A stretch of DNA of 32,640 bases from Candidatus Pacearchaeota archaeon (GCA_016866975.1 VGKP01000009.1:1-32640); one strand, 5' to 3'. Positions 1-32,640 are shown, counted from the stretch's first letter. The notes: generated by a model from the sequence alone, not told the origin. Translations and numbers: made by a program.

Positions 1-1
1 G

Positions 2-1819
2 AAAGACAGCGGAGTGCAATACAGAGTATATCTAAGGAATCCTCCAGATACAAGCTACTATTACTCTTCACAGTTCCTACCTGTCGCGGCAGGGTATATA
101 TCAAGAGGGGAATATGCCACACAGACGAAAGATTTCACAGCTCCTGAAGGATACAAGGAACTTTGCGTAGATGTCAACGGACAGGAAGAATGTGGGTTCA
201 AGCAGGTATCGACAAGCTTTGCAGTCAAACAAATAAGAGATGAATTTGTGAAAGAAGAAATTAAGAACAATCAAGTGACATCTGAAAAAGAATGCATAAG
301 CGGGAGCGCAAGCTTATCTGGAGCAGTAGGTGCAGCATTGACAAATACCAATCCTCAGGCAGCGGGGGAAGAGGCATTGACTCCACAAATATACAAGAGA
401 GGAGTTATAAGAATATGCTCTACAGCCAATCCAGGAAATTCGACAAATCCAAACAGGTTTGTAGATGTAGGCAGTTGCGGAGAGCAGAGAGTAAGGTGCT
501 GGCTTGACCAAGAGAGTGTAGACAGGGCGATAACTGAAAACAATAAAGGTGCAAAAAAAGATGCATTGGAAGCGATAAAAGCGCAACAGATAAAAGTGCT
601 TCAAGAACAGGGGAGCATATTGAGAGAAGACCAAGCTACAACTTTATTGAGTAAAATGAGGAAAGAGATAGGAGATATTGAAAGCGATGTATCAAATGGA
701 AAAGACGTGGCTGAGGTAAAGAGAAAAGCAGAAGAGCTATTGCTGCAGATGGACACTGAATTTGGACCGAGACTTGAAAAATTGATATACAATCCTAATA
801 AGGCAGAAGTCTTATTGCTCAAGGCACAGGCATATGGCGCTGTAGCTGAAGCTTACAGAATGCGGGCGCAAAGAGGCGGCAAGACAATCCCTGCGCCAAG
901 TACAAGCCCTACTGCGAAATCGAGCTCTGCTTCTACTTCCTCGAACACTCTGCCTTTGCCTTCTCCGACGCTAAAAACTTTTGATCAACTTATTGAGAGT
1001 GGATTTTACTCCATTCCTTTTACGGTCGTTACTCCTGGTTTTACTCGTAATATTGATTTTACTTACTCTTCTAACGGATGGAAGAGTGGCTCTTCAGATT
1101 TTTTCGAAGTAAGCAAAGAACTTTCTTCTAGCCTTGGAGAAAAGAATTTCAGCGCAGGCCTTTCTCTCTTGCTCAAATATGCCCGAGATCATGAACAGGA
1201 TGGAGTATATGTTGAAACTGAGAGTGTGAAGTATCGAGGAGGAAACAATGATTTTCTCATTGAGCATAATCGAACCACATTTAATATCCGCTACTCTTTG
1301 AAATGGGAATGGTATTTTGGAGAGAAGTGGATTAATCAAAAAAATCCGGATGGTGAATTTGAAAAAAAAGTTTTCGAAGCCGTTAAGACCTTGGATGAGG
1401 ATAAAGGTGCTCTTTTGATTTTTAGTCTTTCTAATCTTTCATTATTCAATAAACTAATTTCTTCGCCTTCTTCCTCTTCTTCAGGAACAATTACTTCAAC
1501 AACAACTACTTCTGCACCGAAATCTATTGTTCTCAAAGGTGAGAGCACTTACGACCCTCGGAAGAAATTGCCTATCTTTGTTGATGGCCAAGACAGCGGA
1601 GTTTATCTTAATGGAGGAAAGATTTATCGAGAAGGAGTCTCTGGAGAGATAGGGGTCGTGAAGAATAGCATAAGCAGTCTCCCCCTCCTTTCTATTTTTA
1701 ACTCCCATAAAAAAACTCTCGGAGACTCACTTTATGATGCTCTTAATGGAGGAACACTTATTAACCAACCAACTGGACAAGATGTCAAAATTATCACAGC
1801 TGGAAATGCCCCTTCTTGA
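2..1819 (+). CDS. Large hypothetical protein, C-terminal part (5' end outside window); Cys-containing region, Ser/Thr/Pro linkers, two loosely repeated modules
   Basis: Frame open from position 2 to TGA at 1817-1819; linkers PAPSTSPTAKSSSASTSS and SSPSSSSSGTITSTTTTS; no recognisable catalytic motif. Confidence 0.75.
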   Translation, partial: KDSGVQYRVYLRNPPDTSYYYSSQFLPVAAGYISRGEYATQTKDFTAPEGYKELCVDVNGQEECGFKQVSTSFAVKQIRDEFVKEEIKNNQVTSEKECISGSASLSGAVGAALTNTNPQAAGEEALTPQIYKRGVIRICSTANPGNSTNPNRFVDVGSCGEQRVRCWLDQESVDRAITENNKGAKKDALEAIKAQQIKVLQEQGSILREDQATTLLSKMRKEIGDIESDVSNGKDVAEVKRKAEELLLQMDTEFGPRLEKLIYNPNKAEVLLLKAQAYGAVAEAYRMRAQRGGKTIPAPSTSPTAKSSSASTSSNTLPLPSPTLKTFDQLIESGFYSIPFTVVTPGFTRNIDFTYSSNGWKSGSSDFFEVSKELSSSLGEKNFSAGLSLLLKYARDHEQDGVYVETESVKYRGGNNDFLIEHNRTTFNIRYSLKWEWYFGEKWINQKNPDGEFEKKVFEAVKTLDEDKGALLIFSLSNLSLFNKLISSPSSSSSGTITSTTTTSAPKSIVLKGESTYDPRKKLPIFVDGQDSGVYLNGGKIYREGVSGEIGVVKNSISSLPLLSIFNSHKKTLGDSLYDALNGGTLINQPTGQDVKIITAGNAPS

Positions 1820-2125
1820 GAAGTATCTCCTTCTATTCTTCCTGGCTCTCAAAGCCCTTAAGGTATATAGTTGATAGGATATTTTTCTTATTGATCAACG
1901 GCTTGTTAGCATAGAAATAACCTTTGTTTAAAGTAAATCATTTCGATTAAGAGGAGTTGTTTGCAGCAACTTGAATATAAAATAGGCGTACAATTTGAGC
2001 TAATTTTTGTTCTGCACTAAGCATATTTGCGAAGCGAAATAAATTACCTCTTAATTTGCTTTGCCATATCTAAGTTCTTCTGTGTAAATTTCTCTCTATC
2101 CAGTTAATGTGCCAAAAAGAGAGAA

Positions 2126-2209
2126 TGCGGGGGCTAGGATTTGAACCTAGGAAGGCACTAAGCCACTGCGTCCTAAGCGCAGTCCATTTGACCGCTCTGG
2201 CACCCCCGC
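2126..2209 (-). tRNA. trnL: tRNA-Leu(TAG), long variable arm, no encoded CCA
   Basis: Acceptor GCGGGGG/CCCCCGC+A; anticodon arm CTGCG-CTTAGGA-CGCAG; T arm CTAGG-TTCAAAT-CCTAG. Confidence 0.97.
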
Positions 2210-2231
2210 ATACATAAGAAACCTATGGTTC

Positions 2232-2279
2232 GTCAAGGACTTCGTCCTTGAGCGCGCTCAGGAATTTTTGATTCCTGAC
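2232..2279. repeat. Two adjacent hairpins of the dispersed palindromic family (shortened module A plus TCAGGAAT/ATTCCTGA hairpin)
   Basis: GTCAAGGAC-TTC-GTCCTTGAGC matches the outer stem GTCAAGGAAC...GTTCCTTGAGC of the 20892 and 22276 copies. Confidence 0.7.
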
Positions 2280-2380
2280 GTCTTGTTGGTCAACTACTCT
2301 TAGGAAACTATCCTACTTTAAGAATGTTGACTATGACTATGACATATAAAGGTTTTTAAAGTAATAGTATACTCAGTGAA

Positions 2381-3142
2381 ATGGAAAATGAAGCAATGAA
2401 AGCAGGAATATCTCGAGAGCTTGCGTCAAAGCTTGTTCTTGAAAGAGATGCAATGACTGCTAAGATAGAATCCTTAAGACAAAGACTAAACTTCTCACCT
2501 GAGAGAAAAAGAGATTCTATAGCAGAGAGAGTAAAGAGGTATGAAGATAGGAGGTTAGAGATTATCACGTTTTTTGTGGAAATGAACATTCCACTAGTCC
2601 GTTATATAGTCAGTAAGTATCATTTCAACCATCCTAAACTTGATAAGTTGGAACTTATGGAAAAATGTGAAGATAGTTTGGTCAGGTGTGCAGAAAGATA
2701 TAATCCTTCTAACTCTGAAGCAAAATTTGGGACTTATGCGGCAAGAGCATTGGAAAGAGCCTGTGAGAAAGTGAATATAAAAGCACATAGAGAGAAAAGA
2801 GACATTGATAAGATCAGTCAACTTGAAGAACAAATATATGATGATGAGGGGTTTACTATAGGAGATGAGTATGTTGATCCTCAGCAGAAAAACCCTGCAG
2901 GAGACCCGATATATAATGATCAAGTAAGAATAGTAGGACAGATCCTAAAAACTCTTGGAGAAAGGGAAAGAACTATCCTTGAATATAGATTTGGATTCAA
3001 TGGTTCAGAATATTCCTGCGAAGATTTAGTACCGAAATTTAAGGTCACAAGAGAAAGAATAAGACAAATTCAAAATGCGGGGCTTAAAAAAGCGAGAGAT
3101 TATCTTGCAAGAAGAGGGATAACAAAAATAGATGAGATATAA
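2381..3142 (+). CDS. Sigma-70 family (RpoD-like) protein with regions 2, 3.2 and 4
   Basis: NIPLVRYIVSKY...AERYNP...KFGTYA (region 2); SQLEEQIYDDEGFTIGDEYVD (3.2); LGERERTILEYRFG...VTRERIRQIQNAGLKKAR (region 4 HTH). Confidence 0.85.
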   Translation: MENEAMKAGISRELASKLVLERDAMTAKIESLRQRLNFSPERKRDSIAERVKRYEDRRLEIITFFVEMNIPLVRYIVSKYHFNHPKLDKLELMEKCEDSLVRCAERYNPSNSEAKFGTYAARALERACEKVNIKAHREKRDIDKISQLEEQIYDDEGFTIGDEYVDPQQKNPAGDPIYNDQVRIVGQILKTLGERERTILEYRFGFNGSEYSCEDLVPKFKVTRERIRQIQNAGLKKARDYLARRGITKIDEI

Positions 3143-4078
3143 CTATTTACTTGAACTTCTATCGACTGCTGCAGCTACTTTTGCCTTGAGTTTCTCTTCG
3201 AGATCCAAGCGATCTATCAATTCTTTGTATCTGTTTCTTATAGTCACTTCTGTAATGCCTGCTACATCCGCGACTTCTCTCTGCGTCTTCTTCTCATCAT
3301 TTATTAATGCGGCGACATAAAGGGCTGCCGCGGCGACTCCTGCAGGGCCTCTTCCAGATGTAAGTTCAGAAATGTCTGCTTTCTTTAGTATTTTTAATGC
3401 CTCATTCTGGGTTTTTGGAGAGAGATGGAGAATAGATGAAAATCTTGAGATATAGTCTTTTGGTGAGCTTGGCGTGACTTTGATTTTTAGCTTTCTGACA
3501 ATGAAACGATATGTCCTTCCAATCTCTTTCCTCTCCACATCAGACGCTCCTGCAATCTCATCAAGAGTTCTTGGGATGTTATATGAACGGCATGCGGCAT
3601 AAATACAGGCTGCTATTACTGACTCCATGCTTCTACCTCTTACAAGTCCTCTTTGAAGGACAAAATTGTATACCCTGGATGCTTCATCCCTAACGACAGA
3701 AGGAAGGTTCAGGAAGCTTGCCACTCTTCTTAGTTCAGCCATGGCTAGCCTTAGATTTCTTTCAATAGAAGTAGATACTCTCTCCTGCCATTTCTTCAAT
3801 CTTAAGAATTTTCTTGTTTGACCTGCCTCAAGCCTGTAGATATCAGAAATCTCTCCTACATTAGTTGTAAGCCCTTTGTCGAACTTCTGGAGAGACATAG
3901 GGGCACCGCCACGTCCTTTCTTGTCAGCCTTGTCAAACTGGCCTCCTAGGTCCTGTCCGGTATCGACCATCTTCTCTTCGATGATAAGGCCACATTCATT
4001 GCATATAATCTCGCCGCGCTGGTCGTCATAGGTCAGGTCGACACTTCCACACTCTGGGCAGCGCTTAACATAGCTCAT
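3143..4078 (-). CDS. tfb: Transcription initiation factor IIB (TFB)
   Basis: Zn ribbon CPECG...CNECG, two cyclin repeats (GLVRGRSMESVIAACIYAACR; TSGRGPAGVAAAALY), C-terminal VTIRNRYKEL. Confidence 0.97.
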   Translation of the reverse strand: MSYVKRCPECGSVDLTYDDQRGEIICNECGLIIEEKMVDTGQDLGGQFDKADKKGRGGAPMSLQKFDKGLTTNVGEISDIYRLEAGQTRKFLRLKKWQERVSTSIERNLRLAMAELRRVASFLNLPSVVRDEASRVYNFVLQRGLVRGRSMESVIAACIYAACRSYNIPRTLDEIAGASDVERKEIGRTYRFIVRKLKIKVTPSSPKDYISRFSSILHLSPKTQNEALKILKKADISELTSGRGPAGVAAAALYVAALINDEKKTQREVADVAGITEVTIRNRYKELIDRLDLEEKLKAKVAAAVDRSSSK

Positions 4079-4159
4079 AAATGGTATTTTGGAAAGATTT
4101 AAAAAGGAAACTGCAGATACACTATTTAAATCTTTCTATTAAGAAATATTTTCTCGAGG

Positions 4160-4525
4160 CTATTTCTGTTCCAATAGGACAGCATTAACACACCCTTCCT
4201 GACTTGGGCGATTGGTTATTCTTGCTTTTCCCATTGAAGTTTCAATAATGGCTCCTTTCATGAGCCTGTTTTGACGGGCAAAGAAACGATTCTGCGGGGT
4301 CTCCTCTACGTTTTTTATCTCAGCATGCTTGGTCTTTCCTTTTATAGAAATATTGGCTACATTTGCCCTCAGCAATATGACTTTTCTTGCCCCGCCCCTG
4401 ACATAGAGCTTCTTTGTTTTTGTGTCGCCTAAAGTGACTTGCCTTTCAGGGTTTCTTTTCTCATAGAGTTTCTTTTTCCTTTGCTTGTGATATTTTCCAC
4501 CTGAAATCTTTCTTCCATAATTCAT
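4160..4525 (-). CDS. rps8e: 30S ribosomal protein S8e
   Basis: RKISGGKY, VRGG, ITNRPSQEGCVNAVLL motifs. Confidence 0.95.
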   Translation of the reverse strand: MNYGRKISGGKYHKQRKKKLYEKRNPERQVTLGDTKTKKLYVRGGARKVILLRANVANISIKGKTKHAEIKNVEETPQNRFFARQNRLMKGAIIETSMGKARITNRPSQEGCVNAVLLEQK

Positions 4526-4627
4526 ATATCAAAGGAAAAAAGTTGGTTTATATACCTTTCCCTAAAGTGGGCTGTAAAGTTAAATTCATCTAAAATGGCA
4601 CATTTAAAATGTAAGAAAAACAAAAAT

Positions 4628-4798
4628 TCAAGCAAGCCTCGGCTTAAAAGCCGAGGTTAAAACCCGAAGGGTTTTGTGATGTCGGGAACCGATGAAAACC
4701 ACACCTTTCAAGGTGTGGTGGTTCCCGAGCATCTCCAAAAACGAGCGCCTGCAACAAACTTCGGCTTTTAAGCCGAGGTGGCGCATCGTTTTTGTGAT
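4628..4798. repeat. Intergenic composite copy of the palindromic element: module C (4628-4680) plus a 118-nt A+B copy (4681-4798)
   Basis: CCTCGGCT-TAAA-AGCCGAGG; AAAACCC-GAA-GGGTTTT; TCGGGAACC...CCACACCT-TTCA-AGGTGTGG...GGTTCCCGA; AAAAACGAGCGCC...CTTCGGCT-TTTA-AGCCGAGG...GGCGCATCGTTTTT. Confidence 0.9.
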
Positions 4799-4917
4799 AT
4801 TTTTTTAATGCTAGAGATCAGAGAATCAAAAACATGCTTAGAGTTTTAACTCTGAATCCTCGAGGTTAGTATGAGTGATGCATTGCGTTTTTAATTTCTC
4901 CAGAGTAATGCGATAGA

Positions 4918-4925
4918 TTTAAATA
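4918..4925 (+). promoter_or_regulatory. Archaeal TATA box for the Sm gene
   Basis: TTTAAATA 21 nt before ATG 4947; the same octamer lies 21-23 nt before tRNA-Arg, glyS and the ZIP gene. Confidence 0.6.
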
Positions 4926-4946
4926 CGTTCACGATTGCATGGATTT

Positions 4947-5195
4947 ATGGTGAATGGAATCGAACGACCTCTAGACCTTTTGAATGCTTCGAAAGGAAAA
5001 GAAGTAATGATACAGTTGAAGGGAGAAAAGCAATTCGTCGGAACCCTAATGGCTTTTGATATTCATATCAATGTCGTATTAGATAATGCAAAAGAGATGG
5101 AAAATGGTACTCTGAAGAAGAATATCGGACTGACTTTTCTTAGAGGAGACACTATAATCTTCATTTCTCCAGCTTCAACTAGTTTGAAGAGATAA
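4947..5195 (+). CDS. Sm-like archaeal protein (SmAP/LSm)
   Basis: ERPLDLL...GTLMAFDIHINVVLDNAKE (Sm1) and FLRGDTIIFISP (Sm2); ATG 4947 preferred over TTG 4935. Confidence 0.93.
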   Translation: MVNGIERPLDLLNASKGKEVMIQLKGEKQFVGTLMAFDIHINVVLDNAKEMENGTLKKNIGLTFLRGDTIIFISPASTSLKR

Positions 5196-5201
5196 ATATC
5201 T

Positions 5202-5642
5202 TCAAAGTGTATTCTCATCTAGGAAATTTTGAATGAGTTTGACTTTATCGTGTCTTTGTATGCGTTTATAGAATCGTAGAGCAACAGGAAGGGGTTGTGT
5301 TGGCAAGATAAGTCCTTTCCATATTACATTTTTAATTGTCTTGACACTCGTATTTTTCCGGTCTTCATAAACTGCAATCTCAAACTCTATATCTTCTATA
5401 CTGGCTTTTAGGAGATATGCCCCTTTATCTTTAATGTAAAAGTCTTTTGTGACTAATATGCCGAGAATCCTCCTAAATCTCTCAAGACTTTCAGGAGTAG
5501 TGGTGATGTCAATATCGTTTGGCTCCACAGGCAGACCCTGGACGAAAAGATTAACGGAGCCTTCGAGGTACCATGTCAATTTTTCATCTTTAATGATAGA
5601 CAGGAACCTGTTCAGTGCAGAGTATATCTCTTTTTCATTCAT
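5202..5642 (-). CDS. Small Pol-beta-superfamily nucleotidyltransferase
   Basis: WYLEGSVNLFVQG...PNDIDI (GS...DxD motif). Confidence 0.75.
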   Translation of the reverse strand: MNEKEIYSALNRFLSIIKDEKLTWYLEGSVNLFVQGLPVEPNDIDITTTPESLERFRRILGILVTKDFYIKDKGAYLLKASIEDIEFEIAVYEDRKNTSVKTIKNVIWKGLILPTQPLPVALRFYKRIQRHDKVKLIQNFLDENTL

Positions 5643-6114
5643 TTTCTTGTAGTAGTTTGTATTTTAGAAAGTTTTCTTCTGGTTTGTCCTTACTTTTTTT
5701 GTGTGCCTTTTTGTAAATAGAAACTAGACTTTCTTTCGATACAATATCTATTTTGAGACCGTGTATCTCTAATTTTTTTAATTGAGGCGTTTTTTCTTGC
5801 CAAAATTCTATAGAGTCACATTCTATGATCAGATCAGACTTTATTATCTGCAAAGTATGCCACTTTTCGGAGTACTTATATTTCATTCTTTCTTTTTTAA
5901 GCATATTTATTAGTTTCTCAAAACTTTTCTCAGGAACCAAAATGTCTATATCGTTAATTATCAGACCTTTATTCTTTGTATAAACAAACAATGCAAGACT
6001 TCCATATAGTATCGGTCTTAATCCTGTTTTCTTGCATATATGAACTATCTTCTTACAAAATTTAATTAATCTTAATGTTTTAAGCTTATTTTTTGGAAAA
6101 GCATTTACTCTCAT
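5635..6114 (-). CDS. Second small Pol-beta-superfamily nucleotidyltransferase
   Basis: PILYGSLAL...INDIDILVP; third acidic strand IECDS; overlaps both neighbours. Confidence 0.75.
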   Translation of the reverse strand: MRVNAFPKNKLKTLRLIKFCKKIVHICKKTGLRPILYGSLALFVYTKNKGLIINDIDILVPEKSFEKLINMLKKERMKYKYSEKWHTLQIIKSDLIIECDSIEFWQEKTPQLKKLEIHGLKIDIVSKESLVSIYKKAHKKSKDKPEENFLKYKLLQENE

Positions 6115-7010
6115 ACTACAATTGTATCCAGGTCTTTTGCTATCCTAGTGTTCTTGAAAATCTTTTTTGCCTGCTTTTCAATTATCTGCGGGGCGTGCTC
6201 ATATCTTTGAGAGATGTGCGTCAGAATAAGGCTCTTTGCTTTTGCTTTTTTTGCGATATTTGCTGCCTGTCCTGCAGTAAGGTGCTTGTATTCCTTCGCT
6301 CTTTCTTCTTCTTCAATGGCAAAAGTAGACTCTGCGATTATGAGATCAGAATCCTTCGCTATCTCTACAGCATTTTGGTTCATCTCTGTATCCAGTATGA
6401 ATGTTACTTTTCTTCCCTCTTCTGTATAGGTGATGTCCTTTGCCTTTATTTTTTTTCCATTGAATATGATGTCATGACCATTCTGCAGCTGTCCAAGAAT
6501 AGGGGAATTAGGAAGCTTCAATTTCTGTATCTTTCTTTTATCTAATCTGGTCTTTTTCTTGATGTTGAAAGAATATGCACAGGAGGGTATGCCATGAGAC
6601 ATTGGTTTTGCCTCAATAAAAAACTCTTTCTCATGTACGATTGTGCCTTCTTTTACTTCGTGAATCTCAATAGGTATTCTTATATGAAGCAGAAGTTCTT
6701 CAATCAAAGAAAAAAATTTCTTTGTCCCTGCTGGACCATAGACCATAAGCTTTCTCTGATAATCTGACATAGCCAGTGTCTGAAGCAATCCCGGGATGCC
6801 TAGAATATGGTCTCCATGCCAATGAGTTATAAGAAGTCTCGTTATCTTTGTAGGTGATAGCTTAGCGTACCTAAACTGTCTCTGGATACCCTCTCCACAG
6901 TCCACAAGAATCTGTTCGTCTTTATATGACAAAAAAATACCTGTATGGCTTCTTAGTTCGGTAGGGACTGCATTCCCCGTACCTAGAAAAGTCAAAGTTA
7001 TCGGTTCCAT
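6111..7010 (-). CDS. rnz: Ribonuclease Z (tRNA 3' endonuclease)
   Basis: FLGTGNAVP, DCGEG, THWHGDH metallo-beta-lactamase motif, flexible arm (KLPNSPILG), HLTAGQA, LTHISQRY. Confidence 0.95.
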   Translation of the reverse strand: MEPITLTFLGTGNAVPTELRSHTGIFLSYKDEQILVDCGEGIQRQFRYAKLSPTKITRLLITHWHGDHILGIPGLLQTLAMSDYQRKLMVYGPAGTKKFFSLIEELLLHIRIPIEIHEVKEGTIVHEKEFFIEAKPMSHGIPSCAYSFNIKKKTRLDKRKIQKLKLPNSPILGQLQNGHDIIFNGKKIKAKDITYTEEGRKVTFILDTEMNQNAVEIAKDSDLIIAESTFAIEEEERAKEYKHLTAGQAANIAKKAKAKSLILTHISQRYEHAPQIIEKQAKKIFKNTRIAKDLDTIVV

Positions 7011-7083
7011 AATGATATATAGATATATTATTTATATAGGTTCCTAGAGGAAGCTTTATAAGATACAAGGCCCTTTTGTCGTC

Positions 7084-7713
7084 ATGGGAAAAAGAAGAGT
7101 ATTGACGATATATGTTCTAATCTTTCTGGCATCTTTTTTCTTAATAGCTTTTCAGTTTTCTACCACTCGACATTATATAGGATCTGTCGTATATGAAGAG
7201 AATAGCCCATTAGTCGTTAGCGATGGTTCAGGTGTAAGATTTTGGTTTGAAGAAGCTCTTTTATTATCTCCCGGGCTGGGGAAGAATTCATACGCAGTTA
7301 TAGAAAATACAGGCAAGATGAACCTGAGACATTGTGCCTTAGGATCAGGAGATAATTCTATAATACTGTCCTCTTCTGTTTTTTCTATCGGGGGAGAGAA
7401 AAGTACGAGAGTTCCTGTAAACATATTAGTAGCGAATGACATTCCTGAGGCTGGAAGTATTACCGTAATATTGGATTGCGAAGATTTCTCTGAATCTTAT
7501 GTCTCTTCTTTCACAGCACAAGGGTATGCTCCTATTACAACAGGTATTGCTGTTCAGGATGAAACAAAGGCAAAACTCTCTGTCGCAGGATATGTTTTCA
7601 TAGGCGTGATAATCGCCCTCATAATTGCCAGATTATTTTATAGGAGAGATATAAGAGCACATTCACATTATCCCAGGCCTAGAAGAACAATAGTGCCTTT
7701 GGAGTTGAGTTAG
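7084..7713 (+). CDS. Hypothetical membrane protein (N-terminal and C-terminal TM segments, beta-rich middle)
   Basis: Hydrophobic VLTIYVLIFLASFFLIAF and VAGYVFIGVIIALIIA segments. Confidence 0.7.
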   Translation: MGKRRVLTIYVLIFLASFFLIAFQFSTTRHYIGSVVYEENSPLVVSDGSGVRFWFEEALLLSPGLGKNSYAVIENTGKMNLRHCALGSGDNSIILSSSVFSIGGEKSTRVPVNILVANDIPEAGSITVILDCEDFSESYVSSFTAQGYAPITTGIAVQDETKAKLSVAGYVFIGVIIALIIARLFYRRDIRAHSHYPRPRRTIVPLELS

Positions 7714-7811
7714 ATACCGATCTGAAAAACTCTGAGCTAAAGTCGCAGAGAGTATTTGAGTTTTTTTGTTACAGCCCTTAAGATAGTAGCGGAATTCATG
7801 ACATGTGAAGG

Positions 7812-7819
7812 TTTAAATA
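7812..7819 (+). promoter_or_regulatory. TATA box for tRNA-Arg
   Basis: GAAGG-TTTAAATA, 23 nt before the tRNA 5' end. Confidence 0.65.
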
Positions 7820-7842
7820 ATTATTTACGGATTCCATCTTAA

Positions 7843-7988
7843 GCTCCTGTAGCTCAGCCTGGATAGAGCATCGGACTTCTACCTAAGAGAACCAAGGTTC
7901 CTTCGGGATAACCTCCTTCATTGGGGGCCCTTAAGGAAGCCAAGGGGAAGCAATCCGAGGGTCGTAGGTTCAAATCCTATCAGGAGCG
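7843..7988 (+). tRNA. trnR: tRNA-Arg(TCT) with 71-nt intron at 37/38 (7882-7952)
   Basis: Acceptor GCTCCTG/CAGGAGC+G; TCGGA-CTTCTA|A-TCCGA; BHB with central helix CTTC/GAAG and bulges TA|C and CA|A. Confidence 0.95.
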
Positions 7989-8246
7989 TAGGGATTTGAA
8001 AGTGCTCGCAGAGCTACGCTCCGCGGCAACCTTCACGAGGTATTCGCTCAGGTGTTCAAATCCTATCAGGAGCGTAGGGATTTGAAAGTGCTCGCAGAGC
8101 TACGCTCCGCGGCAACCTTCACGAGGTATTCGCTCAGGTGTTCAAATCCTATCAGGAGCGTAGGGATTTGAAAGTGCTCGCAGAGCTACGCTCCGCGGCA
8201 ACCTTCACGAGGTATTCGCTCAGGTGTTCAAATCCTATCAGGAGCG
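7968..8246 (+). repeat. Perfect 86-bp tandem array: four copies of the 21-nt tRNA 3' end separated by three identical 65-nt spacers
   Basis: GTTCAAATCCTATCAGGAGCG starts at 7968, 8054, 8140 and 8226. Confidence 0.95.
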
Positions 8247-8309
8247 CTTTTCTAGGATTTGATTACAGTCGCTAAAGGTTTAAAAGTAGGTGGTGCTAGG
8301 AAATTGTAC

Positions 8310-8382
8310 GCGCACGTGGCACAATGGTTACTGCGGTCGGCTGCAGCCCGACTTTTTCCAGGTTCAATTCCTGGCGTGCGCT
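8310..8382 (+). tRNA. trnC: tRNA-Cys(GCA)
   Basis: Acceptor GCGCACG/CGTGCGC, U73 discriminator; GTCGG-CTGCAGC-CCGAC; T arm CCAGG-TTCAATT-CCTGG. Confidence 0.95.
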
Positions 8383-8392
8383 TTTAAGGGGA

Positions 8393-8512
8393 ATGGAACA
8401 TGAACTACAAGAAAGAATTGAAGAGAACGCTGTTATCGAGATAAGCAGAGAAGAAGTTTATTCTATCCTGGCGGATTTGCAAAGTTTGAGGGAGATGGTT
8501 ATCAAAACTTGA
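8393..8512 (+). CDS. Putative 39-aa acidic small protein (MEHELQERIEENAVIEISREEVYSILADLQSLREMVIKT)
   Basis: AAGGGGA just before the ATG; purine-rich coding-like composition. Confidence 0.4.
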   Translation: MEHELQERIEENAVIEISREEVYSILADLQSLREMVIKT

Positions 8513-9263
8513 CAAACAATGCAATATAAATTGTGATTGCTACAATTATACTTACTATTAATACCAAGAATGATAAGACTACAAGAGTTTTGTTTATTGT
8601 ACTATCGCTTTTCCATTGTATTTTGCAATAAAATACCAGCGAATAAATAAGCATCAAAATTAAGATTATATTTACAATTGGGAAAAACGAGAAAAGTAAA
8701 ACTACAAAACTTAAAATAAGTATGGAAAGCGCCCTTAAAGAAATAAAGAAATTATTTATTCTGAATGGAATGCCCAAGTACCAGGGGAAATCATTCTTGC
8801 CGACAGTTGGTTGAACGTATCCTCTTGGATCAACATGATAGCCCAGATTTTTACCTTTTACGTTCTTTCCTCTTATATCAAACTCTGTTTTAAATATACC
8901 CTTTGGTTTCTTGATAATTGTATACACTATCTTGTATCTTCCAGGGGTGCTTGTATCAACCTTAGAGGTAATATTATATCCCATCATATACGCAAAGTAG
9001 TATTCTGGTAGCACTATTGCTTTGAGAACTCCATATACTAGTATTATAATACTCAAAACAATAATTCCGTACCACCTAAGAAAATGGCTAAAGCCGCTAA
9101 GAAATAATGCAACAAGACTTGAGCCAAATAGAAAAAGAAAAGTGGCTTGGCGGATTATAGAGCCCTTATAAGAGATATTGGTTTCAAGTACTAGCTTATC
9201 TTTACTTCTCTCTACTTTAGAAAAAAGCCAAACACGATATAGTGCTTCTTTGAGTGAAGGCAT
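8502..9263 (-). CDS. Hypothetical integral membrane protein (about 5-6 TM segments with a soluble loop)
   Basis: 253-aa ORF with several hydrophobic stretches. Confidence 0.75.
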   Translation of the reverse strand: MPSLKEALYRVWLFSKVERSKDKLVLETNISYKGSIIRQATFLFLFGSSLVALFLSGFSHFLRWYGIIVLSIIILVYGVLKAIVLPEYYFAYMMGYNITSKVDTSTPGRYKIVYTIIKKPKGIFKTEFDIRGKNVKGKNLGYHVDPRGYVQPTVGKNDFPWYLGIPFRINNFFISLRALSILILSFVVLLFSFFPIVNIILILMLIYSLVFYCKIQWKSDSTINKTLVVLSFLVLIVSIIVAITIYIALFVKF

Positions 9264-9555
9264 GAAGTTTAGTTGAAAGTATACTATTTAATCTTGCCGA
9301 ATTGAAGTTGGAGAAAGATATAAATACCTGCTTGCATAGAGCATCATAAGCCTATGTAGCTATTCTTAGCTAAAATTCACTATCGACATGAAGTCCTATG
9401 CCATTCCACACTTGAGTCTGGCGTGCGCTTATTGCCTTTTGGTTAATTTGAGTGATGTTGTCTGTGAAGCATATTAATGAGTTAGGAACAAGCGAGAGGT
9501 TTGGGACAAACAGTTAAGAAATCATTAAAAAGCTAGAACTTCTAAGAAAGTTAAG

Positions 9556-10248
9556 ATGGTGAAGAGGACTTTCAATACTTTGTTTATGCTTTGTTCTATA
9601 GATGGTAAAATATCTACAGGAAACATAGATTCAAGAGATGTTGACAAAGACTTTCCTAAAATAAAAGGCATTTCAGAAGGATTAAGGCAGTACTATGAAT
9701 TAGAAATGAGAACAGACTCACATTCTTTTAACACTGGGCGTGTGATGGCTAAAATGGGAATAAATAAACCTAAAGAGATTATCAAAAAGTTACCTGTGAG
9801 TTTTATTATTGTAGATAATAAACCCCATCTCAACAATATGGGTGTAAATAATTTATTAAAAAAATGTAATATCTTGTATATTGTAACGACAAATAAGAAA
9901 CATCCAGCTTTCAAAGTAAAAGAGGATAATCTTAAGGTTATTTTCTATAAGGGCAAAGTAAATCTTTTTGACTTATTCTCCAAGTTAAAAACAGAGTATG
10001 GAGTTGACAGAGTGACAATTCAGTCTGGGGGAACAATGAATGCTTCTCTTATAAGAGAGAGACTGATTGATGAGGTTTCTTTGGTAGTTGCTCCCGCGAT
10101 TATTGGAGGAAAAGATACTTCTACCTTAGTCGATGGAGAATCACTATGTTCGGAAAAAGATTTGCTTAAGATAAGACCCTTAAGAATAAAGGAAGTACAT
10201 AAACTTGAGAATTCTTTTATTCACTTAGTTTATCAGGTAATAAATTAA
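9556..10248 (+). CDS. RibD C-terminal / dihydrofolate-reductase-like reductase
   Basis: MLCSIDGKIS, VTIQSGGTMNASLIRERLIDEVSLVVAPAIIGG. Confidence 0.88.
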   Translation: MVKRTFNTLFMLCSIDGKISTGNIDSRDVDKDFPKIKGISEGLRQYYELEMRTDSHSFNTGRVMAKMGINKPKEIIKKLPVSFIIVDNKPHLNNMGVNNLLKKCNILYIVTTNKKHPAFKVKEDNLKVIFYKGKVNLFDLFSKLKTEYGVDRVTIQSGGTMNASLIRERLIDEVSLVVAPAIIGGKDTSTLVDGESLCSEKDLLKIRPLRIKEVHKLENSFIHLVYQVIN

Positions 10249-10259
10249 ATTTTGTCTAT

Positions 10260-10484
10260 TTATTCCCAATGCCTTTCATCATGTCCGCTCCTTTCAGGCC
10301 ATTGATTGAAGTAAGCCTCTCTTCTTCTTTGATAAGCATCATCATCTTCTAAGGCATATTTTAATCCATTATAAGCACTCATTAAACCATCCAGGTTTTT
10401 ACTTTCTAATTTTAATCCACCCTTAATTCTTTCAGCAATAAAGCCTTGGCGATTCATTAAGATCTTATAATTTATACACTTCAA
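10260..10484 (-). CDS. Small hypothetical protein (start may be 10457)
   Basis: Charged, protein-like sequence; ends 11 nt from the convergent reductase stop. Confidence 0.55.
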   Translation of the reverse strand: MKCINYKILMNRQGFIAERIKGGLKLESKNLDGLMSAYNGLKYALEDDDAYQRRREAYFNQWPERSGHDERHWE

Positions 10485-10749
10485 AATCTAAAATAGATAA
10501 ACAATTCTTGAGCCATATAAATAATATTCTTGATATGCTCAGATCTTCTTCTAACAATATAGATAAATTATTGGAGATAAAGAAAAGAATTTTCGAATTA
10601 CAAAAATCAGTCATAAAAGCTAAAAAAATAAAGATAATTCAGTTCTTGCATCAATATTACTTTTAAAAAACCTTAAACAATTATTTGAGATTACACTGGC
10701 ACAGAATGTCAAGAATATCTCTGAAAAGTTAAGCTAGCTTTAATTTCAA

Positions 10750-11055
10750 TTAAAAAAATTTCTTGTACAATTCCTGTGCAGATGGTTTTCCAGTTAACAA
10801 AGAATCTTTCACTGCAAATAACTGCTCTTTATCAGTACATCCCTTTCCTTGAGCCAACTTATCACAAAGAAACATTAACATTACTTCTTTCTTTAAGCCA
10901 GTTCTATTTAATTTTGCCTTTAATTTTTCACAATACTTTAAAAAATCTTTAAAGGTAGCAGCTTTTCTCATTAGTTTTATGTTTTCCATAGGCAGATAAT
11001 GGGCACCCACTAGTTTGGCAATCTTCTTTTGATTAAGATTGTTTATGGAAGACAA
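10750..11055 (-). CDS. Small basic hypothetical protein, start uncertain
   Basis: ORF track; C-terminal two-thirds look coding (MENIKLMRKAATFKDFLKYC...). Confidence 0.45.
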   Translation of the reverse strand: MSSINNLNQKKIAKLVGAHYLPMENIKLMRKAATFKDFLKYCEKLKAKLNRTGLKKEVMLMFLCDKLAQGKGCTDKEQLFAVKDSLLTGKPSAQELYKKFF

Positions 11056-11285
11056 AATTGATGAAGATAGCGAATATAAATTTGAAGATGAAGAAGAATC
11101 AGCTGCAGATGCTCTTGATACTGCTATTGGTGTAAGCAGAGAAACAAAACGTTATTTCTCCACCAAGCCAACACCATTAAAAATCCTCCAATTAAGAATG
11201 CAAATCCAAACAACCAGCTCCAAGACATACTTTATTTACACATCATCACCAGATGCCTCAAACGAGGGGTTTTTAATGTGTGTTT

Positions 11286-12530
11286 CTAACTTAGTGCTAC
11301 CACAAAATCGCAGACATTTGTCCCTGTTTTTCCTGTGATAATGAGGCCATTAAGTTTTTTAAGAGCATGATAGGAGTCGTTATTAGAGAGATAGTGTTTA
11401 AGATTGATTCTTTTCTTCTGTGCCCGTTCTTTTGTCATCTCATCCACAATGCCGCCGGCAGCTTCTACGATAAAGTCGATTCCATCTGAGGAACAGCTTG
11501 CAATTGTGCCTTTTTTGATATACATTGCTGCGGCTAAGGCGAGTTCCTGGTTTCTGCCTCCCTTACCTGTTCCTTTAACTGTGACCGTAGATTCACCTAC
11601 TGCGATGAGTGCCCTTTTCTTATTGATTTTTTGTGCAATATCTCTACCTATATTGCTCGCTTCTCCATGAAGCTGAGTTGTTAAGATTTTTGGGATATAT
11701 CCGAGAGCTCGCGCTTTCTTTTTCATAGCATCTGCTGCAGGGATGTTAGAAAGAAGAATGAGATTGGTCGTATTGTCTAGCAAGTGTTTAGGCGTCTCTA
11801 TGAAAGGCAAATCTGGAAGCAGGTACTTTTTTTGGATATGTCTTGCATCGTGAATAGTTGAGTGGTCAAGCACGGTAGGGCCTGAAGCGATAACTTGAAG
11901 ATCGTTCGTGATTACATCGCTGATGATTAGAGAAATAAGTTTTGCTGGATTAGCAAGCTGTGCAAGTTGTCCTCCTTTAATGCATGAAAGATGTTTACGG
12001 ACAACATTAATCTCCTGGATTGTTGCTCCACGATGCAAGAGATTTTTGTTGATATCGATTAATTGAGATAATGGAATTATAGGATCATCGAGCAATGCGG
12101 ATCCTCCTCCACTCATCAAGCAAATCACTAGATCTTCATGTGTTGCTGTATTGAGGAGGGTGATGATTTCTTGTGTTGCTTGAATATTTGTTTGTGAGGG
12201 AAGAGGGTGAGTACCTTGCACTACTTTTATTCTTTTGAGCTTTTTTGGTTGCGTGTCAATGACAATTCCTTGCGTGATTCTTTTTCCCAAAATTTCTTCA
12301 ATGGCTTGTGCCATGTCTCCCGAGGCTTTTCCTGCACCTACAATTAAAACTCTTTGAACATCTGAGAGGTCCCATGATATTCCCTTAATAGTTAAAATAT
12401 TTTTGATAAATGTTATATTGCGATGCATAGCCGGCTTAGTCATTACAGATTCCAGACCTGCATTAATTATTTTAAGAGTATCAATCCTGGTCTTCGAGGT
12501 AGCGAGCGATTTGAAATTTTTTATAATCAT
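11286..12530 (-). CDS. Glycerate 2-kinase, MOFRL family
   Basis: GAGKAS, GTHPLP, LMSGGGSAL, RKHLSCIKGGQLA, IASGPT, GKGGRNQELAL, KTGTNVCD. Confidence 0.92.
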   Translation of the reverse strand: MIIKNFKSLATSKTRIDTLKIINAGLESVMTKPAMHRNITFIKNILTIKGISWDLSDVQRVLIVGAGKASGDMAQAIEEILGKRITQGIVIDTQPKKLKRIKVVQGTHPLPSQTNIQATQEIITLLNTATHEDLVICLMSGGGSALLDDPIIPLSQLIDINKNLLHRGATIQEINVVRKHLSCIKGGQLAQLANPAKLISLIISDVITNDLQVIASGPTVLDHSTIHDARHIQKKYLLPDLPFIETPKHLLDNTTNLILLSNIPAADAMKKKARALGYIPKILTTQLHGEASNIGRDIAQKINKKRALIAVGESTVTVKGTGKGGRNQELALAAAMYIKKGTIASCSSDGIDFIVEAAGGIVDEMTKERAQKKRINLKHYLSNNDSYHALKKLNGLIITGKTGTNVCDFVVALS

Positions 12531-12532
12531 TT

Positions 12533-14164
12533 TCAGGATCTTTTTATATGTGACATTGCAAATCTCATGTTGCCATGAACTTTCTTTCCAGGGTTGAATA
12601 TATTATCCTTATCAAATATATTTTTGACATCTTCAAATAATCCCACTATTTTTCTTCCGAATTGCTTCTCTACATAGGAAGTTCTTATAAGACCATCATT
12701 ATGTTCTGCAGCTATAGTACCTCGATATTCCTTCACAAGATTAGTAAAATCTTTGAGAACTTTAGGTATCTTCTTTCTTTCTTCCTCTTTTTTAAGATCC
12801 ATAAGAGGGATTATATGGAAATTACCGTCTCCTACATGACCTGCAAGATTTGGTTGAATACCGTTCTTAATAAGAAGATCATAGAGCTTCGGGAGAAATT
12901 CTGAAAGATATTCTGGCTTAACACTAAAATCATCAACAAAAGGAGTAGCAGATTTTTCCCTTACTTTCTCCCTAAGTAAATTGAATGACTCCCTGCGCAT
13001 TATCCAGTATTTCTCTCCTTCTTGTTCGCTTTGCATAACTAGGTTATTTATTTTCAACTGATCAAGCTCCTTACCTAAAACATTTGCCCTTTCTTGAATT
13101 TCTTTTTCCTTATCTCCTGCTAGTTCTACCAATATGATAAATATTGGTAGACCATGGAGTAGAGTATTTTCAGCCTCTCTTCTTAATCCCCATAGAAATG
13201 AGATAATGTTTTGATGCACCTTTTTAGCAATCTCCGGGAAAAATCTGATCCCAAGGTCCATAGTGTTCTTATCAAAACTCTCCAGAGATTGAGGATGGTA
13301 CTTCTTAACCATATCTATTAAAGGAGTTATTTGTTTCAAATCTTTCAAGAATACGGCAACAAGTCTTGAGTGTTTGTCTTTCTTCACTACATCTATTTCT
13401 GCTTCTGTCCAGAGACCGATTGTTCCTTGAGACCCTACAAAAAGTTTCGATAGATCAAAAGTGCCTTTCTCTCGATCCCAGACTTTCCAGAGATAATAAC
13501 CACATGAATTTTTTGACACTTTTGGTTCTGCAGATCTAATAAGATCATAATTCTTCTCACAAAGATGAAATATCTTATTATATATCTGCCCTTCAAAGTC
13601 TTTCTTTTTTAATTTTTTATTCAATTCAAATTTGTCTAACTTTTTTAGCTCGTAGAAATTCCCGTCAGCAAGAATTACCTTAAGTTTTTTTACATGATCT
13701 ACTGTCTGCCCAAATGAAAGAGATTTTTCTCCTCCAGAATTATTCGCGATTATACCTCCCATAGCACAAATAGATTTGCTTGCTGGATAACTTGGGAAAA
13801 TAACCTTTATTTTATCTGCTTTCTTCTCAAAATTCCTGTAATATACTCCAGGTTGGACAATTGCAGTCTTCTTTGTTAATCTTTTTATCTTGTCAAAATA
13901 TTGAGTGAAACTGACAACCACTGATGTTGAGAGAGGACCCCCAGTCATGTCTGTACCAGCTGCTCTTCCCGTTAAAGATATGCCTGGATGTTTATTTGCA
14001 AATTCCACAAGGAATCTTAAGTCATTCTCATCTTTAGGGCAGACAACCACTTTTGGTTTTACTTCGAAAATAGATGCATCTCTGCTATATTTCTTGAGGT
14101 TCTCCTCATCTATAAGAACATCACCCCTAAGCCCTTTCTTTAATTCATCTATCCAATCTTTCAT
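12533..14164 (-). CDS. FAD-linked 2-hydroxyacid oxidoreductase (GlcD/D-lactate dehydrogenase-like)
   Basis: YSRDASIFEVKP, GRAAGTDMTGG, ANNSGG, GSQGTIG, GHVGDGNFH, AEHNDG, IFNPGK. Confidence 0.9.
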   Translation of the reverse strand: MKDWIDELKKGLRGDVLIDEENLKKYSRDASIFEVKPKVVVCPKDENDLRFLVEFANKHPGISLTGRAAGTDMTGGPLSTSVVVSFTQYFDKIKRLTKKTAIVQPGVYYRNFEKKADKIKVIFPSYPASKSICAMGGIIANNSGGEKSLSFGQTVDHVKKLKVILADGNFYELKKLDKFELNKKLKKKDFEGQIYNKIFHLCEKNYDLIRSAEPKVSKNSCGYYLWKVWDREKGTFDLSKLFVGSQGTIGLWTEAEIDVVKKDKHSRLVAVFLKDLKQITPLIDMVKKYHPQSLESFDKNTMDLGIRFFPEIAKKVHQNIISFLWGLRREAENTLLHGLPIFIILVELAGDKEKEIQERANVLGKELDQLKINNLVMQSEQEGEKYWIMRRESFNLLREKVREKSATPFVDDFSVKPEYLSEFLPKLYDLLIKNGIQPNLAGHVGDGNFHIIPLMDLKKEEERKKIPKVLKDFTNLVKEYRGTIAAEHNDGLIRTSYVEKQFGRKIVGLFEDVKNIFDKDNIFNPGKKVHGNMRFAMSHIKRS

Positions 14165-15120
14165 CTTTTTCTCTTGAGGACAGCTTTCACACTAGAAATT
14201 ATCTCTTTGCTAGTGCAGCCATATTTTTTAATTAACTCTTCAGGTTCTCCAGATTCTCCAAATGTATCCAATACTCCTACCATCTCAATAGGGACGGGGC
14301 AGCTTTTACCTAAGACCTCTGCGACTGCTCCTCCTAGACCTCCATTAATCTGATGCTCTTCTGCCGTCACCACCGCGCCACATTTTCTAGCCATTGAAGA
14401 GATTGTATCATTGTCAATTGGCTTTATAGAATGACAATTCATAACTGTAGCCTTAATGCCTTCTCTTGCCAAATCATCTGCTGCAATCAGAGATTCATAG
14501 ACCATTGTTCCACAAGAAATAATGCAAACATCAGAACCAGATCTATAGATATCTGCTTTTCCTATTTTGAAAGGAGTGTTATAGTCAGTAAATAAGGGTG
14601 TCTTGGTCCTGCTTAATCTTATGTAGACTGGGCCTTTTTTTGATGCAGAAGCTATCGTTGCCTTTTCGGCTTGAATACTATCGCAGGGGACTAAGACAGT
14701 CATGTTGGGAAGAACTCTAGTTATTGCAATATCTTCCAGTGCTTGATGGGTCGCACCGTCTCGACCAACACTTATACCTGCATGGGCGCCTTGTATCTTC
14801 ACATCCACATTGTTGTAGCAAATGCTTACTCTTATCTGATCCCAATTCCTTCCTGGGCTGAATACAGCATATGAACTCATGAAAGGAATCTTGCCAAGCA
14901 TAGCAAGACCCGCAGCTATACCTGCCATATTCTGCTCTGCTACTCCAATTTCAATGAATCTTTCAGGGAACTTTTTCTTGAACAACTCTACTCTTGTGGA
15001 ATCTGTCAAGTCACAGCATAATGCGACAACTTCCTTATTTTTCTCCCCTAATTTTACAAGGGCCCTCCCATATCCTTCTCTGGATGCTTCTTTCTTCAGA
15101 TTAGATAAATCAAGTTTCAT
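14161..15120 (-). CDS. Transketolase, C-terminal subunit
   Basis: IEIGVAEQNM, GRDGATHQALEDIA, GPVYIRL, AEEHQINGGLG, DTFGESG. Confidence 0.93.
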   Translation of the reverse strand: MKLDLSNLKKEASREGYGRALVKLGEKNKEVVALCCDLTDSTRVELFKKKFPERFIEIGVAEQNMAGIAAGLAMLGKIPFMSSYAVFSPGRNWDQIRVSICYNNVDVKIQGAHAGISVGRDGATHQALEDIAITRVLPNMTVLVPCDSIQAEKATIASASKKGPVYIRLSRTKTPLFTDYNTPFKIGKADIYRSGSDVCIISCGTMVYESLIAADDLAREGIKATVMNCHSIKPIDNDTISSMARKCGAVVTAEEHQINGGLGGAVAEVLGKSCPVPIEMVGVLDTFGESGEPEELIKKYGCTSKEIISSVKAVLKRKR

Positions 15121-16016
15121 TCAAGCATCCCACATTTATTTATAAGCAATTTGCATTTCTGAGAATCCCATTTTCTTAACTTGCATTCGTGCTCGCAAAT
15201 CTCATGCAGTGCCTTAAGTGCCTCGTCTTTTACAGGAACTTTTCCGTGCCATTCAAACCTTCTCTCCATAAAACTAACTCCTTTTCCAGGAATCGTCTTA
15301 CATATAATCATACTCGGTTTGCCTTTGCTTGCTTTTGCTTTTGAGAATGCTGAAATAATCTGCTTCATATTGTTGCCATCAATTACTTGCACATTCCAAT
15401 TGAAAGACTTTATCTTATCAGCTAGGGGTTCCAAAGGCATGATCTGCTCAGTATTGCCATCTATCTGGATGAAATTTCTGTCTATGAAGGCTATTAAATT
15501 ATCCAGTTTGTTTTTTCCTGCGAACATAAAGGTCTCCCAACATTGACCCTCATCGCATTCTCCATCTCCCATTGATAAAAACACTTTGAATCTTTTTTTA
15601 TCCATTTTGGCGCCATAGGCAATTCCTGCGGCAACTGATGATCCTTGTCCAAGAGGGCCCGTGCTGGTTTCTATACCTGGTGCAGAGTGTCTGTGAGGGT
15701 GACCTTGGAGAATCGAGCCTAGTTTTCTTAGGGTTTTTAGTTCTTTCATTGCAAAGTAACCTGATCTTGCCAAGACTGCATATAAGACTGGGCAGATATG
15801 TCCATTCGAGAGAATAAGTCTATCTCTGTCTTTCCATTCAGGATCATTAGGATTGTGGTTCATAACGTTAAAGTAAAGGGCGGTGAAGACATCAGCCATA
15901 CCTAATGGACCAGCGGAATGACCTGAACCAGCCTCCACTAGCATTTTTATTATGTCTTCTCGAATATTATCTGATAGAATTTCTAATTTTTTTATTTCTG
16001 TCACTCTCTTTATCAT
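15117..16016 (-). CDS. Transketolase, N-terminal (TPP-binding) subunit
   Basis: SGHSAGPLG, DRDRLILSNGH, LQGHP, TGPLGQG, GDGE...N TPP motif, WHGK. Confidence 0.95.
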   Translation of the reverse strand: MIKRVTEIKKLEILSDNIREDIIKMLVEAGSGHSAGPLGMADVFTALYFNVMNHNPNDPEWKDRDRLILSNGHICPVLYAVLARSGYFAMKELKTLRKLGSILQGHPHRHSAPGIETSTGPLGQGSSVAAGIAYGAKMDKKRFKVFLSMGDGECDEGQCWETFMFAGKNKLDNLIAFIDRNFIQIDGNTEQIMPLEPLADKIKSFNWNVQVIDGNNMKQIISAFSKAKASKGKPSMIICKTIPGKGVSFMERRFEWHGKVPVKDEALKALHEICEHECKLRKWDSQKCKLLINKCGMLE

Positions 16017-16123
16017 CGATTAGTCGTAGTATTTTTAATATATAAATGTACTCTTAATGTCCAAGTTATCAAGAGAAATAAATGTTGTCTACTATAATGT
16101 TACTTTCTATTAAATAATGTGAA

Positions 16124-16174
16124 GTCGAGAACCGACAAAAATATACCTTTCATGGTGTGATGGTTCCCGAGCAT
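16124..16174. repeat. Degenerate module A of the palindromic element
   Basis: GTCGAGAACCGACAAAAATATACCTTTCATGGTGTGATGGTTCCCGAGCAT aligns with 4681-4732. Confidence 0.75.
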
Positions 16175-16319
16175 AGCCAAAACCGGACGAGAAAATATGA
16201 GTACATAAAAAGTTTTGTATTGAGATTAGGAAGACATTTGCGTGTTGCCAAGAGAATAGCTGCAGAAACAATTGTTCACTTTAAGCATTGCCTATAAAGT
16301 TTGAAGTTTAAGTCCAGAG

Positions 16320-17171
16320 TTAAGAATTCCAAGGAGCAATGTCTGCTAAATTAGAGCTATGTTGAATGTGTTCTAGTATATTCTCTAGAATTTCTACATC
16401 CAATTCATGTCTAGGGTCATTCCTGTTTTTTTCCAACATGGCTCTTGCCTTAGCCTTGAGGAGATAAAATGGATGGGCACATTTAATCAAGACGTCTGGA
16501 GCAATCCTTGATCTGATACCCTCAAAATCTGTAACTTTGACTCTTATATTTCCTTCTGTAGATACGACTTCTAAGAAAGACGGGGGAACTTGTTTCTTTC
16601 CTTTCTCTAACTCATAAATTCCGTCTTCACGCTTTCTTACTCTCTCTCTTGTGGCAGTCTCTAGATGGTGAATATATACGTTCGCATACTCTCCAGAGAG
16701 TGCAGCCAATCTAAGATTTTTCCTTCCTATAGCCTCTTTGGCGTCCAATGTACTATACCCTTCAAACTTAGTATTTGGCAATACCTTAAACATTGTCCTT
16801 AATCTACCTACAAGATGCAGACCATATAATTTACCTGTCTCTACTATGCTCGGAAGATCATCTTCAAAACAAAGTAAGTCCAGAGCTGCATGATCCCTAT
16901 AAAAACCACCAACCATCTTTTGAATATTTTTTGGAACAAGATTGTATGAATCTCTCTGAAAAGTAGAAAGGATGTAGGCTATAGCATGGCCTCCCCCTAG
17001 ATAGATATTTTCATTTATCATCGGCTTTATAATGGAGAGAGCTTTTTGCCTTACCTCATCTATTCTTTCTTCAGTTATCTGGTCTTTTCTATTCTCTTGT
17101 CCAATAAGCCTAAGGGTTCTGTCATGAGATGTCGCCAGCTGTATCTCAGTCCGCGTATATGGGACTTTCAT
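16320..17171 (-). CDS. Hypothetical protein with nucleotidyltransferase-like motifs (AbiEii-like by pattern)
   Basis: YLGGGHA...DLLCF and LLKAKARAM...R..P.HELD; start moved to ATG 17171 because the longer ORF runs into the divergent Zn-finger gene. Confidence 0.55.
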   Translation of the reverse strand: MKVPYTRTEIQLATSHDRTLRLIGQENRKDQITEERIDEVRQKALSIIKPMINENIYLGGGHAIAYILSTFQRDSYNLVPKNIQKMVGGFYRDHAALDLLCFEDDLPSIVETGKLYGLHLVGRLRTMFKVLPNTKFEGYSTLDAKEAIGRKNLRLAALSGEYANVYIHHLETATRERVRKREDGIYELEKGKKQVPPSFLEVVSTEGNIRVKVTDFEGIRSRIAPDVLIKCAHPFYLLKAKARAMLEKNRNDPRHELDVEILENILEHIQHSSNLADIAPWNS

Positions 17172-17288
17172 AATAAAAGTCGATTTTTTATAGTTTATAT
17201 GTCTTTTTATTCCTTCAGAAATGACTAGCATAGATTTATAAGGATTCTCGTATCTTTTTTTAGGAGGAAAACGACAAGGGAGGTTATA

Positions 17289-17438
17289 ATGGCAACACAA
17301 GGATACTGCGTGAAGTGCAAGAAGAAAGTTGATATAAAGAATCCTGTAGAATCAGCTACTTCTAAAGGCACTAAAATCGCAAAAGGAAAATGCCCTAATT
17401 GCAGCACAACTGTATGCAGAATGGGCGGATTGAAGTAA
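17289..17438 (+). CDS. 49-aa CxxC...CxxC zinc-ribbon protein, DUF5679-like (not in ORF track)
   Basis: MATQGYCVKCKKKVDIKNPVESATSKGTKIAKGKCPNCSTTVCRMGGLK; SD-like GGAGG upstream. Confidence 0.85.
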   Translation: MATQGYCVKCKKKVDIKNPVESATSKGTKIAKGKCPNCSTTVCRMGGLK

Positions 17439-17476
17439 AAAACATACTTTTATTTTTATATTTTATTAATGGAAAA

Positions 17477-17484
17477 TTTAAATA
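17477..17484 (+). promoter_or_regulatory. BRE/TATA promoter for glyS
   Basis: GGAAAA-TTTAAATA, 21 nt before ATG 17506. Confidence 0.65.
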
Positions 17485-17505
17485 GGGTTTTCCCTGGGTA
17501 TAGGG

Positions 17506-18990
17506 ATGGCTGAGAAAGTAATTGGCAAGCTTAGTATTGATGAGCTTGCGACATTTTGCAAAAGGAAGGGTCTTGTCTTCAGGTCTAGCGAGATATATGG
17601 AGGGTTTTCTGGTTTTTGGGATTATGGGCCATCAGGGGTAGAATTATTTCAAAATCTGAAACAGGATTTCTGGAAATGGTTTGTGCAGAGAAGAGAGGAT
17701 GTTGTAGGTATTGAAGCAAGCATAATCTCGCATCCACGGACATGGAGAGCATCTGGACATCTAGCCAGTTTCGCAGATATTGCAGTGATATGCAAGAAAT
17801 GCAAAAAAGCTACAAAAATAGGCCCTTTGGAGCTTGGGAAAGCTGTATGTCCAGATTGCGGAGGAGAACTTGCATCCCAAGGTGCATTCAATCTTATGTT
17901 TAAGACTTCTGTAGGAGCCTTGAATCCTACCGATGCTTATCTGAGGGGCGAGACTGCTCAGGCCATGTTCATGGATTTCAAACAAATAGCTGAGACTAGT
18001 AGAATGCAACTCCCTTTTGGAGTCGTACAGATAGGAAGATGTTTCAGAAATGAAATAGCACCAAGAGATTTTCTTTTCAGAAGCAGGGAATTTACAATTG
18101 CAGAGTTTGAATTCTTTATTCATCCAGAAGAAAAGAAATGTGAAAAACTAGATTCTAAACATAAGTCTGTGAAAATCAAGTTATTAGATGCCGAGACACA
18201 AGAAAAGGGAAAAGATACATTGAAACAGACCACTATTGGGGAGATGGTAAAGGCGAGCAAGCTTGATGAGTGGCACGGATATTGGCTGGCGGAGCAGGTA
18301 ATGTGGTTTGAACATCTAGGAATAGCTGACAAGATAAAGATAAGGGAACATATGAAAGATGAACTTAGCCATTATTCTTCAGCCACATTTGATCTGGACT
18401 ATGAATTTCCATTCGGAAGTAAGGAAATAGCCGGAAATGCAAACAGAGGGCAGTATGACCTGACTCAACATCAGAAAGAATCTGGCCAAAAAATTGATGT
18501 CTTTGATGAATCAAGCAAGAAAAGAATAGTTCCAAAAGTCATTGAACCAACATTTGGGATGGATAGAGTTTTTCTAGCACTATTATGCTCTGCCTATACT
18601 CCAGATACTAAGAGAGAAAATGTCGTGCTCCGCCTTCCAAGATTCTTAGCTCCAGTCAAGGCAGCCATATTTCCACTTATCTCAAAAGGGCCGTCAATGG
18701 ACCTTGCCAGGCATATCCAAGAATATCTGAGAGAGGACTTTGCGGTTGCTTTTGATGCTAGTGGAAGTATAGGAAGAAGGTATGCTCGGCAGGATGAGGC
18801 AGGGACACCTTATTGTATTACCGTTGATGAAGATAGCCTTAAAGATAAAGCCGTGACTATAAGGGATAGAGATACAACAAAGCAGATTCGCGTGAAGGTA
18901 GATGACCTGCAGGAAACTCTCAGAATGTTAATCTCCGGTAAGCTGGCGTTTGAGAAGGCAGGGAAAGTTGTTGAGACGAGAGTGAAATAG
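17506..18990 (+). CDS. glyS: Glycyl-tRNA synthetase, alpha2 type
   Basis: KRKGLVF...EIYGG...WDYGP, YLRGETAQ, FRNEIAPR..LFRSREF, VIEPTFGMDR, anticodon domain SGSIGRRYARQDEAGTP. Confidence 0.97.
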   Translation: MAEKVIGKLSIDELATFCKRKGLVFRSSEIYGGFSGFWDYGPSGVELFQNLKQDFWKWFVQRREDVVGIEASIISHPRTWRASGHLASFADIAVICKKCKKATKIGPLELGKAVCPDCGGELASQGAFNLMFKTSVGALNPTDAYLRGETAQAMFMDFKQIAETSRMQLPFGVVQIGRCFRNEIAPRDFLFRSREFTIAEFEFFIHPEEKKCEKLDSKHKSVKIKLLDAETQEKGKDTLKQTTIGEMVKASKLDEWHGYWLAEQVMWFEHLGIADKIKIREHMKDELSHYSSATFDLDYEFPFGSKEIAGNANRGQYDLTQHQKESGQKIDVFDESSKKRIVPKVIEPTFGMDRVFLALLCSAYTPDTKRENVVLRLPRFLAPVKAAIFPLISKGPSMDLARHIQEYLREDFAVAFDASGSIGRRYARQDEAGTPYCITVDEDSLKDKAVTIRDRDTTKQIRVKVDDLQETLRMLISGKLAFEKAGKVVETRVK

Positions 18991-19024
18991 ATATATTTTT
19001 AAAAAAACTTTCTCATTTAAATGG

Positions 19025-19765
19025 ATGACTGGTTTCTCAGAATTCAAGAAATTTTTTATGTTCAATCTGATAGGCAGCCTTGTTATAGCTGCATTAGTAG
19101 CTGTCATCACTGTGCTAGTAGGGCAGTTCACAGAAGTCACGAGGAAAGTCCTTACAACTTTGTTCATGGTAGTTATTCATTCACTTATATGCCTCGCATT
19201 CGTCTACGATGATGAGAAGCAAGGCACATCTGAAAGACTTGGTTTTTTCAGTAATGTGCTTTTTGTTCTTGTAGTGCTTAGTTTTATCACATCAATATTA
19301 GGTATATGGGATGTAATCCCTGGAAGGACTGTTTCAGATATCTATCAGACATTCTTTATATTAGGTTTCGCTGCTCTTCATGGAAATATACTTGCCAAAG
19401 CCCTTAACAAGGAGAATTATATAGATTGGGTAGTATACATAAATTATGTCTTCATGGGAATAGTCGTGCTTATGCTTCTTCCACTTATCTACATAGATAA
19501 TGCTTCTGCAACCCTTGGAGAAGTTTATTATAGGATTCTTGGGGCAGCAGGAATAATCGACGGAACATTGAGCATATTGGCGATAATATTCTATAAGCTA
19601 TATATGCATAAACATCCTAAAGTTGAAAATGTCCTTGGCGGGCAAGGAACGCCTGCGCAGAAGAAAGGATTAAGCATATGGGTCTGGATATTGATAGCAT
19701 TTCTAGCATTACAGTTGTTTTTAGGACTCCTAGGGTTTTTGCTTAATTTGTCTTCATTTAGATAA
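19025..19765 (+). CDS. Hypothetical multi-pass membrane protein (about 7 TM)
   Basis: 246-aa hydrophobic ORF. Confidence 0.8.
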   Translation: MTGFSEFKKFFMFNLIGSLVIAALVAVITVLVGQFTEVTRKVLTTLFMVVIHSLICLAFVYDDEKQGTSERLGFFSNVLFVLVVLSFITSILGIWDVIPGRTVSDIYQTFFILGFAALHGNILAKALNKENYIDWVVYINYVFMGIVVLMLLPLIYIDNASATLGEVYYRILGAAGIIDGTLSILAIIFYKLYMHKHPKVENVLGGQGTPAQKKGLSIWVWILIAFLALQLFLGLLGFLLNLSSFR

Positions 19766-19785
19766 TCTGATAATAAAATTAAATA

Positions 19786-19875
19786 AAACCACATCTCATC
19801 AGGAATCCAAGATTCTTGACTACCATCGAAGATTCATATTCTCGAGGTTCAAGGCGAGGTGGTTCCAGAGCATCT
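19786..19875. repeat. Module D hairpin plus degenerate module A
   Basis: CCACATCTCA-TCAGGAATC-CAA-GATTCTTGA-CTACCATC aligns with 21982-22020 with a covarying stem; ends GGTGGTTCCAGAGCATCT as in 4717-4734. Confidence 0.75.
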
Positions 19876-19945
19876 AATATTGATGCTTGATGAATTCCTG
19901 AAAAACGGGAAGAAGATTGAGTGGAAACCTCGTATTTAAATAGCA

Positions 19946-20536
19946 TTGTTGCTTAAATTGTTTATGTCTCCTGAGACAAAAGAGGAAGAGATTAGAGAAG
20001 ACGAGCAAATCAAAAGAGAGCTCTTAGGAAAAAGCGAGATCAGCATTTTACTTAAAACATATGATGATATATTCTCAGATTTTGATCCCAGGCCATTTGT
20101 TCATCGTGCTCTTTCTGACGATTTCCTTCTCGAGGCCAAAAAGGCAACTTTTGGGAGAGAAGGAGCTTTCCAACTTCGCTTTCTTATTCCACGCCAAGCC
20201 AGGAAACCTGATCAAGAAGTTCTAATCAAGAAAAGACTGAGGGATCATTTCAGGAAACATTTTATATTATTAGAAAAAGAAGTTGCCAAGACTAAAAGGC
20301 GCGCATGGTATATGGCCTCTCTTGGAGCTTTCATGCTTGTTCTTGCCACTCTTGTCTCTATATATGGTGGAGAAGGCATATGGACCCATATTCTCCTTGT
20401 ATTACTTGAGCCTGCAGGATGGTTTACTGCATGGACAGGATTAGACCAGCTTTTTTATACGGTGGAAGAGAAGAAACCTGATTTAGATTTCTACAGGAAG
20501 ATGGCCAATGTAGAAATATTATTCATATCTTATTAA
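19946..20536 (+). CDS. Conserved hypothetical protein with two C-terminal TM helices
   Basis: YDDIFSDFDPRP...LSDDFL motif; EPAGWFTAWTGLD. Confidence 0.8.
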   Translation: MLLKLFMSPETKEEEIREDEQIKRELLGKSEISILLKTYDDIFSDFDPRPFVHRALSDDFLLEAKKATFGREGAFQLRFLIPRQARKPDQEVLIKKRLRDHFRKHFILLEKEVAKTKRRAWYMASLGAFMLVLATLVSIYGGEGIWTHILLVLLEPAGWFTAWTGLDQLFYTVEEKKPDLDFYRKMANVEILFISY

Positions 20537-21036
20537 TAAGTAATCAATTTTACATATTTGCAGAATTTCTTGAACTGAAGTTCGGCGACCATCTTTTTTA
20601 CAAGCGAAGCTTCTCCGTTTAGCATAAAAAGCTCGAGGCATTTGCTGTCCGGCTTGTGATTATGTAATTGAGTCCTAATCATCGACTGGTATCTGTGAGT
20701 TATTGATGCGATATTTTGAGTGTGGCGAGCGTCGTGCAAGACAAGCAATACGGCATCGATGTTACCCTTGAGAAGCCTTTTCTGTTTCTCTTCCGCAAAA
20801 ATGTGATGAAGCCCATTCCTTACAGCTTCGCTTCTTCCCTTAAATAATTTTGAGGCTATAGAAGAGTCCAGTTCTTCAAGAGTTTCTTTATGTCAAGGAA
20901 CTTGACTAAAACTCCAGCTTTTAAGCTGGAGTTGTTCCTTGAGCATCCAAAGCACGAGTGCCTGCAACAAACCACACTCTTCAGAGTGTGGTGGCACATC
21001 GTGCTTTTGATTTATTGAAATGCTCATAATTCTCAT
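20533..21036 (-). pseudogene. nikR: NikR-family ribbon-helix-helix metal-responsive regulator, interrupted in-frame by a 120-nt element after codon 9
   Basis: Removing 20892-21011 gives 127 aa MRIMSISINKETLEELD...FKGRSEAVR...THRYQ...QLHNH...KCLELF, with the RHH strand/helix and His, His-x-His, Cys ligands intact. Confidence 0.88.
20892..21011 (+). mobile_element. 120-nt bipartite nested-hairpin insertion element (A+B) inside nikR
   Basis: TCAAGGAAC...ACTCCAGCT-TTTA-AGCTGGAGT...GTTCCTTGA then AAAGCACGAGTGCC...ACCACACTC-TTCA-GAGTGTGGT...GGCACATCGTGCTTT; flank TTTAT| and end TTTTGAT. Confidence 0.85.
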
Positions 21037-21090
21037 TCTCTCGATATTATTAACAAAATCTTTAAATATTATTAACTTATATCTTAAGAA

Positions 21091-21840
21091 ATGAATGAAA
21101 TCTGGTTATACTCATTATTAAGCGTATTCGTTGTGAGTCTCATATCTTTCATTGGAGTTGTTACTTTGGGCATTAAGACTGAAAGACTGAAAAAAATACT
21201 TATCTATTTTATTAGCTTCTCTGCTGGAGCACTTATGGGGGATGTATTTCTTCATCTTCTTCCTGAATCTGTGGAAGAGAATGGTTTTGGGTTAAATATA
21301 TCAGGAACTGTACTATTGGGTATATTCGTCTCTTTCTTACTTGAGAAGGTCATTCACTGGAGACATTGCCACATGCCTCATGAGAAAGGACATGTCCATT
21401 CATTTGCATATATGAATCTCTTTGGAGATGGCTTACATAATTTTGTCGATGGAGCAGTTATTGCCGCGAGCTATATAGTAAGCATCCCAGTCGGTATTGC
21501 GACAACTCTTGCGGTCTTATTCCATGAAATACCTCAAGAAATAGGAGATTTTGGAGTTCTATTACATGGAGGTTTTTCAAAGGGCAGAGCATTGCTGTTG
21601 AATTTTGCTTCAGCTTTAATGGCTGTCCTTGGAGCAGTTATTGCCCTTTGGCTTAATAGCGTTGCAGAGTTGACTGTAGCATTCCTTGTGCCATTTGCCG
21701 CTGGCAGTTTTATATATATTGCTGGAAGCGACCTAATTCCAGAGCTACATAAAAATACCACGATGAAAACTTCTATTCTTCAAGCGCTTACGTTCTTGCT
21801 GGGGATACTGGTTATGGCTGTGCTTTTAATACTTGAATAA
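21091..21840 (+). CDS. ZIP (ZupT) family divalent metal transporter
   Basis: SFSAGALMGDVFLHLLPE, His loop HWRHCHMPHEKGHVH, DGLHNFVDG, HEIPQEIGDF, GSDLIPELH. Confidence 0.95.
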   Translation: MNEIWLYSLLSVFVVSLISFIGVVTLGIKTERLKKILIYFISFSAGALMGDVFLHLLPESVEENGFGLNISGTVLLGIFVSFLLEKVIHWRHCHMPHEKGHVHSFAYMNLFGDGLHNFVDGAVIAASYIVSIPVGIATTLAVLFHEIPQEIGDFGVLLHGGFSKGRALLLNFASALMAVLGAVIALWLNSVAELTVAFLVPFAAGSFIYIAGSDLIPELHKNTTMKTSILQALTFLLGILVMAVLLILE

Positions 21841-21872
21841 GTTTTTAAGGACAACTTTTGTGAGAGGAGTGA

Positions 21873-21943
21873 GGGCCCGTAGTATAGTGGTAATACGTCC
21901 GAATGGCATTCGGGAGATTCGAGTTCGATTCTCGGCGGGTCCA
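21873..21943 (+). tRNA. trnA: tRNA-Ala(GGC)
   Basis: Acceptor GGGCCCG/CGGGTCC with G3:U70; loop ATGGCAT with A32-U38. Confidence 0.95.
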
Positions 21944-21978
21944 TAGTCGCTGAGAATTGAACATACAAAACCTCAAGT

Positions 21979-22075
21979 AAGCCACGTCTCATCAAGGATT
22001 TTCAATCCTTGACTGCCATCAAGAACTCGCGTCCTTAAGGTTTAAGCTGGGGTTAAAACCCGAAGGGTTTTGTGA
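21979..22075. repeat. Module D plus module C of the palindromic family, downstream of tRNA-Ala
   Basis: TCAAGGATT-TTC-AATCCTTGA; GGTTAAAACCCGAAGGGTTTTGTGA identical to 4655-4679. Confidence 0.8.
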
Positions 22076-22104
22076 CTTTAATAGATGTTTATAACCTTTA
22101 CTTG

Positions 22105-22503
22105 TTAGAACTCATCAGCGATTTTTAGATTGTACTGCCCATAGACTTCACTGACTTTTTCATCCAATGCCAGGTATTCTTTTTCTTTGAGTGATTTTCG
22201 CGCAATTCTGAGATTCACGCGCTGATCCGCATTCCATTGCATGAGCGCTTTCCGTGCATCATCTGCTCTTTTGATGTCAAGGAACTTGACTAAAACTCCA
22301 GCTTTTAAGCTGGAGTTGTTCCTTGAGCATCCAAAAAACGAGCGCCTGCATCAAACTGCGGCTTTTAAGCCGCAGTGGCGCATCGTTTTTTTGATTTCCT
22401 TGAGATCGGGACCTTTAAGATTAAGACCATATTTATCTGCCAATGATTCTAAAGAAGCATGACCGTTCAGAGGCGCAGAATGTGAAGAGCACGAATGTCT
22501 CAT
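22105..22503 (-). pseudogene. 92-aa hypothetical protein interrupted in-frame by a 120-nt element (not in ORF track)
   Basis: Removing 22276-22395 gives MRHSCSSHSAPLNGHASLESLADKYGLNLKGPDLKEI-KRADDARKALMQWNADQRVNLRIARKSLKEKEYLALDEKVSEVYGQYNLKIADEF*. Confidence 0.7.
22276..22395 (+). mobile_element. 120-nt bipartite nested-hairpin insertion element (A+B)
   Basis: Module A identical to the 20892 copy; module B has compensatory changes (ACTGCGGCT-TTTA-AGCCGCAGT); TTTTGAT direct repeat at both boundaries. Confidence 0.85.
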
Positions 22504-22550
22504 ACTTTTGGCAGAGTAGAAAGTGTTTTAAATACATTCTCCTTTTTTGA

Positions 22551-23369
22551 GTGATGGGAGAGGTGATTGGCTTAATAGCCATAAAAGGAGGAGTTGGCAA
22601 GACTACTCTCGCATCCTCGCTCTCAGCCGATCTTGCCAATAATCAGGGCAAGAAAGTACTTCTTATAGATACAAACTATTCTGCGCCAAATCTTGGGATT
22701 CATATGGACTTGCTTGAACCTGAAAAGACTATCCATGATGTCCTTGCTGGCAGAACAAGGCTTGAGAGTGCAGTACATTCAAGATTTGGAGTGGACGTCA
22801 TTGCAGGAAGACCAGGAGCAGGTTTTGAGATCAATCCTTTGAAATTGAGGGATAAAATATCTAGAGCAAAAGGACTTTATGATTTTATAATCCTTGACGG
22901 TTCGCCAAGCCTAAACGAGGAGGTCCTTTCAACAATTATAGCATCAAATCATCTGTTCGTTGTAACTACTCCTGACATGCCTACACTGAGCTGTTCCATG
23001 CAGGCAGCTCAGCTTGCAAAACAGAGAGGGAAACCTGTAAAGGGTATTGTAATAAACAAGATAAGGGATCCTGCATATGAGATTTCACTTAAACATATAG
23101 AAAATTCTCTTGATATACCTGTAGTCGCAAGAATTCCCGATGATAAGGCCCAAGTCAGAGCATTATTCACAAGAATACCTCTTCCTATATACAAAAAGCG
23201 TTCCAAGTTCTCTAGAGAGATACATAATCTATCTGCTGCTTTATCTGGAAAGCCAGAAACTATATCATTCTATAAGAAATTTCTTACAGGCTTTAGAAAG
23301 GAAGAAGTCAATAGGCAGGTACTGAAAGAAGATTTTTATACCAGGACGTTTAGATCAAGATATGAGTGA
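22551..23369 (+). CDS. MinD/ParA-family ATPase
   Basis: Deviant Walker A IKGGVGKTT, LLIDTN, FIILDGSP, VVTTPD, IVINKI. Confidence 0.9.
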   Translation: MMGEVIGLIAIKGGVGKTTLASSLSADLANNQGKKVLLIDTNYSAPNLGIHMDLLEPEKTIHDVLAGRTRLESAVHSRFGVDVIAGRPGAGFEINPLKLRDKISRAKGLYDFIILDGSPSLNEEVLSTIIASNHLFVVTTPDMPTLSCSMQAAQLAKQRGKPVKGIVINKIRDPAYEISLKHIENSLDIPVVARIPDDKAQVRALFTRIPLPIYKKRSKFSREIHNLSAALSGKPETISFYKKFLTGFRKEEVNRQVLKEDFYTRTFRSRYE

Positions 23370-23709
23370 CTGTATTTTTTGCAAGATAGCTAGGAAAGAG
23401 CTGAAGTCGAATATGGTTGCTGAGACAGGCAATTTTATAGCAATATTGGATGCTCATCCTGTAGCTCCTGGTCATACATTGGTTATCCCAAAAAAACATC
23501 TCGTCACTCTTCTAGATATTCCTAATTCTCTTGGAGAAGAAATGCTATCCTTGTGCAAGAATCTTGCATCTGGTTTTCTTGACAATAAGACTGGCGACGC
23601 TTTTAATATAGCTATGAACAATCTGCCTCCCGCAGGGCAAGTCGTGCCTCATGCGCATATACATCTTATACCTCGAAAAGATGGAGATTCTATAAAGAGA
23701 GTTGTTTGA
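23362..23709 (+). CDS. hit: HIT-family nucleotide hydrolase
   Basis: DCIFCKI, HPVAPGHTLVIPKKH, GQVVPHAHIHLIPR. Confidence 0.95.
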   Translation: MSDCIFCKIARKELKSNMVAETGNFIAILDAHPVAPGHTLVIPKKHLVTLLDIPNSLGEEMLSLCKNLASGFLDNKTGDAFNIAMNNLPPAGQVVPHAHIHLIPRKDGDSIKRVV

Positions 23710-23712
23710 TTA

Positions 23713-23884
23713 TGGTGCTGGGGAGAATCGAACTCCCGATCTCGGCCTTTCGCAAATCTGCGATTCGCGAGATTTTGAGAATCTGAATCCAAGATTCTCG
23801 AGATTGCTCAAGAACCAAGGTTCTCGACAACTTCGCTAACGCAAGTTTATGAGAGCCGCGCCTTAACCACTCGGCTACAGCACC
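23713..23884 (-). tRNA. tRNA with CAT anticodon (elongator Met or Ile2) with 99-nt intron at 37/38 (23749-23847)
   Basis: Acceptor GGTGCTG/CAGCACC+A; CGGCT-CTCATA|A-GGCCG; T arm GGGAG-TTCGATT-CTCCC; 73-nt mature tRNA; relaxed BHB (CTCA/TGCG, one mismatch). Confidence 0.9.
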
Positions 23885-23972
23885 GGTTTTAGGAAACTTA
23901 ATGGGTTTTTAAGTATACCGTAGAAATGTAGTAGCAGGAAAGTTTGATAAACCTCAAGTCCTTTGATGTTTT

Positions 23973-24185
23973 ATGGTGGAACCTACCTTGACAGATTTGA
24001 TTAGAGATATTGGTCAGATTGGCCTATGGCTTCAGACACTAGGAGTAATTGTTGTTCTTTGGATAGTATTTGAGGTATATGCGTTTTTAGTCAGAAGGAA
24101 GAGAATGAAAGAAATATATGCTATTAAAGAAGATATGAAGAGAATAGAAAAAAAGGTTGATAAGATACTTAAGAATCATTCCTGA
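23973..24185 (+). CDS. Small single-TM hypothetical protein with coiled-coil tail
   Basis: LWLQTLGVIVVLWIVFEVYAFLV then IKEDMKRIEKKVDKIL. Confidence 0.7.
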   Translation: MVEPTLTDLIRDIGQIGLWLQTLGVIVVLWIVFEVYAFLVRRKRMKEIYAIKEDMKRIEKKVDKILKNHS

Positions 24186-24394
24186 GGTTCAATCACTTTC
24201 TTTGGGACTCTCTTTGCAGTCATCTTCATCTTTGTCAATCTTGCTATATACCCTGCTACCTTGTTCCTTATAGGTTTGCTAGGCATATGGCCTTGCAATA
24301 GCCTTTTATTATGATCAAAGTCTGTATTGAAGTGCTCAGTCTCAAGGAGCTGCTTGGCTGCCTTCTTTACCATTGTTGATTTTATTCTACCCAT
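24176..24394 (-). CDS. rps17e: 30S ribosomal protein S17e
   Basis: MGRIKSTMVKKAAKQLL...FNTDFDHNK...SKPIRNKVAGYIAR. Confidence 0.95.
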   Translation of the reverse strand: MGRIKSTMVKKAAKQLLETEHFNTDFDHNKRLLQGHMPSKPIRNKVAGYIARLTKMKMTAKRVPKKVIEPQE

Positions 24395-24502
24395 CCTATA
24401 AATGTGGAAAATAGCTTTTTAAAAGTTGCTGTGCGACATTTAAGCATCAAATTTTCTTGATGTTGGTGACTTTGGGATCCCAGACTTGTGCCGTGGATGT
24501 AA

Positions 24503-25450
24503 TCATAGTCTCTCAAATTTAAGGAGCGCACCCCATTCCTGCAGCAAAGGATGTGCCTTCTTTTCTACATCTCCTGGAGCAATAATGAATGCTGGGAGTT
24601 TCTCTGAGTGTGCTTTCTGCAAGGCTTCTATCAATTCTTCTTCTTTTATTCTTTTCTTGTCTTTCGCTATAAGGTAGAAAGCTTGTAGACCGTAAGGTGT
24701 CTTTATACTTATTTTGGCCAGGACCTCTTTTTTGTTGTCAGATATTATCTGATGCAAAGTAATGTCCTTTTTTTGTAGATGGTCTTTCACTATTTGGGCA
24801 AATGGAGAGTATACTGGCTGTTCTATTGATTGAGAGGAGAAAGGCAACTGAATTGAGACTATCTTTGTAGGAATTATAGCTCTTGGCTTTCTAGGGACTT
24901 TCTCTTTCTTCGTCTGGACATCCTCATTTGAATCATTCTCCTTATTCTGAGTGGGTAGGAGAGGAGGAGAATTTAATTCTTTTCTAGGAAAAACTAATTG
25001 TTCTATCATCTTATCTGTCTCTTGATCCGAAAGAAGGAAATACTTCCAGAATACATAGGTCTCTCCATTGATGGCAGTATTGATGGGATGAGCAAAATCT
25101 TTTATTTGCCTTAGAGCTACTCTTATCGCCGGTTCTTGCAGTTCATCTTTGAGTATCTTTTCTTTCTTTAGCAAGCTAAAAGCTTCTTTTTCTTTCGGGT
25201 TAAGATATTGAATGAAATTCTCTAATTGCCCTTCCTGGCCAGGAAGGTAGTAGAGAGACGAGCTCCCAACTTTCAAATGGGACATCAGGATACGTTTCTC
25301 ACCATATAGTTCAGAAAGAAATGCAGAGGCGAATAATGTACTCAAATTAACTGATCGAGCTATATGCACGGGGAGGCTAGGGCCCTTATTTTCCAGTGTT
25401 GAAACAATAAAGTCCTTATTTTTAATCAATCTTTGAGTATCTGTGGGCAT
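24503..25450 (-). CDS. Hypothetical protein: N-terminal winged-helix-like region, charged linker, alpha/beta C-terminal domain
   Basis: GPSLPVHIARSVNLSTLFASAFLSEL...LKVGSSSLYYLPGQE. Confidence 0.75.
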   Translation of the reverse strand: MPTDTQRLIKNKDFIVSTLENKGPSLPVHIARSVNLSTLFASAFLSELYGEKRILMSHLKVGSSSLYYLPGQEGQLENFIQYLNPKEKEAFSLLKKEKILKDELQEPAIRVALRQIKDFAHPINTAINGETYVFWKYFLLSDQETDKMIEQLVFPRKELNSPPLLPTQNKENDSNEDVQTKKEKVPRKPRAIIPTKIVSIQLPFSSQSIEQPVYSPFAQIVKDHLQKKDITLHQIISDNKKEVLAKISIKTPYGLQAFYLIAKDKKRIKEEELIEALQKAHSEKLPAFIIAPGDVEKKAHPLLQEWGALLKFERL

Positions 25451-25486
25451 GTTACGAGGACAAAGAGAGATTATAAATATGTTTGG

Positions 25487-26614
25487 TTACTTATTTGTTA
25501 CTAGACTGTCTAATTTTATAATCAATGTATTCCAATCAAATTCTTTTACTCTCTCAAAGCCATATTGTCGAATCTTGCTTATTTGTCTCTTGTCCTTGCC
25601 TAGAGTTATATTATCTAGTATATTTGCAAGCTCTTTAGGGTCTTTCTTATTGAAGATAAATCCATTCACTCTGTCCTTTATTATATCTTTTGATGCAGGG
25701 ATATTGCTGGAGATAACGACACGTTTTCGTGCAAGGGCTTCGACGAGAACTTGCGGCATGCCTTCTGAAAGAGAAGGAAGGATGAACAAATAACCTTTGT
25801 CGATATGTGCGATCTGCTCTTTTGTGGAATAACGCTTGTCTGTTATGAGCACTCTCTTTTTGAGCTCTAGTTCGGAAATGAGCGAAAGTAATCTTTTTTT
25901 ATAGGCCGGTTCTGCTGGACCGAATATATGAAACCTAAGTGATTTGTTTTTTGTAAGCGCCAACGCTCGAATGACTATTTCAAGATTCTTTATAGGGGCT
26001 ATTCTTCCAGTATAAGATATTAATCTAGGGTCTCCTTCCTTGATAGGCTTCCTGAAAAACTCGTCTGAGATTCCATTTGGACTATAAACGATGTCTTCTT
26101 TCTTAAGGCCAAGCTTGTTCAAGTATGGAATTTCCCATTTACTGATTGCCAATACCTTGTCAAATTTTTTTATCGTAACTTTTCCCACAATATAATCATA
26201 TGCATTCACAATCCACCCTTCGTAGGCTTTTCTAGAATCTTCTCTATTGAATGGAGCATGCGTCACAAGAAATATTTTACATTTTATCTTTTTTGCCAGA
26301 TGAAGGGCCTGCAAAGTGTGAGTATGACGGTAAGAATGTACTATGATAAGATCCGGCCGAAGTTTTTTTGCTTCTTTGTAGAAATTCCAGTAGGTGAAAC
26401 TTTCCCCTCCAAGTTTGATAGCTGGGAATCTAATTACTTTTACACTTCCTATCTTTTGTCTTTCATTTATTACATTCCATGTGCCCTTTTCTCTGTTTGT
26501 TGTGAATACTGTCACATCGTGACCTAACTTTGATAGAAGCAATGATTCTCTCTTTACTCTTGCCCATACTCCACAACCGCCTGCTGAAAAAGTGCATATC
26601 TCTAGGATATTCAT
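25487..26614 (-). CDS. Glycosyltransferase family 4
   Basis: YTGRIAPIKN, FILPSLSEGMPQVLVEALA (E-x7-E), VNGFIF. Confidence 0.92.
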   Translation of the reverse strand: MNILEICTFSAGGCGVWARVKRESLLLSKLGHDVTVFTTNREKGTWNVINERQKIGSVKVIRFPAIKLGGESFTYWNFYKEAKKLRPDLIIVHSYRHTHTLQALHLAKKIKCKIFLVTHAPFNREDSRKAYEGWIVNAYDYIVGKVTIKKFDKVLAISKWEIPYLNKLGLKKEDIVYSPNGISDEFFRKPIKEGDPRLISYTGRIAPIKNLEIVIRALALTKNKSLRFHIFGPAEPAYKKRLLSLISELELKKRVLITDKRYSTKEQIAHIDKGYLFILPSLSEGMPQVLVEALARKRVVISSNIPASKDIIKDRVNGFIFNKKDPKELANILDNITLGKDKRQISKIRQYGFERVKEFDWNTLIIKLDSLVTNK

Positions 26615-26636
26615 AATATATCTACCTCAAACTTGC

Positions 26637-27581
26637 TTATAAATTATGGGCTTTAATTGAATCAAGTGTTTCCTTAAGGCCTTGCTCAAAAGTATATTTT
26701 GGAGTCCAGCCCAGCATTTCACGAGCTTTAGTTATATCGGCCAAGGTATTCTTAGGCTCAATGACTGCTGGGCCATGGAGTATGGGAACTTCACTCATTA
26801 ACAATCTTTTAAGAGTCTCTGCCACTTTTTTTACTGAGACATTATTGCAGTTGCCAATGTTGAAAGCCTCTCCTATTGCTGAGAGATTATTTGTCTTTGC
26901 GGCCAGGAGATTTGCCTCTGCAACATCCTTGACGAAAGTAAAATCCCTTGTTTGATTACCATCTCCATTTATGATTGGGGAGACTCCTGAAATGAATTTT
27001 AAGGCAAATTTAGGGATCAAACAGGCGTAGTCCCCTGCAGGATTTTGCCTTGGACCAAATACATTAAAATACCTTAGCGAGATAGTTTCGAGTCCATAAA
27101 GTTGAGTAAAAAGTTTGCAGTAATATTCGCCTACAAGTTTGTGCAGAGCATAAGGAGATATAGGATTTGGATGCATGGACTCTTTATATGGCAGTGTTGG
27201 CTGGTCTCCGTAAACAGAAGAGCTTGATGTGAAAATAAATCTTCTGACACCATATTTTTTAGATGCTGAAAGGATGTTCAATGTGCCATTGACATTGGCA
27301 TGATGCGTCTCTTGAGGATTTTTTATAGAGAATTGCACCCTAGGAAGAGCGGCAAGGTGGAAGACATATTCTGGTTTCTCTTTCTCAAATATATCCTCCA
27401 TGTTCTCTGTAATACTTCTCTTATAAAAAACAAACTTTGGATTGTTCATCAAGTGCAGGATATTTTGGTTCTCATTCAAGGATAAATTGTCAAGCGCTAT
27501 CACTGTATGGCCTTCTTGGACAAGCCTGTCTACAACATGACTTCCGATAAAACCTGCCCCTCCAGTAACAAGACATTTCAT
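26637..27581 (-). CDS. NAD-dependent nucleotide-sugar epimerase/dehydratase (GalE/WbpP-like)
   Basis: VTGGAGFIGSH, TSSSSVYG, YALHK (YxxxK), RYFNVFGPRQ; start set at MKCLV. Confidence 0.93.
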   Translation of the reverse strand: MKCLVTGGAGFIGSHVVDRLVQEGHTVIALDNLSLNENQNILHLMNNPKFVFYKRSITENMEDIFEKEKPEYVFHLAALPRVQFSIKNPQETHHANVNGTLNILSASKKYGVRRFIFTSSSSVYGDQPTLPYKESMHPNPISPYALHKLVGEYYCKLFTQLYGLETISLRYFNVFGPRQNPAGDYACLIPKFALKFISGVSPIINGDGNQTRDFTFVKDVAEANLLAAKTNNLSAIGEAFNIGNCNNVSVKKVAETLKRLLMSEVPILHGPAVIEPKNTLADITKAREMLGWTPKYTFEQGLKETLDSIKAHNL

Positions 27582-27640
27582 AATAATTCTTTGCTTTCTG
27601 GGTTTAAAAGGATTAAGAAAGAATACTATTGATAATGGTT

Positions 27641-28153
27641 CTATGGCCTCATCCAACGAATCTCATAATAACTAACATCTCCTTCGTCGTCAACAATAGC
27701 TATAAGAAGATTTTTCTTGGTCGCATGAGCTACTCTGTTTTTGGCAGCGAAATCGTGCCAGTTTGAGGACTCGTGTTCACTTGCTGTGTAAAGAATCCAT
27801 CTTGCATGATCTTCTCCGGGCTTGACGCCTTTCTCATATACTCTGAATTCTGCCCCAAATTTAAGAGCAGTCTTGACAATGTACCCTTTCTTCCTAAGAT
27901 CCGAGAAAGCAGATAGCTTGGTCTCTATCTTCTTGTCTTCCTTTCTTACTTTTACAAGCAAGCTCGAGAAAGATATACTCTTCTTGCCGGAATAGACATC
28001 CATCTTATTCTCTTTTACTAAGAACAATGCCTCTATAGGAGAATATTCTACATACTCTCCACTTTTCTCTCCAAAACATGAGCTATCCTGGAGGGTAAAG
28101 GCTTCCTGCGTGTTCGAGGTTATCTTTCTCCCGATAAAATGTGCTTGAATCAT
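27641..28153 (-). CDS. endA: tRNA splicing endonuclease, catalytic subunit
   Basis: DLRKKGYIVKTALKFGAEFRVY, catalytic Tyr/His/Lys in RVY..., EDHA, TKKNLL. Confidence 0.95.
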   Translation of the reverse strand: MIQAHFIGRKITSNTQEAFTLQDSSCFGEKSGEYVEYSPIEALFLVKENKMDVYSGKKSISFSSLLVKVRKEDKKIETKLSAFSDLRKKGYIVKTALKFGAEFRVYEKGVKPGEDHARWILYTASEHESSNWHDFAAKNRVAHATKKNLLIAIVDDEGDVSYYEIRWMRP

Positions 28154-28203
28154 AAAATATAATGGACAAGAGTATTTATAAATGCATTTTCCTTGTTTGT
28201 TTT

Positions 28204-29175
28204 ATGGGATTTGGCGAAGTTTTTGGAGAGAGCTGGAGAGATTATAAAGCTAATTTCAAAGAGATGTCTAAGGTCCAGCTCTTGTTCTATATACTTCCTT
28301 ATTTGGTTGTTACAGGCATCGTGATTTTTCTCTTCTACTCTATGGGTATATATGATGGGGTAAAGGACTTTTATACCCAAAGTATGTCAACATTGCAGGA
28401 AATAATTTCCCGGACGGTTATCGATCCTACATATTCTCCCCAGGATAGTGATATTACTGATCAATTGAGTATTTTTGTCACTAAATTATTATATGATTCC
28501 ATACCCTTTATATTAATAAGCTTATTTTTGGTAATCATAAGCTCGATTTTTGCATTATATGGATATTCAGGAATAATAACTTCTTCTGTAAAGAACAAGA
28601 AGTTCACTTTTTCAGATGCCATTTCTGAGGCTAGGAAGAATTTTGGGAAAATATTAGGGCTGTTTGCCTCCATATTTGCTATTTCTATAGTTTATTCTTT
28701 TGTTCTTATTCTTTTAGTTAGCCTGCTTCGCCCTATAGGGCTTGTCCTAGTGCTGCCATGGATTATCATCGCCGTATGGGTAGGCATTAGCTGGTCGTTC
28801 TCATTGATGTTTATAGTAGCTGAGGGCAAGGGAGTTTTCAAGTCTCTCGCATCAAGCTGGGCTTTTGTAAAAGGCAGATGGTGGAAGACTTTTGGATATA
28901 TTCTCCTATTCTGCCTGATAACATTGGCTTTCAGCATAGTAATGGGGAGAGTAAAATGGATTTTACAGGTTATTGTCCTTAATTCTTATGGATTGCCTCA
29001 GACCTTGGATCTTTACGAAATCTTTTACCTTACATTTGATGAAGTCTTTAATTATCTGGCGATAAAGGAGACTGTAGAAACTCTGATAAAACTGATATAT
29101 AACTTCCTTATTATTCCATTGAATATTCTGTTCCTAAAGAATCTTTACGTTACTTGGAAAAAGCAGAGGAAATAG
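28204..29175 (+). CDS. Multi-pass membrane protein with KGRWWKTFG motif
   Basis: About 6 hydrophobic helices; SLASSWAFVKGRWWK; ATG 28204 preferred. Confidence 0.75.
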   Translation: MGFGEVFGESWRDYKANFKEMSKVQLLFYILPYLVVTGIVIFLFYSMGIYDGVKDFYTQSMSTLQEIISRTVIDPTYSPQDSDITDQLSIFVTKLLYDSIPFILISLFLVIISSIFALYGYSGIITSSVKNKKFTFSDAISEARKNFGKILGLFASIFAISIVYSFVLILLVSLLRPIGLVLVLPWIIIAVWVGISWSFSLMFIVAEGKGVFKSLASSWAFVKGRWWKTFGYILLFCLITLAFSIVMGRVKWILQVIVLNSYGLPQTLDLYEIFYLTFDEVFNYLAIKETVETLIKLIYNFLIIPLNILFLKNLYVTWKKQRK

Positions 29176-29213
29176 TTAGGAAGATTTAAAAGAAGCATCT
29201 GATTTTAAACACA

Positions 29214-29567
29214 ATGGTTGATTATGGAGATTTTGAGGAAGTCGTTGAAGGCAAGCAGATTACAACGCAAGAAGGGGAAGTAATAGCAAGAGCTAGGATG
29301 CCTCAAAAAGGAGAATATATAGGAGTCATTGTACAGAGGTTAGGGGGGAACAGGATGGAAGTACATACTACTGACGGGAAGACTCGCAATTGCAGGGTTC
29401 CTGGAAGGTTCAAAAGGACTTTGTGGCTCCGCCCGAAAGATGTTGTCTTGATAACGCCCTGGACAGATGACGATTCCAAAGGAGATGTCATATTCAAATA
29501 TAACTCTTCTGCAATAAACCAGCTTAGGAAGAAAGGAATACTGGACAGCCTCAAAAGTGATTTCTGA
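29214..29567 (+). CDS. eif1A: Translation initiation factor aIF-1A
   Basis: GVIVQRLGGNRMEV...DGKTRNCRVPGRFKRTLW...KGDVIFKY. Confidence 0.96.
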   Translation: MVDYGDFEEVVEGKQITTQEGEVIARARMPQKGEYIGVIVQRLGGNRMEVHTTDGKTRNCRVPGRFKRTLWLRPKDVVLITPWTDDDSKGDVIFKYNSSAINQLRKKGILDSLKSDF

Positions 29568-29757
29568 AAATGAAAACATTGAAGTTATACAAGAGGAGCA
29601 TTGAAACCTCTACGAAAGTGAAAGTGATTCGGTTTGAGCTTATCGAAGTGTTTAAATAGATAACTTAATTAGAGGTTATATGCTTCAGAATTTGCTCGCT
29701 TTTAGACTTGAATTGTTTCTCCTCTTGTGAGGAAACACTTATAATCTAAGTTTTTCT

Positions 29758-32277
29758 ATGAACACCATGATCAAAAAAAATTCTAAAAAAAATATGAAAA
29801 ATTCTGAAAAATCAAAGACTGAGATAGATTTCTCTGCTATGGAGCAGAAATGGCAGAAGAGATGGGAGAGGGATAAAGTATTTGAGGCGGAAGAAGACAA
29901 AGGTAAAAAGTTTTATGTCTTGGAAATGTATCCTTATCCTTCTGGAAGCGGTCTTCACATAGGACATGCATTCAATTATGTGATTGGCGATATTCTAGCT
30001 AGATTCAAGAGAATGAAAGGATTCAATGTACTTCATCCCATGGGGTATGATTCATTTGGATTGCCTGCAGAAAACGCTGCGATAAAAAGCAAGTCTCATC
30101 CTAGGATATTCACCGATGAAGCCATATCAAATTTCATCAGACAACAGATATCTCTTGGGCTGACATATGATTGGAGAAGAAAATTGCAGAGCCATGACCC
30201 TGAGTATTATAGGTGGAACCAATTCTTTTTCTTAGAGTTTCTAAAAAAAGGGCTTGTGTATCGCAAAAAATCCTCTGTAAACTGGTGCAAGGATTGCAGT
30301 ACTGTCCTGGCCAATGAACAAGTGCATCAAGGATTTTGCTGGAGACATAATTCAACTCCTGTCGAGGTCAAGCAACTTGAACAATGGTTCTTGAAAACGA
30401 CTGCTTATGCAGATGAACTACTAAAGTGCGTAGATGGATTGAACTGGCCTGAAAGGATAAAAGCTATGCAAAGAAATTGGATAGGGAAAAGTGAAGGCTC
30501 TGAAGTCATCTTTGAAGTCAACGGGCAAAATTGGGAAGTATTCACAACCCGCGCAGACACGCTGATGGGAGTCACTTTTCTGGTAGTTTCTGCACAGCAT
30601 CCAAAGTTAGACCAGTTAGTCACTAAAGATAAAAGGAAAGAAGTAGACGACTTTCTTAAGAAGCTAAGATCTACAAAACAGGAAGATATAGACCAGATGG
30701 AGAAAGAAGGAGTGTTTACAGGAAGTTATGCAAAACATCCTTTGATAGGAGAAAAAATCCCGATATGGGTAGGAAATTTCGTAGTTGCCGATTATGGGAG
30801 TGGGATGGTAATGGCAGTGCCGGCACATGACCAAAGGGATTTTGAATTTGCTAAGAAGTATGGTTTGCCCATTAAAGAGGTAGTGATGCCTGTTGAGGGA
30901 AGAAAAATTGAAAATCGATTAATAAAAGCATTTACTGAATATGGAAAATTGATTAATTCCAGTAAATTTGATGGATTAGATAGTTTAGGAGCAAGGAAGA
31001 AAATAACTGATGAACTGGCTAGAGTAAAAAAGGGAAGGTCTTCCATACAGTATAAGTTAAGAGACTGGCTTGTCTCCCGACAACGATATTGGGGAACTCC
31101 AATACCTATCGTATATTGTGATGATTGCGGAGCGGTTTCTGTGCCTGAGAAAGATCTTCCTGTGCTATTGCCAGAAAAAGTCAAGTTTGGAGAGGGGAAT
31201 CCACTTGCCACGAGCAAAGAGTTTTTAGAAACGAAGTGTCCAAAATGTGGAAATAAAGCTAGGAGAGAGACAGACACAATGGACACTTTTTTCGACTCAA
31301 GCTGGTATTATCTGAGATTTACTGACAATATGAACAAAAAAGAGCCCTTCTCAAAGAAAAAGGCGGCCTATTGGATGCCTGTAGATTTCTATGTAGGGGG
31401 TGCTGAGCATGCATGTATGCACTTGATTTATGCAAGGTTTTTCACAAAAGCGCTGAGGGATTTTGGGTACTTGAATTTTGATGAGCCATTTCCAAGATTA
31501 TACAATCAAGGGATGATCCATGGAGAAGATTGGCATGTCATGTCAAAATCAATTGGAAATGTAGTCGATCCTCTTGATGCTTCCTCTAAGTATGGAGTGG
31601 ATGCGCTCAGAATGTTTCTTGTATCAATGGCTAGCCCGGACAAGGATACAAACTGGAACCAGAATGGATTAGAAAGTGTATCAAAACTTATCAAGAGCAT
31701 GGTGCACTATGCACATACTGTCAAATTTGGGAATTCCAGCAAAAGAATAGAGAGCAAGATACATTCTACTCTCAAGTCAGTTAGTGAGCAGATAGAAGGG
31801 CTAAAGTATAATTCGGCAGTAATACAGATAAGAGCTTTATTCGAATCTTTTGAACCTGAGATAAGCAAGAAAGATTTCCAGATTTTCTTAAAGATGATAT
31901 CTCCATTCTGTCCTCATTTAGCAGAAGAACTGTGGGAAAAGATAGGAGGGAAAGGATTTATCTCTCTGGCAGAATGGCCAAAGGTTGATGAGGGCAAGAT
32001 TGACCTTAAACTTGAGGAAGCTGAAAAAGCAGTTGAAAAAACGGTTTCGGATATCATTAATGTGCTGAATCTCGTGAAAGAAAAACAGGGAAAGGAAGCT
32101 GAGAAAGTGTATCTGTATGTGATTCCAAATGAAATAGAAGGATATGATTCCACTATTCTAAGCCGTAGGGTAAACAAAGAAGTCGTTGTATATGCCGTAA
32201 ATGATAAACAGAAATATGATCCAAGTGGGAAGGCAGGAAAGTCAAAACCTGGGAAGCCAGGGATTTATGTTGAGTAA
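29758..32277 (+). CDS. leuS: Leucyl-tRNA synthetase (bacterial-type core)
   Basis: EMYPYPSGSGLHIGH, PMGYDSFGLPAENAA, CP1 editing TTRADT and GSGMVMAVPAHDQRD, GGAEHACMHL, VMSKS. Confidence 0.97.
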   Translation: MNTMIKKNSKKNMKNSEKSKTEIDFSAMEQKWQKRWERDKVFEAEEDKGKKFYVLEMYPYPSGSGLHIGHAFNYVIGDILARFKRMKGFNVLHPMGYDSFGLPAENAAIKSKSHPRIFTDEAISNFIRQQISLGLTYDWRRKLQSHDPEYYRWNQFFFLEFLKKGLVYRKKSSVNWCKDCSTVLANEQVHQGFCWRHNSTPVEVKQLEQWFLKTTAYADELLKCVDGLNWPERIKAMQRNWIGKSEGSEVIFEVNGQNWEVFTTRADTLMGVTFLVVSAQHPKLDQLVTKDKRKEVDDFLKKLRSTKQEDIDQMEKEGVFTGSYAKHPLIGEKIPIWVGNFVVADYGSGMVMAVPAHDQRDFEFAKKYGLPIKEVVMPVEGRKIENRLIKAFTEYGKLINSSKFDGLDSLGARKKITDELARVKKGRSSIQYKLRDWLVSRQRYWGTPIPIVYCDDCGAVSVPEKDLPVLLPEKVKFGEGNPLATSKEFLETKCPKCGNKARRETDTMDTFFDSSWYYLRFTDNMNKKEPFSKKKAAYWMPVDFYVGGAEHACMHLIYARFFTKALRDFGYLNFDEPFPRLYNQGMIHGEDWHVMSKSIGNVVDPLDASSKYGVDALRMFLVSMASPDKDTNWNQNGLESVSKLIKSMVHYAHTVKFGNSSKRIESKIHSTLKSVSEQIEGLKYNSAVIQIRALFESFEPEISKKDFQIFLKMISPFCPHLAEELWEKIGGKGFISLAEWPKVDEGKIDLKLEEAEKAVEKTVSDIINVLNLVKEKQGKEAEKVYLYVIPNEIEGYDSTILSRRVNKEVVVYAVNDKQKYDPSGKAGKSKPGKPGIYVE

Positions 32278-32400
32278 ATGTAGGTTAAAACGATATATCT
32301 TCAAGTTTTATATTTTGCCCTAAGATTTCAGTCTCAGTAATCATTATAAAGGTCTTTTTACTCTAGTTTTAAGGTTATTTAGCCTTTAACCTACAAAAAG

Positions 32401-32583
32401 ATGGTGTATAAGAAGTATATCAAAAAAGATGGAAAGAGATACGGGCCTTATTATTATGAAAGCGAGAGAATAGGAGATAAAGTGATGACTAAGTATTTGT
32501 CTAAACCTCCTTCTTTATTTTTGGTTAATACCCCGTGGTCTTGCCACGGGGATAAAGCGTCCAGCAAAAATATAAACGCTTAG
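32401..32583 (+). CDS. Short ORF with basic/aromatic N-terminus (KRYGPYYYESERIG); 3' part runs through a palindrome
   Basis: ORF track; codons 43-52 overlap the hairpin at 32531-32551. Confidence 0.5.
   Translation: MVYKKYIKKDGKRYGPYYYESERIGDKVMTKYLSKPPSLFLVNTPWSCHGDKASSKNINA
32531..32551. repeat. Perfect 8-bp hairpin resembling IS200/IS605 subterminal or REP hairpins
   Basis: CCCCGTGG-TCTTG-CCACGGGG, followed by a second stem AAGCGT...ACGCTT. Confidence 0.65.
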
Positions 32584-32640
32584 AACTTCGCTGATGCATG
32601 GAAGAAAACGAGTTAAATAAGTCTGCCCACAAGGTGTTCA

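Follow-up and report, generated by a model that had tools for sequence, protein, structure and literature searches.

Insertion sequences of the IS200/IS605 type and their ends-only derivatives, the PATEs, have neither terminal inverted repeats (TIRs) nor target duplications; they insert 3' of a defined tetra- or pentanucleotide and carry subterminal hairpins (PMC7290912, PMC5027513). The IS200/IS605 elements also show a strand bias, the top strand lying on the lagging-strand template, and their excision is scarless, such that the flanks are rejoined precisely (PMC5027513). The 120-nt element described here, which splits a nikR gene of a Candidatus Pacearchaeota archaeon, resembles the PATEs in most of these respects: it is short and encodes no gene, it has one hairpin per end and no TIR, its right flank is unconserved, it lies 3' of a fixed tetranucleotide with a bias in strand and it is presumed to be mobilized in trans. 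It differs from them in that no parent insertion sequence with the same ends was found, in that its family is modular and has hairpins of unusual length, nested such that an 8-nt bulge separates an outer from an inner stem, and in that it resides in a DPANN archaeon whose genome measures 0.8 Mb.

Other systems share single traits with the element. The bacterial REP/BIME repeats, together with their RAYT (TnpA-REP) enzymes, likewise comprise numerous mosaic hairpin modules and draw on the Y1 HUH enzyme class; the present element, however, interrupts around a dozen genes at TTAT, and the RAYT-flanked arrangement was not seen. REPs are extragenic and not known to interrupt coding sequence cleanly. 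Rickettsia palindromic elements (RPEs) are palindromic repeats of 100-150 bp that reside within protein genes, have a frame-preserving length, as does the present element, and are translated within the host protein, whereas here there are stops in the frame used in nikR and in most other hosts, and there is a 118-nt sister subfamily. Finally, the archaeal BHB introns of tRNA, rRNA and cbf5 mRNA are also short structured inserts in archaeal genes, and the present host has BHB-type introns in its tRNAs, but the junctions of the element are without a BHB, its orientation relative to the host gene is variable and the orthologous sites are without an insert.

The interrupted nikR gene and its ZIP neighbour

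The window, by which we mean the whole 32,640-nt stretch of DNA that was analysed, contains the features collected in Table 1. The nikR open reading frame lies on the minus strand (21036..20533) and is interrupted after codon 9: read in frame, MRIMSISIN is followed by 40 foreign codons and then by KETLEELD..., which continues up to a stop codon at 20533. The insert measures exactly 120 nt (20892-21011; GTC...TTGAT in plus-strand spelling), and the sole stop among its codons in the nikR frame is a TGA at inserted codon 39. Rechecking of the ORF and its coordinates thereby upheld the original prediction as regards the exact size of the insert, the two peptides on either side of it and a frame that is continuous apart from this one TGA. 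Both edges of the insert carry AT, and the resulting 2-nt ambiguity yields the alternative junction that had been proposed there. As encoded, 120 nt that include the TGA stand between the β-strand of the ribbon-helix-helix (RHH) domain (codons 1-9) and helix A, and a contiguous RHH domain appears only upon in-silico removal of the insert; the empty junction would then consist of ATTTCAATAA followed directly by ATAAAGAAACTC, and the full-length peptide across it would read SISINKETLEELD. Inspection of the sequence between the TGA and the RHH helices revealed no in-frame restart codon, and a scan of the locus for bacterial promoters and terminators gave nothing informative.

The identity of the gene is clear. 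Pfam NikR_C matches the downstream 119 aa (E 1.7e-10), and nikR is alone in the genome in encoding this domain. In a protein database search, the only close matches were the window's own truncated call and P0002, an uninterrupted protein of 127 aa that is 74% identical over the query and begins with MKIISISIDEETLKELD; residues 4-125 of P0002, with the RHH domain among them, align to the solved NikR structures 3pht, 2ca9, 2bj1 and 1q5v. Removal of 20892-21011 gives a NikR of 127 aa that aligns with P0002 without gaps (93/127 identical), the 5' piece pairing with the N-terminal MKIISISID of P0002, and the comparison revealed no further lesions in the 3' piece. The ligand pattern H...HxHx5C is kept in both proteins and aligns with that of Helicobacter pylori NikR (3pht). 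It had been claimed that removal restores the RHH spacing and all of the His/His/His/Cys ligands, and both parts of this claim are borne out by the gapless alignment and the intact ligand pattern.

P0002 is encoded on L048, a Logan contig of 2.4 kb whose layout is that of the nikR locus, with a divergent ZIP gene, the regulator and a convergent gene of 190 aa. A distant and intact relative, 47% identical, was found on a second contig (L060) in a metagenome scan that used the C-terminal part of NikR as query. Moreover, a divergent NikR-like gene accompanies 6 of 80 ZIP loci in DPANN and other genomes, and is a single uninterrupted match in 6/6. The comparison of orthologues that the original prediction had suggested therefore found nikR uninterrupted in P0002/L048, in L060 and at the six ZIP-linked loci. 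An empty nikR site from the same species was retrieved neither from the protein database nor by the metagenome scan, which gave only the 47%-identical relative. A search of 16 further species of the genus yielded no nikR, which is therefore probably dispensable.

The ZIP transporter that had been predicted to lie divergently beside nikR is supported by its Pfam match and by the same pairing in L048, and it is presumed to be the target of the NikR regulator. A 27-nt stretch between the two genes is shared with that contig and is a candidate for a common promoter or operator of nikR and ZIP. Additionally, the intergenic region has a direct repeat, ATATTATTAAC, in two copies 22 nt apart.

Table 1. 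Features of the nikR locus and related elements in the window
Feature	Position	Strand	Remarks
nikR 5' piece	21012..21036	-	ATG, first 8 codons and 1 nt (MRIMSISI-N); β-strand of the ribbon-helix-helix
nikR 3' piece	20533..20891	-	KETLEELD... to stop; RHH helices and NikR_C metal-binding domain
Two-hairpin non-autonomous element, type A1	20892..21011	+ (antisense to nikR)	120 nt, repeat family member
Hairpin 1	20893..20942	+	9-bp outer stem, 8-nt one-sided bulge, 10-bp inner stem, 4-nt loop
Hairpin 2	20949..21007	+	Architecture as hairpin 1; followed by T-run and terminal TGAT
TTAT target tetranucleotide	20888..20891	+	Directly 5' of the nikR element
nikR-ZIP intergenic 27-nt stretch	21047..21073	-	Identical in orthologous contig L048
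ZIP-family metal transporter	21091-21840	+	Pfam Zip E 9.6e-48; divergent, 54 nt from nikR
Second window copy, type A2	22276..22395	+	Splits small ORF 22503..22105 (-) at a codon boundary
Third window copy, 118-nt type B3	4681..4798	+	Intergenic

A family of two-hairpin elements

For the nikR element, the computed fold consists of two stable stem-loops whichever strand is used, with an energy near -65 kcal/mol and a z of about -9. Each hairpin of the family follows the same design, namely an outer stem, an 8-nt one-sided bulge, an inner stem of 9-10 bp and a tetraloop; the inner stems vary among the subfamilies by compensatory changes, and hairpin 2 occurs with three stem variants in which pairing is kept. 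Across 61 aligned copies, the left end reads (AT)GTCAAGGAAC or GTCGGGAACC and the right end CGTTTTT(G/T)TGAT; within this alignment the two ends are not mutual reverse complements and there are no TIRs, and a repeat finder reported no inverted pairs of at least 30 nt. A classical MITE (TIR and TSD, DDE transposase) was considered and rejected, given the lack of TIRs and the asymmetric conservation of the flanks.

Approximately 60 copies are dispersed through the MAG (0.806 Mb in 31 contigs) and make up ~1% of this 0.8-Mb genome, which its ZIP relatives assign to the DPANN archaea of the Pacearchaeota/Woesearchaeota type. There are 25 copies of 120 nt (type A) and 18 of 118 nt (type B, which has a different left half), the remainder being a few copies of 117-123 nt and composites of 169-221 nt with extra hairpin modules; the family is thus modular, with both extra modules and half-elements. 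Divergence within subfamilies is small (a mean of 1.4-1.8 differences), and the nikR copy itself has twins that are 100% and 99% identical (C8:15351-15470 and C8:20765-20884, respectively). The copies cluster, with 11 of them lying within 24 kb of one contig (C3:29-53 kb), and many of the contigs terminate in the element repeat. Of 16 sister species searched, 12 have members of the family, and there the positions are mostly intergenic.

Two observations touch on how the hairpins may be assembled. A 32-nt hairpin module (…GGTTAAAACCCGAAGGGTTTTGTGA) is present twice in the window, at 4648-4679 and 22044-22075; the former directly adjoins the type-B element at 4681 and, like the element, ends in TGAT, such that modules seem to insert side by side. 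In one sister species (G013; loci L089-L091, L096 and L098) there is a form of ~95 nt in which hairpin 1 is a simple palindrome without the inner stem and bulge, suggesting that the long hairpins arose via nested insertion of one hairpin into another.

Around a dozen further real genes carry an equally clean insertion, among them those for an HMUDK-type kinase, a HAD hydrolase, an EamA transporter, a NUDIX protein, a DDE transposase and a MutS-like ATPase; the HAD copy, too, is regarded as an ordinary knockout. The Pfam match of the kinase continues over the insertion junction, and the sister-species orthologues of both the EamA and HMUDK genes are contiguous exactly where the element joins its host; for the DDE transposase gene, which was struck by a twin copy, the genome contains no uninterrupted paralogue. 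Relative to the element, the host genes occur in both orientations and in several phases, and for most in-gene copies the host frame holds four element stops. The second copy in the window falls at a codon position different from that in nikR, and also places one TGA in the frame of its host. The phases in which the copies fall deviate no more than marginally from the phases of TTAT in coding sequence (8/11, p 0.02). Selection for translatability finds no support on these grounds: the in-gene copies are mostly in stop-bearing frames and the phase departure is marginal. Taken together, the clean hits in other genes, the contiguous orthologues and the intergenic positions of sister copies argue for recent, species-specific hits on dispensable genes. 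The two subfamilies differ in their placement: 11 of 24 type-A copies (120 nt) are in genes versus 0 of 17 type-B copies (118 nt; p 0.0009), despite the fact that both types are alike in homogeneity and target. Neither a simple picture of random hits followed by purging nor translatability explains this excess, which might stem from a newer burst of type A, from a slight preference for certain targets or from a concentration of copies in dispensable islands.

The flanks and the orientation of the copies indicate how the element moves. Genome-wide, TTAT stands upstream of the left end in 44 of 66 copies and TNAT in 54 of 66, whereas the downstream flank shows neither conservation nor a repeat of the upstream TTAT. 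The left flank and the element both end in AT, and the sequence fits equally with or without a 2-bp AT target duplication. Copies that are neighbours on the same contig agree in orientation above chance (14 switches in 46 pairs), the element top strand is the locally G-rich strand in 55/69 copies (Fisher p 1.5e-6) and the majority orientation matches the sign of the contig GC skew in 19/22 contigs (p 4e-4). If the usual bacterial skew convention applies, the top strand would favour the lagging-strand template, the direction of replication being taken from the skew only. From the ends, the target and this strand bias, we infer movement of the IS200/IS605 type, or PATE-like movement, and a transposase of the corresponding class.

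Candidates for a helper were also sought. One Y1 transposase gene of the genome is intact and has the HUH and Tyr motifs (C10:194-541), and a second type of Y1_Tnp lies at the ends of two contigs (C6 and C12). When four types of the element were compared by BLAST with 14 loci of Y1 transposases, 11 of them in sister genomes, no significant similarity to the flanks of these loci emerged, and the IS200-type element at contig edges is probably not the helper; Y1_Tnp had no match in the element-rich sister genomes G005 and G008, and TnpB was not found in the genome. The right-end hairpin loop of the insertion sequence resembles the element only loosely. In the IS200-type element itself (C10:1-620 in this genome, G000; L055 and L057 in sister genome G009), the hairpin at the left end, GTGAGC…GCTCAC, shows compensatory changes from one species to another, and that at the right end has a loop of TTTA or TTTCAA, after which comes GGATGTCAT or GGACGTCAC; the element also bears an ATGTCA motif that recalls the left terminus of the mini-element.

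Probable inactivation of nikR and competing explanations

We consider that nikR was recently inactivated through insertion of a non-autonomous mobile DNA element, and put the probability of this reading at roughly three in four (0.76). Of the options raised in the original prediction, that of a recent inactivating insertion is the one that is favoured, as the insert is a copy from a mobile family with near-identical twins, and the nikR orthologues are intact, as are the sister-species counterparts of other interrupted genes. The interruption would, as such, be an ordinary insertion event, and a new kind of intron is not supported. In the proposed mechanism, a Y1 HUH transposase would act in trans, through the single-strand 'peel and paste' transposition of the IS200/IS605 type, and would insert the element in one orientation, 3' of TTAT, between the DNA-reading β-strand (SISIN) and helix A (KETLEELD). 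The nikR mRNA would then give rise to a 47-aa peptide that ends at the element TGA. Since no restart codon recovers the DNA-binding strand, the function of the NikR regulator appears to be lost, and its loss would probably leave the divergent ZIP transporter derepressed.

A reversible switch, in which a Y1 transposase supplied in trans would excise the element without a scar from the lagging-strand template, and often enough to toggle nikR and ZIP within the population, seems unlikely, even though several observations would accord with it and precise DNA excision, the first option of the original prediction, is plausible as a mechanism. The element bears the hallmarks of IS200/IS605, whose excision rejoins the flanks precisely (PMC5027513); its identical copies speak for present mobility, one Y1 transposase gene of the genome is intact and nikR has no second lesion. 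Set against this, the empty-site DNA of the same species was not retrieved, the metagenome scan giving only the 47%-identical relative; cognate ends were not found at any of the 14 Y1 loci; and a gene that is not found in 16 sister species is probably dispensable. Moreover, many unrelated accessory genes were struck, which resembles random damage and gives no sign of a dedicated switch. A broader version of this idea, that a still-mobile element leaves nikR and some 12 accessory genes as reversible off/on alleles, with ZIP uptake as but one output, strikes us as a little more doubtful again.

An assembly artefact, with the repeat misplaced in nikR, or a minority variant present in part of the population, is very unlikely. 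The division of the MAG into 31 contigs, many of which end in the element repeat, would be in keeping with such an error, but a read pair of typical length would exceed the insert, the target is a perfect TTAT with unique flanks on both sides, removal restores the nikR frame exactly and a dozen further copies show the same pattern.

Removal at the RNA level, whether by a new kind of archaeal intron or by translational bypass, would allow full-length NikR to be made. The organism has tRNAs with introns and therefore a splicing endonuclease, the interrupted genes are intact apart from the insert and the 120-nt copies are in excess over the 118-nt copies within genes; the remaining evidence nevertheless renders this explanation highly improbable. 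A scripted scan for BHB motifs, in which the two junctions should sit in 3-nt bulges 4 bp apart, covered both junction geometries in nikR and in the second interrupted ORF and gave at best 7/10 pairs with 1-3 of 4 in the central helix, as against 7-9 for random offsets in the same RNA; the original prediction that no canonical BHB could be built across the junctions thus holds, the scores there being no better than those at random offsets. The minimum-energy fold consists of two independent hairpins, the exon flanks have only a one-sided TTAT in common and the region matches no Rfam intron or ribozyme family, the hits in 20800-21100 being sub-threshold chance matches with E up to 10. In addition, host genes are found on both strands relative to the element and in differing phases, the sister-species orthologues are without the insert and the element there lies mostly between genes, and the orientation bias tracks the strand asymmetry of the chromosome, a property at the level of DNA. 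The non-BHB splicing route that had been put forward as a second option is accordingly disfavoured by the two host orientations, the unrelated flanks and the lack of an Rfam family.

The least probable reading, an RPE-type insert whose 40 codons are translated with read-through of the TGA to give a NikR with a 40-aa loop, can draw on a length that is a multiple of three, on the single stop in the nikR frame and on one open plus-strand frame that is used by a few predicted proteins, but TGA serves this genome as a regular stop, nikR uses a frame other than the open one, most in-gene copies face four stops and the loop would part the DNA-reading strand from helix A in the RHH fold. TGA as a sense codon was likewise rejected, since standard stops give a coding density of 85% and 233/716 long ORFs end in TGA, which makes it a true stop. 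Furthermore, the existence of a 118-nt subfamily implies that the length of the element is not tuned to the reading frame, 120 nt being the type-A length. The open plus-strand frame runs from a flanking ATG (MSRNLTKTPAFK...) at C19:4465-4584 and C8:20765-20884, and in the predicted proteins P0003-P0007 (up to 1539 aa); such read-through means that a few copies may be translated inserts or sources of start codons.

Consequences and tRNA genes in the window

With inactivation by insertion as the preferred reading, the two short ORFs at 20533-21036 are to be annotated as one nikR gene plus an insert, and gene calling in this lineage would best be preceded by masking of the elements of 120 nt and 118 nt. 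The nikR locus adds an orthologue-verified clean insertion to the IS200/IS605-like family of ends-only elements, which has hardly been described in Pacearchaeota/Woesearchaeota-type archaea. In terms of physiology, it suggests a strain without control of its ZIP metal importer; the insertion could be polymorphic within the population. Were the alleles reversible after all, they would amount to transposon-based phase variation, and, if excision does occur, the interrupted but otherwise intact genes would provide a natural system for reversible inactivation in an uncultured, genome-reduced archaeon.

The window also contains tRNA genes with introns. One of these, on the minus strand at 23713-23884 (CAT anticodon region), has an intron of ~100 nt and was found by Rfam and missed by ARAGORN; the intron is made up of three short palindromic modules (such as TCGAGAACCTTGGTTCTTGA) that resemble the extra modules of the composite elements. 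Another, on the plus strand at 7843-7988, has a 3' end, GGTTCAAATCCTATCAGGAGCG, that recurs three more times with a period of 86 nt, extending to 8246; the array as a whole (7843-8246) looks like a stack of duplicated tRNA 3' ends, for instance scars of integration or copies of an att site.
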